DNA of 64,000 nucleotides. Source: a phage. The stretch is from assembly GCA_022897995.1 (NCBI GenBank), contig GCA_022897995.1_4763.1; one strand, written 5' to 3'. Numbering within the stretch: position 1 is the first letter of the stretch; each line of letters starts with the position of its first letter. Positions 1 through 64,000 of the stretch are shown here, piece by piece. A model generated the notes under the pieces. It had not been told where the DNA came from and made no database searches. It saw nothing but the letters and a program-made list of their open reading frames with translations. The position numbers and the translations under genes were made by a program.

Positions 1-221
1 TCAAAACTTCCAATATCACTTCCTGCCGTGGTTGCGTCCGGTTTGCGTTCGACTTAGCAGCGAAGCTGGGTATTAAAACCTTTACCGTTGAGAGCGGATC
101 TAACTGGACCACTCTGATTGTTACTGCCGCTTGGATCAATGGCGAGTATGTAGAAAAAGCATACTTTGACATTTTCTATGACTACGAAGAAAAATGCTTT
201 TATGCACTGCAAGACATGTAA
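1..221 (+). CDS. hypothetical protein, 3' end of a gene starting upstream of the window
   Basis: Open frame from window edge to TAA 219-221 (...CRGCVRFAFDLAAKLG...ALQDM); no recognisable motif. Confidence 0.35.
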   Translation, partial: KTSNITSCRGCVRFAFDLAAKLGIKTFTVESGSNWTTLIVTAAWINGEYVEKAYFDIFYDYEEKCFYALQDM

Positions 222-231
222 GGAGGATAAC

Positions 232-540
232 GTGACAACACAAGATATTGTTAATGTTCTTTATATCTGGCCTACTGGTGCAATGATCACCTATCTTATA
301 ATTTGCTTGTATGCCAGATTCGATAAGGACACCAAAGAGGTCGATACTGGAGCATATACCATTTGTTCTATTGTATGGCCTTTAACGTGGGTAGTTGTGA
401 TCATCGCTTACTCATACAAACTTCTTAAATGGCTTGGACTATCGATCTCGGGGAAACCGGAAGCTAAACCGCGCACACATACCGGATTCAGTCCAAAACA
501 GGAAGACGACGGTCGATATAAACCGGAAGAAGATTTTTAA
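232..540 (+). CDS. small membrane protein
   Basis: AGGAGG 221-226 then GTG 232; hydrophobic stretches ITYLIICLY and WPLTWVVVIIAY; start uncertain (track ORF 166-540). Confidence 0.4.
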   Translation: MTTQDIVNVLYIWPTGAMITYLIICLYARFDKDTKEVDTGAYTICSIVWPLTWVVVIIAYSYKLLKWLGLSISGKPEAKPRTHTGFSPKQEDDGRYKPEEDF

Positions 541-546
541 AAACAG

Positions 547-581
547 TTGACATGAAAATGCGGTTATCCTATAATAACCGC
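547..581 (+). promoter_or_regulatory. sigma70-like early promoter with inverted repeat over the -10 (PeSL-type cassette)
   Basis: TTGACA 547-552, 17-nt spacer, TATAAT 570-575; inverted repeat GCGGTTAT/ATAACCGC 560-581. Confidence 0.6.
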
Positions 582-609
582 ATCAAATGAACGATGTGAG
601 GATTATATT

Positions 610-918
610 ATGTTTATCTCTTCTGCTACTCCAGTTAAAGTTTACGGCGAAACTGTGTATCTTCCGGCTGGCTATTGCTATGTTATCGTTGACCGTCACG
701 GTGTAGTGTATGCTTTTAAAGGACGTCCGGTTGAGATTGATTCTGAATATGGTACATGGGGATATAAAGCCGCATACATGGATATTCCTGATTTTGGAGT
801 ACGTTTAGGAAGATTTGATAACTATGTTAAACCATGCTTGATTAAGTATGCATCCTATGGTAAAACTGTTAAACCAAATAGCGTCGGCTGGATTGATGAC
901 GGCGTTAACGTGAAATAA
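610..918 (+). CDS. hypothetical protein
   Basis: ATG 610 after promoter cassette and GAGGATTATATT ribosome-binding context. Confidence 0.5.
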   Translation: MFISSATPVKVYGETVYLPAGYCYVIVDRHGVVYAFKGRPVEIDSEYGTWGYKAAYMDIPDFGVRLGRFDNYVKPCLIKYASYGKTVKPNSVGWIDDGVNVK

Positions 919-932
919 TGTGAGGTGAATTT

Positions 933-1226
933 ATGCTGTCTACTCGTAAAATGGTTGTTGGTGTCGCTGAAAATGCTTTAGAAATTGCTGATGAGGCTTT
1001 GACCGTCGCTTATGTTCGACGTGAAGAACTGCTACTGAAATACGCGGATCTATTGGTTGAACTGAAAGAGATTGCGAAAGCTGGTAAAAGCACGCTAGCA
1101 ACTGCCATTAAACTTTCTGATATTGGAGATGAGATCGTGGAGATCCACACTAAGATTAAAGAAGTAGAAAAATACTCTGAAATGCTGCGACATAATCTTG
1201 ATGAATTTGGGGTAAATCATGGCTAA
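933..1226 (+). CDS. hypothetical protein
   Basis: 97-aa ORF, GAGG upstream, helical composition. Confidence 0.45.
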   Translation: MLSTRKMVVGVAENALEIADEALTVAYVRREELLLKYADLLVELKEIAKAGKSTLATAIKLSDIGDEIVEIHTKIKEVEKYSEMLRHNLDEFGVNHG

Positions 1227-1440
1227 GGGACGATCTGGACGAGTTTTAACGCTGGCTGAACTGAGAGAAAAAGGATTAGATCCCGATTCTGTCGGTATCA
1301 GACCTGTTAATTACATTCTGTTTCTAGAGTGTACACTCTTTACTAATGCTCATCCAGCATTAAATGCACCACACTTTTATAAGTGCAATGACTTTAGCGG
1401 GTATATCGTTCCAGAATATTTCTTAGAATTTGATGATTAG
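1219..1440 (+). CDS. hypothetical protein
   Basis: 73-aa ORF overlapping the stop of the previous ORF. Confidence 0.4.
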   Translation: MAKGRSGRVLTLAELREKGLDPDSVGIRPVNYILFLECTLFTNAHPALNAPHFYKCNDFSGYIVPEYFLEFDD

Positions 1441-1726
1441 TATAAAACACTCACCGACCGGAAAGGGGTCGGTGATCTTTAATGATGATAAACCGTTAAT
1501 CTTGATTCGTAATGGTGACTGGACATTACACGATACCCGTGTTACTATCCATTCACCGCCTAAAGAGATTCAACGGGAATTGGTTAGGATTGCCCTAACC
1601 GACAAGCATAAAGAGGCGGTAGGCTATTCTCTTCTGAAATTGGGTGTTGACTTTCCTTTCGAGTATACGCTAACATTCAGAGAGCAGTCGGTGAAGCTAA
1701 CAGAGATTCTATTCTCTGAGATATGA
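1433..1726 (+). CDS. hypothetical protein
   Basis: ORF in frame of track 1430-1726; start uncertain; an 8-bp perfect hairpin (1452-1474) lies at its 5' end. Confidence 0.35.
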   Translation: MISIKHSPTGKGSVIFNDDKPLILIRNGDWTLHDTRVTIHSPPKEIQRELVRIALTDKHKEAVGYSLLKLGVDFPFEYTLTFREQSVKLTEILFSEI

Positions 1727-1736
1727 GGATTATATA

Positions 1737-2168
1737 ATGGTTTATCCAACTCCTAGTAAGATTTACATTGATGATACCCATTTTATGGTTGATATGATGG
1801 GTATAAAGTTTAGTGGTAATGTTAAAATTGTAGAATGGGAATTACACGGTCAACCTGTAACCGATTATGACCATTATATCCCTTTCGGTGGTGATGATAA
1901 CTTTGTTTCGTTTGACCATGAAGGTTACATGAACTTTGAGCAAGACGATGTACCTTTATATCTGGCAATGATGGATATTCCGACTAAAACAGAATATACA
2001 GAGGGTGATTGCGATTGTTGCGGATACTACAGCGTAACAGATATTAAGCTGCCATCCGGTAAAGAACTTTACAAAGAGGACCATTTCGGAAACTGCAATT
2101 TTCCTTGCGGTTGGCAAGAATTTTTCGAACTGGTAGAGATTGAGCGAACTTATTTGAGGAAGGGATAA
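1737..2168 (+). CDS. hypothetical Cys-rich protein
   Basis: 143-aa ORF with GAGGATTATATA ribosome-binding context; CDCCGY and CNFPCG clusters. Confidence 0.5.
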   Translation: MVYPTPSKIYIDDTHFMVDMMGIKFSGNVKIVEWELHGQPVTDYDHYIPFGGDDNFVSFDHEGYMNFEQDDVPLYLAMMDIPTKTEYTEGDCDCCGYYSVTDIKLPSGKELYKEDHFGNCNFPCGWQEFFELVEIERTYLRKG

Positions 2169-2980
2169 TGAAGAAAGCATTAGGTTTAATTCCCTATACG
2201 GGCAATAAGGAAAAGTTATTGCCTGGTGTTAGTAAGTATTTCCCTAAGCAATATAACCGCTTTGTCGATGCCTTTTGTGGTGGCTTGAGCGTGTCTCTGT
2301 ACGTAGAAGGGGATGTGCTGGCTAATGACTATGATCACCGCTTAATTGATGCTTACAAAGCGATTGACGAGTGTCCTGATCCGGTTTCTACGATCAAGCG
2401 TATTATTGCCGAGAATGGTTTGTCTCGCGAAGATAAAGACGCTTACATGACATTCCGTAAGAAGTATAACGAGAATCCAGATCCGCTATCGCTGTTTGTG
2501 TTGATTCAGCATAGTTTTAGCAACATTAACCGACATAACCGGAAGGGCGAATTTAATGCTAATTTTGGTCGCCGGACTTTTAACGAAAACGCGGTAGAGC
2601 GTGTCCTGAATTTTAAAGAAGAAAACAAAGACGGTCGAATCAATTTTACGTCTGGTCGTTATGACGAGATCGAGATCTTGCCTGGTGATTTCGTTTATTT
2701 GGACCCGCCGTACCTTATCACTTCTGCTGAATATAATAAGTTCTGGAGTGACGAGGAAGAGATTAAATTCTACCAGTGGGTAGAATCTATTATGGCGCGT
2801 GGTTTTCAGTTTGGTATCAGTAATGTCACACATCATAAGGGAAAGGTAAATGATCATCTTCTTGACTTTATCAAGCGGAATGATTTAAACTGCGTCCTGT
2901 TGAATAAGACCTATTGTCTAGATCGTTCAGGTGGCAAGTCTTCTGATACGCAAGAAGTTTATGTAACTAACGTAGATTGA
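2168..2980 (+). CDS. dam: DNA adenine methyltransferase (Dam)
   Basis: FCGGLSV (AdoMet motif I) and DPPY catalytic motif; co-linear with remembered T4 Dam. Confidence 0.85.
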   Translation: MKKALGLIPYTGNKEKLLPGVSKYFPKQYNRFVDAFCGGLSVSLYVEGDVLANDYDHRLIDAYKAIDECPDPVSTIKRIIAENGLSREDKDAYMTFRKKYNENPDPLSLFVLIQHSFSNINRHNRKGEFNANFGRRTFNENAVERVLNFKEENKDGRINFTSGRYDEIEILPGDFVYLDPPYLITSAEYNKFWSDEEEIKFYQWVESIMARGFQFGISNVTHHKGKVNDHLLDFIKRNDLNCVLLNKTYCLDRSGGKSSDTQEVYVTNVD

Positions 2981-2988
2981 GGTATAAC

Positions 2989-3270
2989 ATGGTAGAAATT
3001 TTTGGTTTTGAAGGTTACAACTGTAAGTATTGCCAGAATGCAAAGCGCCTTTGTGAATCGCGTAAGATCCCTTACATCTACATTCCGGTTAATGATGGTG
3101 TTGACGAAAACGGTCGCCCTGTAAAGATTGATTCTATCATTGCCGATATTCAGGATCGCGCAGGGGTAGAAGTTATTGCCACCATGCCGCAGATTTTCTA
3201 TAATGGTGATTATATTGGTGGCTTTGATGAGTTCCGATCCTTTGTAGTCAAAAACAAGATTAATGGTTAA
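2989..3270 (+). CDS. nrdC: phage thioredoxin/glutaredoxin NrdC
   Basis: CKYC redox motif, AKRL, TMPQIF...IGGFD; ATG 2989 after GAGG. Confidence 0.8.
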   Translation: MVEIFGFEGYNCKYCQNAKRLCESRKIPYIYIPVNDGVDENGRPVKIDSIIADIQDRAGVEVIATMPQIFYNGDYIGGFDEFRSFVVKNKING

Positions 3271-3294
3271 ATACCTTCTTTGGAGGGTGAATTT

Positions 3295-3768
3295 ATGTTA
3301 CTGACTGCTAAGAGTGCTAAAGAGTACAAACAAGAACTATTCGAAAAACAGGGGGGCATTTGCCCCCTTTGTCAATTGCCACTTTTTGAGGATATGAGCA
3401 AAAACCATCTTGACCACGACCACGATCTAGATGGGAAAGGGCAAGGCCGCGTAAGGGGATTGCTTCATTCGTGTTGCAACCGCCTAGAAGGATCGTTGAC
3501 CGGAGACTTTAAGCGGTTTGGTGTTGGTGCTTTAGGTGCTGATTTCGTTGTTTGGGCTACAAACTATGTTAATTACATCAAAGGAGACTACACCAACAAT
3601 CATTTACACCCTCAATATGCTGTTGATAAAATAAAACGATTTTCACGCTTGACACGCGCGGAAATGGTCGCTATTATGGACGCAGAAGGTTTCGATTACT
3701 GCGACGCTGATACAAGAGAAGAGATCACGAAGAAGTATAAGAAACAATTTATACAAAGATTAAGATAG
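3295..3768 (+). CDS. 49: recombination endonuclease VII (gp49)
   Basis: 157 aa; CPLC...HLDHDHDL...GLLHSCCN zinc/HNH-like core as in T4 endo VII; GGAGGG upstream. Confidence 0.85.
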   Translation: MLLTAKSAKEYKQELFEKQGGICPLCQLPLFEDMSKNHLDHDHDLDGKGQGRVRGLLHSCCNRLEGSLTGDFKRFGVGALGADFVVWATNYVNYIKGDYTNNHLHPQYAVDKIKRFSRLTRAEMVAIMDAEGFDYCDADTREEITKKYKKQFIQRLR

Positions 3769-3771
3769 TAA

Positions 3772-3807
3772 TTGACAATAAGAAATGGGAGTAGTAAAAT
3801 ACTCCCA
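3772..3807 (+). promoter_or_regulatory. early promoter with GGGAGTA/TACTCCC stem-loop (PeSL)
   Basis: TTGACA 3772-3777, 17-nt spacer, TAAAAT 3795-3800 inside inverted repeat 3787-3807. Confidence 0.6.
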
Positions 3808-3831
3808 TCTAATCAAGAAGGAGAATCAACA

Positions 3832-4104
3832 ATGCGTAAGATGTTTAAAGCTGGTGTTGCCTATGTTTTTAACTCTGAGCAAGCACGTAAAGACTTCTTA
3901 GAGGATGACTACGAAGGATTGAAAGATACCTACGAAGTCATCAAGAATGGATTTACTGTTCTTAAAGTGTCACCTATTGGTTATGTAAGTGAAATCTCGG
4001 TTGATGGGAAAACATATACCGCTAAAGACTTTGATCCGCGTTGGGAATTTATGCTGCTTCCGTGTGACCGCATTCTGTTTCGTGCTGTTCAATTAGTGAA
4101 ATGA
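3832..4104 (+). CDS. paralogue family member (KNGF(K/T)VL domain)
   Basis: Shares VIKNGFTVLKV...DGKTYTAKDF pattern with 4119-5921 ORFs. Confidence 0.5.
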   Translation: MRKMFKAGVAYVFNSEQARKDFLEDDYEGLKDTYEVIKNGFTVLKVSPIGYVSEISVDGKTYTAKDFDPRWEFMLLPCDRILFRAVQLVK

Positions 4105-4118
4105 TAGAGGATTATATT

Positions 4119-4679
4119 ATGGTACAGAAAACGTATAAATTGTATCCGGCTAAGTCTTCAAATGATGCTGTTTTTGAACGAGGTCGTTATTACACTTTCC
4201 GTAATGCTGAGTCCGCAGAGGAATTTGTTAAACGCTATCCACAACATAACAAGTTCCTGTATGGTGTGCTTCACAAGGGCTTTAAAGTTCTGACGGTTAA
4301 TGTTATGGGTAAAGTGTATTTGGTAGAAACTCATGATTATGAGGGCGCGTCAATCATGATTGATGCAAGCGAGCGCAAATACTTTAAACGCATCACTAAA
4401 AAGCAGTTTGAAGAAATGAAACCAGTTAAGAAAGAAGAATCTCTGGAAGATCTGATTAACTTGTTTGGTAAAGTTCGCTCTATCTCCTTTGCGATTGAAG
4501 ATGACATTACCGACAATAAAATCTTTATCAAGAACGCGGAAGACCTGAAAGAGTTCCTTATTGAAAATAGATCTCGGCTGGAAACCTTTCTTGAAAGTGA
4601 AATTATTCGACATGATACCTACGCTAAATTCAGCGCCGAGAAAGTGGAAGAACTGAAAGAGATTAAAAAGTCACTTTAA
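4119..4679 (+). CDS. paralogue family member (GFKVL / ERKYFKRI motifs, helical C-terminus)
   Basis: HKGFKVLTV and SERKYFKRITKKQFEEM match 4743-5921 (KNGFKVLEK, NERKYFKRISKEAYEAM). Confidence 0.55.
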   Translation: MVQKTYKLYPAKSSNDAVFERGRYYTFRNAESAEEFVKRYPQHNKFLYGVLHKGFKVLTVNVMGKVYLVETHDYEGASIMIDASERKYFKRITKKQFEEMKPVKKEESLEDLINLFGKVRSISFAIEDDITDNKIFIKNAEDLKEFLIENRSRLETFLESEIIRHDTYAKFSAEKVEELKEIKKSL

Positions 4680-4682
4680 CGC

Positions 4683-4718
4683 TTGACATGATGAAACGGG
4701 AGTAGTAAGATACTCCCA
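4683..4718 (+). promoter_or_regulatory. early promoter with GGGAGTA/TACTCCC stem-loop (PeSL)
   Basis: TTGACA 4683-4688, 17-nt spacer, TAAGAT 4706-4711; inverted repeat 4698-4718. Confidence 0.6.
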
Positions 4719-4742
4719 TCTAAACAACGAGAGGATTATATT

Positions 4743-5921
4743 ATGGCTAAATTCTTTGAAGGGCATTACTATGCATTCCGTGAAGGCGGTAAAGATGAGT
4801 TTCTAGACTTTTCTCGCTATTCAATTATTCTGACCGATGCTTCGCGCCGTGGTCATATTCGGGTTGCAGAAATTGTCAAAAACGGTTTTAAAGTATTAGA
4901 AAAAGATGACCACGGTCATGTTATTACTATTGAAGCTGGAGATGTAGTTTATTCCGCTAATGATATTGTGGATTATTGGGCTACTATGATTATGCACAAT
5001 GAGCGCAAATACTTTAAACGTATCTCAAAAGAGGCATACGAAGCGATGAACAAGAAAGAGGATGCAATGCCGACTTACTTTGAAAAAGGTAAATGTTATT
5101 CGTTTACCCCGGAAGGTTTGCAAGAATTTAAGCGATTCTGGGGAGATCATGATCCAGAGCACAAAGAAGCCATGAAACTTGTTGATTTTGTCGAATATGG
5201 CTTTTTAGTTGAAGAAGAATTTCACGGATCGGCTACCATGATCACCGCGAAAGGTGAAACTGTTAAGGCGGATCGTTTTTGTGAACAGTGGAATTGCTTG
5301 TTTGACGGTAGCGAATTTGAATACTTCGCAGAAATCACGAATCATCAATTTCGTTCTATGCAAGCAGATGGTCAGCGATTTAAAGTAGGCGAACGCTACA
5401 AGCCAAATCAGCATAATTTGCCTTATTGGTTTAACACTGAAACCGTATCCAGTCATGTTATTGAAATTGTTCAAAAGCTGGAACAGGGATTTAAGGTAAC
5501 TAAAGTAGATTCTTTCGGAAGTGTTGACGCGGTTGAAATTGATGGTGTAGAATATACACCGAAATCTTTCGGGCTTTGCTGGTATCACTTGATCAGCAAT
5601 GATGAACGTTATAACTTTGTTGAACTGCCATCTGAACCGGAAGAAGCACTAGAAGATCATGATCATCTGTCTGAACTGGTTAAACTGTTTGGCGATCTGC
5701 CGGATGGTGTAGGGGTGGCGGTAATGGGTGAAGGTGCTGTTATCCGAAACCTGAAAGACTTTAAAAAGTTCTTGATCGACATGCTGCCTAAACTCGATGA
5801 GAATCTAGATACAGATATTCAGAATCGCAAAGAAATTGTTAAAGAGACTGAAAAAGAGATCGAAGAGATTCGAGCAATTCGCCAGAAGGTGAAAGCAGTA
5901 AAGAAAAAAGTTAGTGCTTGA
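4743..5921 (+). CDS. paralogue family member with internally duplicated domain
   Basis: Two copies of the GFKV..V..DG / ER(K)Y(F) unit (residues ~40-100 and ~240-290) plus coiled-coil tail. Confidence 0.55.
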   Translation: MAKFFEGHYYAFREGGKDEFLDFSRYSIILTDASRRGHIRVAEIVKNGFKVLEKDDHGHVITIEAGDVVYSANDIVDYWATMIMHNERKYFKRISKEAYEAMNKKEDAMPTYFEKGKCYSFTPEGLQEFKRFWGDHDPEHKEAMKLVDFVEYGFLVEEEFHGSATMITAKGETVKADRFCEQWNCLFDGSEFEYFAEITNHQFRSMQADGQRFKVGERYKPNQHNLPYWFNTETVSSHVIEIVQKLEQGFKVTKVDSFGSVDAVEIDGVEYTPKSFGLCWYHLISNDERYNFVELPSEPEEALEDHDHLSELVKLFGDLPDGVGVAVMGEGAVIRNLKDFKKFLIDMLPKLDENLDTDIQNRKEIVKETEKEIEEIRAIRQKVKAVKKKVSA

Positions 5922-5951
5922 CATGCGAAGGGAGTATGCTATAATACTCCC
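5918..5951 (+). promoter_or_regulatory. early promoter with GGGAGTA/TACTCCC stem-loop (PeSL)
   Basis: TTGACA 5918-5923, 16-nt spacer, TATAAT 5940-5945 inside the inverted repeat. Confidence 0.6.
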
Positions 5952-5975
5952 ACTTAACAACGAGAGGATTATATT

Positions 5976-6470
5976 ATGTGGGTACAAGATGTTTGGTATA
6001 CTGTAACTAAAGAAAACCTTGACGCATTCAGCGACCAATCTTGCGCTAATAGCTCAATTGCTGATATTCTTGAAGATGTTTTTGGCGGTGTAGATAAAAT
6101 TCGTTTTAAAGTTGTTGTTAATTCTATGGGGTGTGTAAAAGACCTATATACCGATGATAAAGACCTTGATCTTAAACTTCATCTTCGTATTGAGAATGCA
6201 AGTCTAGGTTATTGGTTTGAAGATAACGAATATGAATACTTCACCCCAGCAATTAAAGTTTTTGCAACTAAACTGGAAGCTGTACTGAATCTACGACCAA
6301 TTAATGTTGACGGTTACATTATCAAAAATATTCAGGAGTGGGATTCATATCTAGATCAGATTATCCGAAATAGTAAGCAGGAAGCCGCTAATAAGAAGCG
6401 ACAAGAGATCAAACAACTGAAAGCTGAACTGGAAGCGGCGGAAAAAGAATTAGCAGAACTGGTAAAATAA
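5976..6470 (+). CDS. hypothetical protein with C-terminal coiled coil (possible family member)
   Basis: 164-aa ORF after promoter cassette; KIRFKVVV...EYEYF resembles the family pattern weakly. Confidence 0.45.
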   Translation: MWVQDVWYTVTKENLDAFSDQSCANSSIADILEDVFGGVDKIRFKVVVNSMGCVKDLYTDDKDLDLKLHLRIENASLGYWFEDNEYEYFTPAIKVFATKLEAVLNLRPINVDGYIIKNIQEWDSYLDQIIRNSKQEAANKKRQEIKQLKAELEAAEKELAELVK

Positions 6471-6480
6471 CTATCAACGA

Positions 6481-6501
6481 GCGGGAGAAATCCCGCTTTT
6501 T
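6481..6501 (+). terminator. stem-loop with U-tract (intrinsic terminator-like)
   Basis: GCGGGA-GAAA-TCCCGC followed by TTTTT. Confidence 0.5.
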
Positions 6502-6514
6502 CATAGGTGATACA

Positions 6515-8377
6515 ATGGAAAAACTAATCAAAGACATTACAGAGATCGCAACGGGTAAAGAAAACGAAGTAAGCAAAGAGAACGCGAACAAAGACGCGCG
6601 AACATTCCCGACACGTCGAGATCTGATTGCTGGTGCTGTGTCTAAACAGATTGCTAAAACCGTGTTACCTGAGCACATCTATAAAGCGCATGTAGACGGT
6701 GACATTCATTATCATGATATGGATTATGCACCCGCTATGCCGTTTACTAACTGCTGTCTTGTTAATCTCAAAGACATGTTAGAGAATGGTTTTAAATTGG
6801 GTAGTGCACAAATCGAAAGTCCGAAATCAATCGGCGTTGCTTGTGCTGTAACCGCTCAAATTATCGCACAGGTGGCAAGTCATCAATATGGCGGGACCAC
6901 AATTGCAAACATCGATCAGGTGTTAGCACCGTATGTTGAGAAAACATATCATAAACACCTTGCCGATGCCGAAACCTACGGAATCAAAGCTGATACTCTC
7001 TATGCACAAGAGAAGACAGAAAAAGAAACGCTAGACGGATATCAGGCGTTGGAATATGAGATCAACACTTTGTTCTCTACCAATGGTCAAACGCCTTTTG
7101 TGACTTTAACATTTGGTATGGGTACTAGCTGGGAAGAAAAACTGATTCAGAAAGCGATCCTGAACGTTCGAACTAAAGGTTTAGGTAAAGATGGTATCAC
7201 TCCGGTGTTTCCTAAGCTGGTGATGTTCTTAGAAGAAGGATTAAACCTTAAACCGGAAGATCCGAACTACGACATTAAGCAACTTGCATTGGAATGTTCT
7301 AGTAAGCGTCTTTACCCTGATTATATCTCTGCGAAGAATAACCGTAGTATCACTGGATCTAGTGTTCCGGTTAGCCCGATGGGTTGTCGTAGCTTCCTGG
7401 GTGTGTGGCATAATGAGAAAGGCGAAGAAGTATTAGACGGACGTAATAACTTGGGTGTTGTGACTCTGAATCTTCCGCGTATTGCTCTTATTGCCGCGCG
7501 TCGTGCTGGTAAAGCGTCTGTAATGCGCAGAATTGAGCTATTCGAACAAGAGCTAGCTAATCGTATGCCTATTTGTTTTGATGCTCTCATGAGTCGCGTA
7601 GACGCTTTAAAAGGAGCTAAAGCCAATGTTGCTCCTGTACTGTATACCGAAGGTGCATTTTTCCGTATTCATCAAAACGATGAAATTTTGGAAGTGCTGA
7701 AAGATGGTCGCGCTAGTATCTCTCTTGGTTATATTGGTTTACATGAGGTATTGAGCGTCCTGTTTGGTGTTCATCCGTTTGATTCGGAAGATGCGCAGCG
7801 ATACGGTAAACATATTCTTAAGATCTTGCGTCATTATACTGAAAAATGGAAGGACGAAACCGGACTTGGGTTTAGTCTTTACGGTACGCCAGCCGAGAGC
7901 CTTTGCTATCGATTTAATCGACTGGACCGAGAGCAATTTGGTATTGTTAAGGGTGCTACCGATAAAGACTGGTACACCAACTCATTTCACCTTGACGTAG
8001 ACCGGAAGGTTACACCGTTTGAGAAAATCGACTTTGAGAAAGATTATCACTGGCTGGCGTCCGGTGGCATGATCTCTTATGTTGAGTTCCCGGACATGAA
8101 AAACAACCTGAAAGGTCTTGAAACTGTAGTAGACTATGCAATGGATAAATTGCACTACTTCGGTGTTAATACCCCTTCTGATGTGTGTCATGTATGCGGA
8201 TCTACTAAGGAAATGAGAGCGACCGAGTTTGGTTTTGTTTGTCCTGATTGCGGCAATGATAATCTGGAAAAAATGAATGTTATCCGTCGCGTTAGTGGAT
8301 ATCTTGGATCTGTTGATCTGCGTCCATTCAACCACGGGAAACATTCCGAGATGGTAAACCGCGTTAAGCACATGTAA
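6515..8377 (+). CDS. nrdD: anaerobic ribonucleoside-triphosphate reductase NrdD
   Basis: 620 aa; class III RNR with C-terminal glycyl-radical RVSGYLG and Cys-rich zinc site; uninterrupted. Confidence 0.95.
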   Translation: MEKLIKDITEIATGKENEVSKENANKDARTFPTRRDLIAGAVSKQIAKTVLPEHIYKAHVDGDIHYHDMDYAPAMPFTNCCLVNLKDMLENGFKLGSAQIESPKSIGVACAVTAQIIAQVASHQYGGTTIANIDQVLAPYVEKTYHKHLADAETYGIKADTLYAQEKTEKETLDGYQALEYEINTLFSTNGQTPFVTLTFGMGTSWEEKLIQKAILNVRTKGLGKDGITPVFPKLVMFLEEGLNLKPEDPNYDIKQLALECSSKRLYPDYISAKNNRSITGSSVPVSPMGCRSFLGVWHNEKGEEVLDGRNNLGVVTLNLPRIALIAARRAGKASVMRRIELFEQELANRMPICFDALMSRVDALKGAKANVAPVLYTEGAFFRIHQNDEILEVLKDGRASISLGYIGLHEVLSVLFGVHPFDSEDAQRYGKHILKILRHYTEKWKDETGLGFSLYGTPAESLCYRFNRLDREQFGIVKGATDKDWYTNSFHLDVDRKVTPFEKIDFEKDYHWLASGGMISYVEFPDMKNNLKGLETVVDYAMDKLHYFGVNTPSDVCHVCGSTKEMRATEFGFVCPDCGNDNLEKMNVIRRVSGYLGSVDLRPFNHGKHSEMVNRVKHM

Positions 8378-8382
8378 TTTTC

Positions 8383-8415
8383 AGCCGATCCGAAAGGGTC
8401 GGCTTTTTCGTTTTT
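8383..8415 (+). terminator. intrinsic terminator
   Basis: AGCCGATCC-GAAAG-GGTCGGCT hairpin followed by TTTTTCGTTTTT. Confidence 0.7.
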
Positions 8416-8420
8416 AGGTG

Positions 8421-8448
8421 TTGACAACCTGATTAGCTCATGTATAAT
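8421..8448 (+). promoter_or_regulatory. sigma70-like early promoter
   Basis: TTGACA 8421-8426, 16-nt spacer with TG, TATAAT 8443-8448. Confidence 0.6.
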
Positions 8449-8479
8449 GCTCACATTGAAACAACGAGAGGATAACATT

Positions 8480-9016
8480 ATGTTTTGTGTATTGAATAAA
8501 GAAATTAAAATTCGTAAACTGGAAATTGGTGATGGTGTCGTTGTTAAAATGCACGCCAGCACACTGGCTAGCTTTGGTACAAAAGAAAGTTTCTTTATTA
8601 TGGGAACGGTTGTTAATATCTGCTGGAGTAAAGGCGAAGGCACACAAATCCGTAGCTTTTGTGTCGTTGACGAAGATAATAACCTGTATGTGATTCGCTA
8701 TCAGAATCAATCTGTGTTGGTTTATACCGACAATTCACGAGAACTGTATACGCTGGACTTTGCTAAACTGTGTGATTGTGATAAAAAGATTCAGGCGTAC
8801 CACACAGAAGGCTGTTTTGGTGTTGGCGTCGAAGAGGAAGAGTACATCCCATTGGAAGTTGGGACAGAAATTAAACATAGTGCCACGGATCGTATTTTTA
8901 CGGTTGTCGCTGTTAATGCAACTCAATTTGTAGCACAAGCGCATAATACGGGATTCGTTATCTATGACATTGGTAATGCAAGTTCTCATTTTGATGGCGT
9001 ACAATTTCGTTTATAA
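8480..9016 (+). CDS. hypothetical protein
   Basis: ATG 8480 after GAGAGGATAACATT ribosome-binding context. Confidence 0.5.
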   Translation: MFCVLNKEIKIRKLEIGDGVVVKMHASTLASFGTKESFFIMGTVVNICWSKGEGTQIRSFCVVDEDNNLYVIRYQNQSVLVYTDNSRELYTLDFAKLCDCDKKIQAYHTEGCFGVGVEEEEYIPLEVGTEIKHSATDRIFTVVAVNATQFVAQAHNTGFVIYDIGNASSHFDGVQFRL

Positions 9017-9028
9017 TGTGAGGTGATT

Positions 9029-9559
9029 ATGTCTAAGTTATTGAATCGTAAGCGTAAAGCACAACGACACAAAGAACGATCTAAAAAGATTGCTATTGAA
9101 CTGGTTGAGCGTGAGGATAGCTATTTGTCTACTGGTCGTTTGTATACATTCCATGCATTAATTGATGACAAGCCAGTATTGCATAATCATGATTGCTTGG
9201 CACTGTTTCACGAGATCGAACCAATCCATCGTGAATGGGATGACAACAAAGCAAAAGGCCAATATTTCCTTACTTGTTCGTGTGGCCATGCTGGATGTGC
9301 TGGATATTGGGAACCTGTTACTATCCGTGAGAAAAATGATACTATTCAATGGGTCGCCCGTGCCCGCGATGGTTATGATAAAGGGGTTGATGGTACTGGT
9401 GATAACGTAGTTTACTTTAATCGTGATTGGTATTATATGGCGCGATGTATGATCCTGTTTTATCTTGACTCGATGCCGTATGAATATTTCAGTTTCCAGA
9501 ATGGGACCGAACTTACTGGCAGAGAATGGTCTGAATACATTCGAAAAAATTTAAAATAA
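9029..9559 (+). CDS. hypothetical protein
   Basis: 177-aa ORF, GTGAGGTGA upstream; basic N-terminus, Cys/His cluster CSCGHAGCAGY. Confidence 0.5.
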   Translation: MSKLLNRKRKAQRHKERSKKIAIELVEREDSYLSTGRLYTFHALIDDKPVLHNHDCLALFHEIEPIHREWDDNKAKGQYFLTCSCGHAGCAGYWEPVTIREKNDTIQWVARARDGYDKGVDGTGDNVVYFNRDWYYMARCMILFYLDSMPYEYFSFQNGTELTGREWSEYIRKNLK

Positions 9560-9563
9560 ACGC

Positions 9564-9592
9564 TTGACGGGGATCGCGAGATCCCCTATACT
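9564..9592 (+). promoter_or_regulatory. early promoter with GGGGATC/GATCCCC stem-loop (PeSL)
   Basis: TTGACG 9564-9569, 17-nt spacer, TATACT 9587-9592. Confidence 0.55.
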
Positions 9593-9634
9593 ATATTCAT
9601 CAAGACGAGATACAACTTTACAGGAGAATCAAAT

Positions 9635-9787
9635 ATGTGGACTTTACTGATTTGGGAAACTGAAAACGCACAAGTAGAAATCCGTGAATACGAATACCTA
9701 AGCCCAGCTTATCTATTGGCATCTCGCGGTGGTTACTATAAAGCGCAGATTGTAAACGAGTTTGGGGTAATTGAATATGAGTTCTGA
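9635..9787 (+). CDS. small hypothetical protein (50 aa)
   Basis: ATG 9635 after AGGAGAATCAAAT; overlaps nrdG start. Confidence 0.3.
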   Translation: MWTLLIWETENAQVEIREYEYLSPAYLLASRGGYYKAQIVNEFGVIEYEF

Positions 9788-10280
9788 TACATACGGCAAA
9801 CTACGCTATGCCGATATTAAAGATTGTGATATGGTTAACGGTGAGGGAGTGAGAGTCTCCCTTTACGTCACCGGATGTTCACACGCATGTGATGGTTGCT
9901 TTAATTCCAGTCTACTCAATCCTAAGAACGGGGAAACATTCACCGATGATACAATGGGATTGATTCTGGATCTGCTTAGACCTGATTTTATTCAGGGGCT
10001 AACATTCTTAGGTGGCGATCCACTGTATAAACGCAATTTAAAGGGTGTACAACGGATCATCGATGAAGTAAAATCATGGATGCCAAATAAAGATATTTGG
10101 CTATGGTCTGGTTATACCCTTGACCAATTGAATGATGAGCAAAGAAAAATTGTAGAATCAGTTGACATGTTCATCGATGGGCGTTATATTAAAGATATGC
10201 CAACGAAGAAGCCGTGGCGGGGGTCTGACAATCAAGTACAATACAAGATTGTTAATAGTATTCCAGTGAAAATTATTTGA
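9777..10280 (+). CDS. nrdG: anaerobic RNR activating enzyme NrdG
   Basis: Radical-SAM CSHACDGC cluster and VNGEG motif; downstream of nrdD. Confidence 0.85.
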   Translation: MSSDTYGKLRYADIKDCDMVNGEGVRVSLYVTGCSHACDGCFNSSLLNPKNGETFTDDTMGLILDLLRPDFIQGLTFLGGDPLYKRNLKGVQRIIDEVKSWMPNKDIWLWSGYTLDQLNDEQRKIVESVDMFIDGRYIKDMPTKKPWRGSDNQVQYKIVNSIPVKII

Positions 10281-10290
10281 GGTGATTATT

Positions 10291-10818
10291 ATGGAATGGG
10301 AAGTAGGTAAAATCTACAATATTAAATGCGAAGTGTCGAAAGCTGAACTGACTAAGTTTTCACCATCCATTAACAATGCGATTCTTGATTTGATTGGTGA
10401 TCGTTCGTTTAAGGTAGAAGCACTTGATGCTGATGGTGATGTTAGTAAAATTACCATTATTGGCGAAGAGACCGAGCCGATGACGTTACGAGAATCCCCT
10501 ATTAATTTTCATGGTGTTTGGTTTTGGTCGGGTGAGCGTCGTTTCTTTACCGAAGTTACTATTGAACCTAAGATTCCAGAATCGGAAGAAAAAGAAGAAG
10601 ACCTAACTTTAGAGCGTCTGGGTCTGCTTATGGAAGCCTACGACATTCAGTTGATCGATAAGATGGGGTTACATAATAGCATTGCCAAAATTACTACCCT
10701 AGAAGGTATTAAGAGCGTACTGGATGGTATGCCTAGCCGGATCGGTGCTATCCGCGAATACAAGCAAACTCGCGACCGTATGATCCAATTAGAATCACGT
10801 ATCAAAAATGAGAGATAA
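10291..10818 (+). CDS. member of tandem paralogue array (MEWEVGKIY... type)
   Basis: WE.GK.Y N-terminus, IGD..FKV, ERRFFTEV, helical C-terminus. Confidence 0.55.
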   Translation: MEWEVGKIYNIKCEVSKAELTKFSPSINNAILDLIGDRSFKVEALDADGDVSKITIIGEETEPMTLRESPINFHGVWFWSGERRFFTEVTIEPKIPESEEKEEDLTLERLGLLMEAYDIQLIDKMGLHNSIAKITTLEGIKSVLDGMPSRIGAIREYKQTRDRMIQLESRIKNER

Positions 10819-10822
10819 TATT

Positions 10823-11287
10823 ATGAAATGGGAAGCTGGTAAGACCTATGCGTGGAAAGATGTAAAAGATGCAAACCAATTTTTTAAATGGTATGATGTT
10901 GATTATTTGAAATATCTGAGATTACCGTTTAAAGTTGCGTCGGTTGATGCGAAAAAAGGATACGTGCGGTCTGTATATCTTCATGATGGAACTTATATGA
11001 GTTCAACCGATGTAGGTCTATCTTGTTGGTTTCTGGATCATGACCGTAGCAGATTTGAAGAAATTATTATTCCAGAAGAATCTAAACTGATGGACCTTCT
11101 CAAGTTGGCGATGGATAATTATAAAATTCGCTTTGAATGCAAATCACATGCGGCTATCGGTGCTAACGCCTTGCGTCATATCTCCAGTTTTGAAGAGTTG
11201 AAAGATTTTCTTGACAAAATGCCGGAAAGGGTGCAAGCTATACAGGAAGCAGAGAAAGCATTAAACGAACTTGATAAAATCGGTTAA
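10823..11287 (+). CDS. member of tandem paralogue array
   Basis: MKWEAGKTYAWKD; same architecture as neighbours. Confidence 0.55.
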   Translation: MKWEAGKTYAWKDVKDANQFFKWYDVDYLKYLRLPFKVASVDAKKGYVRSVYLHDGTYMSSTDVGLSCWFLDHDRSRFEEIIIPEESKLMDLLKLAMDNYKIRFECKSHAAIGANALRHISSFEELKDFLDKMPERVQAIQEAEKALNELDKIG

Positions 11288-11299
11288 GGGGAATATATT

Positions 11300-11848
11300 A
11301 TGAAATGGGAAATTGGTAAAACTTACACTTGGAAAGATGAAAACGCTAAAACTGAGTTTATTACTAACGTAGCAGGTGATCTTTCTCCACTTAACAGCGA
11401 TATTAGTGCAGCTATTGGTGACAAGCCATTTACCATCATCGAGATCGAGGGTAATGGTTGGATTGATGCAATAGAGCTAGACGGTGTTTATCATACGGCG
11501 AAAACGGCTACAGGAAAAGACATTTGGACGTCAACATATTTGTTTAGTCCATTTGATAGAAAATATTTTCGTGAAGTTGAAACAGTGAAAGAACCAGAAG
11601 AAAAGGTGAACGATGATTCTAAGATCGTTGGACAGTTGAAACGTCTGTTTAGTAGTCGTTATGGCCTGACGATGGTTAAATTTGGCGAAGCAAATGAAGG
11701 TAAAACCTTTGAACGTTTCGATGATTTTATTGCAGCACTTGACAAGATGGACGAAATCATGCAAGATCGCCAGAAGATTAAAGATCTTCAAAAAGACATT
11801 AAACGTCGTGAAGTTGAATTTTTGATCGGTAAAGAGCGAGGTTGGTAA
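11300..11848 (+). CDS. member of tandem paralogue array
   Basis: MKWEIGKTYTWKD, IGDKPFTIIEIEG...DGVYH, DRKYFREVE. Confidence 0.55.
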   Translation: MKWEIGKTYTWKDENAKTEFITNVAGDLSPLNSDISAAIGDKPFTIIEIEGNGWIDAIELDGVYHTAKTATGKDIWTSTYLFSPFDRKYFREVETVKEPEEKVNDDSKIVGQLKRLFSSRYGLTMVKFGEANEGKTFERFDDFIAALDKMDEIMQDRQKIKDLQKDIKRREVEFLIGKERGW

Positions 11849-11849
11849 T

Positions 11850-12332
11850 ATGTTTGTTGTTGGTATGACCTATCAGTGGAAAGATTATAAAACAAGAGAA
11901 GATTTTGCAAACTCTAGCGTTGCAAATGATGCAATAGCAGAGTTTATCGGCGACCGTCCATTTAAAGTTATTGCGTTTGATCACCATGAACCAGATATCG
12001 ATTATGTTTCTGTGATTGAAATTGATGGCACGGTATACCCCTGTCGCAATGTTGATGATGTACGGGAATACGCGCACAACTGGTTTTTGCAATCAGAAGA
12101 ACGTTATTTTAAAGTGGTATCGGCAGAACTGACTACTGATGCAATGTTGGAACAATTTTTCAACAACTACGAAGTTTCTGTACGTCGATATGGTGAAGAG
12201 GAAGTATTTAAAATTGATGACTATAATCAGTTTAAACGAGTATTCGCCACTAAGATCCAACGTGATATTGAACGCGAGAAGCGCATCAAGGAACTGGAAG
12301 AAGAACTTGAAAGATTAAAGGCCGAGAAATGA
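11850..12332 (+). CDS. member of tandem paralogue array
   Basis: MTYQWKDYK, IGDRPFKVIAFD, EERYFKVV, coiled-coil C-terminus. Confidence 0.55.
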   Translation: MFVVGMTYQWKDYKTREDFANSSVANDAIAEFIGDRPFKVIAFDHHEPDIDYVSVIEIDGTVYPCRNVDDVREYAHNWFLQSEERYFKVVSAELTTDAMLEQFFNNYEVSVRRYGEEEVFKIDDYNQFKRVFATKIQRDIEREKRIKELEEELERLKAEK

Positions 12333-12598
12333 TCGAGATATACGGCATACCGAAAGAGGCGTATCATTGTTATGGTTGTATTGGTGCAATGAAGCTACTG
12401 GATGATCTGGGTATTCCGTATACACTTAAACCAGTATTCAAGCAGGTCGGGGTTGACATTATTCCCGACCGTGATATGATTGAAGAACTGGCGGGGAGGC
12501 TGAACTCAAAGAGCCTCCGATTTGTATACCCCCAGATATTCATTGACAACGAGCACATTGGAGGCTATAAAGAACTGAGGGCTATTTATGATTATTGA
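12329..12598 (+). CDS. nrdH: glutaredoxin-like protein NrdH
   Basis: CYGC redox motif and VYPQIFIDNEHIGG glutaredoxin signature. Confidence 0.65.
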   Translation: MIEIYGIPKEAYHCYGCIGAMKLLDDLGIPYTLKPVFKQVGVDIIPDRDMIEELAGRLNSKSLRFVYPQIFIDNEHIGGYKELRAIYDY

Positions 12599-12746
12599 GA
12601 ATTTAGTTTCGGTGTTCATTATTGCTTTATTTGCTATAATGGCTTTACCGTTGAAGACGTGTAAACACTGTAACGGAACAGGATTGCGCGGTGATGGGTG
12701 TTGCGCTCATTGTCACGGATCTGGTAAAGTAAGTATCATTAAGTAA
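12588..12746 (+). CDS. 52-aa membrane-anchored DnaJ-type zinc-finger mini-protein
   Basis: Hydrophobic N-terminus then CKHCNGTG and CAHCHGSG (two CxxCxGxG repeats); below the ORF-track size cut-off. Confidence 0.35.
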   Translation: MIIENLVSVFIIALFAIMALPLKTCKHCNGTGLRGDGCCAHCHGSGKVSIIK

Positions 12747-12767
12747 TTCTTGAGTGAGGAATATATT

Positions 12768-13055
12768 ATGTTAGTACACAATGCAATCGCACACATGGTT
12801 TACTCTCGATTTGGGTGCATGGAAGAAATCAATATTACCGACGCGGATTTAGATCTGATGCAAGTCGAAGGCCAGACATATCTGAAAAATAACGGCGTGA
12901 ATATCGGTAAAGCGCGTGTGCGTGAATTGTTGGTTGAATATATTCTCTCTGAATTTGGCATTAGTGCTTTCGGTGTGAAAGAGATTGCACCGAAGCGCGA
13001 AATTTCTGATAAAATGATCAAGAAATGCCAGAAAGCACGACGTAAGGGTTTCTAA
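12768..13055 (+). CDS. hypothetical protein, translationally coupled to downstream NTPase
   Basis: ATG 12768 after GAGGAA; stop overlaps next start (TAATG at 13053-13057). Confidence 0.45.
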   Translation: MLVHNAIAHMVYSRFGCMEEINITDADLDLMQVEGQTYLKNNGVNIGKARVRELLVEYILSEFGISAFGVKEIAPKREISDKMIKKCQKARRKGF

Positions 13056-14524
13056 TGAAGATTGAAACATTAATCGCATTGCCAGCGGCGGGGAAAACTG
13101 ATGCTATACTTTCCCACGTCCTAGAGACAAAAGAAAAAGCGGTTATTGCTTCGCCATCTCGTGTTTTAAGTGAACAATCTTACAATAAGTTTAAAAGAAT
13201 GGGCGGTCGTGCTGTCTTGATTGATAGTACCAGACTAAGAAGCCTTAAGACAGTGCAAGCGTCGATAATGCAATCAGTTAAAGATGGTGCTGATGTGATA
13301 TTCATTACACATACAGCGTTATCTAATATGGAACGTTCAAAAATGTTTGGTGAATATGCTCTTTACATTGATGAAGTTCCTCAACTGGTTGAATTTAATG
13401 AGTATCCGTTTAAGTCTAATCTTGAACTTATCACGAAGCATTGCGAACCAATCGCCGACGAATCGGAATGCCTACAGAACCTAGTTCTAAAAGACTCTGA
13501 GAAGGCCGCTATCAAAGAAAAGATAGAAAGTGCAAAGGATGGTACTGATATGATCGATTCTTCTCTTAGAGGGCTTTATGAGGCGTTATTAGAGAAGAAA
13601 ATCAACGTTATGGTAAAACATAACGAAGGACACCGGAAGAATGGGTCTAAAATTGTTTTCTTGAACGATAACAAACACGGTACGTGGGGAGACTTTAAAA
13701 AGGTTACGATAGCATGTGCAAATCTCTTTGATACATATAGCGGGAAGTATCTACGATACTATGCAAATTGCGATTTTGTTCCGAGTGCGCTAGAATCCAG
13801 ACTATATTTCAAAGAGTATAAAAATACAGATAGAGTTAATATCATCCTTATGACGGACTCTGAACGATGGTCGCGTCACCAGTCAGAAACAAACAATACC
13901 TTTGAACGTCTTGTTGATATGGTTAAAAATGAATGTGGTGATGATTTCATTTATACCGTGAATCGGGACCGTGAAGCGTGCACAAATGGTATTGGTGAGC
14001 GGATACCTTACGGATCTTATGGTCTTAACTCTTACATTCATCATAAAAATGTTGCTGTGATGTTCAGCTTTAACCCTCAACGATGGGAGATTGATATTTT
14101 AAAAGGTCTTGCTAATAGTTGCGATCTCCCAACAAACGAGTTTTTGAAAGCGCGTCATGTGTCTGATTATCTGGAACCAGCATTTCAATTATGTTTGCGT
14201 TGTAACCTGAGAGACAACGAGAGCAAGGAGAATGTTAATCTATATGTTCCTGATTGGGCGTTGGTGGATTATCTAAAAAAGTTTCTGCCTAATGCCAATG
14301 TAATAACAGACCGAATGATTCCGCTAGAATGTGGTGAGCGTAAAGGGCGAAAATCATTTAAAAAGATGTTCGACTTTAACGAGCAAGAGAATGCAAGATT
14401 TAACGGATTTAAGTACCGCATGAAGAAAAAAGGAAAAACTCTTGATCCGTCTGACGGTGAATCTGTAGAGATGGTTAGAGTGTGGATAACTAAGCAAAGA
14501 AAGTATAATGGCAATGGGGAATAG
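13055..14524 (+). CDS. P-loop NTPase, helicase-like
   Basis: Walker A ALPAAGKT (res 8-15), motif Ia-like VIASPSRVLSEQ, Walker B/DExx ALYIDEVPQ (res ~100-108); 489 aa; not placed in a known T4 gene. Confidence 0.55.
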   Translation: MKIETLIALPAAGKTDAILSHVLETKEKAVIASPSRVLSEQSYNKFKRMGGRAVLIDSTRLRSLKTVQASIMQSVKDGADVIFITHTALSNMERSKMFGEYALYIDEVPQLVEFNEYPFKSNLELITKHCEPIADESECLQNLVLKDSEKAAIKEKIESAKDGTDMIDSSLRGLYEALLEKKINVMVKHNEGHRKNGSKIVFLNDNKHGTWGDFKKVTIACANLFDTYSGKYLRYYANCDFVPSALESRLYFKEYKNTDRVNIILMTDSERWSRHQSETNNTFERLVDMVKNECGDDFIYTVNRDREACTNGIGERIPYGSYGLNSYIHHKNVAVMFSFNPQRWEIDILKGLANSCDLPTNEFLKARHVSDYLEPAFQLCLRCNLRDNESKENVNLYVPDWALVDYLKKFLPNANVITDRMIPLECGERKGRKSFKKMFDFNEQENARFNGFKYRMKKKGKTLDPSDGESVEMVRVWITKQRKYNGNGE

Positions 14525-14564
14525 CCCGAAAGGGTTATTTCCTAAATAATAGCGAGGGTGCGAA

Positions 14565-15098
14565 GTGTCTGATTATGTAAACAATAAAGAGCTTTACGAA
14601 GAAATTTGCCGTTGGAAACAACGAATTGCAGCCGAAGGTCGACAAGTGCCAATGAGCAACCAAATCGGCCTAGCAATTATGCAAATCTCTAAAAATCTAT
14701 CACGGCGTTTTAACTTTTCTGGCTATAGTCAAACATGGCGCGAAGAAATGATCGACGATGGAATCGAAGCGGCGGTCAAGGGTTTGATTAATTTTGACGA
14801 GACAAAGTATAAAAATCCTCATGCTTACATCACGCAAGCGTGCTTTAATGCTTTTGTGCAGCGCATTAAAAAAGAAAGAACAGCGACAGCCGCAAAATAC
14901 AAATATTTTGTGCATCATGTATATGACGAACGCGACGCTGATATGTGCCAGATTGCGGATGAGGCATTCATACAGGACATTTACGATAAAATCAACAACT
15001 ACGAGGAATCGGTCAATAAACCGAAAGCGCCAAAGGTTGAAGATGTATTGACCGAGGAATTGCCTAGCCTGGACCAATTTTATGAGATTGAAAATTAA
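14565..15098 (+). CDS. 55: late-transcription sigma factor gp55
   Basis: [47 protein letters not shown] match remembered T4 gp55; GTG start. Confidence 0.85.
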
Positions 15099-15315
15099 CA
15101 TTTCCCGTTTGCTGGAAGAAGCAGAGTTTGAAACTGACCTTGTGCCGTATTTCGCCAAATTATTTTTGAGAGATTGCGGCGTTCCGGTGATTATCGATCC
15201 GTGCAATATCAAATCACCGGATCTTGAGGTCTTGACGGGTACAATCTCACATAGCTATAATGTTTCGGAAGATGAATTTTCTTTAATCATCGACTATATC
15301 CCAGAAGGAAAATAA
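15082..15315 (+). CDS. hypothetical protein
   Basis: 77-aa ORF overlapping gp55 stop. Confidence 0.35.
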
Positions 15316-15316
15316 T

Positions 15317-15604
15317 ATGACTTACGATGAACAACATGACCAGATTGCAGTGAATGAAGTAGACAAAGTACAAGCAGAACTAGAGGCGAAAGCCGCTAAG
15401 AAAGCGGAAAAGATCTTGCGTAAGAACTCGCGAGAGATTGCACGCCTTAAGCGGTGGGCTGAACAAGCTATCATCGATGATAACCGTGATGCGTATATCT
15501 ACGCTATCGGAAAGTTACGTGATATCTACAAACAGCCACACACGCCAGAACTGCTTTCTGCTATGTGGATTAGTACACGGCAAACGGTATTAAGTATGCT
15601 GTAA
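15317..15604 (+). CDS. hypothetical protein
   Basis: 95-aa ORF, helical. Confidence 0.4.
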   Translation: MTYDEQHDQIAVNEVDKVQAELEAKAAKKAEKILRKNSREIARLKRWAEQAIIDDNRDAYIYAIGKLRDIYKQPHTPELLSAMWISTRQTVLSML

Positions 15605-15620
15605 TGGCTTTATAAGGGAG

Positions 15621-15650
15621 ACTCCGAAAGGGGTTTCCCTTTTTATTTTT
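15621..15650 (+). terminator. intrinsic terminator
   Basis: ACUCC-GAAA-GGGGU tetraloop hairpin followed by TTCCCTTTTTATTTTT. Confidence 0.55.
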
Positions 15651-15694
15651 CTATGATATAGTGAGAACATCTAAAACGAAGAGAGGAAGAGACT

Positions 15695-16720
15695 ATGAAA
15701 ATTTTGCTTTTGGGTGATCTGCATACTGGTATCGGTGGCGATGATCCGTGGGTGCATGAGTATATTCTTGATACCATCAAGAAAGCGGTTGAATACTCCA
15801 AAGAGCATAATATTAAGACATGGATTCAAACAGGGGATTGGTTTGATTGCCGCAAGGCGATAACTCATGAAACCATGAAATTTAACCGTACTAAGGTCAT
15901 CCCATTACTGGAAGAGGCTGGTATTACTTGTTATATCACGGTCGGGAATCATGATATGTTTAAACGAAACAAGATCCAGCCTAACGCGCCGCGTGAAGTG
16001 TTAAGCCAGTATGATTGCATTAAGGTTATTGATAAACCGGAAACAGTTACCTTTGATGGTGTATCATTTGATCTGTTCCCGTGGTTTTGTGATGACAATA
16101 AATCAGAGATTTTAGAGTTTATTCAAAACTCATTCAGCGAATATTGTGTAGGCCATTGGGAATTGTCCGGTTACTATTTCTATAAAGGGCTAAAATCCGA
16201 AGGTTATAGCGCGGACTTCCTCAAGAAATACCGTGAAGTGATTTCCGGTCACTTTCATACTATTAGTGATGGGGGTAACGTAACGTATATTGGCACACCA
16301 TACACACTAACGGCGGGTGACGAAAACGACCCGCGTGGGTTTTGGGTATTCGATACCGACACACACAAAAAAGAGTTTATCCAGAATGATAAAACTTATC
16401 ATGTGCGTATCACTTACCCGTCAGATGATAAAATCGACGTAGAACGCTATAAGGGGCTGAGTGTGCGTCTTATTGCAACGGTCGCTGATAATGGGTTGAC
16501 TAAGTTAGAAAGCGCGTTAGAGACCGTTGTACACAAGCTAAAAGTGGTCCATAAGCTGGAGAGTAGCGCATCACAGGAAACAGGTGTTATTGAAGTTAAA
16601 AGCACTATTCAGATGGTCTATGAATATCTGGAAGAACAAAACCTAGAACCGGAAGAACTTGCGGCGGTCAAGCGTATTTCTGATGAACTTTTAGCCGAAG
16701 TAAATAGCGCAAAAAGTTAG
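15695..16720 (+). CDS. 47: recombination nuclease subunit gp47 (SbcD/Mre11-like)
   Basis: 341 aa; phosphoesterase motifs LLGDLHTG, TGDWFD, GNHD, GHFH. Confidence 0.85.
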   Translation: MKILLLGDLHTGIGGDDPWVHEYILDTIKKAVEYSKEHNIKTWIQTGDWFDCRKAITHETMKFNRTKVIPLLEEAGITCYITVGNHDMFKRNKIQPNAPREVLSQYDCIKVIDKPETVTFDGVSFDLFPWFCDDNKSEILEFIQNSFSEYCVGHWELSGYYFYKGLKSEGYSADFLKKYREVISGHFHTISDGGNVTYIGTPYTLTAGDENDPRGFWVFDTDTHKKEFIQNDKTYHVRITYPSDDKIDVERYKGLSVRLIATVADNGLTKLESALETVVHKLKVVHKLESSASQETGVIEVKSTIQMVYEYLEEQNLEPEELAAVKRISDELLAEVNSAKS

Positions 16721-16749
16721 TTGACGCGGGGAGAAATCCCCGTTATACT
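16721..16749 (+). promoter_or_regulatory. early promoter with GCGGGGA/TCCCCG stem-loop (PeSL)
   Basis: TTGACG 16721-16726, 17-nt spacer, TATACT 16744-16749. Confidence 0.55.
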
Positions 16750-16774
16750 CTCTAAAAATTGATTGGAGGTTGTT

Positions 16775-17026
16775 ATGATTGCTAATGCACTGAAAGAAAT
16801 CAACGAAGGTTTATCGAAATTCACTAAGATCCATGTATTTGAGGTTGTGCGAGATGGTCAGTATATGCTATCATTTCGGTCTAACTATGGTTTATGGACT
16901 CATGACGAAATACCATTTGATCGTGAACATATCACCAAAGAGGAGCTAACAAACATCGTATCCCGTAAGGTTGCTGATATTACCCAGAATGTAATTGCCC
17001 GTGGATCTATGGAGTCTGTACGATGA
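16775..17026 (+). CDS. hypothetical protein
   Basis: ATG 16775 after GGAGG. Confidence 0.4.
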   Translation: MIANALKEINEGLSKFTKIHVFEVVRDGQYMLSFRSNYGLWTHDEIPFDREHITKEELTNIVSRKVADITQNVIARGSMESVR

Positions 17027-17340
17027 AAACACTTGCACAAAAAGTAATGGAATTTAATGCAGCGTTGCCTATGTTCGCTCGCCGTAAGGGAATCTCCGTT
17101 GATGTATGGTATTCCAAAGAGCATGAAGAAGTTCGGATGATGGTCGAAAAGCGACTCACCGATACTACTGTTAAGTGTAAGTTTCGCTCTATTCCTCGCG
17201 CGGAAATAGAATTTGATGAAAGCTATTACTTTACGCTGCGGCATGTGCTGAAACAAGCAGTGGATGAACTTTTAGAAGACCTGAAACAATATGAAATTGA
17301 ACGAGGAACATATTATGAATACGACTATGGTCGCGGCTGA
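17023..17340 (+). CDS. hypothetical protein
   Basis: 105-aa ORF overlapping neighbours. Confidence 0.4.
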   Translation: MKTLAQKVMEFNAALPMFARRKGISVDVWYSKEHEEVRMMVEKRLTDTTVKCKFRSIPRAEIEFDESYYFTLRHVLKQAVDELLEDLKQYEIERGTYYEYDYGRG

Positions 17341-17887
17341 TCCTGATTCGATAGCAATGGAATATTTTATTGAATTGGTGCACGCATACACACTAAAACA
17401 ATCATATTACAAGAATCCGATCTATGGTTATCTGAAAGCGCGTATTGCTAAAATGTGGGGTCAGCCAGTGGTTAAGTTGTGGTATGATGACGGCTACCGT
17501 CGTTACCTTAAAGTGATTCACCCACAAGAATTGATGGTGACTATGGGTATTGGCGACTTTGTAAAAGACAAAGTAGAATCCATTATTAAGAGTGTGGTTG
17601 GTGAATATAATCCGATTGTATATGGTGCTTTCGTCCAGTGGAAACAATCCAGCAAATATTATTTTCCGAATACTCCATTGACGCTAACAGGTTGGATCTC
17701 TGTCATGCATAGTGGGGTATTCCTGGAAGCGTCAGAGACAATGTATAAAGGGTATATTCTCCCACATCGACTGGTGAAGTGTGATTACCGCTTGACTGTA
17801 GGTGAATTTCGTGATATTCTGGAACAACAAGCGGAAGACCTGCAAGGTGAAATTGAAGAATTTTTAGAGGAACATAAACTAAAATGA
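17315..17887 (+). CDS. hypothetical protein
   Basis: ATG 17315 after GAGGAA; 190 aa. Confidence 0.45.
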   Translation: MNTTMVAADPDSIAMEYFIELVHAYTLKQSYYKNPIYGYLKARIAKMWGQPVVKLWYDDGYRRYLKVIHPQELMVTMGIGDFVKDKVESIIKSVVGEYNPIVYGAFVQWKQSSKYYFPNTPLTLTGWISVMHSGVFLEASETMYKGYILPHRLVKCDYRLTVGEFRDILEQQAEDLQGEIEEFLEEHKLK

Positions 17888-18147
17888 TTCTATCGATGAC
17901 CTACCTTAGACACAGGGTTATAGAAGGTCTTCGCGAATATCTGGCATTGAATAAAGGGATTTATGTTGATCCCTTTATGACATATGATCCTGCGACACTG
18001 GATTATGTGATCATGTTGCCAGATCGCAGAGACACACTAGTTAAAGTGAAGGCGGCAAGTGTTTACAACATTGATGAAGATGTGTTAGCATTTAATATTA
18101 TGGAATGTGTGATTGCGGAGTGGATTAATGGCAAAGTTAAATTTTAA
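17884..18147 (+). CDS. hypothetical protein
   Basis: 87-aa ORF overlapping neighbours. Confidence 0.4.
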   Translation: MILSMTYLRHRVIEGLREYLALNKGIYVDPFMTYDPATLDYVIMLPDRRDTLVKVKAASVYNIDEDVLAFNIMECVIAEWINGKVKF

Positions 18148-19810
18148 AACCTTGCGCTATCAAAATATAATGAGCGTGGGTGCTGAACCTGTTGAGATTC
18201 AGCTAGACGGATTCAAAAAGACACTAATCACTGGTGTTAACGGTGCTGGTAAATCGACCATGATCGAGGCGCTTTGCTTTGTGTTGTTCGGTAAACCGTT
18301 TCGTAGTATCAAGAAAGGCCAATTGATTAACAGCGTCAACAAAAAGAAACTGTTAGTCGAAGTCTGGTTTGAACTGGACGGGAAAGAGTTTTATATCAAA
18401 CGTGGTCAAAAACCGGAAGTATTCGAAGTGCATCGCGACGGTCAAAAGATCGACGAGAGCGCAAGCACCAAAGACTTTCAGGAATATTTTGAAGGTATCA
18501 TAGGCATGAACCTAGCCAGCTTTAAACAGATCGTTGTTTTAGGCACTGCTGGTTATGTTCCGTTTATGAGTCTTCCGGCAGCGGGTCGCCGTAAACTGGT
18601 TGAGGATTTGCTTGATATTGCTACGCTGGGCGAAATGGATAAACTGAATAAAGCGTATGTGCGCGAGATTACCCAGAATATCCAAATGCAGGAAATGAAA
18701 GCTAATCACGTTCAGCAACAAATCAACACTCATAAAAAGTATATAGAAGACGCTAGCAAGGCGAGTGCCGAGAATCTCCAGCGTTTACAGAATATGTATG
18801 ATAAAGAGGTAGAATCGGCTAAAGCATTTAAAGCCGAAGAAACGCGCTTGACCGATGAGCTATTGGCTGTTGTTATGCCGGAAGATCCTAGTGCGGCATT
18901 GGCTAAAATTAATACGGCTATCGCACAGATTGGTGCGCAGATCCAGAACTTTGACCGTGTTATTCATATGCATGAGAAAGGCGGGGTCTGTCCTACGTGC
19001 ACACAACCGATCATTCAAGGTAATGATCAAGCTGTACGCGAACAAAAAGCACAAGCAGAACATAAACTGTCTCTTATTGACGAGAAACGCGTAGAATACG
19101 CAGAGAAAGCCAATTCTTTCCAGACAGCACAAACTAAGGTCTTGGAAATTAAACGCGCTATAGAGTCACAGAGAGCGAATTTAACGGCATCTGTAGGTCG
19201 TGCTAAACAGATCCAGAAAGCAATTCAGGAATTGCAAAAAGAAAGGGTTGACAATTCCGAAGAACTTGCTAAACTGGAACACGAACTGGTAGAGATTACT
19301 AATGAAAAATCAAAGCTAGTTCTTGAAAAATATCATCGTGGATTTGTAACAGAAATGTTGAAGGATTCCGGTGTTAAGGCGTCTATCGTCAAGAAATATA
19401 TTCCATATTTCAATGATCGGATTGCGTATTATCTTGATATCATGGAAGCGGATTATATCTTTACGCTAGATGAAGAGTTTAACGAAACAATCAAATCACG
19501 GGGGCGTGAATCGTTTTCGTATACATCATTCAGTCAAGGCGAAAAGGCACGTATTGACCTTGCGATGCTCTTTACATGGCGTGATGTTGCTGGTAAAGTA
19601 TCTGGTACTAATATTTCTTTGTTGGTACTCGACGAAATTTATGATGGGGCTACGGACGTTCAAGGCGTCAAAGCACTTGATTCCATCATTGACAAGTTAG
19701 ATGATAACGTGTATATTATCAGCCATCGTGACCATAACCCTGATGATTTTAGCCGTCATCTCAAGATGGTTAAACGTGGGCGATTCACTGAAATGAATGT
19801 TAACATTTGA
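18128..19810 (+). CDS. 46: recombination ATPase gp46 (SbcC/Rad50-like)
   Basis: Walker A GVNGAGKST near N-terminus, long coiled coil, zinc hook CPTC, C-terminal LLVLDE; ~560 aa. Confidence 0.9.
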   Translation: MAKLNFKTLRYQNIMSVGAEPVEIQLDGFKKTLITGVNGAGKSTMIEALCFVLFGKPFRSIKKGQLINSVNKKKLLVEVWFELDGKEFYIKRGQKPEVFEVHRDGQKIDESASTKDFQEYFEGIIGMNLASFKQIVVLGTAGYVPFMSLPAAGRRKLVEDLLDIATLGEMDKLNKAYVREITQNIQMQEMKANHVQQQINTHKKYIEDASKASAENLQRLQNMYDKEVESAKAFKAEETRLTDELLAVVMPEDPSAALAKINTAIAQIGAQIQNFDRVIHMHEKGGVCPTCTQPIIQGNDQAVREQKAQAEHKLSLIDEKRVEYAEKANSFQTAQTKVLEIKRAIESQRANLTASVGRAKQIQKAIQELQKERVDNSEELAKLEHELVEITNEKSKLVLEKYHRGFVTEMLKDSGVKASIVKKYIPYFNDRIAYYLDIMEADYIFTLDEEFNETIKSRGRESFSYTSFSQGEKARIDLAMLFTWRDVAGKVSGTNISLLVLDEIYDGATDVQGVKALDSIIDKLDDNVYIISHRDHNPDDFSRHLKMVKRGRFTEMNVNI

Positions 19811-20027
19811 CAGAGTAACACAGCCGGAGTTAGAATTGTATACCTTAATCAATCTATATTCCGGTGAAGAATATGTAGTTAGTATGGGGGATATGAAAAA
19901 CAGCATATACAGCGATGCAGACATAACAAAAATGTTGTCTTGTCGTCATCATGAGTTTATGCTGGTCCCCAACTTTGATAAACTTGATTACCCTGATGCT
20001 GGGGTTGCAACAAACTTTAGAACGTGA
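19797..20027 (+). CDS. hypothetical protein
   Basis: 76-aa ORF, weak start context. Confidence 0.3.
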   Translation: MLTFDRVTQPELELYTLINLYSGEEYVVSMGDMKNSIYSDADITKMLSCRHHEFMLVPNFDKLDYPDAGVATNFRT

Positions 20028-20057
20028 TATACTGATTTTATTTTGGAGATTAATATT

Positions 20058-20435
20058 ATGACTACTTCCGCAAACCTGGCTAAAATTACTGTAGCAGACA
20101 TTCAGAACAAGAAAACCAGCCTCGAATTTGACCGAGCAATGAACAAGATCCGTAAAGCGTGGGTACTGCAAATGCCGGAAAGCGAGAAAGCTAAAATGAA
20201 GGTTATCCCGCAGCAAGCACGCTTTGAACTGTACGCGCATATTGATGATATGGTGCAAAAAGAATGGATCGCTGCAATGCGCAAGTATTACGATGATTCA
20301 ATTGCTAAAGGCGCTAAAACTATTCGAGGTAAAGATATTCTCGAAAAGGGTTATCAGATTGACACTGATGAACTGCTGATTGAAGCCGCTAGCGTAGTAG
20401 TAACTCGTCTGATCGCAATTGCTGATGGGAAGTGA
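20058..20435 (+). CDS. hypothetical protein; RpbA-like by position and size only
   Basis: 126 aa between genes 46 and 45, where T4 has rpbA (129 aa); no sequence confirmation. Confidence 0.35.
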   Translation: MTTSANLAKITVADIQNKKTSLEFDRAMNKIRKAWVLQMPESEKAKMKVIPQQARFELYAHIDDMVQKEWIAAMRKYYDDSIAKGAKTIRGKDILEKGYQIDTDELLIEAASVVVTRLIAIADGK

Positions 20436-20439
20436 TAGA

Positions 20440-20817
20440 ATGAAACGTATGAGCTTAAAAGAACAAATGCTATTCATCCTACAAAATAGTAAATTATGTC
20501 ATATTCCGTTTGACTATATCAAAGATAATGATGTAATGAACTACCGTCACGGGATAGAGTGTATTGAGTGGTATTTTGTCCTAGATAAATTTGTTGATGA
20601 TGTGATTCGTCGTAAACTTGCGTTTGATGTTCGTGGTGATCTGGTGTATCTAGACGGCAAGAAGACCGCAAAGAATCCTGTGACTGTCTATGCTCTGCAA
20701 CAATACTTGACAGCTTACATTGGATTGAAGTATACTCACTCATCCGACAAGGAAGCCGAGAAAAAATTTATCGAAAGAATGCTAAAGATTCAAAATGAGC
20801 ACGAAGTAAACCCGTAA
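20440..20817 (+). CDS. hypothetical protein
   Basis: ORF between the rpbA-position gene and gene 45. Confidence 0.4.
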   Translation: MKRMSLKEQMLFILQNSKLCHIPFDYIKDNDVMNYRHGIECIEWYFVLDKFVDDVIRRKLAFDVRGDLVYLDGKKTAKNPVTVYALQQYLTAYIGLKYTHSSDKEAEKKFIERMLKIQNEHEVNP

Positions 20818-20847
20818 TTAATTGATTAACATGATAAAGGTGATTTG

Positions 20848-21534
20848 ATGAAACTGACTAAAGAAACCATTGCTACCCTGAAAAACTTTTCCGCTATTAA
20901 CCCAGGTATCATCCTGAAAAAAGGAAACGTCCTGATCACCAAAAACATGACAAACGTTGTATATGGTGAAGCGACTCTGAATCAAGAACTGGAACACGAA
21001 ATCGGGATCTATGATCTTAACTCTTTCCTGGGCATTCTGAATCTGGTAGGCGATGAAGCAGATATTACGGTTGATGACCGCACTGGTAACATTCGTGTGT
21101 CTAACGACCGTCTGAAAATTAATTATCCTGGTGCTAGTGCTGCTGCTATCGTATCACCGAAAGGCCGAGTTACTCCACCTGCAAGCGATGTAGATTACGA
21201 ACTGAGCAACGACGATCTGAAACAGCTTATGAAAATGAGCAATCAGCTTAAAGTGGATCGCCTTGAATTTCTTCCGATTGATGGTCGTCTGATGATCAAA
21301 GGTTGGGAAGAGATTGACAAAAATAATCCTAATGAGATGTTTTGTCTTGATATGGGCGAATATACCGGAACCGCAGACTTCCATTTCTTTATTCGTAAAG
21401 ATAACATGAAACTGGTTGCTACTGACTTCGGCGATTACAAACTTAGCTTCACTCGCCGTAAGGCTGTATGGCTGGCAAGTGAAACCGTATCTTATATGAT
21501 CGCGTGTGACCTTGACTCCAGCTACACCGACTAA
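20848..21534 (+). CDS. 45: sliding clamp gp45
   Basis: 228 aa; MKLTKETIATLKNF N-terminus matches remembered T4 gp45 (MKLSKDT...). Confidence 0.85.
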   Translation: MKLTKETIATLKNFSAINPGIILKKGNVLITKNMTNVVYGEATLNQELEHEIGIYDLNSFLGILNLVGDEADITVDDRTGNIRVSNDRLKINYPGASAAAIVSPKGRVTPPASDVDYELSNDDLKQLMKMSNQLKVDRLEFLPIDGRLMIKGWEEIDKNNPNEMFCLDMGEYTGTADFHFFIRKDNMKLVATDFGDYKLSFTRRKAVWLASETVSYMIACDLDSSYTD

Positions 21535-21566
21535 TATAATGTTTGTGGGGAGTGTAAATACTCCCC
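21512..21566 (+). promoter_or_regulatory. early promoter followed by GGGGAGTG/TACTCCCC stem-loop (PeSL)
   Basis: TTGACT 21512-21517, 17-nt spacer, TATAAT 21535-21540; inverted repeat 21547-21566. Confidence 0.55.
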
Positions 21567-21599
21567 GTTTTAATGATGTAATTTGTGAGAGGTGATTAT

Positions 21600-22574
21600 A
21601 TGCTGAGTGTTAATGAAAATGAGTTTCAGTGGGAACAGAAATACCGTCCGAAATCAATTTCTGAATGTATTCTGCCGGAAGCAGATAAAAAGATCTTCGC
21701 GCAGATTGTTAAACAAGGCCGAATCCCTTCTATGATCCTGCATAGCCCATCGCCTGGTACTGGTAAAACAACCGTTGCTAAGGCGCTTTGCGAAGATGTG
21801 GGTGTTGATTATCTGTTTGTTAACGGCGCAGATTGTAAGATTGATTTTATCCGCGATGAGATTACACGCTTTGCGCAGAGTGTATCACTCGATGAAGAAA
21901 AACGAGAAAAAGGCAAAGTTGTTATTATCGATGAGTATGACCGAGCGGGGCTAGCTGATGCTCAAAGACACTTGCGTAGTTTCTCTGAGGCATACTCAAA
22001 CAACGTGACATTCATTATCACAGCAAACGATCTAGAAGGTATTATCCCAGCGTTACGATCTCGATTTGATCCCATCACGTTTGGATCTCCGACCAAAGAT
22101 GATCAGCTTCGCATGATGAAAGAAATGATCGTCCGGTGTAAAGCAATTCTTGATAAAGAAGGTGTGCCAGTAGAAGAAATGCGCGTATTAGCGGAATTGG
22201 TTAAGCAGAACTTCCCAGACTTCCGGCGCGTAATGAAACTTTTGGACCGCTACGCTAAACATGGTAAAATTGATGCTGGCGTATTGAGCATGGTTATCGA
22301 AAGTAGCAATACCGAAGTAACCGATGTGGTGGAAGCACTTAAAACTAAACAGTTTGCTAATGTGCGTAAACTTGCACCGCGATATACCAATACATACGCT
22401 CAATTTGTCAAGAAACTTTATAATGAGTTGTATACTCAAGTTAAGCCAGCTTCTATTATTCGTCTCACTGAGATTATCGGTGAAAATAATCAGATGTTTG
22501 CGCACGCGGCTGATAAAGAGATTCACATTGTCTTTTTGTTAATGCAATTAATGGTTGAATTGGAGTTCGTATAA
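21600..22574 (+). CDS. 44: clamp loader large subunit gp44 (AAA+)
   Basis: Walker A SPSPGTGKTT, Walker B VVIIDEYD, SRF-type motif LRSRF. Confidence 0.9.
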   Translation: MLSVNENEFQWEQKYRPKSISECILPEADKKIFAQIVKQGRIPSMILHSPSPGTGKTTVAKALCEDVGVDYLFVNGADCKIDFIRDEITRFAQSVSLDEEKREKGKVVIIDEYDRAGLADAQRHLRSFSEAYSNNVTFIITANDLEGIIPALRSRFDPITFGSPTKDDQLRMMKEMIVRCKAILDKEGVPVEEMRVLAELVKQNFPDFRRVMKLLDRYAKHGKIDAGVLSMVIESSNTEVTDVVEALKTKQFANVRKLAPRYTNTYAQFVKKLYNELYTQVKPASIIRLTEIIGENNQMFAHAADKEIHIVFLLMQLMVELEFV

Positions 22575-23152
22575 TGTTAGGTCAATTTTTCGGTGAAGAT
22601 GATACACAATTAAACGAGCATGAAATTGCATGGCGCTCTCGTGATTGGGAAAAGGTGTCTGAATTAGCTGACACATTCACCGAGAAAACCGACAATGCAT
22701 TATTTGCTCTGATGGATCATATCACCTTAGATAAACAGCGCGTTAATGTGGGAAACAATTCTGCATATAACCAGAGATGGATTAACACCGCTCTTTCCCA
22801 GCACGCAGATTGCCTATATAGCGCGTATGTGATGAATTTAATCGGTCATGGCCTCCCAGATCAAATGCATTTTGATTATCTCTTACAGAGTATTTCTAAG
22901 GGGAAACGATACGGTAAATGGGCTAAACTAACAGAAGAATTGGACCAAAAATTGGTTTTAATGGCAGTGGCGAAAGCATATTGTGTAAATATGGATGACG
23001 CCCGGTTTTATCTCGATTTGGCTAATGAAAAGGGATATATGGACAAGTTATTGAAGCACATTAAACCGTATGCGACCGATGAACTTTTGGCGGGTGTTAC
23101 TAAGAATCAGACAGAAAGGAAACGACTTAAAAAGATTATAGAAAGGTGGTAA
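22574..23152 (+). CDS. 62: clamp loader small subunit gp62
   Basis: 192 aa; start overlaps gp44 stop (TAATG); conserved 44-62 order. Confidence 0.7.
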   Translation: MLGQFFGEDDTQLNEHEIAWRSRDWEKVSELADTFTEKTDNALFALMDHITLDKQRVNVGNNSAYNQRWINTALSQHADCLYSAYVMNLIGHGLPDQMHFDYLLQSISKGKRYGKWAKLTEELDQKLVLMAVAKAYCVNMDDARFYLDLANEKGYMDKLLKHIKPYATDELLAGVTKNQTERKRLKKIIERW

Positions 23153-23153
23153 A

Positions 23154-23516
23154 ATGATTGAAATTAATTTGATTAGTCCTGAAAACTTCCTTAAAATTAA
23201 GGAGACTTTAACCCGCTGCGGCATTGCCAACAATCGAGACAAGACACTGTATCAGTCTTGTCATATTCTCCAGAAGAAGGGGCGCTATTACATCGTTCAT
23301 TTCAAGGAGTTGTTGAAATTAGATGGTCGTAGTGTTAAAATGACGTGGGAAGATGAATTACGCCGTAATAACATTGCAAAACTTCTTGCGCAGTGGAATC
23401 TGTGTACCCTGATTGATAGTGATTTTGAAACTACCGAAGTTAATAATTTCCGTGTACTGTCTTTCAAACAGAAAGAAGAGTGGACGCTGATCGAGAAATA
23501 TCAGATCGGACGCTAA
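23154..23516 (+). CDS. regA: translational repressor RegA
   Basis: MIEINLISPENFLKIKETLTRCGIANN...YQSCHILQKKG matches remembered T4 RegA. Confidence 0.85.
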   Translation: MIEINLISPENFLKIKETLTRCGIANNRDKTLYQSCHILQKKGRYYIVHFKELLKLDGRSVKMTWEDELRRNNIAKLLAQWNLCTLIDSDFETTEVNNFRVLSFKQKEEWTLIEKYQIGR

Positions 23517-23536
23517 GATACTGATGGGATAGGGGT

Positions 23537-23566
23537 ATTGACAAACTAGGTCGATTCCCCTATAAT
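23537..23566 (+). promoter_or_regulatory. sigma70-like early promoter for gene 43
   Basis: TTGACA 23537-23542, 18-nt spacer, TATAAT 23561-23566; flanking AGGGGTA/TTCCCCT inverted repeat. Confidence 0.55.
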
Positions 23567-23598
23567 GAGTGTCTTTCGTAAATGAAGGAGTTTATATT

Positions 23599-24800
23599 AT
23601 GTATTTTCTGTCATGTGAGCGAGTGGGTGATAAGATCTACGAGCGTTATATTGATGATGCTGGACAAGAACAAGAGCGTTACGTTGAATATACGCCAACT
23701 TTATTTCATCATGCCGCGCCTGGTATGGTTACGAATTATAAAGATATCTATGGCAAGCCTTGCATTGCTAAAAAATTCCCATCTATGAACGAGGCCAACA
23801 AATGGCGTAAAAAGATGGGAGAAATGGGGCAAGAGGCGCTAGGGATGGATGATTTTATCATCTCCTATCTGTCTGATACGTATAAAGGCGAGATTCGATA
23901 TGACCGAAATAAAATCCGTGTAGCATGGGTTGATATCGAGGTCACTGCCCCAGAATTTCCTAAACCAGAAGAAGCGAAATATCCTATCGATGCAATTACG
24001 CATTATGATTCCGTACATGATCGTTTCTTTGTATTTGACTTGAAAGGAAAAAACGGTGAAATCTGGGAAGTAAGCAAGTCTATTCTTCGACCTGATATTG
24101 TAGAGCGTGTTGTTTATAACGTCTATGACACAGAAGATGAATTGCTGTTAGAATACATCCGATTCTTTGAGGAAAACCGACCCGTTGGTTTCACTGGCTG
24201 GAACACAGAAACATTCGATATTCCATATATCATTAAACGTATCAGTAATAAGTTCGGAAGTAGAACCGCTAACCGTCTAAGCCCGTGCGGTAAGATTAAA
24301 TCCCGAATCTCGCAGGATGATTTTGGCAACGAGCGTGAAGCATTTACGATCATGGGGATCGAAAGCCTTGATTATATTGACCTGTACAAGAAATTTAGCT
24401 TTACGACTCAACCAACATATGCATTAGATTATGTTGCTGAATATGAGACAGGAATCGGTAAGGTTGATTATGATGGTCCGTTAAAGAAATTGCGTGATGA
24501 CAACCATCAACTTTACATCGATTATAACATCGGCGACGTTGATCGTGTGCTGGCGATTGATAAAAAGCGTGGATTTATCGATCTTGTGTATAGTCTATGT
24601 TTCTATGCAAAGATTAAATTTAACCATGTTTATAACCCGATGAAAGTATGGGATGCTATTATCTTCGGATCTCTGAAAGCTGAGGGTAAAGTAGTACCGG
24701 AAAATAAGATACAGCCTAAGCAGACTTATCCGGGCGCATTCGTAAAAGAACCTGTGCCGAATGCTTACCGTTGGATGATGAGCTTTGACCTTACTTCCCT
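23599..24800 (+). CDS. 43: DNA polymerase gp43 (family B), exon 1
   Basis: N-terminal and 3'-5' exonuclease region co-linear with T4/RB69 gp43; ends ...SFDLTSL in motif A; ATG 23599 after AAGGAG. Confidence 0.85.
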
Positions 24801-25914
24801 AAACTGATATGGGGCTTTCACTGGTGACAGTGATCGAATAACCTGCTTAATTGCTGGGAAATCTCTAAGGAGACAATCAGCAGCAGTTGCATTTTGAGCT
24901 AACGTGTCTTATAATGTATATAGATATTGATATACATTGGAGGCGCGAGATGAAAGACATTTTAAGAAAGTACGAAATACATAACGAGGAAGCATTAAAC
25001 GACTACATTAAACTGGTGTCTAATCCGTATCAGGGTGAAGAATATTCCGAGGTGCATCATATATGCCCGAAGTCAATGTTCCCGGAATATCGGTTAGATA
25101 AATGGAATCTTGTTAGGCTTAAGTTTGAAGACCACGTCGAGGCACATCGGTTATTGTGCTTAATATTCAATAACGGTGAATGCAAGAGAGCATATGCTTT
25201 CATCTCTAGAGGATCTTATGACGATAAAGTGAAGGCGTTAACCAAAGATGCATTCGCTGGAGACAATAACCCAGCCAAGCGAGAGGAAGTTAGACTGAAA
25301 ATATCCGAAAACAAGACCGGAAAAGCCAGAACCGATATGAGCGGAAAGAAATATTTCGGGGCTGATGAGGACACTATACGAAAAGGTCTTGATTCTATGG
25401 CAGAAAAGCTAAAGAATACTGTTATCGTTAAGGATAAGGAAGGAAATCGGTTTAGAGTTAGTTGTGATGATCCTAGATATGTTTCCGGTGAGTTGGTATC
25501 ATTTAATACTGGCGAGAAACGCGAAAATTCAGCGTCTAAACGACCGGAAGTTATGAGTAAAATAATGTCAAAACGTAATGAAACTTATGCTAAATTTGCA
25601 AGTTTCACATTTGATGAAATGGTGAATTTTCTTGTTGAAGCACACAATTCAGGAAAAGAGATTTTTGGTAAGAAGAAACCTTTTGCTAAGAATTATAGCG
25701 GATACTGTAAGAGAACACCGTTTGATCAAAATGAGCTTAAAGATGCAGTTGTTCAACGACTATCGAAAGGGTAACGAACCGAGTAGAGTAGAATCAAGCG
25801 ATTCGAAATGGCAGGATTCTCTATGAGAATGTGATATAGTCTGATCTACATGGTGACATGTAGCAGTTCGCAAGAGAACGGGCGCGGGAGTAGCGAACCG
25901 CGCTGAACATAATG
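24801..25914 (+). mobile_element. group I intron with internal HNH endonuclease ORF
   Basis: Exon U 24800 / intron 3' G 25914; P 24849-24861, Q 24875-24884, R 25751-25762, S 25833-25841 core-like blocks; splicing restores DLTSLYPSIIRQ. Confidence 0.7.
24950..25774 (+). CDS. intron-encoded HNH homing endonuclease with NUMOD3-like repeats
   Basis: EVHHICPKS...N...EDHVEAH HNH core; GDNNPAKREEVRLKISE NUMOD3-like; GGAGG 24939-24943 then ATG 24950. Confidence 0.8.
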   Translation: MKDILRKYEIHNEEALNDYIKLVSNPYQGEEYSEVHHICPKSMFPEYRLDKWNLVRLKFEDHVEAHRLLCLIFNNGECKRAYAFISRGSYDDKVKALTKDAFAGDNNPAKREEVRLKISENKTGKARTDMSGKKYFGADEDTIRKGLDSMAEKLKNTVIVKDKEGNRFRVSCDDPRYVSGELVSFNTGEKRENSASKRPEVMSKIMSKRNETYAKFASFTFDEMVNFLVEAHNSGKEIFGKKKPFAKNYSGYCKRTPFDQNELKDAVVQRLSKG

Positions 25915-27391
25915 GTATCCATCAATCATCCGTCAGGTTAACATTTCGCCGGAAACAATCGCCGGATCTTTTGATGCTGCACCGATGCACGAGTATATCA
26001 ATAAAACTGCACCACGTCCGAGTGATGAGTATTCTTGCTCGCCTAACGGATGGATGTATCGAAAAGATATTCATGGTATCGTACCGATTGAGATTAAAAA
26101 GGTATTCGATCAGCGTAAGCAGTACAAAAACATGATGTTGGCGTGTGATCGCAATGCTGAACTCTGTAAAGCGATTCTACACGATGAAAATCATGTTTAC
26201 GGGGGAACCATTAGCTATAGCGTTGAAGTTCGTCACGACTTCGATGAAGCGTTTAAATCTATGCTTTCGGAATTAAGCAAAGATGCCTTAGAGAAATTGC
26301 TGGAAGAATGTAAAGACGAGTCGATCTTGTGCAATACAAACCAGCTTTCTCGAAAAGTTTTGATCAACTCCCTTTATGGTGCGTTGGGGAATCCTAAATT
26401 CCGTTTTTATGATCTCCGTAACGCTAGTGCGATCACCTTGTTTGGTCAGCTTGCAATTCAGTGGATTGAGCGTAAGATTAACGAATACTTAAACGAGCTT
26501 TGCGGAACAACCGATTTTGCATATGTTCGTTATTGTGATACTGACTCCGTTTATGTGCTGGTTAACAATGTTGTTGATAAGGTTGGCGGGGAAGACCGTT
26601 TCGACGATACCGAAAAACTTGTTGACTTCCTTGATAATTTCGGTAAACATCGAATGGAACCTATTATCGACAAGGGATATCGCGAGTTATGCGAGTACAT
26701 GAACAACTATGAGCACTTGATGTTTATGGACCGCGAGGCAATTGCTGGTCCTCCGTTGAAATCTGCGGGTATCGGTGGATTCTGGACGGGTAAAAAACGC
26801 TATGCTCTTAATGTTTGGGATATGGAAGGAACGCGCTTTGCTGAGCCTAAGCTAAAAATCATGGGCTTGGAAACGCAACGTAGCTCCACCCCTAAAGCAT
26901 GTCAGAAATCACTGAAAGAATGTATTCGCCGTATGTTGCAGGAAGGTGAAGAGTCATTGCAGGAATATTACGGTATTTTTGAGCAAGAGTTTAGAAAACT
27001 TGACTATCTTGAGGTTGCTGCGGTATCATCTGCAAACAACCTACAGAAATACAGCGATTCAAACGGGTATCCGATTAAGGGTTGTCCGTATGCGGTTAAG
27101 AGTGTATTGTGCTATAATCGTAATGCTCGAAAATTCGGACTAGATCCGATTCGTGAGGGCGAGAAGGTTATGATTGTACCGCTTAAAGACCGAAATCCGT
27201 TTGGAGAAATCTGTTTTGGTTGGTTGTCCGGTACTCGTATTCCGCCAGAAATTGAATCAGAGGTGTTAAAGTGGTTGGACTGGCCTTTGTTGTTTAATAA
27301 GACTTTCGTCAAACCACTGGAGAACATTACCACGGCTGCAAAGCTGCAATATGAAAAGGTGGCATCGCTTACGGACCTGTTTGACATTTAA
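25915..27391 (+). CDS. 43: DNA polymerase gp43, exon 2 (palm/fingers/thumb)
   Basis: YPSIIRQVNISPET..., KILINSLYGALGN, YCDTDSVYV (motif C) in frame from 25916. Confidence 0.85.
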
Positions 27392-27452
27392 GATAAAGTG
27401 TGTATAATGGCGGGTGTTGGGTGACGATACCCGCCAACGTGAGAAATATACT

Positions 27453-27641
27453 ATGAGAGACATTGAAAAGATTAAACGTGAACGTGAAGAAGGCATAGAG
27501 CATTTCAAGAAAGTTCACGGAAATCACAGCAACGAAGTATTTGTGACGATCGATGTTGGTGCGATGAAAAAGTTAATTCAAGAGCACTACAAAGATCGAA
27601 TAACAATGAAGCAATTAAAGTATTACGGATTAACTGAATAG
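27453..27641 (+). CDS. hypothetical protein
   Basis: 62-aa ORF between gene 43 and uvsX. Confidence 0.35.
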   Translation: MRDIEKIKREREEGIEHFKKVHGNHSNEVFVTIDVGAMKKLIQEHYKDRITMKQLKYYGLTE

Positions 27642-27652
27642 AGGTATTAATA

Positions 27653-28723
27653 ATGTCTGTACTTGAAAAACTGAAAAAGAACTCTACCCTGAAAACTACT
27701 TCGGTACTGTCTAAATCCAGCTTCTTTAACGAAAAAACAAATACTCGCACTAAGATCCCGATGCTGAATATTGCGTTTTCAGGTGATCTTAAAAAAGGAT
27801 TTCAATCTGGTCTGATTTTCTTTGCTGGTCCGTCTAAGCACTTTAAATCAAACATGGGATTAACTTGTGTTAGTGCATACATGAAACAGAATCCTGATGC
27901 GGCGTGTTTGTTCTTTGATTCTGAGTTCGGTATTACACCCGCTTATCTTGAATCTATGGGTGTAGATCCTGATCGCGTGGTGCATGTTCCAATCAAGAAC
28001 ATCGAAGAACTTAAATTTGAAATCATGAACCAGCTTGAGCAAATTACCCGTGAAGATAAAGTGATCATCTTTATTGACTCAATCGGTAACTTAGCAAGTA
28101 AAAAAGAAGTTGAAGACGCGATTAATGAGAAATCCGCACAGGATATGACGCGAGCGAAAGCACTTAAAGGCTTGTTCCGTATGGTTACGCCGTATCTGAC
28201 TATGAATGATATCCCGTGCATCGCTATTAACCACACTTACGAAACGCAAGAAATGTTTAGTAAGACCGTTATGTCCGGCGGTACGGGCGCGATGTATTCA
28301 GCCAATGAAGTTTTCATTATTGGTCGTCGTCAGCAGAAAGAAGGAACCGAAATTACTGGTTATGATTTTATCCTGAATGCGGAAAAATCACGAACCGTTA
28401 AAGAAAAATCGAAGTTCCCGATTAGCGTAACATTTAGCGGTGGCATCGATCCTTATTCCGGCTTGCTGGAATTGGCTGTAGAGTTAGGTTGGGTAGTGAA
28501 ACCGTCAAACGGCTGGTATTCTCGTTCCATCCTGAATACTGAGACCGGAGAGATGGAAACCGAAGAACGCAAGTTCCGTGCTAAAGAAACCAATAGCATT
28601 GAGTTCTGGAAACCACTTCTGACAAACGATAAGTTTAACGAAGCAATCAACGATCATTATAAGCTGGGGCAAGTGATCAGCGACGAAGCAGTTGACAAAG
28701 AAATCGAAGATATGTTAGCATAA
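27653..28723 (+). CDS. uvsX: recombinase UvsX (RecA-like)
   Basis: KIPMLNIAFSGDLKKGFQSGLIFFAGPSKHFKSN, CIAINHTYETQEMFSKTVMSGGTG match remembered T4 UvsX. Confidence 0.95.
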   Translation: MSVLEKLKKNSTLKTTSVLSKSSFFNEKTNTRTKIPMLNIAFSGDLKKGFQSGLIFFAGPSKHFKSNMGLTCVSAYMKQNPDAACLFFDSEFGITPAYLESMGVDPDRVVHVPIKNIEELKFEIMNQLEQITREDKVIIFIDSIGNLASKKEVEDAINEKSAQDMTRAKALKGLFRMVTPYLTMNDIPCIAINHTYETQEMFSKTVMSGGTGAMYSANEVFIIGRRQQKEGTEITGYDFILNAEKSRTVKEKSKFPISVTFSGGIDPYSGLLELAVELGWVVKPSNGWYSRSILNTETGEMETEERKFRAKETNSIEFWKPLLTNDKFNEAINDHYKLGQVISDEAVDKEIEDMLA

Positions 28724-28733
28724 CTATGGTAGT

Positions 28734-28757
28734 AAAGGGGCTACGTGCCCCTTTTTC
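28734..28757 (+). terminator. intrinsic terminator
   Basis: AAAGGGGC-TACGT-GCCCCTTT followed by TTTTC. Confidence 0.6.
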
Positions 28758-28778
28758 ATATCTAGAGAGGATTATATT

Positions 28779-29096
28779 ATGGATAAGAAACCAACAAGTT
28801 TAGAAGAAGCACACAGCTTGATTCAAGAAGCAATGAAGACAGTTATTCAGGAATTGATAATTGTTGATGAAGAGGGAGAACATCATATTGTCTATATTCA
28901 TAATGTTGAATACGATCCAGACACTAAAGGTATTGTGGTCGACTACTCCACGCCGTCAGATCGTGATGTGGTATATCCACACGTCATTAAGGCGTTAACA
29001 GCGCAGATCAAAGAAGCAGAAGAAAAGTTGAAAAAAGAAACTTTCTGGTATAAACTCAAGACCTTTGTTATGCGTGTAGTTGGGGGCTATGTATGA
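28779..29096 (+). CDS. hypothetical protein at the gene-40 position
   Basis: 105 aa between uvsX and gene 41 as T4 gene 40; no sequence confirmation. Confidence 0.35.
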   Translation: MDKKPTSLEEAHSLIQEAMKTVIQELIIVDEEGEHHIVYIHNVEYDPDTKGIVVDYSTPSDRDVVYPHVIKALTAQIKEAEEKLKKETFWYKLKTFVMRVVGGYV

Positions 29097-30505
29097 TTAA
29101 AACTATCTTTTCACAGTTGATTTACAATGGCGCATTCTTTACGAATGTATGGCCTCACCTTAAAGCGGACTACTTCACCGAAGACGAAGAAAAACTGATT
29201 TATAAGCTGATTAAAAAGCACGTAGACGAATATTCCAATATTCCTACGCCAACTGCATTACAGATTGCTTTAGACAAGGAGAGAGGCAATCAGACAACAT
29301 ATGAAGGGGCTAAAACTCTTCTTGATTCGCTTGAGAATACACCGGAAGACCTTGATTGGTTAATGAAGGAAACAGAAAAATTTATCCGTGACCGAGCTAT
29401 GTATAATGCAATGTCACGGGCACTAGAGATTCAGGCGAACGCACAACTACCAAAAGAGAAACAGAATAAGAAATTGCCGAGTGAGGGTGCTATTCCTGAG
29501 ATCATGCAGGAAGCACTATCCATTACGTTTGATTCTGATGTAGGTCATGACTGGTTTAATGACTTTGAAAAACGATTCTTGCTATATCAGACTAAGGCGA
29601 ATAAGATCCCGTTTAAGCTGCCGATGTTGAATAAAATCACGAAAGGAGGGGCGGAAAGAAAAACGCTAAATGTGTTGCTTGCTGGTGTAAACGTTGGTAA
29701 ATCGCTTGGACTGTGTTCTCTTGCTGCGGATTATATGGAATGTGGTTATGATGTATTGTATATCTCAATGGAGATGGCAGAGCATGTAGTAGCAAAACGT
29801 ATCGACGCAAACTTGCTTGACATTACATTAGATGAATTGGATAATGGTAATGTTTCTTTTGCGGAATATTCCGCACGCATGAAGCGTGTTAAGAATAAGA
29901 AGATCGGAGATCGTCCGGTTGGAAAATTGATGATCAAGCAGTATCCGACTGGTGGCGCGAACTCCAATCACTTTGAGGCGTTAATGAATGAATTGCGACT
30001 CAAGAAACAGTTTAAACCTGATGTTGTGATTGTTGACTATCTGGGGATTTGCGCATCGTCTCGCTTGCGTGTATACTCTGAAAATAGTTACACACTAGTT
30101 AAGGCGATTGCGGAAGAACTGCGAGGATTTTTTGTTAAGTGGGATGTTGTTGGTTGGACTGCGGCACAGACTACCCGCGCGGGTTGGGATGCTTCCGACC
30201 TTAACATGAGTGATACCGCTGAATCAGCAGGTCTTCCGGCTACTGCCGACTTTATGTTGGGTGTTATCGAAACCGAAGACCTGGCTAAAATGGGCGTCCA
30301 ACTCATGAAGCAGATCAAGTCTCGTTACGGTGATAAGAACTATTATTCACGGTTTAACGTTGGTGTGAAGAAAGGCAATCAGCGTTGGTATGAAGTACCA
30401 AACCAGATCGCAGATCAGGAGAATGCACAAGTTAAACCACAAAGCGCACAGCAAGCCGAGAAACGAGAAAAACTCGACGAGCTAGCAAATAACATGACTT
30501 TCTAA
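29093..30505 (+). CDS. 41: replicative helicase gp41 (DnaB-like)
   Basis: 470 aa; Walker A LAGVNVGKS, Walker B VVIVDY, C-terminal RecA-like fold motifs. Confidence 0.9.
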   Translation: MIKTIFSQLIYNGAFFTNVWPHLKADYFTEDEEKLIYKLIKKHVDEYSNIPTPTALQIALDKERGNQTTYEGAKTLLDSLENTPEDLDWLMKETEKFIRDRAMYNAMSRALEIQANAQLPKEKQNKKLPSEGAIPEIMQEALSITFDSDVGHDWFNDFEKRFLLYQTKANKIPFKLPMLNKITKGGAERKTLNVLLAGVNVGKSLGLCSLAADYMECGYDVLYISMEMAEHVVAKRIDANLLDITLDELDNGNVSFAEYSARMKRVKNKKIGDRPVGKLMIKQYPTGGANSNHFEALMNELRLKKQFKPDVVIVDYLGICASSRLRVYSENSYTLVKAIAEELRGFFVKWDVVGWTAAQTTRAGWDASDLNMSDTAESAGLPATADFMLGVIETEDLAKMGVQLMKQIKSRYGDKNYYSRFNVGVKKGNQRWYEVPNQIADQENAQVKPQSAQQAEKREKLDELANNMTF

Positions 30506-30511
30506 TAAAAT

Positions 30512-30527
30512 GCGCCCTGCGGGGCGC
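30512..30527 (+). terminator. GC-rich stem-loop (weak terminator candidate)
   Basis: GCGCCC-TGCG-GGGCGC; no clear U-tract. Confidence 0.3.
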
Positions 30528-30555
30528 TGGTGAATGATTTGATAGGAGATATAAC

Positions 30556-31191
30556 ATGATCGCTAATGCTTTACCGCCAAAATGGATCGTAAGTCGCTTT
30601 TATACTCTCAAGGAAGGTAACGCACCTGATGGTCGTCCGATCCGAGATCTGTTTCTGGAGATGACTACAGCCGAAGCACAGTTTTATAATGATCTGACAG
30701 ACGATAAGCCATTTCTCGTAAATTCGGTGGACCTCGATGGCAATGTCACATCAATCATCACACATGGTGGGGGAGTGAAAAATATTACTTCTCTGCGTGA
30801 TCACGGTTGGGAAATTGCTTGTGTATTTCCTGCGGATGTACGCGGATTCTTTGATGAGGTATCTGATATTAAAGTAAATGCACTAGAACCATATAACGAG
30901 AACCCACCCCTGAAAGAAGAAAAAGAGTTGACACCGGAAGATGTAGGTAGTACACTACACCCAGACCTATTTAAGAAGATTAGCGGTTTATGGACTGTTA
31001 CCCTGTATCCAACCGCATTAGGTCTAGAATTGGGTATGCCAACTTATTCTGATATTGATAACTGGAATAAGAGCATTGATAAAGATGTTGAAAAACAGCG
31101 AAATAATGCTAAAATGCAACTTAAAGAGAAACGCAAAGATCTTGAACGACAACTGAAAGAAACAAAACATTTGCTTTCTACATTCGCTTGA
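30556..31191 (+). CDS. hypothetical protein
   Basis: 211-aa ORF; basic coiled-coil C-terminus. Confidence 0.45.
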   Translation: MIANALPPKWIVSRFYTLKEGNAPDGRPIRDLFLEMTTAEAQFYNDLTDDKPFLVNSVDLDGNVTSIITHGGGVKNITSLRDHGWEIACVFPADVRGFFDEVSDIKVNALEPYNENPPLKEEKELTPEDVGSTLHPDLFKKISGLWTVTLYPTALGLELGMPTYSDIDNWNKSIDKDVEKQRNNAKMQLKEKRKDLERQLKETKHLLSTFA

Positions 31192-31221
31192 TCTATAATG
31201 AAACTCTAAGGAGACTATATT

Positions 31222-31599
31222 ATGAAAAATATGATTACGCCGGAAGATGTAGCATTCAAAACCGCATTCAACGGAGATATTCTTATTTTTATCGACGGTA
31301 AACACGCCGGAATGATTGAACCGGAAGGTCGCTGGGGTGTTGCTGAACTATATAACGTGGCGGGTGTAGAAGGTCATAAAACAGCACTTGTTTTCTTGTC
31401 GGATAAAGATCAAATGCGTCGAAAAATTGCTGCGCTCTATAATGAAGCAGTATATTTCTACGAACCGTTTCATCGTATTAAAACGATCTCCCGCGTGACT
31501 CGAAAAGATGTTAATGCTTGTGTTATCAAGATTGTAGAGAATCAGGATAAACTGACGAAAGACCAGATTGTTGACTTACTGAAAGAGATTATTCTATGA
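31222..31599 (+). CDS. hypothetical protein
   Basis: 125-aa ORF after AAGGAGACTATATT. Confidence 0.45.
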   Translation: MKNMITPEDVAFKTAFNGDILIFIDGKHAGMIEPEGRWGVAELYNVAGVEGHKTALVFLSDKDQMRRKIAALYNEAVYFYEPFHRIKTISRVTRKDVNACVIKIVENQDKLTKDQIVDLLKEIIL

Positions 31600-31772
31600 T
31601 TGGCTTTAAACAGTTTGTTGAAGAAAATAAACTCAAAGAAGATATGACCGCTGGCGATGCTGGCGGCAATCCTGAGAAGATCGCAGCAGGGGAAACGAGC
31701 GGATCTATTACCAATCGTGGACCTAGTGTAGCGGGTAAAGAAAAACGCAAAAAGGAGAAAGACGGTGCTTAG
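31596..31772 (+). CDS. small hypothetical protein (58 aa)
   Basis: ATG 31596 overlapping previous stop; Gly/Lys-rich. Confidence 0.3.
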   Translation: MIGFKQFVEENKLKEDMTAGDAGGNPEKIAAGETSGSITNRGPSVAGKEKRKKEKDGA

Positions 31773-31779
31773 TATCATC

Positions 31780-31923
31780 ATGTTTATCGTTGGCTTGCTG
31801 TCCGCTATTATCGGTGTTGTTGTTTTCGGATTATCTGGACACAAAACAAAAACAGAAAAGTTATCCGAGATCACAATGTATGTTGGTGTAGTTCTCATTC
31901 TGTTGTCGGTGGCGCTTAAATGA
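31780..31923 (+). CDS. small single-pass membrane peptide (47 aa)
   Basis: Two hydrophobic helices FIVGLLSAIIGVVVF and MYVGVVLILLSVAL. Confidence 0.3.
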   Translation: MFIVGLLSAIIGVVVFGLSGHKTKTEKLSEITMYVGVVLILLSVALK

Positions 31924-32123
31924 TTACGATGAAATGTCTTAAAAGCACATATGCACTTTTTGAAGCCGGAAAAGAATATGAATTTACAGAAATTGATTCG
32001 GTAGGCCGTTTTCGTGTATTCTCTTACACATCGCCAGATGGTAGTGTCTACAAATTTGGCTTAGATGAGAACGGAGAGAATGAAAATGAAAGTGTGGGAA
32101 CTTTCATGAAATTTGAGTTATAA
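31920..32123 (+). CDS. hypothetical protein
   Basis: 67-aa ORF overlapping previous stop. Confidence 0.35.
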   Translation: MITMKCLKSTYALFEAGKEYEFTEIDSVGRFRVFSYTSPDGSVYKFGLDENGENENESVGTFMKFEL

Positions 32124-32138
32124 GAGGTTAATAACATC

Positions 32139-32693
32139 ATGAAACGGTATTGTGATGAACATCCAGAAGAATGGAAAGACCTTGTTTATATGGGCGTATC
32201 GTATCCAGAATATGAAATTAGTTCTTATGGTAAACTAAGAAATAAAGCCACTGGCAAGGTCAGATCAACTAAAATAACAAAAGGTTATGTCTCTTGTAAT
32301 ATCAGAGATTACGCCAACAGAACAAAGTCAGGCAAGCCAAAGACCGTCGGCGTTTATATTCATAGGGCATTAGCAGAAGCATTTATACCAAATCCAAACA
32401 ACTACCCTGTAGTAAATCACAAATTTGGTGATAAAAAAGATTTTGATCTGTATGGCCTTGAGTGGACAACACAAAGAGAAAATCTTATACACGCTAAAGA
32501 AGAAGGATTGAACAAAAACTATGGAGAAACACACGGAAACGCAAAGTTAACTGACCATCAAGTAGAAGAGATCAGGTCTAAACAGGGTGTTGCGTCTGTA
32601 AAAGAACTTGCTGTAATATACGGAGTGCACACGATAACCATAAGAAGAATATGGAAGAGTCAGACCAGAACATCACGATATAAAGAGAGGTGA
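32139..32693 (+). CDS. free-standing HNH endonuclease (NUMOD4-HNH family)
   Basis: YEISSYGKLRN (NUMOD4-like) then HRALAEAFIPNP...VNHKFGDKKD...LEWTTQREN HNH_3-type core. Confidence 0.75.
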   Translation: MKRYCDEHPEEWKDLVYMGVSYPEYEISSYGKLRNKATGKVRSTKITKGYVSCNIRDYANRTKSGKPKTVGVYIHRALAEAFIPNPNNYPVVNHKFGDKKDFDLYGLEWTTQRENLIHAKEEGLNKNYGETHGNAKLTDHQVEEIRSKQGVASVKELAVIYGVHTITIRRIWKSQTRTSRYKER

Positions 32694-32697
32694 TATT

Positions 32698-33726
32698 ATG
32701 ATATACTACGCAGATTGTGAGATTGCAGAGAAGGCGATATATGGTGAGAGAAACTTTAAACGCCTACACACTCAATCATTTACATTGGTATGCTCATGTC
32801 CGATCTGCGGAGATTCCAAAAAGAATAGCACAATGGCGCGTTTCAGAATCTACACTTATAAAGACTCGTTACGTGCATCGTGTTTCAACTGTAACTATAA
32901 TCAACCGTTAGGTGAATTTCTCAAACAGTATAAGCCGGACCTATTCAGGGAATGGCTTATGGAACGAAGGAAGGAACAAGGCGACCACAAGAACACCACG
33001 TTCAAGCCACTGAAAAAGGTAGAAAAGCCGGAGATTAAGAAAGTGCAAACATTGCCTTTCTGCGAGAGATTAGATACTCTTCCGGCTAATCATCCTATAA
33101 TAAAGTATGTCAGTGATCGCTGTATTCCTCACGATAAATGGGATCTTCTGTATTTCACGAGAGAATGGCAAAAGGTAGCAAATCACATTAAGGCGGATAC
33201 TTTCAAGAATCCACAACCTGAACCGCGTTTAGTGATTCCTATCTTTAACCGCGAGAACAAGATAGAATCCATTCAGGGGCGAGCATTGAGAAAGGATTAC
33301 GGAAAGACCAAATATATGACGATTAAAACTCATGAGTTAGCGAGTAAGGTCTATGGTCTTGAACGCGCCGATCCGAGTAAACCAGTGTATTTCTTAGAAG
33401 GTCCGATCGATTCATTGTTTATTGATAACGGGTGTGCAATTACTGGCGGTACTTTGGGATTAGATGAAATCCCTTTCCCAGACCAGCGAGTGTTTGTACT
33501 TGATGCGGAACCACGGTCTGCCGATACAATGCACCGACTGGAAAAGTTTATCAATGCAGGGGAAAAGATTGTTTTGTGGGACCGTTGCCCGTGGCATTCT
33601 AAAGACGTTAACGCCATGATTCAGGACGAGGGCGCTACACGCGACCAGATCATGGAATATATCAAAGAGAACACCGTACAAGGTCTGATGGCTAAAATGC
33701 GGTTTATGAAATATTGTAAATTTTAA
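32698..33726 (+). CDS. 61: DNA primase gp61
   Basis: 342 aa as T4 gp61; N-terminal zinc ribbon CSCPICGDSKKN...CFNC and TOPRIM-like FLEGPIDSLF. Confidence 0.85.
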   Translation: MIYYADCEIAEKAIYGERNFKRLHTQSFTLVCSCPICGDSKKNSTMARFRIYTYKDSLRASCFNCNYNQPLGEFLKQYKPDLFREWLMERRKEQGDHKNTTFKPLKKVEKPEIKKVQTLPFCERLDTLPANHPIIKYVSDRCIPHDKWDLLYFTREWQKVANHIKADTFKNPQPEPRLVIPIFNRENKIESIQGRALRKDYGKTKYMTIKTHELASKVYGLERADPSKPVYFLEGPIDSLFIDNGCAITGGTLGLDEIPFPDQRVFVLDAEPRSADTMHRLEKFINAGEKIVLWDRCPWHSKDVNAMIQDEGATRDQIMEYIKENTVQGLMAKMRFMKYCKF

Positions 33727-33740
33727 TTAATGAGGTGAAT

Positions 33741-34259
33741 ATGTCAGAATTTAATTCTTGTGCTGGTCTGGTTAACGAAAAAGATATTAACGCGGCTATC
33801 GCCGCATATCATCACGCGATTGCAGAAGGTAAAGATCCGTTTCAGGTGATGCTAGAAATGCAAACTGGTTTGCAGGTTGCACTATCCGAAAAATTTGATT
33901 GGGTCCCAAATCCAACTAAGCTAGAGACTTGCGGTGAAATGCTGGATTGGATGCAACGGATGGATGACGCTATCGCAGACGAAACACGAGAGCTTTACAC
34001 ATCGCTGGGTGGAATGTCCAATGGTAAAGATGCAAGTGCAATCTGGAAAATGTGGAAAAAGAACCACGGGGAAGCGCGAGCGCGTAAATTCTCTGAACTG
34101 TCACCAGAAGATCAGCTTGAAGTGAAATTTGAATTTGTGGACGCGATCCACTTCATTCTGTCAAAGATGATCCCGCTGGGTATTAACGCTCAAGAACTCT
34201 TTATTCTGTACTATCTGAAAAATGCTGAAAACTTCGCCCGTCAAGAACGCGGCTACTAA
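33741..34259 (+). CDS. 56: gp56-like dCTPase/dUTPase (MazG-like all-alpha NTP pyrophosphatase)
   Basis: 172 aa; MSEFNSCAGL...DPFQVMLEMQ...KLETCGEM...ILYYLKNAENFARQERGY resembles remembered T4 gp56; adjacent to gene 61. Confidence 0.55.
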   Translation: MSEFNSCAGLVNEKDINAAIAAYHHAIAEGKDPFQVMLEMQTGLQVALSEKFDWVPNPTKLETCGEMLDWMQRMDDAIADETRELYTSLGGMSNGKDASAIWKMWKKNHGEARARKFSELSPEDQLEVKFEFVDAIHFILSKMIPLGINAQELFILYYLKNAENFARQERGY

Positions 34260-34266
34260 AAATTAG

Positions 34267-34320
34267 TTGACGCTACTCTATAATGGTTTTATTATGCCTC
34301 CCGTCGAAAGATTGGAGGCT
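34267..34320 (+). promoter_or_regulatory. early promoter plus 5'-UTR hairpin that includes the Shine-Dalgarno
   Basis: TTGACG 34267-34272, 17-nt spacer, TATTAT 34290-34295; GCCTCC...GGAGGC hairpin 34296-34320 then TTTTTTATT ATG. Confidence 0.45.
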
Positions 34321-34328
34321 TTTTTATT

Positions 34329-34832
34329 ATGCAATTTACACCAGAAGAACTTAACATCATTGATGAAGTGATGAACTCTAAAGAAAATATCGATATGTCG
34401 ATCCTTAATGGATTGATTGAAAAGACTGAGCGGTTAGTGCATCATGAAGCCTTGTATCGCGGTGTGAGCAAAAGAGAAGGCCGTAAGCTGGATACCTTAA
34501 TTGTAGGTGATTCTTTCGTTGTAGAGCGTCCTATGAGCTTTACGCCACTGCAATCAACAGCAGAGGACTTTGCAACCGATGTTTATGCAACAGGAAAGAT
34601 TATTGCAATAAAACCTACCAAGCCTTGCATGAATTATTACGAACATGCTATTGACCGAGTGGTGTCTAAAGAGTATGACAATCCGACTACTCGACTGTCT
34701 TTGTATGCTATGTTGGCAGATGAGCGCGAGTGCATATACAAGACAGGGACGACCATGATCCTTGATGAGATCGAGGAAGTTTACGCGTGTAACGGCGATC
34801 TGATAGAGATTTACAAATTTTCTTTAATTTAA
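34329..34832 (+). CDS. putative mono-ADP-ribosyltransferase (ModA/ModB-like R-S-ExE pattern)
   Basis: LYRG (Arg ~44), SFT/QST (~70-77), ERE (~132-134) at spacing typical of ART folds; sits where T4 has modA/modB near dda. Confidence 0.4.
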   Translation: MQFTPEELNIIDEVMNSKENIDMSILNGLIEKTERLVHHEALYRGVSKREGRKLDTLIVGDSFVVERPMSFTPLQSTAEDFATDVYATGKIIAIKPTKPCMNYYEHAIDRVVSKEYDNPTTRLSLYAMLADERECIYKTGTTMILDEIEEVYACNGDLIEIYKFSLI

Positions 34833-34835
34833 GTG

Positions 34836-34866
34836 TTGACAGCACAAACCAGATAGACAATAATAC
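34836..34866 (+). promoter_or_regulatory. sigma70-like early promoter
   Basis: TTGACA 34836-34841; A/T-rich -10 region about 17 nt downstream. Confidence 0.45.
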
Positions 34867-34893
34867 ACACATACCAACTAAGGAGAATCAATT

Positions 34894-35649
34894 ATGAAAC
34901 TGTTTGCTTTTAAATCTAACGAAGAATTGGCGCTGGTTGTTTTCCGGCTGAACTCTATCATGGCTGGTGCTTCACGTCGCAACAAAGACTTCTCTATGAG
35001 CTTAGTCACTGTGCGTAACATTTACCGTCAGACTCATTGCGCCTATTCCGGTGAGGCTTTCGGTGAAGGTGATGATGGACTCTCCTTAGAGCGCATTGAT
35101 TGCAATCTAGGATATGTTGATGGCAATGTAATTCCGGTTAAACTGAAATACAATTCTTTCCGTGGCAATCACACTATCGAATCTCTTAAAGAGATCCAGG
35201 AACTAGGAACTAACGGTAAACTTTCTGATGATGAAATTGCCCTACGTGCGAAGTACATCGAGTGGATCGAACTTAACGAGAATCGCATCAAAAATCAGGA
35301 AATAGCAATCGAAGAAAAGAAGTTAGCAATCGAGCGCCACAAAAAGCACAACGAACCGGAGAAAGCAGAGGCAGCCGAGCGAGCGATTAAAAATACTCTC
35401 TTCCGTATGGAAGAACGTTATCAGAAAATTGCAGATCTCAAGCAAGCCCTTAGCGAAATCAACAAGAAAGAAGAAAAACTTAAGGCTATTGCAAACAATA
35501 CCGAAATCGTGCTAAAATATACCAGCGTTTTGATTGAATCTCTTTCTAAGTATGAGAACTTAACGCCAGCACAAAAAGAACGCGTGAAATACGGGCTTCC
35601 GATTGATGCGTCGTGGATTGAATTGATGAAAGCGAAGGTAGGTTTATAA
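34894..35649 (+). CDS. hypothetical coiled-coil protein (at the srd position)
   Basis: 251 aa; N-domain with YSGEAF...LSLERID...GYVDGNV, long coiled coil; function not assigned. Confidence 0.35.
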   Translation: MKLFAFKSNEELALVVFRLNSIMAGASRRNKDFSMSLVTVRNIYRQTHCAYSGEAFGEGDDGLSLERIDCNLGYVDGNVIPVKLKYNSFRGNHTIESLKEIQELGTNGKLSDDEIALRAKYIEWIELNENRIKNQEIAIEEKKLAIERHKKHNEPEKAEAAERAIKNTLFRMEERYQKIADLKQALSEINKKEEKLKAIANNTEIVLKYTSVLIESLSKYENLTPAQKERVKYGLPIDASWIELMKAKVGL

Positions 35650-35963
35650 TGCATGTATTTGCTGTATGTTATCGTGATAAAGACGGATTCTTTCAATACT
35701 CAGTGGACGCGAAAGGTCGCGTCCTAACTTGCGAAACACATGATGCTGCGTTAGCGTCAATGTGTGATCAGATAGATTATTGTGAGAGTCTATTGGCGGG
35801 TGAACCGAAATACAAGGTTGTGCCTAAAAGAAAATTTGGTATAATCCGGTCTTCTGAAATTGTTCGGGATGGTATCGAATATAAAATTCCTGAATATGAA
35901 AAAGAACGGGTACGGCGAGAACTCAATACTATCTGTGTTCGCAAGGTGAGGATTTTAGGATAA
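35649..35963 (+). CDS. hypothetical protein
   Basis: 104-aa ORF overlapping neighbours, directly upstream of dda. Confidence 0.4.
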   Translation: MHVFAVCYRDKDGFFQYSVDAKGRVLTCETHDAALASMCDQIDYCESLLAGEPKYKVVPKRKFGIIRSSEIVRDGIEYKIPEYEKERVRRELNTICVRKVRILG

Positions 35964-37354
35964 TGAGCAGAGTATTAACTTTCGATATGTTAACAGACGG
36001 GCAAAAACATGCTTTTGATGTTCTAATGAAACGCATTGAACAAAAGAAGCATACAACTGTCCGTGGTGCGGCGGGTACTGGTAAAACCGCAATGATGAAA
36101 TTCATTGTTCAGGAAATGGTCCGCCGTGGTGTAACTGGTGTGGTTTTGGCAACGCCTACCCACCAGGCTAAAAAAGTTTTGAGTAAAGCGGTAGGTCGTC
36201 AAGCATTTACTTTACATGCACTACTGCGACTAAACCCGACCAACTATGAAGATACTCAAGTATTTGAGCAAAAAGATACTCCTAAGCTAGATGATGTTCA
36301 GATCATCATTGTTGATGAAGCGAGTATGGTCGATAAGAAACTATTTGATATTCTCATGAAGAGTATCAACGGTCGAATTGTTATTATTGCCGTGGGTGAT
36401 CTGTACCAGTTACGACCAGTTGATCCGAGCGGTGCAACGTCGATCTCTCCTTTCTTCACCGATGAAAGGTTTCAGAATGTAGAACTTACAGAGATTAAAC
36501 GATCTAATGCGCCAATAATTGATGTGGCGACCGCTGTCCGTAATGGTAAATGGGTATTCGAAAAGCAGTGCGGTAACGAGGGTGTATTCCATAGCTCAAC
36601 TCTGCCGGAGTTTATGAAGCATTATTTCGAAACCGTTAAAACGCCGGAAGACCTTCTAGAAAACCGTATTCTGGCCTACACTAACAAGAGCGTCGAAAAA
36701 CTCAATGAAATTGTACGTAAGCGCGTTTATAACACCGATGAACCAGTGATTGTAGATGAAATTCTGGTTACTCAGGAACCATTGATCGAATATCTGCGAG
36801 ATGAACGCGGGAAGAAGATCCCCAATGTTATTTTTAACAATGGTGAGATGATCCGAGTTAAAGAGGTCATCCCGCGTGAATTTACATTACGTTGCACGGG
36901 GGTAGATCCGCAACCAGTTTTAGGCTATACTCTGAAAGTGGAAAGCGTCGATGATGACGAAGACAAAGAAATCCTAAATCAGAAAGTCGGTTTAGATGCG
37001 GTCGGAATCACTACAGATAAACCAGATTTAGTAGAAATCAACATTCTGACAGAACAACGTCAGAAGAACATTTTCTCTATCTATCTGAATACGGTCGCCG
37101 GACAATATCGCGAAATGAAGAAAGAGAATCCAAAATTTAAACCAGATTGGGATTCATTCTGGACGATGAAGCGTATGTTCTTGAATGTAAAAGCATTACC
37201 AGCTTGCACCATTCATAAGTCACAAGGGATCAGCGTAGACCGCGTGTTCCTGTATACTCCTTGCATGTGTACAGACAATGTTGACTTTGAATTGGCAATG
37301 CAGTTATTATATGTGGGTGTTACCCGTGCGAGGTATCGAGTAGACTATATTTGA
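35963..37354 (+). CDS. dda: DNA helicase Dda (SF1B)
   Basis: FDMLTDGQKHAF, Walker A GAAGTGKT, LATPTHQAKKVL, IIVDEASMVD, YVGVTRAR match remembered T4 Dda. Confidence 0.9.
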   Translation: MSRVLTFDMLTDGQKHAFDVLMKRIEQKKHTTVRGAAGTGKTAMMKFIVQEMVRRGVTGVVLATPTHQAKKVLSKAVGRQAFTLHALLRLNPTNYEDTQVFEQKDTPKLDDVQIIIVDEASMVDKKLFDILMKSINGRIVIIAVGDLYQLRPVDPSGATSISPFFTDERFQNVELTEIKRSNAPIIDVATAVRNGKWVFEKQCGNEGVFHSSTLPEFMKHYFETVKTPEDLLENRILAYTNKSVEKLNEIVRKRVYNTDEPVIVDEILVTQEPLIEYLRDERGKKIPNVIFNNGEMIRVKEVIPREFTLRCTGVDPQPVLGYTLKVESVDDDEDKEILNQKVGLDAVGITTDKPDLVEINILTEQRQKNIFSIYLNTVAGQYREMKKENPKFKPDWDSFWTMKRMFLNVKALPACTIHKSQGISVDRVFLYTPCMCTDNVDFELAMQLLYVGVTRARYRVDYI

Positions 37355-37364
37355 GGAAATTATT

Positions 37365-37532
37365 ATGATTATGCGAAGTATCCCAGAATTTAATGATGTG
37401 ACGGTAAGCCGTCACAATGGAACTGTTACCATGTGCTTTAGATGGGGTCTATACGGCTGGAACGTGTCCGGCGATAGTGAAGCTGCATGTATCAATAAAA
37501 TGATCGAGCATTTCACTAAGCGAGGTTTTTGA
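37365..37532 (+). CDS. small hypothetical protein (55 aa)
   Basis: Ends ...ACINKMIEHFTKRGF; 3' end is copy 1 of a ~59-nt direct repeat. Confidence 0.3.
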   Translation: MIMRSIPEFNDVTVSRHNGTVTMCFRWGLYGWNVSGDSEAACINKMIEHFTKRGF

Positions 37533-37537
37533 TATGG
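37479..37537 (+). repeat. direct repeat copy 1 (gene 3' end plus stop/start junction)
   Basis: GAAGCTGCATGTATCAATAAAATG...CATTTCACTAAGCGAGGTTTTTGATATGG; ~85% identical to 37658-37716. Confidence 0.7.
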
Positions 37538-37710
37538 CTAATGAAGCTAGAAGAACGAAGGGTTTAGATACGCGGTGTAAGCCAAAAATGACAAACGAAC
37601 AGTTACAGGATTTTTTGGCTGTAGCTCTTAATTCGTCAAAAAAATCTCGTGACTACCAAGCTGAATGTATCAATAAAATCCCAGAACATTCCACTAAGCG
37701 AGGGTTTTGA
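37534..37710 (+). CDS. small hypothetical protein (58 aa)
   Basis: Ends ...AECINKIPEHSTKRGF; 3' end is copy 2 of the direct repeat. Confidence 0.3.
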   Translation: MANEARRTKGLDTRCKPKMTNEQLQDFLAVALNSSKKSRDYQAECINKIPEHSTKRGF

Positions 37711-37716
37711 TATGGT
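37658..37716 (+). repeat. direct repeat copy 2
   Basis: CAAGCTGAATGTATCAATAAAATC...CATTCCACTAAGCGAGGGTTTTGATATGG. Confidence 0.7.
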
Positions 37717-37954
37717 TGTTATTAATAATGTGGCTAATGTAATACATCTACAATCAATTGTCGCGTGGAACCGTCAAAAGATTCATTGTGACTATGCACA
37801 ACATGTAATGAATTTTAACAACAAAGTACGCGCATACATGGCAACGGAACGACTGTTAACCGATAATTACGGTAACGGGATTATTGATTGTAGCGGTTTC
37901 ATTCTGGATAAAAACGATCTGGAGTTGTTCCGGCATATCGCGGAGGATATTTAA
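37712..37954 (+). CDS. hypothetical protein
   Basis: ATG 37712 immediately after repeat copy 2. Confidence 0.4.
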   Translation: MVVINNVANVIHLQSIVAWNRQKIHCDYAQHVMNFNNKVRAYMATERLLTDNYGNGIIDCSGFILDKNDLELFRHIAEDI

Positions 37955-37955
37955 A

Positions 37956-38624
37956 ATGCTTCCAGTGGATTTAATGATTGACTTTGAAAGTTTAGGTTAT
38001 CCGCCTGATGGGGTGGTGATCAATATGGCGGCAATCGGGTTTAAAGAAGATCCGCACAATCCACCTACATTTAAAGAACTGGTTGACAATTCCTTTCTGG
38101 TAAAATTTGATATTCCTTCCCAGAAAGGTGTAAGGGTGTTTGATCATGGTGTGGTTGAATGGTGGAAGAATACCGCCTCAGAAGGCATGAGAAAGCAATT
38201 AATCACAAATGGTACGGAAGTATCAACTAAAGAAGGTTTAGCGCGTTTTAACGCATTCTGTGAATCTGTAGGAGTAGATCCGGTTAAATCCGTAATGTGG
38301 TCACGCGGTAATGCGTTTGATATTCCGTTACTAGTTGATATGATCCGCCGTGCACACAATACACGAGAGACGTTCAGCCTTGAACCTGTGCGATTCTGGA
38401 ATATCAGAGATGTTCGCACCGCCATTGAGCGTACATTGATGCATCGCGGGATGTGTGAGTGTCCGTTACCAATGGGTACGCTAGATGGTTTTATCGCACA
38501 TGATGCAATTCATGATTGCGCTCGCGATATTCTTATGCTAATCTATGCACAACGTTATGCTATGGGTCTGGAAGACCTACCAGAAAATCCAGATCCAAAT
38601 TCAGTTAAGAAACAAAGGGGATAA
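37956..38624 (+). CDS. dexA: exonuclease A DexA (DnaQ-like 3'-5' exonuclease)
   Basis: DLMIDFESLG (exo I D-x-E), downstream Asp/His motifs; adjacent to dda; GGAGGA upstream. Confidence 0.7.
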   Translation: MLPVDLMIDFESLGYPPDGVVINMAAIGFKEDPHNPPTFKELVDNSFLVKFDIPSQKGVRVFDHGVVEWWKNTASEGMRKQLITNGTEVSTKEGLARFNAFCESVGVDPVKSVMWSRGNAFDIPLLVDMIRRAHNTRETFSLEPVRFWNIRDVRTAIERTLMHRGMCECPLPMGTLDGFIAHDAIHDCARDILMLIYAQRYAMGLEDLPENPDPNSVKKQRG

Positions 38625-38625
38625 T

Positions 38626-38799
38626 ATGCCATTATACGATTATTCTTGTGAAGAACACGGTCAATTTCAGAAAATCCGCAAAATTTCCGAGCGTGAAAAG
38701 GCAGAATGCCCTGAATGTGGTAAAGAATGCAAACAGGGATTAACTGCCCCGCGCGGGATTAATGGCGGGTACTATGATAAAAATGTGCGCGTGTCATGA
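38626..38799 (+). CDS. zinc-ribbon protein (FmdB-like CxxC...CPxCG)
   Basis: MPLYDYSCEEHG...ECPECGKEC. Confidence 0.5.
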   Translation: MPLYDYSCEEHGQFQKIRKISEREKAECPECGKECKQGLTAPRGINGGYYDKNVRVS

Positions 38800-38898
38800 G
38801 TCATATACTTGACAATCACTCAATTTTTAATATGATTGTTGCAGCCGTCTTTGTGGCGGTTGCAGTAAGTTATGGTTATGTTATGAAGAGGTTTAATA

Positions 38899-40722
38899 AT
38901 GAGTGAGTTTCGCATTTTATCTGATCGTGAACATGTCCTTAAGCGTGCAGGAATGTATATAGGATCAACAACTTACGAAGAACATCAACGTTTCCTGTTC
39001 GGTAAATGGACAAAAATTTCATACGTTCCTGGACTGGTTAAAATCATTGATGAGATCATCGACAACTCTGTAGACGAGGCGATCCGCACTAACTTTGAAT
39101 TTGCCAATGTGATTAGCGTCGATATCCAAAACAATATTGTTACGGTAACAGACAATGGTCGCGGTATTCCTCAACATATGGTTACTACCCCAGAGGGCAC
39201 GCAGATTCCGCAACCTGTAGCCGCATGGACACGAACAAAAGCAGGGTCTAACTTTGATGATACCAATCGATTAACGCAAGGGATGAACGGTGTTGGGTCG
39301 TCGTTGTCAAATTTCTTTAGCGATTGGTTTACTGGTGTAACCTGTGACGGCGAAACAGAAATGACCGTTCAATGCACAAACGGTGCTGAAAATATCACAT
39401 GGTCATCAAAACCATCAAAATTGAAGGGAACGAAGGTTACATTTTGTCCAGACTTCGACCACTTCGAAGGTTATATGATGGACAACTCTGTTTTAGATAT
39501 TGTTCATGATCGTCTGCAATCATTGAGCGTAATATTTCCTAAGATCACGTTTAAGTTTAATGGTAAACGTATTGTTAGTAAGTTCAAGGATTATGCTAAA
39601 CTATACAATGATGATCCGTTTGTCATTGAAGATAAAAACTTTTCACTTGCCCTAGTTCCTGCGGTCGAGGGAGAAGGTTTTAAATCAGTATCCTTTGCTA
39701 ATGGTCTGTTTACCAAAAACGGGGGAACACACGTAGACTACGTGACAGATGATCTTTGTGAAGAGATTGTAAAACGAATCAAGAAAGAATATAAGGTTGA
39801 TGTTACTAAAGCTGCGGTTAAGTCTGGATTGACCTGTATTCTTATTGTTCGTGAATTGCCTAACCTTCGTTTTGATTCACAGACAAAAGAACGATTGACT
39901 AACCCGACTGGTGATATCAAGCGTCATATTGATCTTGATTTTAAAAAGCTGGCTAAAGTCATTGCGAAGAAAGAAAACATTATCATGCCTATTATTGCTG
40001 TAGTCCTGGCACGCAAAGAGGCAGCCGATAAAGCGGCAGCGACTAAGGCAGCAAAGGCAGCAAAACGGGCTAAGGTGGCAAAACACGTTAAAGCTAACCT
40101 TATTGGAACTGACGCAGAAACTACCCTGTTTTTGACGGAAGGTGATTCCGCGATCAACTATCTGATCTCTGTACGTGATCAAGATTTACATGGCGGTTTC
40201 CCGTTGCGAGGCAAAACTCTTACAACGTGGGAACAACCGGAGGCAAAGATCGTTAAGAACGCCGAAATTTTTAACATCATGGCGATCACTGGCTTGCAAT
40301 TTGGTGTTGATGCATTGGAAGTTATGCAATACAAAAATATTGCGATTATGACAGACGCTGATACTGACGGGATCGGGTCTATTAAACCTAGTCTGATCTC
40401 TTTCTTTGCACGTTGGCCTGAATTGTTCGAAGATGGACGAATCCGGTTTATCAAAACACCTATTATCATTGCTGAACCAAAGAAAGGTGATGATGTTCGA
40501 TGGTATTATGACCTAGAAGATTTCGAGAACGACCGAGATAATATCAAAGGTTACAACATTCGATATATCAAAGGTTTAGCATCGCTCACAGAATCCGACT
40601 ATCATCGCGTGATCAACGATCCTGTCATGGAGATCATCACGTTACCGGAAAACTATAAAGAGCTATTCGATTTGCTCTATAGTGAAGATGCAGATCAGCG
40701 CAAAATTTGGATGTGTAGCTAA
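38899..40722 (+). CDS. 39: DNA topoisomerase II large subunit (unsplit gene 39, GyrB-like)
   Basis: 607 aa; GHKL ATPase motifs IIDEIIDNSVDE, DNGRGIP, GLHG-type TOPRIM region; no separate gene 60. Confidence 0.9.
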   Translation: MSEFRILSDREHVLKRAGMYIGSTTYEEHQRFLFGKWTKISYVPGLVKIIDEIIDNSVDEAIRTNFEFANVISVDIQNNIVTVTDNGRGIPQHMVTTPEGTQIPQPVAAWTRTKAGSNFDDTNRLTQGMNGVGSSLSNFFSDWFTGVTCDGETEMTVQCTNGAENITWSSKPSKLKGTKVTFCPDFDHFEGYMMDNSVLDIVHDRLQSLSVIFPKITFKFNGKRIVSKFKDYAKLYNDDPFVIEDKNFSLALVPAVEGEGFKSVSFANGLFTKNGGTHVDYVTDDLCEEIVKRIKKEYKVDVTKAAVKSGLTCILIVRELPNLRFDSQTKERLTNPTGDIKRHIDLDFKKLAKVIAKKENIIMPIIAVVLARKEAADKAAATKAAKAAKRAKVAKHVKANLIGTDAETTLFLTEGDSAINYLISVRDQDLHGGFPLRGKTLTTWEQPEAKIVKNAEIFNIMAITGLQFGVDALEVMQYKNIAIMTDADTDGIGSIKPSLISFFARWPELFEDGRIRFIKTPIIIAEPKKGDDVRWYYDLEDFENDRDNIKGYNIRYIKGLASLTESDYHRVINDPVMEIITLPENYKELFDLLYSEDADQRKIWMCS

Positions 40723-40728
40723 AAATAC

Positions 40729-40767
40729 TTGACATAAAAGGGAGATTCTCTATAATGGGAGTCTCCC
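40729..40767 (+). promoter_or_regulatory. early promoter with GGGAGA/TCTCCC stem-loop (PeSL)
   Basis: TTGACA 40729-40734, 16-nt spacer, TATAAT 40751-40756; hairpin followed by TTTTCTTTT. Confidence 0.6.
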
Positions 40768-40790
40768 TTTTCTTTTATGAGGATTAAACA

Positions 40791-41090
40791 ATGAGCAAAA
40801 AGAATAATATGATGATGAGTATGGCAAAGTTTATGGAAGCGGACCTGATCAAAAATACAGTACAACATGAACGCCAGCGAGAAGCCGCAGTGATTGCAGA
40901 ACAAGGTTTTCAGGTTATCCGCAATCCACCTAAAGACACGGTTAAATCGAAATACAGAGACGATCTGAAAGACCATGAAGTACGGGAACTGGTTAATGAT
41001 CTGCGTGACATTGCCATCAAATATCATGGTTATCAGTGCTTACGAGAACTGATTGCATCGCGAGTAATGGATGCCCTGAAAAAAGATTAA
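40791..41090 (+). CDS. hypothetical protein
   Basis: 99-aa ORF after promoter cassette. Confidence 0.45.
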   Translation: MSKKNNMMMSMAKFMEADLIKNTVQHERQREAAVIAEQGFQVIRNPPKDTVKSKYRDDLKDHEVRELVNDLRDIAIKYHGYQCLRELIASRVMDALKKD

Positions 41091-41096
41091 AATCTG

Positions 41097-41131
41097 TTGA
41101 CACCGGATCGGGGATATATCATAATGTCCCC
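41097..41131 (+). promoter_or_regulatory. early promoter with GGGGATAT/ATGTCCCC stem-loop (PeSL)
   Basis: TTGACA 41097-41102, 17-nt spacer, CATAAT 41120-41125. Confidence 0.55.
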
Positions 41132-41155
41132 ATCGAAAACAAAAGGTTGACTTAT

Positions 41156-41350
41156 ATGAAACCGTTTAAGAATGAAGAAACTCAAAAATTTTGTGAAAAA
41201 ATTGCAGAAATCTACTTGACAGGGAATAAGGAAAAAGCTAATATTATGTTCAAAGAGTCAGTTTCCATGATGAAAGTAGCACGCTGGGAACTGATCGCAA
41301 TGCAAGACCAAATTCGTTATCTAGTAACAAAGGAGAATCAAAATGCGTAA
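41156..41350 (+). CDS. hypothetical protein
   Basis: ATG 41156 downstream of promoter; 64 aa. Confidence 0.4.
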   Translation: MKPFKNEETQKFCEKIAEIYLTGNKEKANIMFKESVSMMKVARWELIAMQDQIRYLVTKENQNA

Positions 41351-41537
41351 CCATTACATCGAACTGACAAGCCGTAGAGTTTCCGATCTGAAAGGCGTAA
41401 TTGCTTACTATGAAGAAGTCCTGAAAAACGAAATTGCCGAGTGGGAACGTAAAGAATACAGCAAGTGCTTAGAGAAAAGCCGCGCTGAACTGGTTGACGC
41501 AGAAGCCCATTTGCAATGGGTGATTGAAAATGTATAA
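41343..41537 (+). CDS. hypothetical protein
   Basis: 64-aa ORF, AAGGAGAATCAAA upstream. Confidence 0.4.
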   Translation: MRNHYIELTSRRVSDLKGVIAYYEEVLKNEIAEWERKEYSKCLEKSRAELVDAEAHLQWVIENV

Positions 41538-41547
41538 GGAGTAGAAA

Positions 41548-41805
41548 ATGAATAGAAGTTTTGATTTTATTTTCGCCAAGTGTCATCGAGAAAAGAAATC
41601 GATGGACCTGTTTATGGAGTGTTTGAGGTATGAATATGCGCATCTTCGTAAACACAAAATTGATCCGCAAGTTTCCTACGAAAACATCAAGAAATATGCG
41701 AAAGAAGTGATTGACAACGATTGCACCGTGACATATAATGCGTTTATTGATTTATGGGCGTGGGATGTAATCTACGCAGAGATGGACAAAGAAGATTTTA
41801 ATTAA
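41548..41805 (+). CDS. hypothetical protein
   Basis: 85-aa ORF. Confidence 0.4.
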   Translation: MNRSFDFIFAKCHREKKSMDLFMECLRYEYAHLRKHKIDPQVSYENIKKYAKEVIDNDCTVTYNAFIDLWAWDVIYAEMDKEDFN

Positions 41806-41819
41806 GTGAGGATTATATT

Positions 41820-43928
41820 ATGAAAATGCATATTGATAATGAAGAAGTATTTGGCAGTGACTTGAGCGGTGCGGTTGATTTTTCACTGAAAGCAAGTAGC
41901 AAGGCTTTTATGGTGCTTTCTAAGAACACTTATCAATATTGTGAGCGTGCTTGCGTCCGTGAGTATTCGTGCAATGCTACCGACACTCACAAAGAAGCCG
42001 GAACCTTAGATCGTCCGTTTGATATTCATTTACCGACTGCAATCGAACCGTATTTTTCTGTGCGTGATTATGGTACTGGTATTCCGTCTAAGAAAGAATT
42101 AGAACAACTGTTTACGGTTTACTTTGAATCAACCAAAGACCAGACTAATGATTATATCGGATCTTTTGGTTTGGGTGCGAAGTCTGCTTATAGCTATACC
42201 GACACCTTTACAATCGTAAACTACTACAATGGTCGCGCTTATGGCTTTACTGCATTTGTGCAAAACTCTATGCCGAAAATGGTGCAGATTTTCGACGAAC
42301 CGACCTATGAAGACAATGGTCTGAAAATCACTATTCCGGTGAAAGAAAAAGACATTCAGACATGGCATCGAGAAGCACAATTTGTACTGCGTCATTTTGG
42401 GGAACACAAACCTAATATCAATGCCATCGAAATTAATTATTTCCCTAGCTTTGATAATTATTATGTGTGTAATGGACGTGATAACGATTCCTATGTGGTA
42501 TATGCAATCATGGGTAAGATCCAGTATCCGATCCCGTATGAATATGTTCGCGGAACATGGTTAGAAGCTGTAAACCACCAGCACCAGACCATTTACATTA
42601 ATTTTGAGTTGGGTGATCTGGACCTTATGCCATCGCGTGAAGAAGTTCACTTGTCAATTGAGACTAAAGCGAACATCGAAAAACGCATTGCAGAAATCAA
42701 TGAAATGATGTTGGAAAAGGTTAAAGAGAAGATCGCCAACATTAAAACAGAGCGTAAACTTGCTCAATTTATGAGCGAGTATTCATCGACGCAACGCAAT
42801 ATTATTAGCAAGATGGGTAAGATCGGACAATGGGACGATCCGGTAGCAATCTATAATAAGTTTGTGAATGCGGGTAAATATTCGCCTAATGACGTAGAAG
42901 GTCAGGTGTATACTCTGTATCGTACTCGTCACACAATCAGTAAATTGCGACCTGCTTTCGTTAGCAGTCAATACAACATTACGCATTTTGTATGGATGCA
43001 TAAAGAAGATATTACGTGTCTTATTGATGATACCGATAAACCGAAACTGCGTGCACTGACTCTTAACGGCATGGTCCAGGAATATGGAATCAATAAAAAA
43101 GTACTGGTGTTCCGTCAGAACAACGAAAAACATATGGAGACTTTCGAGTACATCAAACAGTATTATGATGATTCTGAAATGACCGTGATTAAGGTATCAG
43201 AGGCCGATGATCTGCGTGCTAAAGCAGTTAAGCCGGAGAAGACCGAGCGTACACAACGTGAAGCTACTCCCAAGCTGCCTAACGTGTATATCATGGAAAA
43301 GATTGGTGACAGTTGGCATAAAACCAGCCATCACATGAAAGCGGCAGAGATTCGCGAGTTATCAGGCTTGCACATGTTCCGCGTAGGTGATGCATTCGAA
43401 AGCCGTAGCCGTCAATCGATCTATAATGAAAATACATTACATACGGCGCTTGACTACTTCGGGGTAACAAAGTATATTATTACTCGAAACGAGACACAAA
43501 AATATCTCGTTGACGAACAATTGGAATGTGCGCTAGAATTTGTTCGCGGTAAGCTGGCTGGTCTGGCTAAGAAGGTTAAGACCAATCATCTGGGGTATGG
43601 CGAATATCTGGGTGTGATCACTATGTTGTTTCATGACGATGAACTAGAACGCTGTGTTCCAGAATTTATTGACAGACTGTACGGTCGTCATTATAATAAA
43701 GAGGTTTCCAAGTTACTCCTTCATACTCGTTGGATTATGGACGAAGAAACTAAAAAGATTTGTGATGAAAAATTCACGGCAGCAAACGAACGAATTAAAG
43801 CAGTTTGTGCGAAGTTTAAAGAGAATAGCCCGTTACTGTATGATATTGTAGATAACTGGTATCGTATTCTGCATAACGACAAACGCGCACAAGACTTTAT
43901 GAAACTGGTTAAGAATGTTAAATTTTAA
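41820..43928 (+). CDS. rIIA: rIIA protein
   Basis: 702 aa; N-terminal GHKL-like region (DYGTGIP, GSFGLGAKS); position upstream of rIIB. Confidence 0.85.
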   Translation: MKMHIDNEEVFGSDLSGAVDFSLKASSKAFMVLSKNTYQYCERACVREYSCNATDTHKEAGTLDRPFDIHLPTAIEPYFSVRDYGTGIPSKKELEQLFTVYFESTKDQTNDYIGSFGLGAKSAYSYTDTFTIVNYYNGRAYGFTAFVQNSMPKMVQIFDEPTYEDNGLKITIPVKEKDIQTWHREAQFVLRHFGEHKPNINAIEINYFPSFDNYYVCNGRDNDSYVVYAIMGKIQYPIPYEYVRGTWLEAVNHQHQTIYINFELGDLDLMPSREEVHLSIETKANIEKRIAEINEMMLEKVKEKIANIKTERKLAQFMSEYSSTQRNIISKMGKIGQWDDPVAIYNKFVNAGKYSPNDVEGQVYTLYRTRHTISKLRPAFVSSQYNITHFVWMHKEDITCLIDDTDKPKLRALTLNGMVQEYGINKKVLVFRQNNEKHMETFEYIKQYYDDSEMTVIKVSEADDLRAKAVKPEKTERTQREATPKLPNVYIMEKIGDSWHKTSHHMKAAEIRELSGLHMFRVGDAFESRSRQSIYNENTLHTALDYFGVTKYIITRNETQKYLVDEQLECALEFVRGKLAGLAKKVKTNHLGYGEYLGVITMLFHDDELERCVPEFIDRLYGRHYNKEVSKLLLHTRWIMDEETKKICDEKFTAANERIKAVCAKFKENSPLLYDIVDNWYRILHNDKRAQDFMKLVKNVKF

Positions 43929-43939
43929 GAGGTGATATT

Positions 43940-44071
43940 ATGACTAAACTGACCGCTATCCAGAAAGAAACCATCCGTAAACAATACGCTCGCGGCTTGA
44001 CTAAAGGCGAACTGGCACGAATCTATAATGTGTCAGACCGCACAATCCGCAAGGTTGTAGAAGCAAAATAA
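43940..44071 (+). CDS. small helix-turn-helix protein (43 aa)
   Basis: GLTKGELARIYNVSDRTIRK HTH-like; GAGGTGA upstream. Confidence 0.4.
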   Translation: MTKLTAIQKETIRKQYARGLTKGELARIYNVSDRTIRKVVEAK

Positions 44072-44133
44072 TTCTGGTATAATGATGTGAATCGGGCGGC
44101 GATAGTCGCCCAACTAATAGAGGAATGAATACT

Positions 44134-45126
44134 ATGACTAAAGCAAAAATCACCGTCTCTGACCGTAACGTTCAATGCCTGGATTCTGAAAAACAAATCA
44201 AACTGGCTAAACAGTGGGGCGAAGGTAAGTTTACTACCCGCGAAGCACTTGCGGCAGCATTTGGGGTATCTCGTCGTACTGCCTCCCGTGTATTACTGAT
44301 TCAGAAAGACGCAGTAGCGGAAGGTCGCAAGGCACTAGAAAAACGTAAAGCACGCCGTAAAACCAGTAAAGGAAAAGGCGGTGAACGCGCAAAAAAGCCC
44401 GTGACTACTTCCTCAAAAATCGTAGCAATAGCCTCAACTAAGTTTATTACTATTACATGTGGTGACATTGTTTATACTGCTGATCCGTCGCATGTTAACT
44501 TTAATGAAGCACTGGAAGCGATTAAACATAATGATTTCATCAAAGCTATTACGCTGATTGACATTAAGAAAGCGGTTGAAGTATATTATCACGGCGCTTT
44601 CCGTATCGAAAATGGTATTGTGTATTATCATAATATTGTTCTTGATAATAATCTGACTCGTCGAGTTGTGGAGTCGATTAAAGAGAATAAGCCATATACG
44701 CACTATCTGAACTTCTTTGAGAAGTGCAAGAAAAACCCTAGCCGTAAGGCCGTAGATCGTCTATTTGACTTCTTAGAGCACAACGACATTGAGATCGGGG
44801 AAGATGGTTGTTTCTATGCATGGAAACGTGTTGATGTTGATTATAAAGATTTCTTTACGCATACGTTTGATAATAGCCCAGGTCGCACGGTTAAAATGAA
44901 GCGTAAAGACGTGGACCCAGATGATGATCGCACTTGCTCTAATGGCCTCCACGTTGCAGCGAAACACTATATTCCGCACTATGGCGGTGGACGAGGCCGA
45001 ATCATTAAATGTAAAGTTGATCCGCGTCACGTTGTAAGTATCCCGAAAGATTATGCGAATGCCAAAATGCGCTGTCATCGTTACTATGTGGTTGAAGATG
45101 TAACCGAAGGTTTTAGCCATTACTAA
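44134..45126 (+). CDS. rIIB: rIIB protein
   Basis: SRLFDFLEHNDIEIGEDGCFYAWK, DRTCSNGLHV, PKDYANAKMRCHRYYVVEDVTE match remembered T4 rIIB. Confidence 0.8.
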   Translation: MTKAKITVSDRNVQCLDSEKQIKLAKQWGEGKFTTREALAAAFGVSRRTASRVLLIQKDAVAEGRKALEKRKARRKTSKGKGGERAKKPVTTSSKIVAIASTKFITITCGDIVYTADPSHVNFNEALEAIKHNDFIKAITLIDIKKAVEVYYHGAFRIENGIVYYHNIVLDNNLTRRVVESIKENKPYTHYLNFFEKCKKNPSRKAVDRLFDFLEHNDIEIGEDGCFYAWKRVDVDYKDFFTHTFDNSPGRTVKMKRKDVDPDDDRTCSNGLHVAAKHYIPHYGGGRGRIIKCKVDPRHVVSIPKDYANAKMRCHRYYVVEDVTEGFSHY

Positions 45127-45140
45127 CAGAGGAATTAATT

Positions 45141-45467
45141 ATGGTTGATATGAAAGTTACTTGCGAAAGTGCACATGTTGAAGTTGAAAGTAGCCAATAT
45201 TCATTGCGTCCGTCCGGTCGCGTTACTGTGACTATGGATGATGTTGATTTGGTTAATAATGTTAGTGTTGAAGATATCGTTAATGAGTATGATCATAGCG
45301 AACTGCTAGACGCAATTCCTGAACATGTTGTGATCCAGCACGTAGTAAGCAATAATGATCCATCGACTTTCATTAAAGAATACGGCGCTGATGAAATGCT
45401 CGATGAAATTGGCGAAAAGATTGTTATTGCATGGCTTGAAAACAACGGTTATACTGTAGAACAATAA
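45141..45467 (+). CDS. hypothetical acidic protein
   Basis: 108-aa ORF. Confidence 0.4.
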   Translation: MVDMKVTCESAHVEVESSQYSLRPSGRVTVTMDDVDLVNNVSVEDIVNEYDHSELLDAIPEHVVIQHVVSNNDPSTFIKEYGADEMLDEIGEKIVIAWLENNGYTVEQ

Positions 45468-45475
45468 TCAACATA

Positions 45476-45498
45476 GGCCGCTTTGCGCGGCCTTTCTT
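45476..45498 (+). terminator. stem-loop with short U-tract
   Basis: GGCCGC-TTTGC-GCGGCC then TTTCTT. Confidence 0.4.
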
Positions 45499-45512
45499 AG
45501 AGGGAATACATT

Positions 45513-45806
45513 ATGACGGTCACGGTTATTACCAAATACGACGACGAAAATGTGATTTACGGTGACGTGGTTGTTGTTCACGGTCGTAGCATGAAAGTTA
45601 CTGGTAATTGTAAAGATGGTGCTATTATTTGTGGTGAATTTGTGAGAACAGTCAATCCTATCACCGACGAACAAAAGCGAGTCATTATCAGAAAACTTAA
45701 AGACAGTGGATATTGTAACGTCGTGGTGATTCAAGAAAAAATTGAAGTAGGCCACTTATACACAAATCAGAAAACAATTCCGGTATCAATGGTTAAAGGC
45801 GGTTAA
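45513..45806 (+). CDS. hypothetical protein
   Basis: 97-aa ORF. Confidence 0.4.
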   Translation: MTVTVITKYDDENVIYGDVVVVHGRSMKVTGNCKDGAIICGEFVRTVNPITDEQKRVIIRKLKDSGYCNVVVIQEKIEVGHLYTNQKTIPVSMVKGG

Positions 45807-45808
45807 TA

Positions 45809-46171
45809 ATGCTAGGTCATTCTAAAATAGAAGATTGCTCATTCAGAGCAATGAAAGATGATTTTTCGGTCCTGTACGCGTCTATCCGAGAGTTGTTTGT
45901 AGATTTTAAGCAATTCAGAGAATACAAAGGCGTTAAGATGCGGGAGTGGGTATTCTGGCCTTTCTATATCATTACTCTGTTTTCTATGGTATTTTGTTTT
46001 GTCGGGATCTCTATCGCTAGTTTTGTCACTTGCGTTTTCCTGATTATCAGGTGTATCATGTTTGCTTTGATTGCTGCCCCGTTTATTGTGTCAATCCTTC
46101 CGTTAAAATGGCTATTGGATTGGGCTGATAAATCTGATAAAGTAAAGAATGTGATTTGTAAGCGTGTATGA
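45809..46171 (+). CDS. hypothetical membrane protein
   Basis: Hydrophobic helices WVFWPFYIITLFSMVFCFVGISIASFV and IMFALIAAPFIVSIL. Confidence 0.4.
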   Translation: MLGHSKIEDCSFRAMKDDFSVLYASIRELFVDFKQFREYKGVKMREWVFWPFYIITLFSMVFCFVGISIASFVTCVFLIIRCIMFALIAAPFIVSILPLKWLLDWADKSDKVKNVICKRV

Positions 46172-46178
46172 GGTGAAG

Positions 46179-47543
46179 ATGGATAAAATTAGTCAAATTG
46201 TAAACACATTTACTTACCGCAGCCTTGAAAGCATTGTACATAATGAAGCTAAGGAATATGCGATCTATTCTGCCGAGGAACGCGGGATTCCTCAATTAGT
46301 GGATGGGCTTAAACCAGTTCAACGCTTTGTTATGGAGTGCGCACTTCAAAAGAGTAAAGGCGACCGTAAGAAATTCCGTAAGATGGCAGATATTGGATCT
46401 GGTGTTGCTGAGTTGGGTTATCACCACGGGGAAACTAATGCCGTAGAAGCCGGATCACTCATGGCGAATACATGGAGCAATAATACTCCACTGCTTGACG
46501 GTCAAGGTAACTTCGGATCGCGTTTAGTCCAGAAAGCAGGTGCGGCACGTTATATCTTTGCTCGTGTTCATGAAAACTTCTTTAAAATCTATAAAGATAT
46601 GAATTGCGCACCTAAACACGAAGATCTGGAACACATCCCGCCAGTGTTCTACTTGCCAGTTGTGCCAATGGTATTGGCTAATGGTATTAGTGGTATTGCT
46701 ACAGGGTATAAAACTGACATTTTACCGCATTCACTGGAAAGCCTTATTGAATGCACAGAGCTAGCACTTGCCGGAAAACTGGATAAAGAACCTAGTGTTC
46801 AATTCCCGAAATTCACGGGTAAAGTTATCCCTCGTGATGACCGAGATGGTGTCATTCTTGAGGGTACATATGAACTAAACGGCAAGACTAAGCTGACAAT
46901 ATCAGAAGTTCCTTATAAGTTCGACCGTGAAGAATATGTAGCGGTACTGGATGCACTGGAAGAAAAAGATCTGATTGTCTCATATAATGACCGTTGCTCT
47001 AAGGATGGATTCAGATTTGAAGTAACACTGAAACGCGATTATTTCAAAAGCGAAGATGAATCCGCTCGACATGAGCAAATCATGAAGGATTTTAAACTAA
47101 CGCAGTTAGTAGCCCAGAATATCGTAGTAGTTAACGAACGTGGTTTAGTTGAAGTATTCGAGAAAGCTAGCGACCTGATCCGTCGATTCGTCGAAATCCG
47201 ATTAGGGTATGTCGATAAACGCATTGAATTGATGCAAGCGGAAACGCTGGAAGCATACAATTATGCAATGGCTAAAGCCGAATTTATCGATCGCGTAATT
47301 AAGGGCGAAATCGAGCTACAGGGCAAGAAAAAGGCCGAGGTAATGCAATCCATCAATGGACATGAAAAACTGCGTCCATACGCCGATAAGCTAGTTTCTA
47401 TGCCATTGTATAGCGTTACTCAAGAAGAGTATGATCGACTGGTCAAAGATGCCGATAAACATCATAGTGAATATGAGTATTGGACAAAGACGACCGCAAT
47501 GAAGGAATATAAGAAAGATCTTAAAGAACTTAAGAAGGGTTGA
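46179..47543 (+). CDS. 52: DNA topoisomerase II medium subunit gp52 (GyrA-like)
   Basis: GLKPVQRFV, LGYHHGE, ANTWSNNTPLLDGQGNFGSR match remembered T4 gp52. Confidence 0.9.
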   Translation: MDKISQIVNTFTYRSLESIVHNEAKEYAIYSAEERGIPQLVDGLKPVQRFVMECALQKSKGDRKKFRKMADIGSGVAELGYHHGETNAVEAGSLMANTWSNNTPLLDGQGNFGSRLVQKAGAARYIFARVHENFFKIYKDMNCAPKHEDLEHIPPVFYLPVVPMVLANGISGIATGYKTDILPHSLESLIECTELALAGKLDKEPSVQFPKFTGKVIPRDDRDGVILEGTYELNGKTKLTISEVPYKFDREEYVAVLDALEEKDLIVSYNDRCSKDGFRFEVTLKRDYFKSEDESARHEQIMKDFKLTQLVAQNIVVVNERGLVEVFEKASDLIRRFVEIRLGYVDKRIELMQAETLEAYNYAMAKAEFIDRVIKGEIELQGKKKAEVMQSINGHEKLRPYADKLVSMPLYSVTQEEYDRLVKDADKHHSEYEYWTKTTAMKEYKKDLKELKKG

Positions 47544-47743
47544 TTATGAAAGAATATCCAGAAGGCGGTTATATTGCATTTCTGTACAACAATAAAAAGA
47601 TTGTGCCAATTGTCGTTGAAACACTGGAAGAATCCAACCGGATCACCAGTGAATCTCTGAGCAAATTAGCAGAGATGACAAACACGCCAGAACACAGAGC
47701 AAAGATCGACAACTTGATGAAAGAATTATCAGAGAGGAAATAA
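47540..47743 (+). CDS. hypothetical protein
   Basis: 67-aa ORF overlapping gp52 stop. Confidence 0.35.
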   Translation: MIMKEYPEGGYIAFLYNNKKIVPIVVETLEESNRITSESLSKLAEMTNTPEHRAKIDNLMKELSERK

Positions 47744-47746
47744 ATT

Positions 47747-48142
47747 ATGACTGAACGACGCATCACTTCAAATGGTTTGGGTACTCATCATGCATGGATG
47801 GTTGACCCAGACAAAAATCCTTATAAACTTTACGACACAACGATTAAACCGTGGAATAATGGCGTATGGAAAACACCGCCCACAACAGCACCTATTATGA
47901 CAGACCCGAAACCGTTTAGCCCGATGGCGGAACCAGTACAGATTAAGCCGTTACCTTACCAGATAACGACGAATAGCATCGCCAACAAACAAGAAAATGA
48001 TATTGATATGATCTACGAGATGATTAAACTTTGGCGTGATGTTTATCTGGGTGTTCTATGCAACACAGATAAAAGTGCACATGCGGCAGCGGTACTTGCA
48101 TCTCATGCGGTAGACGAAGCCAAAAAGAAATTTAGTAAGTAA
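47747..48142 (+). CDS. hypothetical protein
   Basis: 131-aa ORF. Confidence 0.4.
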   Translation: MTERRITSNGLGTHHAWMVDPDKNPYKLYDTTIKPWNNGVWKTPPTTAPIMTDPKPFSPMAEPVQIKPLPYQITTNSIANKQENDIDMIYEMIKLWRDVYLGVLCNTDKSAHAAAVLASHAVDEAKKKFSK

Positions 48143-48152
48143 CTGATTATTA

Positions 48153-48178
48153 AGCCGATCCGTGTGGTCGGCTTTTTT
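48153..48178 (+). terminator. intrinsic terminator
   Basis: AGCCGATCC-GTGTG-GTCGGCT then TTTTTT; near-identical stem to 8383-8404. Confidence 0.7.
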
Positions 48179-48192
48179 ATTTTAAAAAGTTG

Positions 48193-48221
48193 TTGACTTC
48201 CATAATCCATCATTGCATAAT
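48193..48221 (+). promoter_or_regulatory. sigma70-like early promoter
   Basis: TTGACT 48193-48198, 17-nt spacer, CATAAT 48216-48221. Confidence 0.5.
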
Positions 48222-48254
48222 ACACACCCATACCAAACGAAAGGAGAATCAAAG

Positions 48255-48527
48255 ATGAGCAACGAAAACAGCAAAGTGTTAGCAATTGCCGATAAAGTAG
48301 GTTACTGGAAATGTTGGGATGATATGGAGAAATTAGGCGGTCGATATCTCGATAACTTAGAGTTGCATTATTGCCAAGCGCGTAATGCAGAAGTTGCGGG
48401 AGTAGCAATTGAAGATATTCCGTCTAAGGTCTTCGGATTCTCTAAAGATGATACTTTAGAATATGTTTTCAAGGCTGTTATGGATCAAGCATGGGAAGAC
48501 GCAGAGACACGCGCTCTTGATTGGTGA
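48255..48527 (+). CDS. hypothetical protein
   Basis: ATG 48255 after AAGGAGAATCAAAG. Confidence 0.4.
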   Translation: MSNENSKVLAIADKVGYWKCWDDMEKLGGRYLDNLELHYCQARNAEVAGVAIEDIPSKVFGFSKDDTLEYVFKAVMDQAWEDAETRALDW

Positions 48528-48531
48528 TAAT

Positions 48532-48693
48532 ATGAACTGGTATAAAATTTGGAAAAATCAGGTGGAGGCTTATCTAGGGTATAAGCCCACCGACAAAGAA
48601 TTACTTGATGCAATGTACGAAGACGGCTTAAATCCGAAAGTAGCCGCGCAAGAATACGCGGAATGGGTGAAGGTCGAAAATAATTTAAAATAG
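48532..48693 (+). CDS. small hypothetical protein
   Basis: 53-aa ORF (MNWYKIWKNQ...). Confidence 0.3.
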   Translation: MNWYKIWKNQVEAYLGYKPTDKELLDAMYEDGLNPKVAAQEYAEWVKVENNLK

Positions 48694-48696
48694 TTG

Positions 48697-48731
48697 TTGA
48701 CGTAAAGAAATGGGAGTAGTATTATACTCCC
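48697..48731 (+). promoter_or_regulatory. early promoter with GGGAGTA/TACTCCC stem-loop (PeSL)
   Basis: TTGACG 48697-48702, 17-nt spacer, TATTAT 48720-48725. Confidence 0.6.
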
Positions 48732-48758
48732 ACACCGAAACGAAAGAAGGAGAATCAC

Positions 48759-48971
48759 ATGAAATCTATTGAGCAAGTAGTAACAGAATTTATGAGCTAC
48801 GAAGGAAACCGCATCTTTGGACGTTCTCAAGTTCGCGAGATCGTAGAAGAAGTTGCGGGAGAGTTTGCGGAATCTGGTCACGTTATCACGCAAGAACGTA
48901 AAGAAGAAGCAGTAAGCCAGATCATGGCTATGCAGAAAATGCGTATTAATGCACGAGCGGGTAAAAATTAA
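48759..48971 (+). CDS. hypothetical protein
   Basis: 70-aa ORF after AAGGAGAATCACAT. Confidence 0.4.
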   Translation: MKSIEQVVTEFMSYEGNRIFGRSQVREIVEEVAGEFAESGHVITQERKEEAVSQIMAMQKMRINARAGKN

Positions 48972-48978
48972 AAAGTAG

Positions 48979-49014
48979 TTGACACCGGATTATGGGAGTA
49001 GTAAGATACTCCCA
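48979..49014 (+). promoter_or_regulatory. early promoter with GGGAGTA/TACTCCC stem-loop (PeSL)
   Basis: TTGACA 48979-48984, 17-nt spacer, TAAGAT 49002-49007; hairpin identical to 4698-4718. Confidence 0.6.
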
Positions 49015-49041
49015 TCAAGACAAAACATTGAGGAATATATT

Positions 49042-49842
49042 ATGAAAAACATTATCGCTGCTATCGTTCTTTCTGCTACTGCTTTCGGTGCTAATGCTGC
49101 GTCCTTTGATTGCGCTAAAGCTACTACCAAATCAGAGAAGTTTATTTGTGCTAATGAGTCAATCTCCGCACTGGATTCGAAACTTCATGAAGTATATGTT
49201 AAAGCTGTTAAGATTGATCCGTCTCTGAAACAAGAGCAACGCAACTGGAATAAAACTGTTCGTGATACAATGATCAATATCGGGCAGATTCAGCCACTGG
49301 AGGCTGTATATAACGCTCAAATCCAAAACTTGATGAATGTATTACCTAAAGAAGAAACCTCGTCAGAAAGCGATTCAGAGACTTCTGTGAAGGTTGAAGA
49401 AGAACAACCGAAACAGGAAGAAAAAGTGGTGGAAGAACAGAAGAAAGAAGAAAAAATCTCTGGATCTATCACTTACCAGTGCATTGCAAAATTTACATGG
49501 AAAATCATTGATGGTATTGAAACAGACAGCCGCAAAGATCCATTGTATGGAAACTCTACTTATGGCAACAAGGGCGGAAAGCTGAAAATGACCATGACCG
49601 AAGGTGAATTGTCTTCTTTCGTATATGTTGATGAGCGCGAAGTGTTTAAATCAAATCTGACACGCAGCAAACAATATAAAAATATGGTTGTTGGTATGAG
49701 CAAACCGGATGTAGCAGGATACTTCAACGAGTACAAAATGTGGGTAGGGGAAAACGATGAAATCCGCTTTGAAGTCATCGAGAAAGGTCGCATTAGCTAT
49801 GATTATGGTACTCAATATGTTTGCGAATATAAGAAGGGTTAA
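49042..49842 (+). CDS. secreted protein with N-terminal DUF1311/LprI-like domain
   Basis: Signal peptide MKNIIAAIVLSATAFGANA; FDCAKATTKSEKFICANESISALDSKLHEVY matches the DUF1311 two-Cys signature; Glu/Lys-rich linker; unknown C-domain. Confidence 0.55.
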   Translation: MKNIIAAIVLSATAFGANAASFDCAKATTKSEKFICANESISALDSKLHEVYVKAVKIDPSLKQEQRNWNKTVRDTMINIGQIQPLEAVYNAQIQNLMNVLPKEETSSESDSETSVKVEEEQPKQEEKVVEEQKKEEKISGSITYQCIAKFTWKIIDGIETDSRKDPLYGNSTYGNKGGKLKMTMTEGELSSFVYVDEREVFKSNLTRSKQYKNMVVGMSKPDVAGYFNEYKMWVGENDEIRFEVIEKGRISYDYGTQYVCEYKKG

Positions 49843-50124
49843 ATGATGAAATTTAACAACATGAAGTTTAAAAAAGATTGGTGGGATGCTATGAGAGCTA
49901 ACGACCGAATCGGAATTGGAAAGGCAGAAAAGACAGTTGTTATTGTCAAGTATAAAGCGACGCAAGATCTTTTGATTAAGGAACTCATTCGAGCGGGTAA
50001 CTATCAAACACCGGAAGGTCTTATTGACATGATGGTTGATAACATGTATAGTGACGAACCACCAAACATTAAACAATATTACAAGCAGTATTACCGAAAG
50101 TGGCAGAAGTATAACCGAAAATAG
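49843..50124 (+). CDS. hypothetical protein
   Basis: 93-aa ORF. Confidence 0.35.
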   Translation: MMKFNNMKFKKDWWDAMRANDRIGIGKAEKTVVIVKYKATQDLLIKELIRAGNYQTPEGLIDMMVDNMYSDEPPNIKQYYKQYYRKWQKYNRK

Positions 50125-50147
50125 TTTGTTGACGTGAGGATTATATT

Positions 50148-50339
50148 ATGGTAATTTTTAATCGCGATGGTATCATAGTTCGGCAACACCCATTCCTTGA
50201 ATACTATCAGGTTGAACAATGGGGATACGGGGATTGCTCTCGATCATACGGTCAAAGCTGGGGATACCGTACAGTTTTTGAATCAACTAATATTAACAAA
50301 GTACGACAGAAAGTTTTAGAACTTCTTAACGATAAGTGA
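50148..50339 (+). CDS. hypothetical protein
   Basis: 63-aa ORF after TGAGGATTATATT. Confidence 0.3.
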   Translation: MVIFNRDGIIVRQHPFLEYYQVEQWGYGDCSRSYGQSWGYRTVFESTNINKVRQKVLELLNDK

Positions 50340-50351
50340 GGATATTATATC

Positions 50352-50720
50352 ATGGAAATTCAAAACAATTACGAAAAATGTGTTATTATCAATGATTTGC
50401 AACGTCAATTGCATCATTACGAAACCGATTATAAAACAGCAACCAAAACCGGAAAGTTGAAAGTGTGGGAAGTCTGGTATAACCGAAACTATCTGGGAAG
50501 CATCCACAAACTTGATCGCAGTGATGTTTATACAATGCATGTGGGCGCGTGTGGCGAATCGGATGTAGCATCTAATTTCATGGAAGCACTTGCATTCTAT
50601 GTAGAATATCTGGTAGACTATATCGAGTTGGAAGAGGAAGTTGTAGAATTGCTTCCTCCACCGGAAGAAGCACCGGAAGCAACGATCCTGAAAGCATTAA
50701 AGAAAATCTTTGTTAAGTGA
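50352..50720 (+). CDS. hypothetical protein
   Basis: 122-aa ORF. Confidence 0.4.
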   Translation: MEIQNNYEKCVIINDLQRQLHHYETDYKTATKTGKLKVWEVWYNRNYLGSIHKLDRSDVYTMHVGACGESDVASNFMEALAFYVEYLVDYIELEEEVVELLPPPEEAPEATILKALKKIFVK

Positions 50721-50728
50721 GGTGAACT

Positions 50729-51061
50729 ATGAAAAATGTACTGATTGTGTGGGAACTGATTCCAGAAACTACTGAATTATACATGGTACAGGTTGACAAT
50801 AAAGAATTTGAAATTCTGAAACGCGTCAACTGCAAATATATTAACATTGATGACATGACCCCAGAAATGGACTATGTAAACTATGCTCTCATGCAGCCTA
50901 GTTGGATTATGGATGAAACTAAAGCAGACGCCGAATCGCTGGGTGTACCGGAAGAAGTATTAGCGAAATGGCATCAATTCAAAGTTGAGATAAAAGAGGG
51001 TGAACCTTTTATCCCTAGCGGTATGATCGACGCGGTGATCGTAACAGGTTTTCATCTGTAA
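50729..51061 (+). CDS. hypothetical protein
   Basis: 110-aa ORF. Confidence 0.4.
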   Translation: MKNVLIVWELIPETTELYMVQVDNKEFEILKRVNCKYINIDDMTPEMDYVNYALMQPSWIMDETKADAESLGVPEEVLAKWHQFKVEIKEGEPFIPSGMIDAVIVTGFHL

Positions 51062-51074
51062 GGACATTTATACA

Positions 51075-51407
51075 ATGTTTAATTATGACAAATATGAATC
51101 ATGGAAAGCATCCGAACTGAAAGAGGCAGCGCGGTTAATCACACCGCGTCTTTATCCGGTACTGTTTAGCGCCGATAAAGTAACAAGGGAAGTAAACGAG
51201 GCGCTATCGGTTTTAGGTTATCTAATCGATAAAGTAGAGAAAACATCGGTATTCACAAATAGTATAGAATATACCCGTTATCGAGTGTTTTTAGATTCCT
51301 TGCTCGTTGTTATTAAAGCACTAAATGATCATAACTACACCATGAACATGACGAAAATAATCGACGAAGCAAGAATTATGACAGAGAATATTTTCGGAAG
51401 ATTTTGA
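51075..51407 (+). CDS. hypothetical protein, paralogue of 51522-51836
   Basis: C-terminus ...MTKIIDEARIMTENIFGRF resembles ...MNDIIIDARKLAENVYGKF of the next gene. Confidence 0.4.
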   Translation: MFNYDKYESWKASELKEAARLITPRLYPVLFSADKVTREVNEALSVLGYLIDKVEKTSVFTNSIEYTRYRVFLDSLLVVIKALNDHNYTMNMTKIIDEARIMTENIFGRF

Positions 51408-51521
51408 TTATGAAAGATGATGAATCATTGAAAATTGCACTGGTTATGCTATTACAAGGTATAGAATTAGCAAACCACGAAAAAATGTTGATACAACAGC
51501 GTGAAATTATGAGAGGTGATT

Positions 51522-51836
51522 ATGAGTGATATTAAAACCGATGAAGAAATGCAGGATATTGCAAAGGAATTAACCACCATCATGATCCGTCGCGGATCGT
51601 ATAATGCAAAAACCATTATCGATGAAGTCAATACAGCGGTTAAGGCAATCGAGAAAGTAAAGTCAGACGTTGCATTTGAAAGATACACATGGGAAGATAT
51701 TCGCAATCGAAGCCGCTATAATTTCTTTGTTGATTGTATTATGTCAATGACTGAACACTACGGGCATAGCATGAACGACATTATCATCGATGCGCGTAAA
51801 TTAGCAGAGAATGTTTACGGGAAGTTTCCAGAATGA
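51522..51836 (+). CDS. hypothetical protein, paralogue of 51075-51407
   Basis: ATG 51522; shared C-terminal motif with upstream gene. Confidence 0.4.
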   Translation: MSDIKTDEEMQDIAKELTTIMIRRGSYNAKTIIDEVNTAVKAIEKVKSDVAFERYTWEDIRNRSRYNFFVDCIMSMTEHYGHSMNDIIIDARKLAENVYGKFPE

Positions 51837-52081
51837 GATTAGAGCAAGCGATTGTTTATTTTGAGATGGGTTATGATATTGCTCGTGTAGAATGGGAAGA
51901 TGGTGATTTTGTACGATTGATCGATCTTCCAGAAACAGCTATTGCACTGGTCAAAGTAGAAAACGGCATACAACGCAATTACGCGTTTTCTGACGAAGAC
52001 AAACAAGCCGATGACTGGTACGCTACCTGTTTTCATCATACAGCGTCAAAATGTGATTCAGGGGCTTCTATGCGCCAATAA
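51833..52081 (+). CDS. hypothetical protein
   Basis: 82-aa ORF; last + strand gene before convergent terminator. Confidence 0.35.
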   Translation: MRLEQAIVYFEMGYDIARVEWEDGDFVRLIDLPETAIALVKVENGIQRNYAFSDEDKQADDWYATCFHHTASKCDSGASMRQ

Positions 52082-52086
52082 AAAAG

Positions 52087-52113
52087 AAGGGGAAGCCTTT
52101 CGGCTTCCCCTTT
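52087..52113. terminator. bidirectional intrinsic terminator between convergent early block and holin gene
   Basis: GGGGAAGCC-TTTC-GGCTTCCCC flanked by A-run (52081-52086) and T-run (52111-52113). Confidence 0.7.
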
Positions 52114-52116
52114 AAG

Positions 52117-52773
52117 TTATCTAATCCTTCCGAGGATTCTGGCAGATTGATTGCAAAGAGTATCTAAATTCTCAATGTCAATATCCGGTTTATTCTTCCA
52201 TGCAATGGAGATACTACCAGAATAGACATTATCGAGATTGAATATAGGGCAAGAATACATAAACCCTATATCGATACTCTCTAATTTCTTTTCTCTTGAT
52301 GGAATATACTGGAAATCTTTATCGGTAAAATATGATTTACCTAAAAGATGCCTACGATATTCTTCACTCGTTTTATTGATAGGGAATCCGCCTAAATTTT
52401 TTTCATCGATTGTGTGCGGTAGCTTTCCTTCATACGCCACCAAATCAACAAAATAGTTTAGGTTTTTCGGACGAAAACTAAAAACAGCAGAAAAATCGGC
52501 ATCAGCCGATACATGAACTATCTGTAACTGCTCCTGTGCTGCATTATCAAAATTGCGGTCTTTCTCTACCTGGAGAACGTGAGCATAAGTCTCATAACGA
52601 GTCTCTTTATACAATGCAAATAACTCGTTTTTACTATAAACGACAAATGCTAATATAGACAACACGACGGCAGCAAAAACACGAAGTACGAGCAACTCCG
52701 TGCTTTTAGTTGTGAAAATAGCGCGCAGGACATTTGAGATAGCAAAGTCTTTCCCTTTTTCAGAAACTTGCAT
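52117..52773 (-). CDS. t: holin T
   Basis: 218 aa as T4 T; LEQLQIVHVSADADFSAVFSFRPKNLNYFVDLVAYEGKLP and C-terminal ARILGR match remembered T4 holin. Confidence 0.85.
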   Translation of the reverse strand: MQVSEKGKDFAISNVLRAIFTTKSTELLVLRVFAAVVLSILAFVVYSKNELFALYKETRYETYAHVLQVEKDRNFDNAAQEQLQIVHVSADADFSAVFSFRPKNLNYFVDLVAYEGKLPHTIDEKNLGGFPINKTSEEYRRHLLGKSYFTDKDFQYIPSREKKLESIDIGFMYSCPIFNLDNVYSGSISIAWKNKPDIDIENLDTLCNQSARILGRIR

Positions 52774-52806
52774 ATAATGCCCTAAGATAACTATGACAGT
52801 GTACTC

Positions 52807-53046
52807 TTATTTAGGTAGTTGACTATCACTAGATTTATCTTGCTCGTTACTATCTTCTGACTGATCTTTATTAAACTCCTTATAAAGTTCTTCCACAAAA
52901 CGATCATCAATTGGCGTATTGGTATAAGCCGCAAGACGACGAGCGCAATAGAAGAAAATTTTAGTGAGCATCTTTTCACTAATTAACTTTGATAATAGTT
53001 TCATTCCGAAACTAGACAAAGCACCAATAACGATATTATAGACCAT
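52807..53046 (-). CDS. hypothetical protein
   Basis: 79-aa ORF with AAGGAG 8 nt upstream of ATG; between gene 38 and t. Confidence 0.4.
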   Translation of the reverse strand: MVYNIVIGALSSFGMKLLSKLISEKMLTKIFFYCARRLAAYTNTPIDDRFVEELYKEFNKDQSEDSNEQDKSSDSQLPK

Positions 53047-53109
53047 AGCCGTTTCTCCTTAGTAGTTCCCTTCCGTGGGAGTTTTCCTTAATTCTTTTTA
53101 TAATTACGT

Positions 53110-53889
53110 CTAAACAGCCGGTCCGTAAATAGCTCCGCGATTTATCCACGTTGGAGCAGACCCTATAACAGCATAACCAGCACCGCCGCCGTTATATTCT
53201 GTGCCGGTACCGTGAGTATTACATCTACCTCCTGCGGAGCCAACTTCGCCGCCATTCCCGCCTGTATATGCACTAAGAGACCCCTCACCGACAGATCCTG
53301 CACCCGGAGCGTAAATGGAGCCAGCGGTTGCACCAGAACTCATATGAGAGGAAGACCCGCCACCACCGAATGGGCGACCACCGCCACCACCAAATACTAG
53401 TCTACCCCTGTTACCGCCGCCACCGCCGCCACCGCCGCCAGCGATAGCACCGCCATTATTAATTCTTAGCCTCCCACCAATATCATTTTGAATACAATGA
53501 CCCCCAGATGAGCCAGGACTATTACTACCGCCATTACCGCCACGACCATACATCGTTACGCCGTGTATATTTAACTGAACATATTCATTTGGTGTATCCC
53601 CGTACATGAAGAATAAAGGAACATCTTTAGAATATGATACTAAATCACCTGTAATATTAAACACTATAGGTGTACTACCTGCCTCAAAGCATCTATCACG
53701 GAACCACTGACCATTGAAGTTATGGTCTGCTCCAAGTGTATGAATAATTTCTCGCGAGCGACCTGCAAATTGACTCATCCAGCAAGGAACACCCAATCTT
53801 AGTTGACCAGCCGCTTGACTCATCCACCGTTGTCCTGTTTCATTTGCGGCTGAACTTCCAATCCAACCGGGAACACCAACTACTGCCAT
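53110..53889 (-). CDS. 38: long tail fibre adhesin gp38 (T2-type, glycine-rich motifs)
   Basis: [71 protein letters not shown] and poly-Gly blocks match remembered T2/T6 gp38. Confidence 0.9.
53355..53450 (-). repeat. GGC/GGT-rich low-complexity repeat encoding the gp38 glycine-rich motifs
   Basis: CCACCGCCACCACC / CCGCCGCCACCGCC runs on + strand. Confidence 0.7.
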
Positions 53890-53903
53890 AATTTATACTC
53901 CAA

Positions 53904-53920
53904 AGGGGGCAATGCCCCCT
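53904..53920 (-). promoter_or_regulatory. G5/C5 stem-loop just upstream of gene 38 ribosome-binding site
   Basis: AGGGGGC-AAT-GCCCCCT between gp37 stop and gp38 start. Confidence 0.4.
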
Positions 53921-53925
53921 TGTTG

Positions 53926-56694
53926 TTAGAATTTAAAATATTTACTAATTTTGCGAGCAATTTTAGTAAAGAAAGGAGTTTTCAATTCTTTAATTTCTTC
54001 ACTCATTTCCTGAATAGCCTTAATTAAAAGAGCATTCACTGCCGAGTTAGAAATTGTCAGAACGTCAGATCCATCAACTTCAACTTTCGATACAGCTTCC
54101 GGCAATTCTTTTTCAAGATCCTGAGCAATAATACCAGCTTCACGTTTAATCACACTACGATCTTTAATAGACTTAACTTTATCGTAAGTATAAACTTTCA
54201 GACGGCATACTTTTTCAAGTGCTCCGTTTTCTAACTCTTCTTTATTAATCTTAAGACGGTCATCAGAACGAATATAAACATCGTTAAAGTTACCATTACC
54301 AGGACAGTAAAAAGTACCATCATGATGGAACTCGAATACAGCTTGAGGATGACCAGCCGCTGGCGATGCCTCCGCAGATCCAACACGAATAATTGCTTGT
54401 CCCCAATTGTTAGGAACACGACGCATACCAAAATCGACGGCAGTTGTATATCCTTGATTGGTGATTAAACTTCTGCCTTTAATAATTGGGTAATAACTGT
54501 CTGGTCCAACATAGCCGTGGTCAACAAATATCGGCGCTTCTAATCCCCATTGGTCGTTCCAACTTCCAGATTGGCTAGCAGTCCAACGTTCACCATGAAC
54601 ATAGAATCGAACGTTATTGACATGAGTCATTTCGATGCCTTTTGGACTTAGTGCGATATCCCCCGCGTTTGTAATGTATATGGCAGCATTAGTAGCATAA
54701 CTATAGAACGCTAATCCATTATCAGCACCACCTTTACCGATATACCAGTTGTTATTATCAGCACAAGTACCCAACAAATATACCGACGAATCTCCCGTTT
54801 CAGCATTAATGGTAATAGCGTCAGAACCACGATTAACTTTCAGTTTCCCAAAGAATGTATTTTGAATGGTGTTATCACCTTTACGCTCAAATTCGGCTAA
54901 AAATCCTTTTGAGTCACGAAGACTTAAAACGTTATTTCGACCTATATTGCTTGCCCCCCAATGGACGATTTCCATATAGTCCATAGATTGACGAGAACCA
55001 GCTTTAAAGAAAAGATTGTCCTCAAGACGAGTGCTGCCATCAATTCCAAGATGCAAACAACGAGCGGTTTCAGTACCACCTAAATATAATCCACCGTCCG
55101 CAAAATTATAGCTGAATGGTCTGCGATTATTCCAACTACCAAAAGAATCTTTTAAATTGGTAGTAAGAATATGGAAATTAGAACCATCATTGCGTAACAT
55201 CAAACCATAGTTACCGCCTTTGACAGCCAAACGAGCATTTTCAGACAATGCAACTTCGCCATTCATTACAATTTTCTGGCCTTTACCACCAGAAATCTGT
55301 AATTCACCGTTTTCGAGCAAGTTTATCGAGTTTTGACCGTTATCGTTCCACCAAATAAAATCTTTGGTCTGACCATCACCGAAACCAAACCAGCCATTAC
55401 GAACATCTTGTCCAGTGCGATAATCCATAAAATTAAAATGGCTTGCTTCGTTTGGTCCTCGACGAATGTCAATACCGGCATTACCAACACCACCATCCAA
55501 CGTTAATCTCTTGACATGTAACCCGGTTACAGCCGAAAGCAATAATTCCTGACTTGTATCTTCGTATCCAGTAGCAAGACGATATGAGTTAGCATCAACT
55601 GTCTCATGCCAGATAGTGGCAGGAGCACAACTACGGAAGCGACGCAACATCTTTTTAGCATTTGTCGGTTGTTCGTTCAAATGCTCAATGTCATATTGGC
55701 CTTGAGAATTAGCACCAAAATTTAATGTCCCGTGGTTGCGATGAGTACTAAATGAAGTGATTGTATAAGCATCGAACTTTGTTTCAGCTTCCGGTAATTG
55801 ACCTCCTATAAATTGTGGTTTATCATATAAAGTCAGGTTAACATCAGGGCTAGTCTGGTATTCAGCCAACACAAATCCAGTATGACCGGAATAGCTACCG
55901 TATATATCATAAGAGTCACCACCAGTAGGAATAGCACAAAACTTCTGGTCTATATACCAGATGGTCATATAAGCGTTAAACACAACACCAACCGGATTTC
56001 CATTCCCGCTACGCAGAACCAATTCAATAATATTAGCTTGCCCGGTCTGTCCTACATTATAACCATTACCACCAACCAATCTAATTTTAGCACTACGCCC
56101 ATATTGTTGTGGTAGATATACTGTCGCGATTTTAAACCAACCGAACTCAATTCCAAAATCAAGTGTCTTTTGGAACATCCGATCTACTTCTTGTTTGCTG
56201 TACACATTCAATTCCGACGGACTAGGCTTATCACCTTCGTGATACATGCGATATGAATATGCCAATACACCATCAGCGTTATAACCATAGGTTTTTACAG
56301 TAGGAACAACGTTAGAACCATAAGTAAAATCCAACCCACGAGCATGATTTATACCGCTAGGATGGGGAATATGCAAAGCCAATGCTAGATGACCATCCAT
56401 ATCATTAGTACGAAATGCCCCAAATTTATCAAGATTTCGTGAGGTCGGGTCATCGAAATAGTTTGCGGTATTACTCCACACAAGGTCATCCACAACCACG
56501 CGGCCTCTTACATCAAAGCCTTTGTCATAAACAGGAGGGCAGCTTAAATTAACAATTTGCCCATCATCATTTTTTGTAAGCAGATATTGGTCTGCTAAGT
56601 TAATTGCCAACTCTCCCGGATTCATCGTACCAGCATCCGGTTTACGTCCGGCTGCGCTAGTGCGTTTAAACTGGATTCTGTTTAAATCTGCCAT
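53926..56694 (-). CDS. 37: long tail fibre distal subunit gp37 with C-terminal intramolecular chaperone-like domain
   Basis: N-terminus MADLNRIQFKRTSAAGRKPDAGTMNPGELAINL as T4 gp37; C-terminus ...EAGIIAQDLEKELPEAVSKVEVDGSDVLTISNSAVNALLIKAIQEMSEEIKELK resembles endosialidase-type auto-chaperone. Confidence 0.85.
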   Translation of the reverse strand: MADLNRIQFKRTSAAGRKPDAGTMNPGELAINLADQYLLTKNDDGQIVNLSCPPVYDKGFDVRGRVVVDDLVWSNTANYFDDPTSRNLDKFGAFRTNDMDGHLALALHIPHPSGINHARGLDFTYGSNVVPTVKTYGYNADGVLAYSYRMYHEGDKPSPSELNVYSKQEVDRMFQKTLDFGIEFGWFKIATVYLPQQYGRSAKIRLVGGNGYNVGQTGQANIIELVLRSGNGNPVGVVFNAYMTIWYIDQKFCAIPTGGDSYDIYGSYSGHTGFVLAEYQTSPDVNLTLYDKPQFIGGQLPEAETKFDAYTITSFSTHRNHGTLNFGANSQGQYDIEHLNEQPTNAKKMLRRFRSCAPATIWHETVDANSYRLATGYEDTSQELLLSAVTGLHVKRLTLDGGVGNAGIDIRRGPNEASHFNFMDYRTGQDVRNGWFGFGDGQTKDFIWWNDNGQNSINLLENGELQISGGKGQKIVMNGEVALSENARLAVKGGNYGLMLRNDGSNFHILTTNLKDSFGSWNNRRPFSYNFADGGLYLGGTETARCLHLGIDGSTRLEDNLFFKAGSRQSMDYMEIVHWGASNIGRNNVLSLRDSKGFLAEFERKGDNTIQNTFFGKLKVNRGSDAITINAETGDSSVYLLGTCADNNNWYIGKGGADNGLAFYSYATNAAIYITNAGDIALSPKGIEMTHVNNVRFYVHGERWTASQSGSWNDQWGLEAPIFVDHGYVGPDSYYPIIKGRSLITNQGYTTAVDFGMRRVPNNWGQAIIRVGSAEASPAAGHPQAVFEFHHDGTFYCPGNGNFNDVYIRSDDRLKINKEELENGALEKVCRLKVYTYDKVKSIKDRSVIKREAGIIAQDLEKELPEAVSKVEVDGSDVLTISNSAVNALLIKAIQEMSEEIKELKTPFFTKIARKISKYFKF

Positions 56695-56730
56695 TTTATA
56701 AAATCCTTAAACGGTTATTAGAATAATATT

Positions 56731-56757
56731 ATTTAGAAAAGCGGGGAGAATCCCCGC
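56731..56757 (-). terminator. stem-loop with U-tract between genes 36 and 37 (attenuator or terminator)
   Basis: GCGGGGA-GAA-TCCCCGC, on - strand followed by UUUUCUAAAU; same stem as promoter-associated hairpin at 16726-16742. Confidence 0.45.
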
Positions 56758-56762
56758 TAAAA

Positions 56763-58253
56763 TTAGAAAGTACCAAAATCAATCACCGCATTAAGTGGAA
56801 CCGCGCCAACTTCGGCAGGGGTGGGTTTATGCCCTTCGTGGTAAAGTTCAAAGGTATCGGTGTCCTGAGTATTGTCACGGGATTTAACGAAAATAATTTT
56901 AGAATCATGTGTGATTCCTAGTTTCTCGTGCGCTTTAATATCACTAACACGATGAATCATTGCTGTACCATTTAAGCTATTAAGTCCAGCGTAGCAATTA
57001 TCACCATTATAGTTAGATTCTGTGGTATGAACGCCGTTCGCAGCAGGAACCGTCAAAGCGCCAGTCATGGTATCGCCAGTCACATTAACATAGCGAATAT
57101 CAGCCAATTTACGGTGATCTACATAGTTCCATGCAGTCCATGATTCATTAGAACACGAACGCCAGCACATCGGATGGTCAATAGATTCAGGATAATACAC
57201 CTGAACAATTCGACGAGTACCGACCGCATCTTCTGGGCGATATACCATCAAAACGCCGTTATAATAGCTATCAGACGGTTTATTAGTACCTGACCCAGCA
57301 TTTTCCACACGATAGATACCGCGATTAATAAGAGTGTTCCAATCAACGTTTCCAATGATGGTTGGATTTGCTACCATTGATTTTTTCTCAAAGTAGCTCA
57401 AACGAACCAATTCATTAGGACCAGCCGGATCGTTTGTCGCCAACATTCTAGGCGCTTGCAAGTTACCTTCCATAATATCACCAGCACGTTTAACCTGTGC
57501 ATCATTGGTGACATTGCCTAGTCCAACATCGGCTTTAGTTGGTTTATTGTTGGTGTGATAAAAACGACCTTCTCTGCCATTAACAAAAATGGTAGGCTCA
57601 TCTTTACTTCGGAAGACCAACGTATCAAGAACGTTGCCATAATAGATCTTAGTCGCATCAAAATTAATTAAATCACGCTCCCTTGCAATTAATTTCGAAT
57701 CAACCGATAGTTTAACAGTGACAGTGTTTAAATTATATGTTCCTGTGAGGGTATCACCGCGACGAGACACCAAATCTAAATCATTATTCGTTGGTTTATT
57801 AACAGGGCTATAGACGCGTTGACCTGTGTCTTTAATGGTTGTCCCTTCGATAGTCCCTTTAGTTTTAAAATCACCTGTGGTAGTGTCAATATAAGCCATG
57901 ATAACATCATCACGAGCATTAACAAAACCAATAGATTTCCACGAATGCAAACCCCAACTTACACCATCAAAGTTAGCCGCATCACTATTTCCTTTAAAGA
58001 TCCCGTTCTTTTTGGTTTCTCCACCGGATGCGCTACCTACGCTTAAACCTTCCTCAAAATGGACCAGTTTCTGAAATGTACCTCCTTCGGATGCACTAAC
58101 AGCATCAAAATCGGCAGCCGAAGGTTTATCAAAAGCGGTATAGATTTTATGACCTTTGTAGAAAAGCTGATCCCCCGCTGGCTGGATCGTCAAGTTTCCT
58201 TGCGTCCAAATGGGAGATCCGCCTACAGTAGATCCATGTTTCAAATCTGCCAT
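56763..58253 (-). CDS. 36: long tail fibre hinge/distal connector gp36
   Basis: N-terminus MADLKHGSTVGGSPIWTQGNLTIQPAGD resembles T4 gp36 MADLKVGSTTGGSVIWHQGNF; 496 aa, larger than T4. Confidence 0.75.
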   Translation of the reverse strand: MADLKHGSTVGGSPIWTQGNLTIQPAGDQLFYKGHKIYTAFDKPSAADFDAVSASEGGTFQKLVHFEEGLSVGSASGGETKKNGIFKGNSDAANFDGVSWGLHSWKSIGFVNARDDVIMAYIDTTTGDFKTKGTIEGTTIKDTGQRVYSPVNKPTNNDLDLVSRRGDTLTGTYNLNTVTVKLSVDSKLIARERDLINFDATKIYYGNVLDTLVFRSKDEPTIFVNGREGRFYHTNNKPTKADVGLGNVTNDAQVKRAGDIMEGNLQAPRMLATNDPAGPNELVRLSYFEKKSMVANPTIIGNVDWNTLINRGIYRVENAGSGTNKPSDSYYNGVLMVYRPEDAVGTRRIVQVYYPESIDHPMCWRSCSNESWTAWNYVDHRKLADIRYVNVTGDTMTGALTVPAANGVHTTESNYNGDNCYAGLNSLNGTAMIHRVSDIKAHEKLGITHDSKIIFVKSRDNTQDTDTFELYHEGHKPTPAEVGAVPLNAVIDFGTF

Positions 58254-58286
58254 AAAGTAACCTCAAAAATTAGTTATAGTTCCGAG

Positions 58287-58294
58287 TATTTATA
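58287..58294 (-). promoter_or_regulatory. T4-type late promoter (TATAAATA) for gene 36
   Basis: TATAAATA on - strand 33 nt upstream of gp36 ATG; GAGG ribosome-binding site. Confidence 0.65.
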
Positions 58295-58411
58295 GAATGT
58301 TAACAAAATATCGCTTCGCGACGTGCCGTAGGCACTGACTATTTTTTAGCCGAAACAAATTTTCTATTATTCTAAAGATCTTTCTTCGTTTTGGTTATGT
58401 TTTAACCAACT

Positions 58412-58446
58412 GTATAAAAATAAAGCCGACCACATGGATCGGCTTG
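58412..58446 (-). terminator. intrinsic terminator downstream of gene 35
   Basis: - strand AAGCCGATCC-ATGTG-GTCGGCTT then UUAUUUUUAUAC; inverted copy of the 8383/48153 terminator module. Confidence 0.65.
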
Positions 58447-58455
58447 TTAAAAATG

Positions 58456-59595
58456 TTAATCAACATCGAACTCTTTAAAGTTGTTGGATGTGATGTGTTT
58501 ATTATCTCTAGGCAGTTTAAGAAGACTCATTACAGGGTTAGTAAAATCACCGTTATCCTGAATATGAGTTGTTCTAACACCATTAACACCAAATGAAGTA
58601 GGACCAGTAGTTTTGACGACTCCACTGATCGGCGTTATTAGTATGTTTCTAACCTTAACAACACCTTCATTGGAGTTGGTTGGATATCTGATACAACCAG
58701 TTACTACACTATCAACTCCTTCCGGTACGGTATAGACGGCTTCAAACTTTTCCCATTGATCTTTCTGGCTGGCATTATAACGAACGCCAGTTTGATATTG
58801 TCCATCAGTGAAGTAGTTGTGATAGAAACGCGCTGTTACGTTGGCTGCGGCTGCGGCACTATCACGGAACAATTCAAAGGATATTGATAGTTTGTCACCT
58901 GCCTTTATGTTAAAATATTCAAGTGGTGCGCTGATCTCATCATGAGGCCATTGTATTAGCTCGAAATGTTCGGCATCTTCGCTAACATACTCGACCGGAT
59001 AATCTAAAAATCGTTGTGGTGTTCCTGTGACCGCAAGATCATCTATAGTATCATAGACTTTCTCAATCTGTATAGACGAATCTTGCCCTTCTCCGTGAGT
59101 TGCTTGCATACCTTCACAAACAATTTTACCCATTTTAGTAGAATAAATTGCTGCATACGATACACGAGGCATTTGCTGTAATAGAATATAATTAGGGAAA
59201 GACACAGATCCTAACTTAGCAAATATGCCATCACTTACAACATCTGCAAATAGTTCTCCATGTGATGCCATTGCGATAATATAATCACCTTTCAGTAAAG
59301 AAAGATAATCACGCATTGCCAATACAGCACCACGACCATAGAATACCTTTTCTTCGTGCAATTGTCCAGTTGGAGTAAGAACTTTAAAGTTTAGGCCAGT
59401 CTCATAGCCAGTCCCGACGATCTCCACTCCATTAAATCTAATCCTTGCTGGTTTGGAAGAATCCGCATTAGATCCGCGCACTTCCAGCTTATACATCACA
59501 GAGTTGTTTTCTGAAATGCTTGTAAATGTCGCGGAGTCTTCGTCGAAATGCGCAAACTTAATTCCAGTATTGCGTAATTCTATCTCTTGTGTCAT
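58456..59595 (-). CDS. 35: long tail fibre hinge protein gp35
   Basis: 379 aa (T4 gp35 372 aa); position between 34 and 36. Confidence 0.7.
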   Translation of the reverse strand: MTQEIELRNTGIKFAHFDEDSATFTSISENNSVMYKLEVRGSNADSSKPARIRFNGVEIVGTGYETGLNFKVLTPTGQLHEEKVFYGRGAVLAMRDYLSLLKGDYIIAMASHGELFADVVSDGIFAKLGSVSFPNYILLQQMPRVSYAAIYSTKMGKIVCEGMQATHGEGQDSSIQIEKVYDTIDDLAVTGTPQRFLDYPVEYVSEDAEHFELIQWPHDEISAPLEYFNIKAGDKLSISFELFRDSAAAAANVTARFYHNYFTDGQYQTGVRYNASQKDQWEKFEAVYTVPEGVDSVVTGCIRYPTNSNEGVVKVRNILITPISGVVKTTGPTSFGVNGVRTTHIQDNGDFTNPVMSLLKLPRDNKHITSNNFKEFDVD

Positions 59596-59606
59596 AATAA
59601 CCCCAT

Positions 59607-59623
59607 AGGGGGCTTTCGCCCCC
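59607..59623 (-). promoter_or_regulatory. G5/C5 stem-loop between genes 34 and 35
   Basis: GGGGGC-TTTC-GCCCCC immediately upstream of gp35 start on the mRNA. Confidence 0.4.
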
Positions 59624-59630
59624 CTTTTAA

Positions 59631-62600
59631 TTAGTCTTCCCAGATAAAATCTACGGTACGAGTCAGATTATTGGCAATGATTTTAACATTACCAACCTTG
59701 ATCCAGTCACGAACCGTCATAGAGTTCATTAAACCACCTTCGGCAACAACTGCCCCGATTTCCTGAGCGGTAGGCTTGTTCTGTTTGGTGTAAATTTCGC
59801 CCCATGCGGTCCATTGACCATCTGTACCGGAACGGATATAATGCTTATGAGTACCATCAGGCGACCAGATTTGGGTAAGGCCGTTTTCATCAGTACCCCA
59901 TTGCATCAATGTACCATTTTTCTTTTCTGGGTAGGTTTCTTTGATGTTTTGGGTCGTTACTCGCATGTTCCAGAAGCCAATGTTACCAATTGCTGGTGCA
60001 GTAGTAGCGATCGCTTCATGCTTAACTGATACAATAGACGCGTTATCCATAATCAATTTACCAGTCATTGTATCGCCAGCATTCTTAACAAACTGACGGT
60101 TGAGAACTTCGTCTGCGTTTCCTGCGTGGACGATCTGATATTTCTGTCCTGCGATCTCTGTAGTCAGATTCTGATAACCTGCTTTGATGTTAACACTTCC
60201 ACCGTGACCGATATTCAACATACCATCAGGGGAACGAGTCATTGCCGGATTAGACTGATCAACAATGTATAAACCGCCTTGTTTCGCATACAGGTTACGA
60301 CCTGCAATAAAGTCTCGATATGCTGCCGCGTCGCCATTATGTTCCATAGCAAAGGCGTAATGCTCAACAGATCCAGAATCGTCAATCTTACAGAAAGCGA
60401 TAGCATCACTATTAACTGCTTGCGCCGTTCCAGTACCACCAACGATAAGAGACCATGAGTTTTCCATACCTTCTGACAAGGTTGTGCCATGCAGAGTAAT
60501 TCCGGTGTGACCATCAACTCCACGCTCGCCCAATACCAGATGACCATTACTCGGATCATCAGTTGAGTTCTTAGTCACAAAGAGAGTTTCAAAGGAACCG
60601 GATTTTAAGCACTCTAAATCGCCCTCTACGTTGACGTTTTTCTTAAAGGTGTAATTACTCTCGATGGTCTGGTCAATGTCTCTACGCGCCCATTTAGCGG
60701 CCTCTACGTTGCCCAACTTCAAACTATTCTGAGCGGTTGCCATCTTAGGTAAGAAATTAGCAAGTGTGTAGTTTAATCCTTTCGGAGTTACCGCAATCCC
60801 GTCATGCTGATATTCATCAAGCTCTTGAGTAGAACCTTGCAGATCGTCACCAACAAAACAGTTTTCTTGTGTTGCTACTTTCAGGAATCCGCGACGGGCT
60901 TCCGTTGCTTGCCATGTTTCTTCTGTCTGCGCAACATACTTGAAGTTTTTAGGCGAAATTGCTACGTTGTCCATAGTACCAGCGACGGTTTCGGCTTGAG
61001 TACCGACTCGGATAATACCTTCTTTACCCTCGGTGGCCTTTTTGCCTTGCAGCTTTTTAGGAGTAATGATCGTAGCGTCATCTTCTCCTGCGTCCGTAAG
61101 CTGACTAGTTGCAACTTTCGCGACGCCTTTTGTATCTTCGGTTGCATCAAGACCACTGATCATGATACCCTGCCACAAGTCACCAGTAAGGTTAAGTCCT
61201 TGAGTCGGATCTACTTTCAAACGCTGTGCGTTCTCAAAGAAGGTTTTAATCTTCAATGGGGTAGAAATGCGAGCGTCGTCACGACCTGCGTCGAACTCTT
61301 CTTGAGTTGCAATTTCTGCTAAACCATGTAAAGTTTCCGTAGCACGGCGAGTATGCAGTTTTTTAGGTGTGATAATATGTTTATCACTTTGGCCTAAGTT
61401 AGTTTCTTCCTGCGTAGCAATTTCAGCGATACCAGTACGGGATTCGGTAGCAGTACGCTTGGTTAACGTGCGAGTGGTGATCAGCAATGCATCTTGCGGG
61501 GTTGATTCAGTAGCCCCTTGCACTTCCGCGTCAGTTGCCAGATACCCAACACCACGAGAAGTTTCAGTAGCTTTAACTTCGTTGATGTTTTGCGGAGTAA
61601 CGATTTTAGCGTGGTCGTTGATGTTATAGATCCCCGTGCCAGCTTCACCCCTTCGAGCGGCAGCATTACCGCCTACCTGAACAATTTCAGCGATACCAGC
61701 AAGATCCTCGGACGCGCGACGTTCTTCTAACTTCTTAGGAGTGATTGCGCGAGTATCGTCTAAACCTTCGTTGGTTTCATGTTGAGTTGCAATTTCCATC
61801 ACACCACGACGGTCTTCGGTAGCAACACAGTCATTTAACTTTTTAGGTGTAACGATAACATCATCCAGGAAGTTGGAACCAGTATCTTGATGCGTTTCCG
61901 CTTGAGTTGCAATGCGAGCAATACCGCGTCGAGTTTCGTTGGCTGTTTTATTGGCCAGAACCTTTGGAGTCACCGCAACTTCGTCGCTAGGATCATCTTC
62001 ATGGTTTTTGTTTGTTTCATCCTGGTTAGCCAGTGCAATTACACCAACTCGATCTTTACGGGTAGGATCTACTCGTTCTACAATCGGGTGAGCATGTGCT
62101 ACCAACCAGTGTTTCTTACCGTCATCACCTTCTGAATAAGAGAACTCCAGATAAGGTACATAATCATTTGCAGCGTTGAAAGACAATTCAGACACTTCCG
62201 TCCATGTATCGGTCCCATTGAATGGGTACTCGCTACGCTTAGGAAACTGAACCATGTTTTTCTGCATAAGAATTTTTGTATCTTCTGCGGCGGTAATGAT
62301 TCGGCAGGTCTGGTTTCCGTGCATATACTGCATAGAAACTTGGATACGATCGCCAGGCTCGACGTTAGTCGGTAAGGTCAGAGTAACATCATGATCACCA
62401 AATACAGCAACATAGCTATTAGGAGATAGGCGAGTATCATCAATGATTGGATTCAAGCGAACCGACTGATCACCATCCCACACACGCCATAAGTTTTCCG
62501 GCTTGTCAAAGATGAATACACCATGACCGCTACGCTTACCAACAATTTCTTTTAACCCGAAAGTACCGATTGATTGTTCTTGCGCACCTTCATGCACTTT

Positions 62601-63371
62601 TACCGTAACATGGTTGGTTGCCGTCAATCCGTCAAGATCGGTAGTCTGGATCATATCACCGTTATTAGCAAACTTAGGAAGCATCAAAACGATGTTACCT
62701 AAAGAACTACGACGGAATACCTGATCACCGTTTTGCATCTGAATCGGATCAATAGATGGTTGTGCATATACCCCGCGCGGCTCTGTTCCCGTCTGGTAAA
62801 CGTGCCAGCGATTGCGAACAAAAATGAAGTAGTTCATTGCATAAGGGGTAGTACAATACCATTTGCGGTTGTTTACCACACCGTTATGATAGAACTCATG
62901 ACCAGCCGCAAGGAACGATAACTCATTAACACCGCACTTGCCACCGATATCTTTTACTGTTATAGTGTCGCCCTCTGCCGGATTAGTAGGCATTGAGAAT
63001 GTCAAGTTTGCAAACTGACAGTCCGCTGCGATATAATCACCGGACTTTAAAGGAGTATCGCCGGAAGTTGCTGCAACATAATCCCAACGTGGGTCCGTGC
63101 GCAGTGCTTGCCATTTAGTCGGGTCAAAGTCACCTGCTGGTTTTGCGATATCTTCTTTTGCATAATACGGGCGGTTTTGATATATTGTAGTTCCGTATTG
63201 ATCATAACCGCGAGTTGTGTCATACTGAGTAATACCATTATGGTAATTGAAAAATTCAACGTTGACCGCATCCGTTGATGTGTTTTTATCTGCGTATGCT
63301 ACATTGACGACCTTTTCATTACCAGCGTCAAAGCCAAATGTGGCCTTGAAATGTTGAGAAAAATCTGCCAT
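59631..63371 (-). CDS. 34: long tail fibre proximal subunit gp34
   Basis: 1246 aa; PAGDFDPTKWQALRTDPRW, repeated TETRRG(I/V)A(E/R)IAT motifs, C-terminal IGAVVAEGG...VRDWIKVGNVKII as T4 gp34. Confidence 0.9.
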   Translation of the reverse strand: MADFSQHFKATFGFDAGNEKVVNVAYADKNTSTDAVNVEFFNYHNGITQYDTTRGYDQYGTTIYQNRPYYAKEDIAKPAGDFDPTKWQALRTDPRWDYVAATSGDTPLKSGDYIAADCQFANLTFSMPTNPAEGDTITVKDIGGKCGVNELSFLAAGHEFYHNGVVNNRKWYCTTPYAMNYFIFVRNRWHVYQTGTEPRGVYAQPSIDPIQMQNGDQVFRRSSLGNIVLMLPKFANNGDMIQTTDLDGLTATNHVTVKVHEGAQEQSIGTFGLKEIVGKRSGHGVFIFDKPENLWRVWDGDQSVRLNPIIDDTRLSPNSYVAVFGDHDVTLTLPTNVEPGDRIQVSMQYMHGNQTCRIITAAEDTKILMQKNMVQFPKRSEYPFNGTDTWTEVSELSFNAANDYVPYLEFSYSEGDDGKKHWLVAHAHPIVERVDPTRKDRVGVIALANQDETNKNHEDDPSDEVAVTPKVLANKTANETRRGIARIATQAETHQDTGSNFLDDVIVTPKKLNDCVATEDRRGVMEIATQHETNEGLDDTRAITPKKLEERRASEDLAGIAEIVQVGGNAAARRGEAGTGIYNINDHAKIVTPQNINEVKATETSRGVGYLATDAEVQGATESTPQDALLITTRTLTKRTATESRTGIAEIATQEETNLGQSDKHIITPKKLHTRRATETLHGLAEIATQEEFDAGRDDARISTPLKIKTFFENAQRLKVDPTQGLNLTGDLWQGIMISGLDATEDTKGVAKVATSQLTDAGEDDATIITPKKLQGKKATEGKEGIIRVGTQAETVAGTMDNVAISPKNFKYVAQTEETWQATEARRGFLKVATQENCFVGDDLQGSTQELDEYQHDGIAVTPKGLNYTLANFLPKMATAQNSLKLGNVEAAKWARRDIDQTIESNYTFKKNVNVEGDLECLKSGSFETLFVTKNSTDDPSNGHLVLGERGVDGHTGITLHGTTLSEGMENSWSLIVGGTGTAQAVNSDAIAFCKIDDSGSVEHYAFAMEHNGDAAAYRDFIAGRNLYAKQGGLYIVDQSNPAMTRSPDGMLNIGHGGSVNIKAGYQNLTTEIAGQKYQIVHAGNADEVLNRQFVKNAGDTMTGKLIMDNASIVSVKHEAIATTAPAIGNIGFWNMRVTTQNIKETYPEKKNGTLMQWGTDENGLTQIWSPDGTHKHYIRSGTDGQWTAWGEIYTKQNKPTAQEIGAVVAEGGLMNSMTVRDWIKVGNVKIIANNLTRTVDFIWED

Positions 63372-63399
63372 TATTGGGTCTCCTTTTATAGTATGTTCA

Positions 63400-63407
63400 T
63401 ATTTATA
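63400..63407 (-). promoter_or_regulatory. T4-type late promoter (TATAAATA) for gene 34
   Basis: TATAAATA on - strand 29 nt upstream of gp34 ATG, AAGGAG ribosome-binding site. Confidence 0.65.
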
Positions 63408-63443
63408 AAATAAGGCTTGATAGAAACAAAAGAGGATGATATT

Positions 63444-63629
63444 ATGGTTAAAGTTAATTTGTCAGACGGTGCAAAATGGGTAGTTGACAGAATCCCAGAT
63501 AAGGATTATAATCATTTCCGTGCCGAATTAAACAATGCTATTCTGCGAGTTATGGAGAAATACGGGTATGATCGTGAAGTATCTAGCTCGTTTGATGAGT
63601 CTGTTGTTGTGAGAGTGGAGAGAACTTAA
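63444..63629 (+). CDS. small hypothetical protein
   Basis: 61-aa ORF after AGAGGA. Confidence 0.35.
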   Translation: MVKVNLSDGAKWVVDRIPDKDYNHFRAELNNAILRVMEKYGYDREVSSSFDESVVVRVERT

Positions 63630-63631
63630 TT

Positions 63632-64000
63632 ATGACGTATAACCCGTTTACAAAAACTACCGCTACACTTAATGATTTTTTTGATGACCCAGAAGATAAA
63701 CTGCCGGAAGGTGTGCATTTGATTGATATGTCGCAGCTTATGATTGCTACTATCTCTCATACATTTAAGCCGGAAGATCCGATTAATGAAGGTATGATCC
63801 GTCATCTTATCCTTGACACCATGCGTTATAATATGACAAAATTCAAAGAGCAATACCCGATTACGGTACTTGCCTTTGACTCTAGCAAAGGTTACTGGCG
63901 ACGTGATATCGCACCTTATTACAAGCGTAACCGTAAGGAAAAGCGAGACGCAGATCCGCGTGATTGGGATATGATCTTTGCGGCGATCAATAAGATCACC
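63632..64000 (+). CDS. rnh: RNase H (5'-3' exonuclease/FEN), 5' part; continues beyond window
   Basis: GVHLIDMSQLMIATI..., MIRHLILDT, GYWRRDIAPYYKRNRKEKR match remembered T4 RNase H; divergent from gene 34 as in T4. Confidence 0.8.
   Translation, partial: MTYNPFTKTTATLNDFFDDPEDKLPEGVHLIDMSQLMIATISHTFKPEDPINEGMIRHLILDTMRYNMTKFKEQYPITVLAFDSSKGYWRRDIAPYYKRNRKEKRDADPRDWDMIFAAINKIT

Follow-up and report, generated by a model that had tools for sequence, protein, structure and literature searches.

An uncharacterised SF2 helicase-like ATPase next to the gp55.2 homologue of RB49-like phages

Between nrdH and gene 55, the gene of the late sigma factor, an RB49-like phage carries two overlapping genes. 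What do they encode, and do they work together? The initial annotation described them as a two-gene cassette, in which a small protein is translationally coupled to a helicase-like P-loop NTPase of 489 aa that could not be assigned to a T4 gene. Here, we analysed the region 12768-14524 in a window of 64,000 nt of phage GCA_022897995.1 (the window is the whole stretch of DNA that was analysed), which megablast places in Krischvirus, the RB49-like phages, at 97-98% nucleotide identity. The small gene turns out to be already known, and the large one is an uncharacterised member of a computationally predicted SF2 helicase family of viruses and plasmids.

The locus and its two genes

Both ORFs occupy the positions first assigned to them (Table 1), and the sequence confirms their overlap, in which TAA (13053-13055) and ATG (13055-13057) have one base in common. 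The ATG of the 95-aa ORF is preceded by GAGG, 8-9 nt ahead, and is the start used in the RB49 annotation; an alternative, longer TTG start lies at 12750. Pfam, PHROG and the RB49 annotation bear out the placement of the locus between nrdH and gene 55, with an additional small ORF after nrdH. The RB49 record labels the two genes '55.2, gp55.2 conserved hypothetical protein' (95 aa) and 'RB49ORF044c, hypothetical protein' (489 aa). Sigma-70-like sites are not enriched (11 against 7.4 +/- 3.1 in shuffled sequences) and the T4 late promoter TATAAATA is not found near the two genes. The helicase gene is probably expressed together with the upstream nrdH-55.2 gene cluster. A hairpin spans its stop codon; the record of Serratia phage Muldoon has a terminator annotated at the equivalent place.

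Table 1. Coordinates of the features of the locus, counted from the first letter of the window.
Feature	Position	Strand	Basis or remark
nrdH	12329-12598		Pfam Glutaredoxin; named nrdH in RB49
52-aa ORF	12588-12746		between nrdH and 95-aa ORF
95-aa ORF, homologue of T4 gp55.2 (DUF7570; RB49 gene 55.2)	12768..13055	+	ATG start; Pfam, PHROG, RB49 annotation
AAGGG Shine-Dalgarno of 489-aa ORF	13043-13047	+	7-8 nt before ATG
TAATG stop/start overlap	13053..13057	+	read from sequence
489-aa SF2 helicase-like ATPase (RB49ORF044c; phrog_2467)	13055..14524	+	ATG start; PHROG, Pfam DEAD, AF2 model
Motif I / Walker A ALPAAGKT (residues 8-15, K14)	13076..13099	+	P10, G13, K14, T15 invariant in 34 T4-like sequences
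Motif Ia VIASPSRVLSEQ (residues 30-41)	13142..13177	+	S33, L38, S42 invariant in 34 T4-like sequences
Motif II / Walker B DEVP (residues 106-109; D106, E107)	13370..13381	+	D106, E107 invariant in all alignments
Alpha/beta insertion (residues 112-215) in RecA1, between motifs II and III	13388..13699	+	AF2 secondary structure
Motif III-like strand VTIACAN	13703..13723	+	A222 at least 90% conserved in diverse relatives
Motif V / Va region SYGLNSY ... NVAVMFSFNP (G323, N325)	14015..14077	+	G323, N325 invariant in all alignments
Motif VI QLCLRCNLR (Q378, R382, R386)	14186..14212	+	invariant in 34 T4-like and 65 diverse sequences
Basic helical C-terminal tail (residues 421-489)	14315..14521	+	17 K/R vs 10 D/E; E445, W477 invariant
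13-bp hairpin, GAAA loop, across helicase stop codon, ahead of gene 55	14515..14544	+	-20.1 kcal/mol, z -3.6
Gene 55 (late sigma factor)	14565-15098		phrog_234, 4.6e-63

The 95-aa ORF is, by sequence, the RB49-type homologue of T4 gp55.2, an identity that the initial annotation had missed. It matches Pfam DUF7570 (3.9e-28, 97.8 bits for a cut-off of 27), phrog_1475 (2.2e-32) and, in a tblastn search against T4-type phages, gp55.2 of the T4-type phage RB55 (41.7% identity, 6e-12). Hence, a known T4-type product does lie at this locus, as far as the small gene is concerned. The core RE(L/I)LV.YIL.EF.I.AFGV and the syntenic position upstream of gene 55 are conserved relative to T4 gp55.2, but the protein is 13 residues shorter at its C-terminus and the gene that follows is the helicase instead of 55.1. 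The T4 protein binds DNA, inhibits E. coli topoisomerase I and alters supercoiling (Mattenberger et al. 2015, PMC4396842). These activities were demonstrated for T4 gp55.2 only, and the 95-aa protein is a putative inhibitor.

One might speculate that the two genes make up a module, in which coupling to gp55.2 fixes the proportion of helicase, which would then act on underwound DNA or on R-loops, e.g. by opening DNA at initiation or by clearing R-loops. The overlap itself is in line with this, as is the ability of gp55.2 to bind DNA and to change supercoiling (PMC4396842). We searched 11 helicase-bearing loci of different genera with a 55.2 profile. A 55.2-like gene is found upstream, on the same strand, in all of them, and it directly precedes and overlaps the helicase gene in six (RB49, RB43, PM2, PX29, AS-zj and avDM6). 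Yet, 2-5 unrelated small genes intervene in the remaining five (MHG19, IT22, Muldoon, Aes012 and 44RR), and the helicase start overlaps the stop of the preceding gene by 1-20 nt in 11 of 11 loci, whichever gene this is. The overlap thus reflects the generic compactness of T4-style genomes and does not speak for a dedicated partnership. Gene 55 is always the next gene after the helicase. In 44RR the gene overlapped by the helicase start encodes an unrelated 168-aa protein.

The distribution of the two genes points the same way. Homologues of 55.2 occur in 1093 phage records and the helicase in 244, T4-type phages have the order 55.2-55.1-55 without the helicase, and no 55.2-like gene lies beside the distant relatives of the helicase. 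Distribution and synteny together rule out an obligate cassette and leave the two genes as conserved syntenic neighbours. What stands of the cassette first proposed is the real overlap and the adjacency in about half of the loci; the rest is weakened by the frequent separation of the genes and by the many phages with 55.2 and no helicase. A dedicated functional pair is not supported and we regard the module as improbable. Co-translation in RB49-type phages is likely.

Motifs and fold of the 489-aa protein

The 489-aa protein is 99.8% identical over its full length to RB49ORF044c, i.e. a sister phage has this very gene, at the same locus between 55.2 and 55, with no difference and no functional annotation. 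It also matches the whole length of phrog_2467 (5.4e-175), a family of 'unknown function'. Its Pfam match, to DEAD, is limited to residues 11-130 and is barely above the cut-off (3.3e-6, 27.4 bits for a cut-off of 26). Conservation was studied in three alignments, one with 34 T4-like sequences that are 33-74% identical to the protein and two with 124 and 65 diverse relatives at ~20% identity. The motifs lie at the residues where they had first been read, ALPAAGKT at 8-15, VIASPSRVLSEQ at 30-41 and ALYIDEVPQ at 102-110, with D106 located 92 residues after K14. Walker A and Walker B survive alignment in all three sets. K14 is invariant in the 124 and 65 diverse relatives too, and so are Q378 and R382 (plus R386). 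P109, in motif II, and V398, P399 and D400, after motif VI, are invariant in the 34 T4-like sequences. PDB profile matches place motif Ia on the PTreLa.Q motif of DEAD-box proteins, RecG, PriA and reverse gyrase. The patterns GxGK[ST], DE[VIL]P and Q...R...R recur in nearly every representative relative, and 30 of the 65 relatives match Pfam ResIII. Since full-length homologues with invariant catalytic residues occur in 244 phage records and 1330 clusters, the ORF did not arise by chance.

A structural model computed with AF2 from the 34-sequence alignment (pLDDT 87.9, pTM 0.77) puts these motifs on a recognizable fold. The first domain is RecA-like and begins at residue 1; it is interrupted by an alpha/beta insertion of 104 residues between motif II and the VTIACAN strand. 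A second RecA-like domain spans roughly residues 256-420 and is followed by a helical tail, which may serve DNA or partner binding. The protein thus has the elements of the SF2 core, Walker A and Walker B on one RecA-like domain and motif VI on a second one. Alignments and model together show what we predict to be an intact two-RecA-domain SF2 ATPase under strong purifying selection. The reading as a helicase-like P-loop NTPase is borne out and extended by motifs IV-VI and a second RecA domain. The C-terminal part that the initial annotation could not recognise now resolves into the inserted domain, this second RecA domain and the basic tail.

Which known helicases does the protein resemble most? 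The best whole-protein structural matches, by two methods, are XPD, Rad3, DinG and CasDinG, at a modest TM of ~0.45-0.5, and XPD and DinG are the only PDB matches aligning more than 300 residues (314-370). The likeness includes the same arrangement of the two RecA domains and, for XPD and DinG, an insertion between motifs II and III of RecA1 at the position of their Arch domain, to which residues 112-215 may be equivalent in the model. But the protein is ~100-250 residues shorter than these helicases, and it differs from XPD, Rad3 and DinG in having neither an Fe-S domain nor a conserved Cys quartet; where their Fe-S domain is inserted, between motifs Ia and II, it has ordinary RecA elements only (residues 42-105). 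C130 and C380 are the only invariant cysteines among the 34 T4-like sequences, and both vary in the alignments of 124 and 65 relatives. The 4Fe-4S cluster is also absent from CasDinG and some DinG proteins. Sequence comparisons give no signal of this family: Pfam DEAD_2 and Helicase_C_2 match neither the protein nor the 65 relatives, and hhalign of the family profile against E. coli DinG returns a probability of 0.6%. Given this negative result, our alignment by eye of motifs V, Va and VI with the DinG signature is only a lead. Membership of the XPD/Rad3/DinG family fails on the Fe-S domain, the Pfam signature and the comparison with DinG, and the protein must therefore be filed as an unclassified SF2 family, even if it probably works like a minimal XPD or DinG.

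Other classes fare no better. Neither the single sequence nor the T4-like profile finds a match in PDB sequence searches, and a broader profile returns generic motif I/Ia matches only (DDX52, Mss116, RecG, reverse gyrase, PriA, XPB and UvrB), so that no subfamily can be assigned by sequence. NCBIfam has no match for either of the two proteins. A DEAD-box RNA helicase is rejected on three counts, the lack of a Q motif (7 residues precede Walker A), DEVP in place of DEAD and (I)ACAN in place of SAT. Nor is a UL9-like origin-binding helicase supported for this branch: only one of 65 relatives matches PF02399 Herpes_ori_bp (1.4e-3), and herpesvirus proteins are missing from the top 50 BFVD matches. 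With the T4 helicases UvsW (SF2) and Dda (SF1B) there is no homology beyond the generic RecA core. The same phage has a separate Dda-like gene at 35963-37354, and gp41-like and primase genes also lie within the window.

Relatives in phages and other mobile elements

Homologues of the 489-aa protein were found by tblastn in 244 phage records, 238 of which cover at least 80% of its length. The carriers include Krischvirus, the Pseudotevenvirus RB43, Aeromonas phages of several genera and phages of Proteus, Serratia, Erwinia, Yersinia, Cronobacter, Enterobacter, Citrobacter and Klebsiella. The product is a hypothetical protein in every record listed. No tblastn match falls in Tequatrovirus, the T4-type phages, and at the equivalent locus RB55 has 55.2-55.1-55 and no helicase gene, in agreement with the initial failure to assign the protein to a T4 gene.

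A profile search of 1.84 billion representatives widened the family to 1330 relatives, of which 768 reach 1e-10 or better. Many are much longer than the phage protein: ~60 of 146 newly listed representatives (P0044-P0189) have 700-900 aa, and many relatives in phages, plasmid-like contigs and islands are fusions of 750-890 aa to a probable primase-polymerase domain. In most long relatives the addition is a C-terminal extension, in which an hhLDxD motif is nearly universal ~190 residues past motif VI. Further features of the extension are an NS.S...R.RV.IP segment and acidic residues that never vary (D74 and D158 of alignment A4; D76 is conserved in at least 90%). It gives weak matches to PriCT_1, PriCT_2, RepB_primase_C and a PHROG 'DNA primase'; searched as a profile, it has no PDB match and, in Pfam, only weak ones to PriCT_1 and RepB_primase_C. 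These sequence features make an archaeo-eukaryotic primase-polymerase domain probable. One relative (P0123) shows the reversed order, with PrimPol-like 'IIVFDFDEDED' and 'GSGHVYV' motifs at the N-terminus and the helicase after them; its phage matches are to T4-like phages only.

The genomic contexts of the relatives fit replication genes of mobile elements. We observed a 10-kb contig that encodes a resolvase along with a type I R-M system, a phage contig where the fusion gene comes first in a rightward operon, an island of ~11.5 kb between two tRNA genes, and a 146-kb phage contig with a stand-alone copy, after which come 1.2 kb of non-coding DNA rich in repeats. A tblastn search of a plasmid collection with one long relative gave only three weak matches, to Sinorhizobium megaplasmids.

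A family of this kind has been predicted before. Kazlauskas et al. 2018 (PMC5862659) described AEP primases of the All3500 family fused to domains 'remotely similar to SF2 helicases', and predicted the helicase family pVOG1685/9714. PHROG 2467 is probably this virus- and plasmid-specific helicase family. In both, a remote SF2 helicase of some T4-like phages recurs in primase-type fusion proteins of mobile elements, primase-like fusions occur on either side of the helicase, and one of our relatives matches Herpes_ori_bp. Yet, in most fusions found here the helicase is N-terminal and the primase-like part C-terminal, whereas PMC5862659 lists Prim+zf-CHC2+helicase, and the likeness to UL9 is not seen in the branch of the 489-aa protein. 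No experimental study of the protein came up in literature searches.

A proposed role and its alternatives

The best explanation overall, to which we give a probability of roughly 0.6, is that the protein is an active SF2 ATPase of the monomer type, most likely an ATP-driven DNA translocase or helicase with an accessory part in phage replication or recombination. ATP would bind between the two RecA-like domains, contacted by K14 and D106/E107 on the first and by the motif VI residues Q378/R382/R386, as arginine fingers, on the second. Hydrolysis would ratchet both domains along a nucleic-acid strand. The protein might thus translocate on single-stranded DNA and unwind duplexes, with the 112-215 insertion as an arch or pin; the place of this insertion, at the Arch position of XPD and DinG, makes strand separation and 5'-to-3' polarity most likely. 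Because longer members are fused to primase-polymerase-like domains, the ancestral job of the family was probably unwinding for the priming or replication of mobile elements. Phages of the RB49 type, and many others related to T4, would have it as an extra, stand-alone helicase beside gp41, Dda and the primase, where it probably assists DNA replication, recombination or the removal of obstacles; replication restart or R-loop removal are more speculative possibilities. The upstream gp55.2 homologue would be a syntenic neighbour and not a dedicated subunit. The analysis establishes the gene structure, the homology, the conservation of the motifs, the fold, the distribution and the synteny, while DNA as the substrate, the polarity, the biological role and the time of expression are inferred.

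Some observations count against this proposal. The sequence links to known helicases span motifs I to II only. Among SF2 proteins with intact motifs, many translocate or remodel their substrates and do not unwind them, as exemplified by IEE of E. coli (PMC9943667). No primase adjoins the T4-like copies, and T4 does well without the helicase gene. A bolder and rather unlikely version would set the family apart as a primosomal class of its own, SF2 helicases that are monomeric and XPD-shaped, lack the Fe-S cluster and are the dedicated unwinders of primase-polymerases in phages, plasmids and islands. The free copy of T4-related phages, made together with gp55.2, would then open DNA that is underwound or carries R-loops, for replication to start or restart independently of gp41/gp59.

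About as unlikely is that the gene is an accessory of a hyperplastic region that serves conflicts of the phage with its host or with other phages, acting in counter-defence or superinfection exclusion, or surviving as a captured relic of mobile-element replication with no part in phage replication. The nrd-to-55 region is indeed variable, with small ORFans that come and go; the gene is absent from T4-type phages, Foldseek also matches the defence helicase Hna (9yhn, TM 0.46), and relatives are common in islands and plasmid-like contigs beside R-M genes. But PADLOC gives only a 0.009 match, to an unrelated DRT accessory model, the protein has no nuclease or other effector domain, and it keeps its position and full length across many genera (31-74% identity), unlike conflict genes with their fast turnover.

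As the gene always sits directly before that of the late sigma factor, one might also think of an RNA helicase or an ATPase linked to transcription, of DEAD-box or NPH type, with phage transcripts or late transcription as its target. This is less plausible still. The gene order is conserved in T4-like phages regardless of function, Walker A begins at residue 8 and leaves no room for a Q motif, and the protein has DEVP and CAN where DEAD and SAT would be expected. Furthermore, the matches to DEAD-box proteins align one domain only while the whole-protein matches are DNA helicases, and relatives are fused to primase-like domains in replication contexts of mobile elements. Finally, a degenerate, catalytically dead fold retained as a scaffold is excluded by the invariance of the catalytic residues in the alignments of 34, 124 and 65 sequences and by the presence of the motifs in nearly every one of ~1300 representatives.

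The locus does not reveal a surprising or new kind of system, but it merits an upgrade of its annotation and a straightforward biochemical study. The upstream gene can become a 'gp55.2-like topoisomerase I inhibitor' and PHROG 2467 / RB49ORF044c can be named 'SF2 helicase-like ATPase' in place of 'hypothetical protein'. T4 is a textbook case of replication and recombination, and yet ~240 sequenced relatives carry an extra predicted SF2 helicase, fully intact, that is absent from T4. In many mobile elements, this motor is joined to a probable primase-polymerase domain. The biochemistry of the small, soluble-looking phage version would be the first for a family of more than 1000 representative clusters, and it could show how an XPD-like motor works without the Fe-S wedge.

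Surroundings of the helicase gene in other phages

The distant helicase relative P0051, a stand-alone protein recovered by profile search, is encoded on a 146-kb phage contig (L011), in which the following 1.2 kb (9498-10672) has no gene call in the contig annotation. This stretch holds many direct repeats (ATACCCC...AAAATATCT, at least five copies) as well as inverted repeats. Being so repeat-rich, it may be an origin or a regulatory region. In the Aeromonas phage 44RR, the start of the helicase gene is overlapped by the gene of an unrelated 168-aa protein (L006, 2498-3004), which carries a GGADGADD-type motif and is no homologue of 55.2.

From nrdG to gene 55

The interval between nrdG and nrdH contains four paralogous ORFs in tandem (10282-12332), of 159-182 aa and with mutual identities of 22-29%, each starting with a W-E-x-G-K-T-Y-x-W-K-like motif. 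They are the counterparts of RB49ORF048c-051c, the third being shorter in the window than in RB49. After nrdH, the product of RB49ORF046c (Table) has a hydrophobic N-terminal helix followed by two CxxCxGxG motifs of the DnaJ zinc-finger type. At the other end of the helicase gene lies a hairpin with a free energy of -20.1 kcal/mol (z -3.6), 20 nt beyond which gene 55 starts. The hairpin is not followed by a U-tract, and the Muldoon record has a terminator annotated at the matching position.

Table. Positions of features in the window, with the RB49 counterpart of the gene 47 site.
Feature	Position	Remarks
RB49ORF046c	12588-12746	52 aa; phrog_3931 match, function unknown
Hairpin	14515-14544	13 bp, GAAA tetraloop; covers the helicase gene stop codon
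Site compared near gene 47	15604-15695	RB49 (L001): 6641-7195
Gene 43, first ORF	23569-24807	
ORF inside gene 43 insertion	24887-25774	295 aa; HNH motif
Gene 43, second ORF	25985-27391	

Gene 43 and the gene 47 site

Gene 43, encoding the DNA polymerase (23569-27391), consists of two ORFs separated by about 1.18 kb of inserted DNA, and this insertion matched no intron family in Rfam. Related phages can carry the insertion in full (12 of 67 records) or lack it, as phage Phi1 does. Between a-gt.4 and gene 47, RB49 encodes the HNH/AP2 endonuclease ORF040c, which is absent from the window. The presence or absence of ORF040c is a further mobile-endonuclease polymorphism within Krischviruses.

What the first reader, a model, noticed from the sequence alone, without database searches (positions are those of the whole stretch)
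24801..25914. Group I intron splitting the DNA polymerase (gene 43) inside catalytic motif A
The polymerase ORF stops after ...SFDLTSL (24800) and the conserved continuation YPSIIRQVNISPETIAG resumes in frame at 25916, 1114 nt later. Joining CT (24799-24800) to G (25915) recreates the Leu codon of the DxxSLYPS motif. The last exon base is U and the last intervening base is G; exon CCCU can pair with intron GGGG (24811-24814) as a P1. Blocks resembling the group I core are present: P AATTGCTGGGAAA (24849-24861), Q AATCAGCAGC (24875-24884), R GTTCAACGACTA (25751-25762), S GATATAGTC (25833-25841), with an HNH ORF filling the loop between Q and R. T4 has introns in td, nrdB and nrdD but not in gene 43; here nrdD is uninterrupted and the polymerase carries the element. 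Whether this exact insertion has been described I cannot tell without a database search.
Basis: partly seen in the sequence, partly recalled or inferred. Interest (0 to 1): 0.85.

Follow-up and report, generated by a model that had tools for sequence, protein, structure and literature searches.

The report
Mobile group I intron in gene 43
The DNA polymerase gene of this RB49-like coliphage is interrupted, inside its catalytic motif A, by a 1,114-base self-splicing-type (group I) intron that carries its own homing endonuclease gene. The element is real, but a truncated copy was already noted in phage JSE, so it is not a new kind of thing.

Summary
Window 24801-25914 is a 1,114-nt insertion relative to intron-less RB49 gene 43. 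Joining 24800 to 25915 gives an 892-aa protein that is 99.9% identical to RB49 gp43, with no gaps.

The insert has a complete group I (IA2-type) architecture: P1 with U·G, a 9-nt guide sequence pairing with both exons, P2-P9.2, P7.1/P7.2 and a terminal G. Rfam RF00028 hits it below its curated cut-off (33.9 + 13.2 bits). Natural relatives with a short or absent insert in the P6 loop pass it (75.8 and 58.6 bits). Covariation across relatives is strong: 31 of 62 pairs are compensatory and 96% of cells are paired.

A 274-aa HNH-type endonuclease ORF sits in the P6 loop and runs into the ribozyme core. An 18-bp hairpin with a late-promoter-like box sequesters its ribosome binding site.

The same intron is present in about 14 of 64 Krischvirus records. 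It is linked to six synonymous exon changes that create the P1 partner. Related introns and endonucleases occupy the same site in polB of Ackermannviridae, Vibrio, Pectobacterium and metagenomic T4-like phages.

Petrov et al. 2010 flagged the truncated JSE copy as a putative intron. Splicing and homing remain untested.

The parts
23599..24800 (+). Gene 43 (PolB DNA polymerase) exon 1. It ends ...SFDLTS + CT, the first two bases of the Leu codon of motif A (DxxSLYPS).
   Evidence: Pfam DNA_pol_B_exo1, E 2.5e-16. Collinear with the RB49 gene 43 start and sequence.
24801..25914 (+). Group I intron, 1,114 nt, IA2-type architecture, ending in G25914 (omega-G).
   Evidence: Exact insertion relative to RB49. 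RF00028 hits. Homologues pass the Rfam gathering score. Covariation.
25915..27391 (+). Gene 43 exon 2. It starts G|TAT CCA TCA (L-YPSIIRQVNISPETIAG...) and includes the stop codon.
   Evidence: Pfam DNA_pol_B, E 2.7e-22. In-frame continuation identical to RB49. There is no start codon in this frame before ATG 25985.
24797..24814 (+). P1 and the internal guide sequence. Exon CCCU (24797-24800) pairs with GGGG (24811-24814), with U24800·G24811 at the splice site. GAUAU (24806-24810) pairs with exon 2 GUAUC (25915-25919) as P10.
   Evidence: Read from the sequence. P1 is recovered in the MFE fold. P1 is 4/4 in all 14 same-site relatives, and P10 is 4-5 contiguous pairs in 9 of 14.
24818..24833 (+). 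P2 hairpin UCACUG-GUGA-CAGUGA (GNRA loop).
   Evidence: MFE. 4 of 6 pairs show compensatory changes.
24842..24847 (+). P3 5' strand CCUGCU, which pairs with GGCAGG at 25810-25815.
   Evidence: MFE. 6/6 canonical pairs in 14 of 14 relatives, with 2-5 pair types per position.
24851..24883 (+). P4 (24851-24857 with 24877-24883) enclosing P5 (UCUC 24862-24865 with GAGA 24870-24873).
   Evidence: RF00028 partial hit, model positions 60-96, 13.2 bits. P4 is invariant; P5 has 2 compensatory pairs.
24887..24895 (+). P6 5' strand UUGCAUUUU, which pairs with AAGAUGCAG at 25740-25748 and closes the 844-nt loop holding the endonuclease gene.
   Evidence: MFE of the mini-intron and of the segment. An equivalent helix with different sequence occurs in every relative.
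24903..24947 (+). 18-bp hairpin that sequesters the endonuclease Shine-Dalgarno GGAGG (24939-24943). Its apex holds a late-promoter-like box, TATAGATA, at 24919-24926.
   Evidence: dG -18.6 kcal/mol, z -4.9, 0 of 200 shuffles as stable. The box reads TATAAATA in 6 of 8 intron-bearing krischviruses and in several distant relatives. Analogous hairpins occur in LIMEstone1, allotria and VmeM-32.
24950..25774 (+). Intron-encoded homing endonuclease gene, 274 aa, HNH-type N-terminal domain plus NUMOD3-like and helical DNA-binding regions. The stop codon is included.
25751..25762 (+). GACUA 25758-25762 pairs with UAGUC 25837-25841. The same bases encode the endonuclease C-terminus VQRL.
   Evidence: Near-perfect match to the RF00028 consensus. 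P7 is invariant and 100% paired in relatives. The protein alignment ends ...VVQRLSKG.
25763..25804 (+). P7.1 (25763-25764/25786-25787 and 25770-25772/25778-25780) and P7.2 (GAAUC 25791-25795 with GAUUC 25800-25804). These extra helices are typical of subgroup IA.
   Evidence: MFE. P7.2 has 4 of 5 pairs compensatory, and the P7.1 pairs covary.
25810..25841 (+).
   Evidence: RF00028 alignment. P8 has 4 compensatory pairs.
25846..25914 (+). P9 (25846-25852 with 25857-25863, GUGA loop), P9.1 (25866-25869 with 25876-25879), P9.2 (25881-25887 with 25898-25904), and the 3' tail ending in omega-G 25914.
   Evidence: MFE. Compensatory pairs: P9 4 of 6, P9.1 3 of 4, P9.2 4 of 7. The last intron base is G in 14 of 14 relatives.

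Best explanation
Window 24801-25914 is a mobile group I intron (IA2-type) inserted after the second base of the Leu codon of polymerase motif A (SFDLTS-L|YPS) in gene 43 of an RB49-like coliphage (Krischvirus).

**Shown by the sequence analysis**
- The insertion is exact.
- The reading frame is restored when the exons are joined.
- The full set of group I helices is present, and they covary across relatives.
- The endonuclease ORF is intact.
- The intron is present in some and absent from other near-identical phages.
- Its presence is linked to a short synonymous patch of exon sequence.

**Inferred mechanism: splicing**
1. The pre-mRNA folds so that the guide sequence GAUAUGGGG aligns exon 1 (CCCU, with a U·G wobble at the cleavage site) and exon 2 (GUAUC).
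2. An external guanosine bound in P7 attacks after U24800.
3. The terminal G25914 then enters the same site and the exons are ligated. This gives an mRNA for a normal 892-aa gp43.

**Inferred mechanism: endonuclease expression**
- The 274-aa HNH-type endonuclease is encoded in the P6 loop.
- In the long early transcript its ribosome binding site is locked in an 18-bp hairpin, so the gene stays silent.
- Late transcripts would start at the TATA(A/G)ATA box in the hairpin apex. They would lack the 5' arm, which frees the site. This is the design known for T4 I-TevI/II/III.

**Inferred mechanism: homing**
- In mixed infections the enzyme cuts or nicks intron-less gene 43 near TTAACAAGTCT|GTA.
- Recombinational repair then copies in the intron together with about 11 to 30 nt of flanking exon. 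That patch includes the CCCU needed for P1.
For: **Insertion and frame**
- Exact 1,114-nt insertion relative to RB49.
- The spliced ORF is 99.9% identical to RB49 gp43 with no gaps.

**Match to the group I model (RF00028)**
- Window: 33.9 bits, E 1.3e-6 locally and 6.6e-5 window-wide, plus 13.2 bits for P4-P5.
- JSE copy with a 216-nt P6 loop: 42.9 bits over the full model, with P1 placed on the exon end.
- Natural ORF-less relative L046: 75.8 bits. PC3: 58.6 bits. Both are above the gathering score of 50.

**Secondary structure**
- The MFE fold of the mini-intron recovers P1-P6, P7.2, P8, P9, P9.1 and P9.2.
- The same helices fold independently in 7 divergent relatives.
- RNAalifold finds 31 of 65 pairs compensatory.
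- For the named structure including the P7 pseudoknot, 96.1% of cells are paired, against 35-48% when partners are slid.
- In that structure 31 of 62 pairs change on both sides, against 2-6 when slid; 0 of 500 shuffles reach these values.
- In all 14 same-site introns exon 1 ends CCCU, the guide is GGGG, the last base is G, and P3 is 6/6 canonical.

**Mobility**
- About 14 of 64 Krischvirus records carry the insert.
- Across 2,709 exon positions in 8 intron-bearing and 6 intron-less genomes, only six sites are diagnostic. All six are synonymous and lie at -11 to -3.
- Host PolB proteins are 28-31% identical between lineages, while the intron cores are 59-74% identical.
- Six of six endonuclease homologues I looked up sit at the same place.

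**Endonuclease**
- PHROG HNH family match, E 1e-130.
- Conserved H-H...N...H...H residues.

**Regulation**
- The hairpin has z -4.9.
- The TATAAATA box is conserved.
- The T4 precedent is described in PMC2988022.
Against: - No RNA or biochemical data exist, so splicing, cleavage and homing are all inferred.
- The window's own copy does not reach the Rfam gathering score. This is explained by the 844-nt loop insert, but the point still stands.
- P1 is only 4-5 bp.
- In this window the putative late promoter reads TATAGATA rather than TATAAATA. Endonuclease expression may therefore be reduced here.
- Contiguous P10 pairing is absent in the Ackermannviridae and nACB2 copies.
Confidence: 0.93

Rival explanations
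1. A genuinely split polymerase gene (43A/43B type) with a free-standing endonuclease gene between the halves. There is no splicing, and two polypeptides assemble into the enzyme, as in Aeromonas phages 44RR and 25.
For: - Most of the GenBank records with this insert that I inspected annotate two 'DNA polymerase' CDSs plus a separate ORF.
- Split 43A/43B polymerases exist and are active (PMC2988022).
- Some metagenomic relatives (L143, L146, L149) are split further downstream as well.
Against: - The break falls inside DxxSL|YPS.
- The downstream frame has a TAA at 25910-25912 and no ATG/GTG/TTG before 25985. Without splicing, 23 codons (YPSIIRQVNISPETIAGSFDAAP) would be lost, yet they are conserved in frame in every lineage.
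- The known 43A/43B split lies about 95 codons downstream, and phage 25's 43A keeps DLTSLYP intact.
- The intervening sequence carries a covarying ribozyme core.
Confidence: 0.03
2. A decayed intron relic. The ribozyme still splices (it must, because gp43 is essential), but the endonuclease is no longer expressed or active. On this reading the element in this particular phage is immobile and is inherited only vertically.
For: - The putative late promoter carries A->G at 24923 (TATAGATA). JSE, whose endonuclease gene is already deleted, shares this change, whereas 6 of 8 other copies have TATAAATA.
- Endonuclease loss is the expected fate of fixed homing elements. The JSE and PC3 copies show it.
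Against: - The ORF is intact at 274 aa and 99.3-99.6% identical to the other full-length copies.
- All conserved catalytic-motif residues are present.
- A single promoter mismatch need not abolish late transcription.
Confidence: 0.15
3. An intein or another protein-level element: the insert is translated through and removed from the protein.
For: From memory, and not tested here: conserved PolB motifs are classic intein insertion sites in archaea.
Against: - The exon 1 frame hits TAA two codons into the insert (...SLN*).
- The endonuclease ORF has its own Shine-Dalgarno sequence and ATG.
- The flanks of the insert match an RNA model, not an intein.
Confidence: 0

Closest known systems
Putative group I intron in gene 43 of coliphage JSE (Petrov et al. 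2010, Virol J, PMC2993671; genome from Denou et al. 2009)
   Same: Same genus, same insertion point, same ribozyme. The non-ORF parts are 99.7% identical. It even shares the TATAGATA variant.
   Different: JSE has a 650-bp internal deletion that removes most of the endonuclease gene, leaving a 464-nt intron. The window carries the intact 274-aa ORF, which is the 'former HEG' that paper predicted. The paper calls the intron putative, and I found no splicing data.
[quoted passage not shown] 2012, PMC3296691)
   Same: Homologous endonuclease (35% aa identity) and homologous ribozyme core (72% nt identity). Same site...DLNSL|YPH, exon 1 ending CCCU, guide GGGG. Same hairpin-plus-late-promoter design.
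   Different: The host is an Ackermannviridae phage whose PolB is about 28% identical to this one (measured on PC3). P7.1 and P8 are longer. There is no contiguous P10. Table 1 of that paper lists I-LimII as GIY-YIG, whereas the sequence carries an HNH-type motif and GenBank annotates it as HNH.
Self-splicing group IA2 intron in gene 43B of Aeromonas phage 25 (Petrov, Ratnayaka and Karam 2010, J Mol Biol; cited in PMC2993671 and PMC2988022)
   Same: A group I intron in the PolB gene of a T4-related phage. RF00028 scores it at 64.2 bits.
   Different: It lies in motif B (KILINSLYGAL|GN) of the 43B cistron, not in motif A. It has no ORF of its own; a free-standing seg-like endonuclease is thought to mobilise it. 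Its splicing was shown experimentally (statement from PMC2993671).
[quoted passage not shown]
   Same: Subgroup IA2-like architecture with P7.1/P7.2. The endonuclease ORF is looped out of a peripheral helix. The RBS-sequestering hairpin and late promoter are as described for the T4 intron endonucleases (PMC2988022).
   Different: Different host genes. I-TevI and I-TevII are GIY-YIG enzymes. The ORF here overlaps P6', J6/7 and P7 of the core.
HNH-endonuclease introns in other phage polymerase genes: I-HmuI/I-BasI in Bacillus phage DNA polymerase genes (cited in PMC2988022), and the PhiPA3 intron endonuclease gp210 (Birkholz et al. 2024, Science, PMC11620839)
   Same: A group I intron plus an HNH-family endonuclease in an essential, conserved phage polymerase gene. 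This is a possible model for a role in competition between co-infecting phages.
   Different: Different polymerase families and sites. I found no detectable sequence match between this endonuclease and any PDB entry. Nicking versus double-strand cutting is unknown here.

Membership tests
Group I intron (Rfam RF00028) | Match to the covariance model at or above the curated gathering score (50 bits) | tested here: inconclusive
   - The window copy scores 33.9 bits (E 1.3e-6) plus a separate 13.2-bit P4-P5 hit, because an 844-nt insert splits the core.
- The JSE copy scores 42.9 bits over the full model.
- Homologues with a short or absent insert pass: L046 at 75.8 bits and PC3 at 58.6 bits.
Group I intron (Rfam RF00028) | P1 formed by the 5' exon end and an internal guide sequence, with a U·G wobble at the splice site | tested here: met
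   CCCU (24797-24800) pairs with GGGG (24811-24814), with U24800·G24811 at the splice site. This holds in 14 of 14 relatives. Intron-less alleles read GUCU and cannot form it.
Group I intron (Rfam RF00028) | Terminal guanosine (omega-G) and P10 pairing of the guide sequence with the 3' exon | tested here: met
   G25914 is the last intron base, as in 14 of 14 relatives. GAUAU (24806-24810) pairs with GUAUC (25915-25919). P10 covaries with exon 2 in 9 of 14 relatives and is not contiguous in 5.
Group I intron (Rfam RF00028) | Conserved core P3-P8 with the P3/P7 pseudoknot and the J6/7, J8/7 and P7 guanosine-site sequences, supported by covariation | tested here: met
   GUUCAACGACUA and GAUAUAGUC match the model consensus. 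96.1% of cells are paired, 31 of 62 pairs are compensatory, and slid and shuffled controls are far lower.
Group I intron (Rfam RF00028) | Self-splicing with a guanosine cofactor | not testable with these tools
   This needs in vitro transcription and GTP labelling, or RT-PCR. Indirect support: these phages grow as plaque-forming isolates with an essential gene interrupted (GenBank records).
Subgroup IA2 (Michel-Westhof classification; the T4 introns) | Extra helices P7.1 and P7.2 between P7 and P3', and P9.1/P9.2 extensions | tested here: met
   P7.1, P7.2, P9.1 and P9.2 are predicted in every relative and covary. The assignment to IA2 itself rests on my knowledge of the classification, not on a subgroup-specific model.
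HNH (beta-beta-alpha-metal) homing endonuclease | HNH catalytic motif and fold | tested here: inconclusive
   - For: PHROG 12434 'HNH endonuclease', E 1.3e-130.
- For: E34, H36, H37, H62 and H66 are invariant and N53 is nearly invariant across 43 homologues.
- Against: no Pfam HNH hit at threshold, with the best family member at HNH_4 E 0.084.
- Against: no NCBIfam hit, no PDB sequence hit and no Foldseek hit.
HNH (beta-beta-alpha-metal) homing endonuclease | Site-specific cleavage of the intron-less allele and intron homing | not testable with these tools
   Only indirect signs are available. The intron is present in some and absent from other genomes that are over 97% identical. There is a six-site co-conversion-like exon patch. 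The same site is occupied in hosts whose PolB is 28-31% identical.
Split gene 43A/43B (Aeromonas phage 44RR/25 type) | Second cistron with its own start codon and RBS that encodes all remaining conserved residues | tested here: not met
   The first start codon in the exon 2 frame is ATG 25985, 23 codons after the break. The YPS half of motif A would be lost.
Intein | Uninterrupted reading frame through the insert | tested here: not met
   The exon 1 frame stops at TAA 24805-24807 (...SLN*).

The most novel reading that the evidence does not exclude
This may be one member of a single, widely travelling intron-plus-HNH-endonuclease lineage dedicated to the (S/A)L|YP codons of PolB motif A.

- The lineage would move between phage families (Straboviridae of several genera, Ackermannviridae, metagenomic T4-like phages).
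- It would carry a short synonymous 'exon patch' that supplies its own P1 partner.
- In mixed infections it would act as a weapon against intron-less competitors, as shown for the PhiPA3 intron endonuclease.

I found no systematic description of this cross-family, same-site lineage in the searchable literature.
Probability: 0.45. Interest if true: 0.45.

Novelty: already known. Interest (0 to 1): 0.3.

Why it matters
**Practical value: annotation**
- Most GenBank records I inspected with this insert annotate gene 43 as two separate 'DNA polymerase' CDSs.
- They drop 23 codons of the catalytic motif and label the endonuclease 'hypothetical'.
- The exact splice junction given here lets the essential polymerase be annotated correctly.

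**Biological value: modest**
- The window holds the intact-endonuclease progenitor of the truncated JSE intron.
- Its relatives show that one ribozyme/endonuclease lineage has colonised the same polymerase codons in phage families whose PolB proteins are only about 30% identical.
- The lineage brings along the few exon bases it needs for P1.

This makes a convenient natural system for studying homing, co-conversion and possible intron-mediated competition among therapeutic RB49-like coliphages. It does not open a new category.

Tried and rejected
- **Rfam at gathering threshold on the whole window: no hit.** This turned out to be a false negative caused by the 844-nt P6-loop insert. I resolved it with E-value mode and with short-loop homologues.
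- **One MAFFT alignment of all seven mini-introns (A1).** It misaligned the exon 1 end and the Acinetobacter P7.1/P8 expansions, so I did not use it for pair counts. I used a five-sequence alignment (A2) and anchor-based counts instead.
- **My hand-made helix table.** It gave 99% pairing but is subjective; at least one entry, Vme P5, was not verified. I do not rely on it.
- **A possible pseudoknot between GUUCGC (25867-25872) and GCGAAC in the P9.2 loop.** Relatives instead support nested P9.1 and P9.2 hairpins, so I dropped it.
- **Endonuclease classification.**
  - Pfam, NCBIfam and PDB sequence or profile searches found nothing at threshold.
  - Single-sequence AlphaFold gave an unusable model with pLDDT 42.7.
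  - With a 43-sequence alignment the model is good, pLDDT 89.2.
- **The search for homologous proteins failed twice before working.**
- **Sigma-70 promoter scan of the region.** It found nothing relevant.
- **IMG/VR scan for the P4-P5 motif.** Most hits are other group I introns in other genes, and only two of the returned loci were same-site members.
- **Literature searches for 'Krischvirus' with 'intron', and for group I introns in Ackermannviridae polymerase genes.** Nothing specific turned up.
Full report
**1. The observation**

The window comes from an RB49-like T4-type coliphage (genus Krischvirus). The gene 43 region is 97.6-98.6% identical to phages G2494, kvi, ECD7, MIZ4 and others.

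- Exon 1 ends ...GAC CTT ACT TCC CT at 24800.
- The insert runs from A24801 to G25914.
- G25915 completes the Leu codon, and TAT CCA TCA (YPS) follows.

Alignment with intron-less RB49 gene 43 shows one clean 1,114-nt gap at exactly this place. Joining 23599-24800 to 25915-27391 gives a 2,679-nt ORF. Its 892-aa product is 99.9% identical to RB49 gp43 over its whole length, with no gaps.

**2. Is it a group I intron?**

*Match to the Rfam model.*
- Rfam's Intron_gpI model finds nothing at its curated cut-off in the window.
- In E-value mode it is the only family of 4,227 with a match at E <= 0.01 anywhere in the 64 kb: 33.9 bits, 25603-25863. There is also a separate 13.2-bit match to P4-P5 at 24852-24882.
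- The shortfall has a simple cause: 844 nt, holding an ORF, sit in the P6 loop and split the core.
- Phage JSE carries the same intron with a 650-bp deletion. Its copy aligns to the full model, with P1 on the exon end, at 42.9 bits, E 1.5e-9.
- Natural relatives with a short or absent insert pass the cut-off of 50 bits. An ORF-less 279-nt copy in an IMG/VR contig (L046) scores 75.8 bits, and the 465-nt copy in E. coli phage PC3 scores 58.6 bits.

*Helices in the window.*
- An MFE fold of the intron with the P6 loop replaced by GAAA recovers P1, P2, P3, P4, P5, P6, P7.2, P8, P9, P9.1 and P9.2.
- P7 (GACUA 25758-25762 with UAGUC 25837-25841) is the expected pseudoknot partner. Its flanks match the model consensus almost perfectly.
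The guide sequence 5'-GAUAUGGGG-3' (24806-24814) is complementary to the ligated exons CCCU|GUAUC over nine consecutive positions, giving both P1 and P10.

*Covariation.*
- I collected relatives at the same site (section 4) and folded each segment independently. The same helices appear with different sequences.
- RNAalifold on five divergent copies finds 65 pairs, 31 of them with compensatory changes.
- I also counted pairs for a named structure: P2, P3, P4, P5, P7 as a pseudoknot, P7.1, P7.2, P8, P9, P9.1 and P9.2.
- For that structure 96.1% of cells are paired, against 35-48% when the 3' partners are slid by 1-3 columns.
- In the same count 31 of 62 pairs change on both sides, against 2-6 for the slid versions, and 0 of 500 shuffles reach the observed values.
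- In all 14 same-site copies exon 1 ends CCCU, the guide is GGGG, the last intron base is G, and P3 is 6/6 canonical with 2-5 pair types per position.
- The P7.1/P7.2 and P9.1/P9.2 extensions are the architecture of subgroup IA2, the class of the T4 introns. That assignment rests on my knowledge of the classification.

**3. The ORF**

- Window 24950-25774 encodes 274 aa.
- Pfam and NCBIfam give nothing at threshold. PHROGs places it in family 12434 'HNH endonuclease' (E 1.3e-130) and family 655 'homing endonuclease'.
- Forty-three homologues exist in the large protein collection. E34, H36, H37, H62 and H66 are invariant and N53 is nearly invariant, which is an H-H...N...H...H pattern.
- An AlphaFold model built with that alignment is confident (pLDDT 89.2). 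It is an elongated multi-domain protein.
- The ORF does more than fill the loop. Its last codons (V-V-Q-R-L-S-K-G) are read from P6', J6/7 and the 5' strand of P7 (GTT CAA CGA CTA). That explains why this C-terminus is conserved in every homologue.

**4. Expression signals**

- An 18-bp hairpin (24903-24947; dG -18.6 kcal/mol, z -4.9) lies directly upstream of the ATG. It pairs the Shine-Dalgarno GGAGG (24939-24943) with 24903-24910.
- The hairpin apex holds TATAGATA (24919-24926).
- In 6 of 8 intron-bearing krischviruses this box reads TATAAATA, the T4-type late promoter consensus.
- TATAAATA also precedes the endonuclease start in VmeM-32, POP12 and several metagenomic relatives.
- SD-sequestering hairpins are predicted in LIMEstone1, allotria and VmeM-32 as well.
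[quoted passage not shown] Long early transcripts hide the ribosome site, and late transcripts that start inside the hairpin expose it (Edgell et al. 2010, PMC2988022). Here it is an inference.
- The window and JSE share the A->G change at 24923. It may weaken the promoter.

**5. Mobility and distribution**

*Within Krischvirus.*
- About 14 of 64 records carry the insert: 12 full-length copies and 2 JSE records. The rest are intron-less.
- I compared 8 intron-bearing and 6 intron-less genomes over 2,709 exon positions. The only sites that separate the two groups are six synonymous positions at -11, -9, -6, -5, -4 and -3: CTT ACT TCC CT versus TTA ACA AGT CT.
- These changes create the CCCU that pairs with the guide sequence. 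The intron-less GUCU could not.
- The 3' flank (+4 to +19) is also mostly linked to the intron. RB49 is the exception: it is intron-less but has the intron-type 3' flank.
- This is what co-conversion during homing would leave behind.

*Beyond the genus.* Homologous endonucleases and ribozyme cores sit at the same point, after the second base of the Leu codon of (S/A)L|YP, in:

| Host |
|---|
| Dickeya phage LIMEstone1 (I-LimII) |
| Salmonella kuttervirus allotria |
| E. coli Aglimvirinae phage PC3 (endonuclease relic) |
| Acinetobacter Ackermannviridae phages nACB2 and SH-Ab 15599 |
| Vibrio phage vB_VmeM-32 |
| Pectobacterium phage POP12 |
| Metagenomic T4-like contigs |

- Six of six endonuclease homologues I looked up are in this position.
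- The spliced PolB proteins of L046, PC3 and nACB2 are free of stop codons. They are only 28-31% identical to this gp43, whereas the intron cores are 59-74% identical. That points to transfer between phage families.
- L046 even shares the 14-nt exon flank GACCTTACTTCCCT with the window.

**6. Rivals**

- *Split 43A/43B gene without splicing.* This would cut DxxSL|YPS in two and leave 23 conserved codons with no start codon. There is a TAA at 25910-25912, and the first start is ATG 25985. The known 43A/43B break lies about 95 codons further on, and phage 25's 43A keeps DLTSLYP intact.
- *Intein.* Excluded by the stop codon two codons into the insert.
- *Decayed relic.* It remains possible that in this phage the endonuclease is poorly expressed, because of the promoter variant it shares with JSE.

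**7. What is known**

- Petrov et al. [quoted passage not shown] The window holds the intact form of that element.
- Adriaenssens et al. 2012 (PMC3296691) named I-LimII as a putative intron in the LIMEstone1 polymerase gene.
- The only gene-43 intron shown to self-splice is in Aeromonas phage 25. It lies in motif B of 43B.
- I found no paper on splicing or homing of the motif A element, and none describing its cross-family spread. The searchable library is limited to open-access texts.

**8. Verdict**

It is a known kind of element, and this specific element has already been flagged in the literature.
- What this analysis adds: the exact splice junction, which most inspected GenBank records get wrong; the full secondary-structure model with covariation; the P1-creating exon patch; the conserved regulatory hairpin and late box; and the picture of a single lineage dedicated to motif A of PolB.
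- Interest is low to moderate.

Noticed in passing
window 24919-24926 (A->G at 24923): The late-promoter-like box in the apex of the endonuclease RBS hairpin reads TATAGATA in this window and in JSE. ELT4 and JEP8 probably share it, since their 5' 149 nt are 100% identical. Six other intron-bearing krischviruses have TATAAATA. JSE is also the copy whose endonuclease gene is deleted, so this could be an early step of decay.
   Followed up: partly
L002 (RB49) around locus 1733-1760; window equivalent 25915-25936: RB49 lacks the intron and has the intron-less 5' flank (TTA ACA AGT). However, it carries the 3' flank typical of intron-bearing alleles (TAT CCA TCA ATC ATC CGT). The other five intron-less genomes read TAC/TAT CCA TCT ATT ATT CGA. 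This may be a footprint of intron loss or of partial co-conversion.
   Followed up: partly
L003, L004, L133-L135 (GenBank records of ECD7, JK32, kvi, Cognac, MIZ4 and others): Public annotations split gene 43 into two 'DNA polymerase' CDSs. The second starts at the ATG equivalent to window 25985, which drops 23 codons including the YPS half of motif A. None of these records annotates an intron. The endonuclease is variously labelled 'hypothetical', 'HNH endonuclease' or 'NUMOD3 motif family protein'.
   Followed up: yes
L143, L144, L146, L149 (metagenomic T4-like contigs): In these relatives the exon 2 reading frame stops after about 93 codons. This is the 43A/43B split point known from Aeromonas phages. 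Several small genes (one with a Macro domain in L143) lie before the DNA_pol_B part resumes. They therefore appear to combine a split polymerase with the motif A intron.
   Followed up: partly
L006 3911-4753 and L009 2959-3801; L007 1076-5807: LIMEstone1 and allotria have a second interruption of polB that carries I-LimIII on the opposite strand. The polB of Vibrio phage vB_VmeM-32 is annotated in at least six pieces. The polymerase gene seems to be a hotspot for several independent insertions.
   Followed up: no
window 25888-25897 (P9.2 loop GAGUAGCGAA) and 25772-25780 (UAACGAACC in P7.1): The 10-nt P9.2 loop keeps an A-N-CGA-N-C motif in all lineages (AGCGAAC, AGCGAGC, AACGACC, CACGAAC). A near-identical string sits in P7.1. 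This may be a tertiary contact, but I cannot explain it.
   Followed up: no
window 25740-25774: The last codons of the endonuclease (VVQRLSKG) are encoded by P6', J6/7 and the 5' strand of P7. One stretch of sequence is therefore constrained both as ribozyme core and as protein, and the C-terminus is conserved in all 43 homologues.
   Followed up: partly
one search hits: phiKZ-like Pseudomonas phages (for example NC_004629 65445-65669) and Acinetobacter phage YMC13/03/R2096 (L011 1501-1688): The ribozyme core shares 75-80% identity over about 55% of its length with introns in unrelated genes of jumbo phages and other phages. Of 50,697 phage records, 774 have some match. The core belongs to a very widespread phage intron family.
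   Followed up: no
PMC3296691, Table 1: The LIMEstone1 paper lists I-LimII as GIY-YIG and I-LimIII as HNH. The I-LimII sequence carries the H-H...N...H...H motif, and its GenBank record says HNH endonuclease. The table entries may be swapped.
   Followed up: partly

Follow-up and report, generated by a model that had tools for sequence, protein, structure and literature searches.

A DNA polymerase gene interrupted within motif A

The window analyzed here, a stretch of 64,000 nt, comes from a T4-like coliphage of the Krischvirus (RB49-like) group, and its gene 43, which encodes the family B DNA polymerase, is interrupted (Table 1). The unspliced frame of gene 43 runs into a TGA at 24805-24807, and beyond the intervening sequence the coding sequence resumes with 23 codons that are in frame and conserved ahead of the first ATG (25985). 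Removing the intervening sequence in silico yields an 892-aa gp43 that aligns to RB49 gp43 without gaps at 99.9% identity, and exactly this segment, 24801-25914, is absent in RB49 and about 50 other Krischvirus records. The original prediction had placed an ORF within an intervening sequence at the polymerase active site, and both parts are borne out: the last base of exon 1 is 24800, the first of exon 2 is 25915, and the insertion point splits the catalytic motif A of gp43 between DLTSL and YPS. In public records the region appears as two "DNA polymerase" CDSs and a hypothetical or HNH protein, with no intron; together these would really be one spliced gene plus a mobile element.

Table 1. 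Gene 43, its predicted intron and the features assigned to them, by position in the window
Feature	Position	Strand	Details
Gene 43 exon 1	23599..24800	+	Colinear with RB49 gp43; ends ...FDLTSL, with CT of the Leu codon as the last two bases
P1	24797..24814	+	Exon CCCU 24797-24800 / internal guide GGGG 24811-24814; U24800.G24811 at the 5' splice site
Group I intron (predicted)	24801..25914	+	IA-type with P7.1/P7.2, 1114 nt; missing from RB49 at precisely these bounds; RF00028; covariation
Ribozyme 5' half	24819..24900	+	P2 24819-32; P3 5' strand 24842-47; P4 24852-57/24877-82; P5 24862-73; P6 5' strand 24883-88; P6a 5' strand 24889-24900
Homing-site-like 21-mer, possible operator	24893..24913	+	TTTGAGCTAACGTGTCTTATA; similarity to own homing site
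Hairpin	24903..24947	+	18 bp, 8-nt loop; GGAGG in 3' arm
Degenerate late-promoter box	24910..24917	+	TATAATGT; counterpart of TATAAATA, present at this place in six relatives
Shine-Dalgarno GGAGG	24939..24943	+	6 nt ahead of ATG
Homing endonuclease gene (predicted)	24950..25774	+	ATG 24950, TAA 25772-25774; 825 nt = 274 aa + stop
Segment deleted in JSE	25039..25688	+	650 nt between AAGAAT direct repeats; frameshifted relic left
HNH core, aa 34-66	25049..25147	+	EVHHICPKS...EDHVEAH; predicted strand-strand-helix
NUMOD3-like motif 1, aa 104-125	25259..25324	+	GDNNPAKREEVRLKISENKTGK; weak Pfam match
NUMOD3-like motif 2, aa 192-213	25523..25588	+	Degenerate; 7/20 residues same as motif 1
ORF/ribozyme-core overlap	25734..25774	+	Last 41 nt, last 14 codons of the ORF; P6a 3' strand 25734-46; P6 3' strand 25747-52; R/J6-7/P7 5' strand 25751-63; P7.1 start
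R element	25751-25763	+	GUUCAACGACUAU; within last 8 codons of the ORF
P7	25758-62 / 25837-41	+	Encloses P7.1, P7.2, P3 3' strand and P8 (25758..25841)
P7.1	25763, 64, 66 / 25784, 86, 87	+	3 pairs, 3/3 with double changes
P7.2	25791-95 / 25800-04	+	5 pairs, 4/5 with double changes
P3 3' strand; P8	25810-15; 25816-30	+	Within P7
Intron 3' part	25846..25914	+	P9 25846-63; P9.1 25866-79; P9.2 25882-25903; terminal G 25914
Gene 43 exon 2	25915..27391	+	Starts G/TAT CCA = (L)YPSIIRQVNISPE

A predicted group I ribozyme at the boundaries

The Rfam model for group I introns (RF00028, Intron_gpI) matched the window at 33.9 bits (E 1.7e-6) and the copy in phage JSE, from which most of the ORF is deleted, at 42.9 bits (E 1.9e-9). 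Neither score reaches the Rfam gathering threshold of 50 bits, and the score in the window is depressed by an 830-nt insertion in a loop. A P1-P10 pairing model of our own was evaluated on a MAFFT alignment of 11 lineages, with shuffled and slid alignments as controls. Its 84 pairs are 87.2% paired, compared with 72.0% after shuffling and 38-44% after sliding; double changes occur in 54 of them, and the observed values were reached by 0 of 500 shuffles. Covariation backs the core helices P3-P9, including the P3/P7 pseudoknot, with P3 100% paired and double changes in all 6 of its pairs, and the R and S consensus sequences were both found. Between P7 and the 3' strand of P3 lie two additional helices, P7.1 and P7.2, which mark the intron as IA2-like within subgroup IA, the type of the T4 introns.

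The ends of the element are those of a group I intron as well, with a U.G pair at the 5' splice site, a terminal G at 25914 and an internal guide that pairs with both exons. The CCCU/GGGG pairing of P1 is identical in 11/11 sequences, and P10, formed by GAUAU (24806-24810) with GUAUC of exon 2 (25915-25919), shows compensatory change in 2 pairs. Because of the RF00028 match, the 54 covarying pairs, the U.G pair, the terminal G and the formable P1 and P10, the intervening sequence is, on structural grounds, a group I intron, and we infer its splicing from this structure. The IA-type ribozyme would join exon 1 (...UCCCU) to exon 2 (GUAUCC...), restoring D-L-T-S-L-Y-P-S and the full-length polymerase.

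Alternatively, gene 43 could be truly split into 43A and 43B as in the Aeromonas phages 44RR and 25, with no splicing and an HNH gene standing on its own between the two. Split gene 43 arrangements do exist in relatives, and two "DNA polymerase" CDSs with no intron are what public records show. In this phage, however, the break would go through catalytic motif A and would leave 23 conserved codons, YPSIIRQVNISPETIAGSFDAAP, outside the translated part of "43B", ahead of its first ATG, and a complete, extensively covarying ribozyme core with P1, P10, the U.G pair and the terminal G sits exactly at the boundaries, so that we regard a split gene as extremely improbable. As a group I intron of the self-splicing type, the interruption of gene 43 is, to judge from its predicted structure, a real but fairly ordinary selfish element.

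A predicted Mob-like HNH endonuclease encoded in loop L6a

The ORF within this intron sits free-standing in loop L6a, and its description as intron-borne holds. It had been predicted as a 275-aa ORF with its own GGAGG; the ribosome-binding site is indeed there, 6 nt before the ATG, and the product is one residue shorter, at 274 aa. The ORF is not a chance frame, since its product matches PHROG 12434 ("HNH endonuclease") at E 1e-130, has 43 relatives in the databases, and evolves with a dN/dS of at most 0.08 where computable, a value that is a bound only because dS between lineages is saturated. An overlap of its 3' end with the R element had also been noticed and is confirmed, R falling in the last 8 codons. 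Within the stretch shared by ORF and ribozyme core, TTCAACGACTA is unchanged in 11/11 sequences, and the last 14 codons of the endonuclease would serve also as P6a, P6, J6-7, P7 and P7.1 of the ribozyme.

The HNH core string named in the original prediction, EVHHICPKS...EDHVEAH, was found at aa 34-66. E34, H36, H37, P40, H62 and H66 are invariant and N53 is nearly so, giving the pattern E-x-HH...N...H...H, and an AF2 model (pLDDT 87) places strands at 33-37 and 54-58 and a helix at 59-73, so that the conserved His/Asn/His residues lie on a predicted strand-strand-helix scaffold. Pfam gave no HNH family at E <= 1 and NCBIfam no match at all for this protein, and HNH models matched 0 of 26 family members; HNH membership therefore rests on motif, fold and relatives. 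A sequence search against solved structures, run with the single protein and with a 26-sequence profile, returned chance matches only (E >= 0.2). All 63 Foldseek matches in BFVD at E <= 1e-3 are phage homing endonucleases, among them T4 MobC (P07074, 6e-5), MobB (P13329, 7e-5) and many "Mob-like" entries; tblastn aligns aa 12-84 to annotated mobC at 41% identity (E 1e-9); and phrog_655 matches at E 3e-19.

The NUMOD3-like repeat that had been proposed alongside the HNH core fares less evenly. The resemblance is present at aa 104-125, but the match to NUMOD3 (PF07460), at 11.6 bits and E 0.27, falls under the Pfam gathering cut-off of 20.4 bits, and the second, degenerate motif has no Pfam match of its own. 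NUMOD3 was matched in 3 of 26 relatives (best E 2e-4), and structural neighbours carry the name "Nuclease associated modular domain" proteins, suggesting that the resemblance is real, with membership in the family weakly supported. Overall the protein would begin with a Mob/I-TevIII-like HNH nuclease domain, continue through two NUMOD3-like motifs as linker and end in a helical domain for DNA binding, and these data support a Mob-like HNH/NUMOD phage homing endonuclease with a predicted nuclease activity and cut site.

Distribution and signs of mobility

The element is carried by about 12 of about 64 Krischvirus records, with 1 relic (JSE) and about 50 empty alleles, RB49 included, and the endonuclease gene thus lies at its own inferred target site with its presence varying from one close relative to another. 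An intact ORF is found in 12 records, which differ by 1-2 amino-acid changes as against 3-10 nucleotide changes. Among carriers the intron is 0.36-0.99% diverged and the exons 1.9-2.5%, that is, the intron is 2.5-5x less diverged. The patchiness within Krischvirus, the JSE relic, the lower divergence of the intron and a foreign 11-nt exon tract adjoining it support the view that this is the pattern a homing element leaves.

Close relatives were gathered from Logan, ENA and NCBI assemblies, and the 13 contexts examined (33-65% identity) fall in Straboviridae and Ackermannviridae and include the putative I-LimII. In 13/13 the endonuclease lies between DNA_pol_B_exo1 and DNA_pol_B fragments, and in 12/13 exon 1 ends in D-x-x-S/A-L and exon 2 starts with Y-P; on contig L211, which stops before exon 2, the exon 1 end alone is visible. 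An IMG/VR protein-profile search returned ECD7 and otherwise only distant Mob-like proteins. A scan of IMG/VR for the R...S pattern was unhelpful for finding relatives, the pattern being common to many phage group I introns (at least 120 contigs); of 125 matches, a single one (L097) was close to a PolB motif, and its site is a different one.

Taken together, we think it very probable that gene 43 of this Krischvirus harbours a mobile group I intron equipped with a homing endonuclease gene of its own. By analogy with I-TevIII, I-HmuI and MobE, the enzyme would in a mixed infection bind the unbroken motif-A codons of a gene 43 copy that lacks the intron and nick or cut near the insertion site, after which recombinational repair off the intron-bearing genome would copy the intron and a short flanking exon stretch.

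The endonuclease could instead be selected mainly for interference with co-infecting relatives, through polymerase damage or marker exclusion, with intron spread secondary. The gene it would attack is essential to replication, the endonuclease family, under purifying selection, has stayed at a single site in two phage families, and precedents are offered by the PhiPA3 intron endonuclease (PMC11620839) and by Goodrich-Blair & Shub 1996. Nothing about this is specific to the locus, however; ordinary homing explains the same data and the two roles are compatible, so that we hold a primary role in interference to be distinctly unlikely and retain homing as the main reading.

Expression signals

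The Shine-Dalgarno sequence of the endonuclease gene lies in the 3' arm of a hairpin that folds at -20.8 kcal/mol over 92 nt (MFE, z -2.84) and at -18.7 kcal/mol over a 68-nt segment, and it is predicted to be paired in 8 of 11 lineages. In a read-through polymerase pre-mRNA the ribosome-binding site would be locked in this hairpin and expression held back, as in T4 introns. Most relatives have a TATAAATA late promoter within the hairpin's 5' arm, so late transcripts would free the ribosome-binding site. No sigma-70 promoter qualified for the ORF; the candidate TTGCAT-N17-TATAAT (24887-24915) has a perfect -10 element and only 3/6 matches in the -35. With the ribosome-binding site sequestered and the late-promoter box degenerate, current expression in this phage is uncertain; the enzyme may be poorly expressed, and its gene may be heading for decay as in JSE.

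A rival reading is that the intron is real and the Krischvirus endonuclease effectively silent or inactive, the homing cycle having reached a late stage, and that vertical descent and ordinary recombination maintain the element. The late-promoter box reads TATAATGT where six relatives have TATAAATA, no sigma-70 match qualifies, GGAGG is inside an 18-bp hairpin, the pseudo-homing site discussed below is the most degenerate of the set (12/21), outright decay is seen in JSE, and T4 I-TevIII provides the precedent of a defunct intron endonuclease. The control by a late promoter and a hairpin over the ribosome-binding site nevertheless has its precedent in T4 intron endonucleases, where such hairpins are normal in active enzymes (PMC2988022). 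The ORF is also intact in 12 records with few amino-acid changes, and the low divergence of the intron among carriers of different exon backgrounds fits a recent spread. We therefore consider a silent enzyme rather unlikely, though a reading to be taken seriously, and favor a mobile intron that encodes its own endonuclease.

A homing-site-like 21-mer and a recoded target

The 21-mer listed in Table 1 matches the phage's own homing site at 12/21 positions here, at 14-16/21 in seven relatives (full 21-nt comparison) and at 12/17 in L211, and a label permutation over 9 lineages gave p 0.046 for co-variation of the 21-mer with the homing site. Its end coincides with the start of the late-promoter box of the endonuclease. 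An operator reading of the 21-mer is a lead only; were it real, the recognition sequence would be the motif-A codons F-D-L-T-S-L-Y.

On direct inspection, the target in RB49 reads DLTSL with six synonymous differences from carriers. These differences lie within 11 nt 5' of the insertion site and are perfectly associated with intron presence: intronless Krischvirus have TTA ACA AGT and carriers CTT ACT TCC, a change that includes a switch of serine codon family. Six such differences at the intronless target could affect cleavage. If the intronless sequence is an escape allele, its recognition would be weakened, and an invading intron would be left without P1 unless the donor exon tract were co-converted. 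The combination of a working operator, acting in self-repression like that of I-TevI, with a recoded escape allele at the intronless target appears doubtful to us.

Significance

What appears to be new at this locus is the ribosome-binding site in a hairpin, the degenerate late-promoter box, the possible operator copy and the six-change synonymous tract at the insertion site; none of these findings overturns current understanding. The locus carries a predicted, intact HNH homing endonuclease at the steric-gate region of family B polymerases (between L and Y of DxxSLYPS), and its intact, relic and empty alleles in near-isogenic, easily crossed coliphages form a natural study series. Straboviridae and Ackermannviridae share this intron and endonuclease lineage at one and the same codon, which makes it a good case for long-term persistence and for how enzyme, ribozyme and target evolve together. 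Phage-therapy cocktails include Krischvirus phages, and there an element able to move between co-infecting phages while synonymously rewriting polymerase active-site codons would be worth knowing.

Comparison with known systems

Our literature search found no characterization of the intact Krischvirus enzyme. Petrov et al. 2010 (Virol J 7:292) had already noticed the gene 43 intron of JSE with its broken endonuclease gene. That intron is the same element in an identical position and matches the present copy at >99% once the deleted part is set aside; it lacks 650 nt and is frameshifted where the present phage has an intact gene. The putative I-LimII is a homologous protein (33-35% identity over its full length) in an intron with a homologous core and the same insertion point, ...DLNSL/YPHII.... 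It comes from a different phage family, lacks the TATAAATA/hairpin layout, and is followed by a second endonuclease gene (I-LimIII) downstream in the polymerase gene. Its name was given from sequence only, and the GIY-YIG assignment in the table of the source paper is not supported by its HH...N...H motif.

The nrdB intron of RB3 and T4, likewise a group I intron of the T-even type, shares 80-81% identity with the present one over 95 nt of the 3' core. I-TevIII is laid out like the present protein, with the catalytic HH...N...H domain at the N-terminus and a separate domain for DNA binding at the C-terminus, and late promoter and hairpin control are common to both introns. It differs in its host gene, nrdB, and in a DNA-binding domain with two zinc fingers, whereas the present enzyme lacks Cys fingers and has instead a helical domain and NUMOD3-like motifs. 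I-TevIII acts as a dimer that makes a double-strand break. The closest characterized relatives of the N-terminal HNH domain in sequence and fold are among the T4 MobA-E enzymes (mobC, MobB), which differ in being free-standing rather than intron-borne and in having other targets.

The same logic, an HNH enzyme in a group I intron that breaks up a conserved stretch of DNA polymerase coding sequence in a phage, is seen in I-HmuI, I-BasI, I-TslI and I-PfoP3I, several of which are nickases; I-TslI is reportedly an HNH endonuclease of this kind (Bonocora & Shub 2009). Their host polymerases are family A, in SPO1-, Bastille- and T7-like phages, their insertion sites differ from the present one, and sequence searches detected no similarity between these four enzymes and ours. 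The intron 25.g43B of Aeromonas phage 25 was considered as a same-site element and rejected, since it is inserted at a different site, in the 43B cistron downstream of motif A, and contains no endonuclease gene. Like the present intron it interrupts a T4-type gene 43, and the two cores are 70.5% identical over 114 nt; 25.g43B belongs to group IA2 and is thought to be mobilized by a neighbouring free-standing GIY-YIG gene.

A group I intron interrupts the polymerase active site

Within a T4-type phage replication-gene block (gp45, gp44/62, RegA, gene 43, UvsX, and gp41), gene 43 is found in two pieces with the endonuclease ORF between them. The ORF of the first piece terminates ...MMSFDLTSLN* at 24807, and gene calling starts the second at ATG 25985, with conserved in-frame codons (YPSIIRQVNISPETIAGSFDAAP) reaching upstream to 25916. 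Joining 24800 to 25915 in silico produces a 2679-nt ORF encoding 892 aa, 99.9% identical to RB49 gp43 with no gaps and containing DLTSLYPS at aa 397-404. The insertion point falls after base 2 of the Leu codon, between the motif A residues L and Y. Public records contain two polymerase CDSs with no intron annotated, and label the endonuclease ORF "hypothetical protein", "HNH endonuclease" or "NUMOD3 motif family protein".

Megablast placed the window in Krischvirus, with vB_EcoM_G2494 the top match (98.6%). Query coverage was full in twelve records representing eleven phages (ECD7 was entered twice), 84% in two JSE records, and 72% in RB49 and many others listed at that level. The 28% absent from these last records is the intervening sequence: in alignment, exactly 24801-25914 is absent from RB49, and the JSE copy is the element without 650 nt (25039-25688), lost between AAGAAT direct repeats.

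Features of the endonuclease ORF and its flanking RNA elements
Feature	Position	Strand	Remarks
RBS hairpin	24903-24947	+	18 bp, RNAfold; GGAGG in 3' arm
GGAGG (Shine-Dalgarno)	24939-24943	+	precedes endonuclease ORF
Endonuclease ORF	ATG 24950 to TAA 25772-25774	+	274 aa, between the two gene 43 pieces
ORF/ribozyme overlap	25734-25774	+	last 41 nt of ORF; P6a 3', P6 3', J6/7, P7 5', first P7.1 pairs
R element	25751-25763	+	P7 5', within ORF end

Against the Rfam Intron_gpI model the window scored 33.9 bits (E 1.7e-6); the score of the JSE copy was higher, at 42.9 bits (E 1.9e-9). Both fall short of the 50-bit gathering score, and a hand-built intron model was therefore tested on relatives; no Rfam family reaches its own gathering score anywhere in the 64-kb window. 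Ten further lineages were found via the endonuclease, and their ORF-less cores were aligned with that of the window using MAFFT. Across these 11 lineages the 84 model pairs were 87.2% paired, against 72.0% in shuffles and 38-44% in slid controls; double-sided changes occurred at 54 pairs, and none of the 500 shuffles reached any of the observed measures. Pairing in P3, P7.1, P7.2, and P9 is essentially perfect with many pair types, while the cells lost in P2, P6a, and P9.2 lie chiefly at indels misplaced by MAFFT. A U.G pair (U24800.G24811) marks the 5' splice site, G25914 ends the intron, and the guide GAUAU-GGGG forms P10 with exon 2 and P1 with exon 1. Judged on sequence and covariation, the intervening sequence is a group I intron, and P7.1 and P7.2 assign it to the IA type, to which the T4 introns also belong. 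Over 95 nt, its 3' core and that of the T4/RB3 nrdB intron share 80-81% identity. A short motif, UAACG(A)AC / AGCGAAC, is repeated within P7.1 (25773-25779) and the P9.2 loop (25893-25898). Almost every lineage keeps (U)AACG in that loop, and the motif may make a tertiary contact.

The endonuclease ORF is placed in loop L6a and runs into the ribozyme core, a known arrangement for intron ORFs (PMC3984707). Its 3' end had been predicted to overlap the R element, and R indeed falls within the overlap. TTCAACGACTA is invariant in 11/11 lineages, where mean column identity is 51%. Codon 272 (25763-25765) switches between Ser (UCG) and Glu (GAG), in 7 versus 4 lineages with no exceptions, matched by a compensatory GA/UC change in the non-coding P7.1 3' strand, 20 nt further on (25786-25787). 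The amino acid at this position appears to be set by ribozyme pairing and not by protein function.

The predicted endonuclease

The original prediction, an intron-borne HNH/NUMOD3 homing endonuclease, stands in both observation and interpretation with small corrections. Its GGAGG is present, the length given as 275 aa becomes 274, and the HNH string EVHHICPKS...EDHVEAH is found at aa 34-66. The NUMOD3-like repeat lies at aa 104-125, with a weak profile match (E 0.27); 3 of 26 relatives match NUMOD3 (best E 2e-4), and a second, degenerate copy occupies aa 192-213. No HNH model in Pfam or NCBIfam matched the protein, nor did the sequence of any solved structure. PHROG 12434 ("HNH endonuclease") matched end to end (E 1e-130), and aa 12-84 matched annotated mobC by tblastn (E 1e-9). 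E34, H36, H37, P40, H62, and H66 are invariant in the 26 relatives, and N53 nearly so. In an AlphaFold model (pLDDT 87) the conserved HNH residues are placed on two strands (33-37 and 54-58) and a helix (59-73). Of the 63 Foldseek matches to viral models at E <= 1e-3, every one was a phage homing endonuclease, T4 MobC and MobB and several "nuclease associated modular domain" proteins among them. Between lineages dN is 0.23-0.57 and dS is saturated, which bounds dN/dS at most at 0.08. Judged as a whole from its sequence, the element is typical of the mobile group I introns of phages and carries a predicted HNH endonuclease.

Traces of movement and a candidate operator

Among carriers the intron diverges by 0.36-0.99% and the exons by 1.9-2.5%. 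The junction codons are GAC CTT ACT TCC CT|G in 4/4 carriers and GAC TT(A/G) ACA AGT (C/T)T|G in all six intronless Krischvirus alleles sampled. These are six synonymous differences in 11 nt, with one serine codon switching between TCC and AGT, in genes otherwise ~98% identical, and the carrier-type junction was absent from every intronless record searched. We infer that the exon tract beside the insertion is the co-converted footprint of a foreign donor. P1 requires UCCCU, with CCCU/GGGG pairing in 11/11 lineages, and the intronless AGUCU would pair poorly with GGGG; the donor tract was probably retained because splicing needs UCCCU for P1.

A 21-mer that begins in the P6a 5' strand and reaches the first promoter-box bases resembles the putative homing site of the same phage (exon 1 -17 to -1 plus exon 2 +1 to +4, each phage's own). 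In the window the two sequences agree at 12/21 positions; seven relatives show 14-16/21, and L211, a relative for which no exon 2 sequence was obtained, shows 12/17. Rare variants at -17, -12, -11, and -10 co-occur by lineage in the 21-mer and homing site (lineage-label permutation p 0.046, small sample). The I-TevI operator, 15/20 identical to its homing site, likewise overlaps its own late promoter. Given the sample size, and because the 21-mer is partly P6a strand, we propose this homing-site copy at the promoter tentatively, as a candidate operator.

Expression control

The hairpin enclosing the Shine-Dalgarno has an RNAfold MFE of -20.8 kcal/mol (z -2.84) in a 92-nt region and -18.7 kcal/mol in a 68-nt segment. 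The Shine-Dalgarno is likewise paired in 8/11 lineages, and in six of these the T4 late-promoter consensus TATAAATA occurs without mismatch in the hairpin 5' arm. The window intron's counterpart of this box is TATAATGT. The 64 kb contain two exact TATAAATA boxes (58287-58294 and 63400-63407, minus strand), below the shuffled mean of 5.3, and neither falls in the intron; a promoter scan returned no qualifying sigma-70 site for the ORF. It is therefore uncertain whether this phage expresses the endonuclease. At 24887-24915, TTGCAT-N17-TATAAT puts a -10 hexamer that matches sigma-70 perfectly in the hairpin 5' arm; its -35 is poor (3/6), and the scan did not report it. A transcript starting there would be without the hairpin 5' arm, leaving the RBS free.

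The same site in other phages

The element's relic and a distant homologue are already in the literature; among the papers searched, none described the intact Krischvirus enzyme. In 10/10 contexts of relatives at 36-65% identity (metagenomic or NCBI), a DNA_pol_B_exo1 fragment ending D-x-x-S/A-L lies upstream, and the fragment downstream of the endonuclease, where recovered, starts Y-P. In a second phage family, Ackermannviridae, relatives at 33-35% identity (Dickeya Limestone-type, Salmonella Kuttervirus, and Acinetobacter nACB2) have the insertion at the same polymerase codon. In 2012 the LIMEstone paper gave the Limestone-phage homologue the name I-LimII on the basis of sequence; the table there puts the protein under GIY-YIG, a listing that does not fit its HH...N...H sequence motif. 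The polymerase gene of the Dickeya and Salmonella phages has another interruption ~160 codons downstream, made by an endonuclease gene on the opposite strand (minus; 3911-4753 in contig L223, 3959-4801 in contig L224), the I-LimIII of the LIMEstone paper.

Several metagenomic T4-like phages (contigs L005, 2617-8831; L006; L008; L210) have the same intron and endonuclease in a polymerase gene that is also truly split. Exon 2 stops after ~90 codons (...AEVIKSILARRKK*), followed by small ORFs spanning ~2.5-3 kb, one of which encodes a Macro domain, and then a separate 43B cistron (MELNYGIKF...). This arrangement is complete in L005 and L008; L006 has a reverse-strand gene at the 43B position, and L210 ends before any 43B. 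Gene 43 of Aeromonas phages 44RR and 25 is split at roughly the same place. In another family B polymerase gene, on IMG/VR contig L097 (5947-6200), an intact DLSSLYPSII is preceded, at ~135 nt, by a group I intron-like R...S match, apparently marking a separate insertion site within this gene family.
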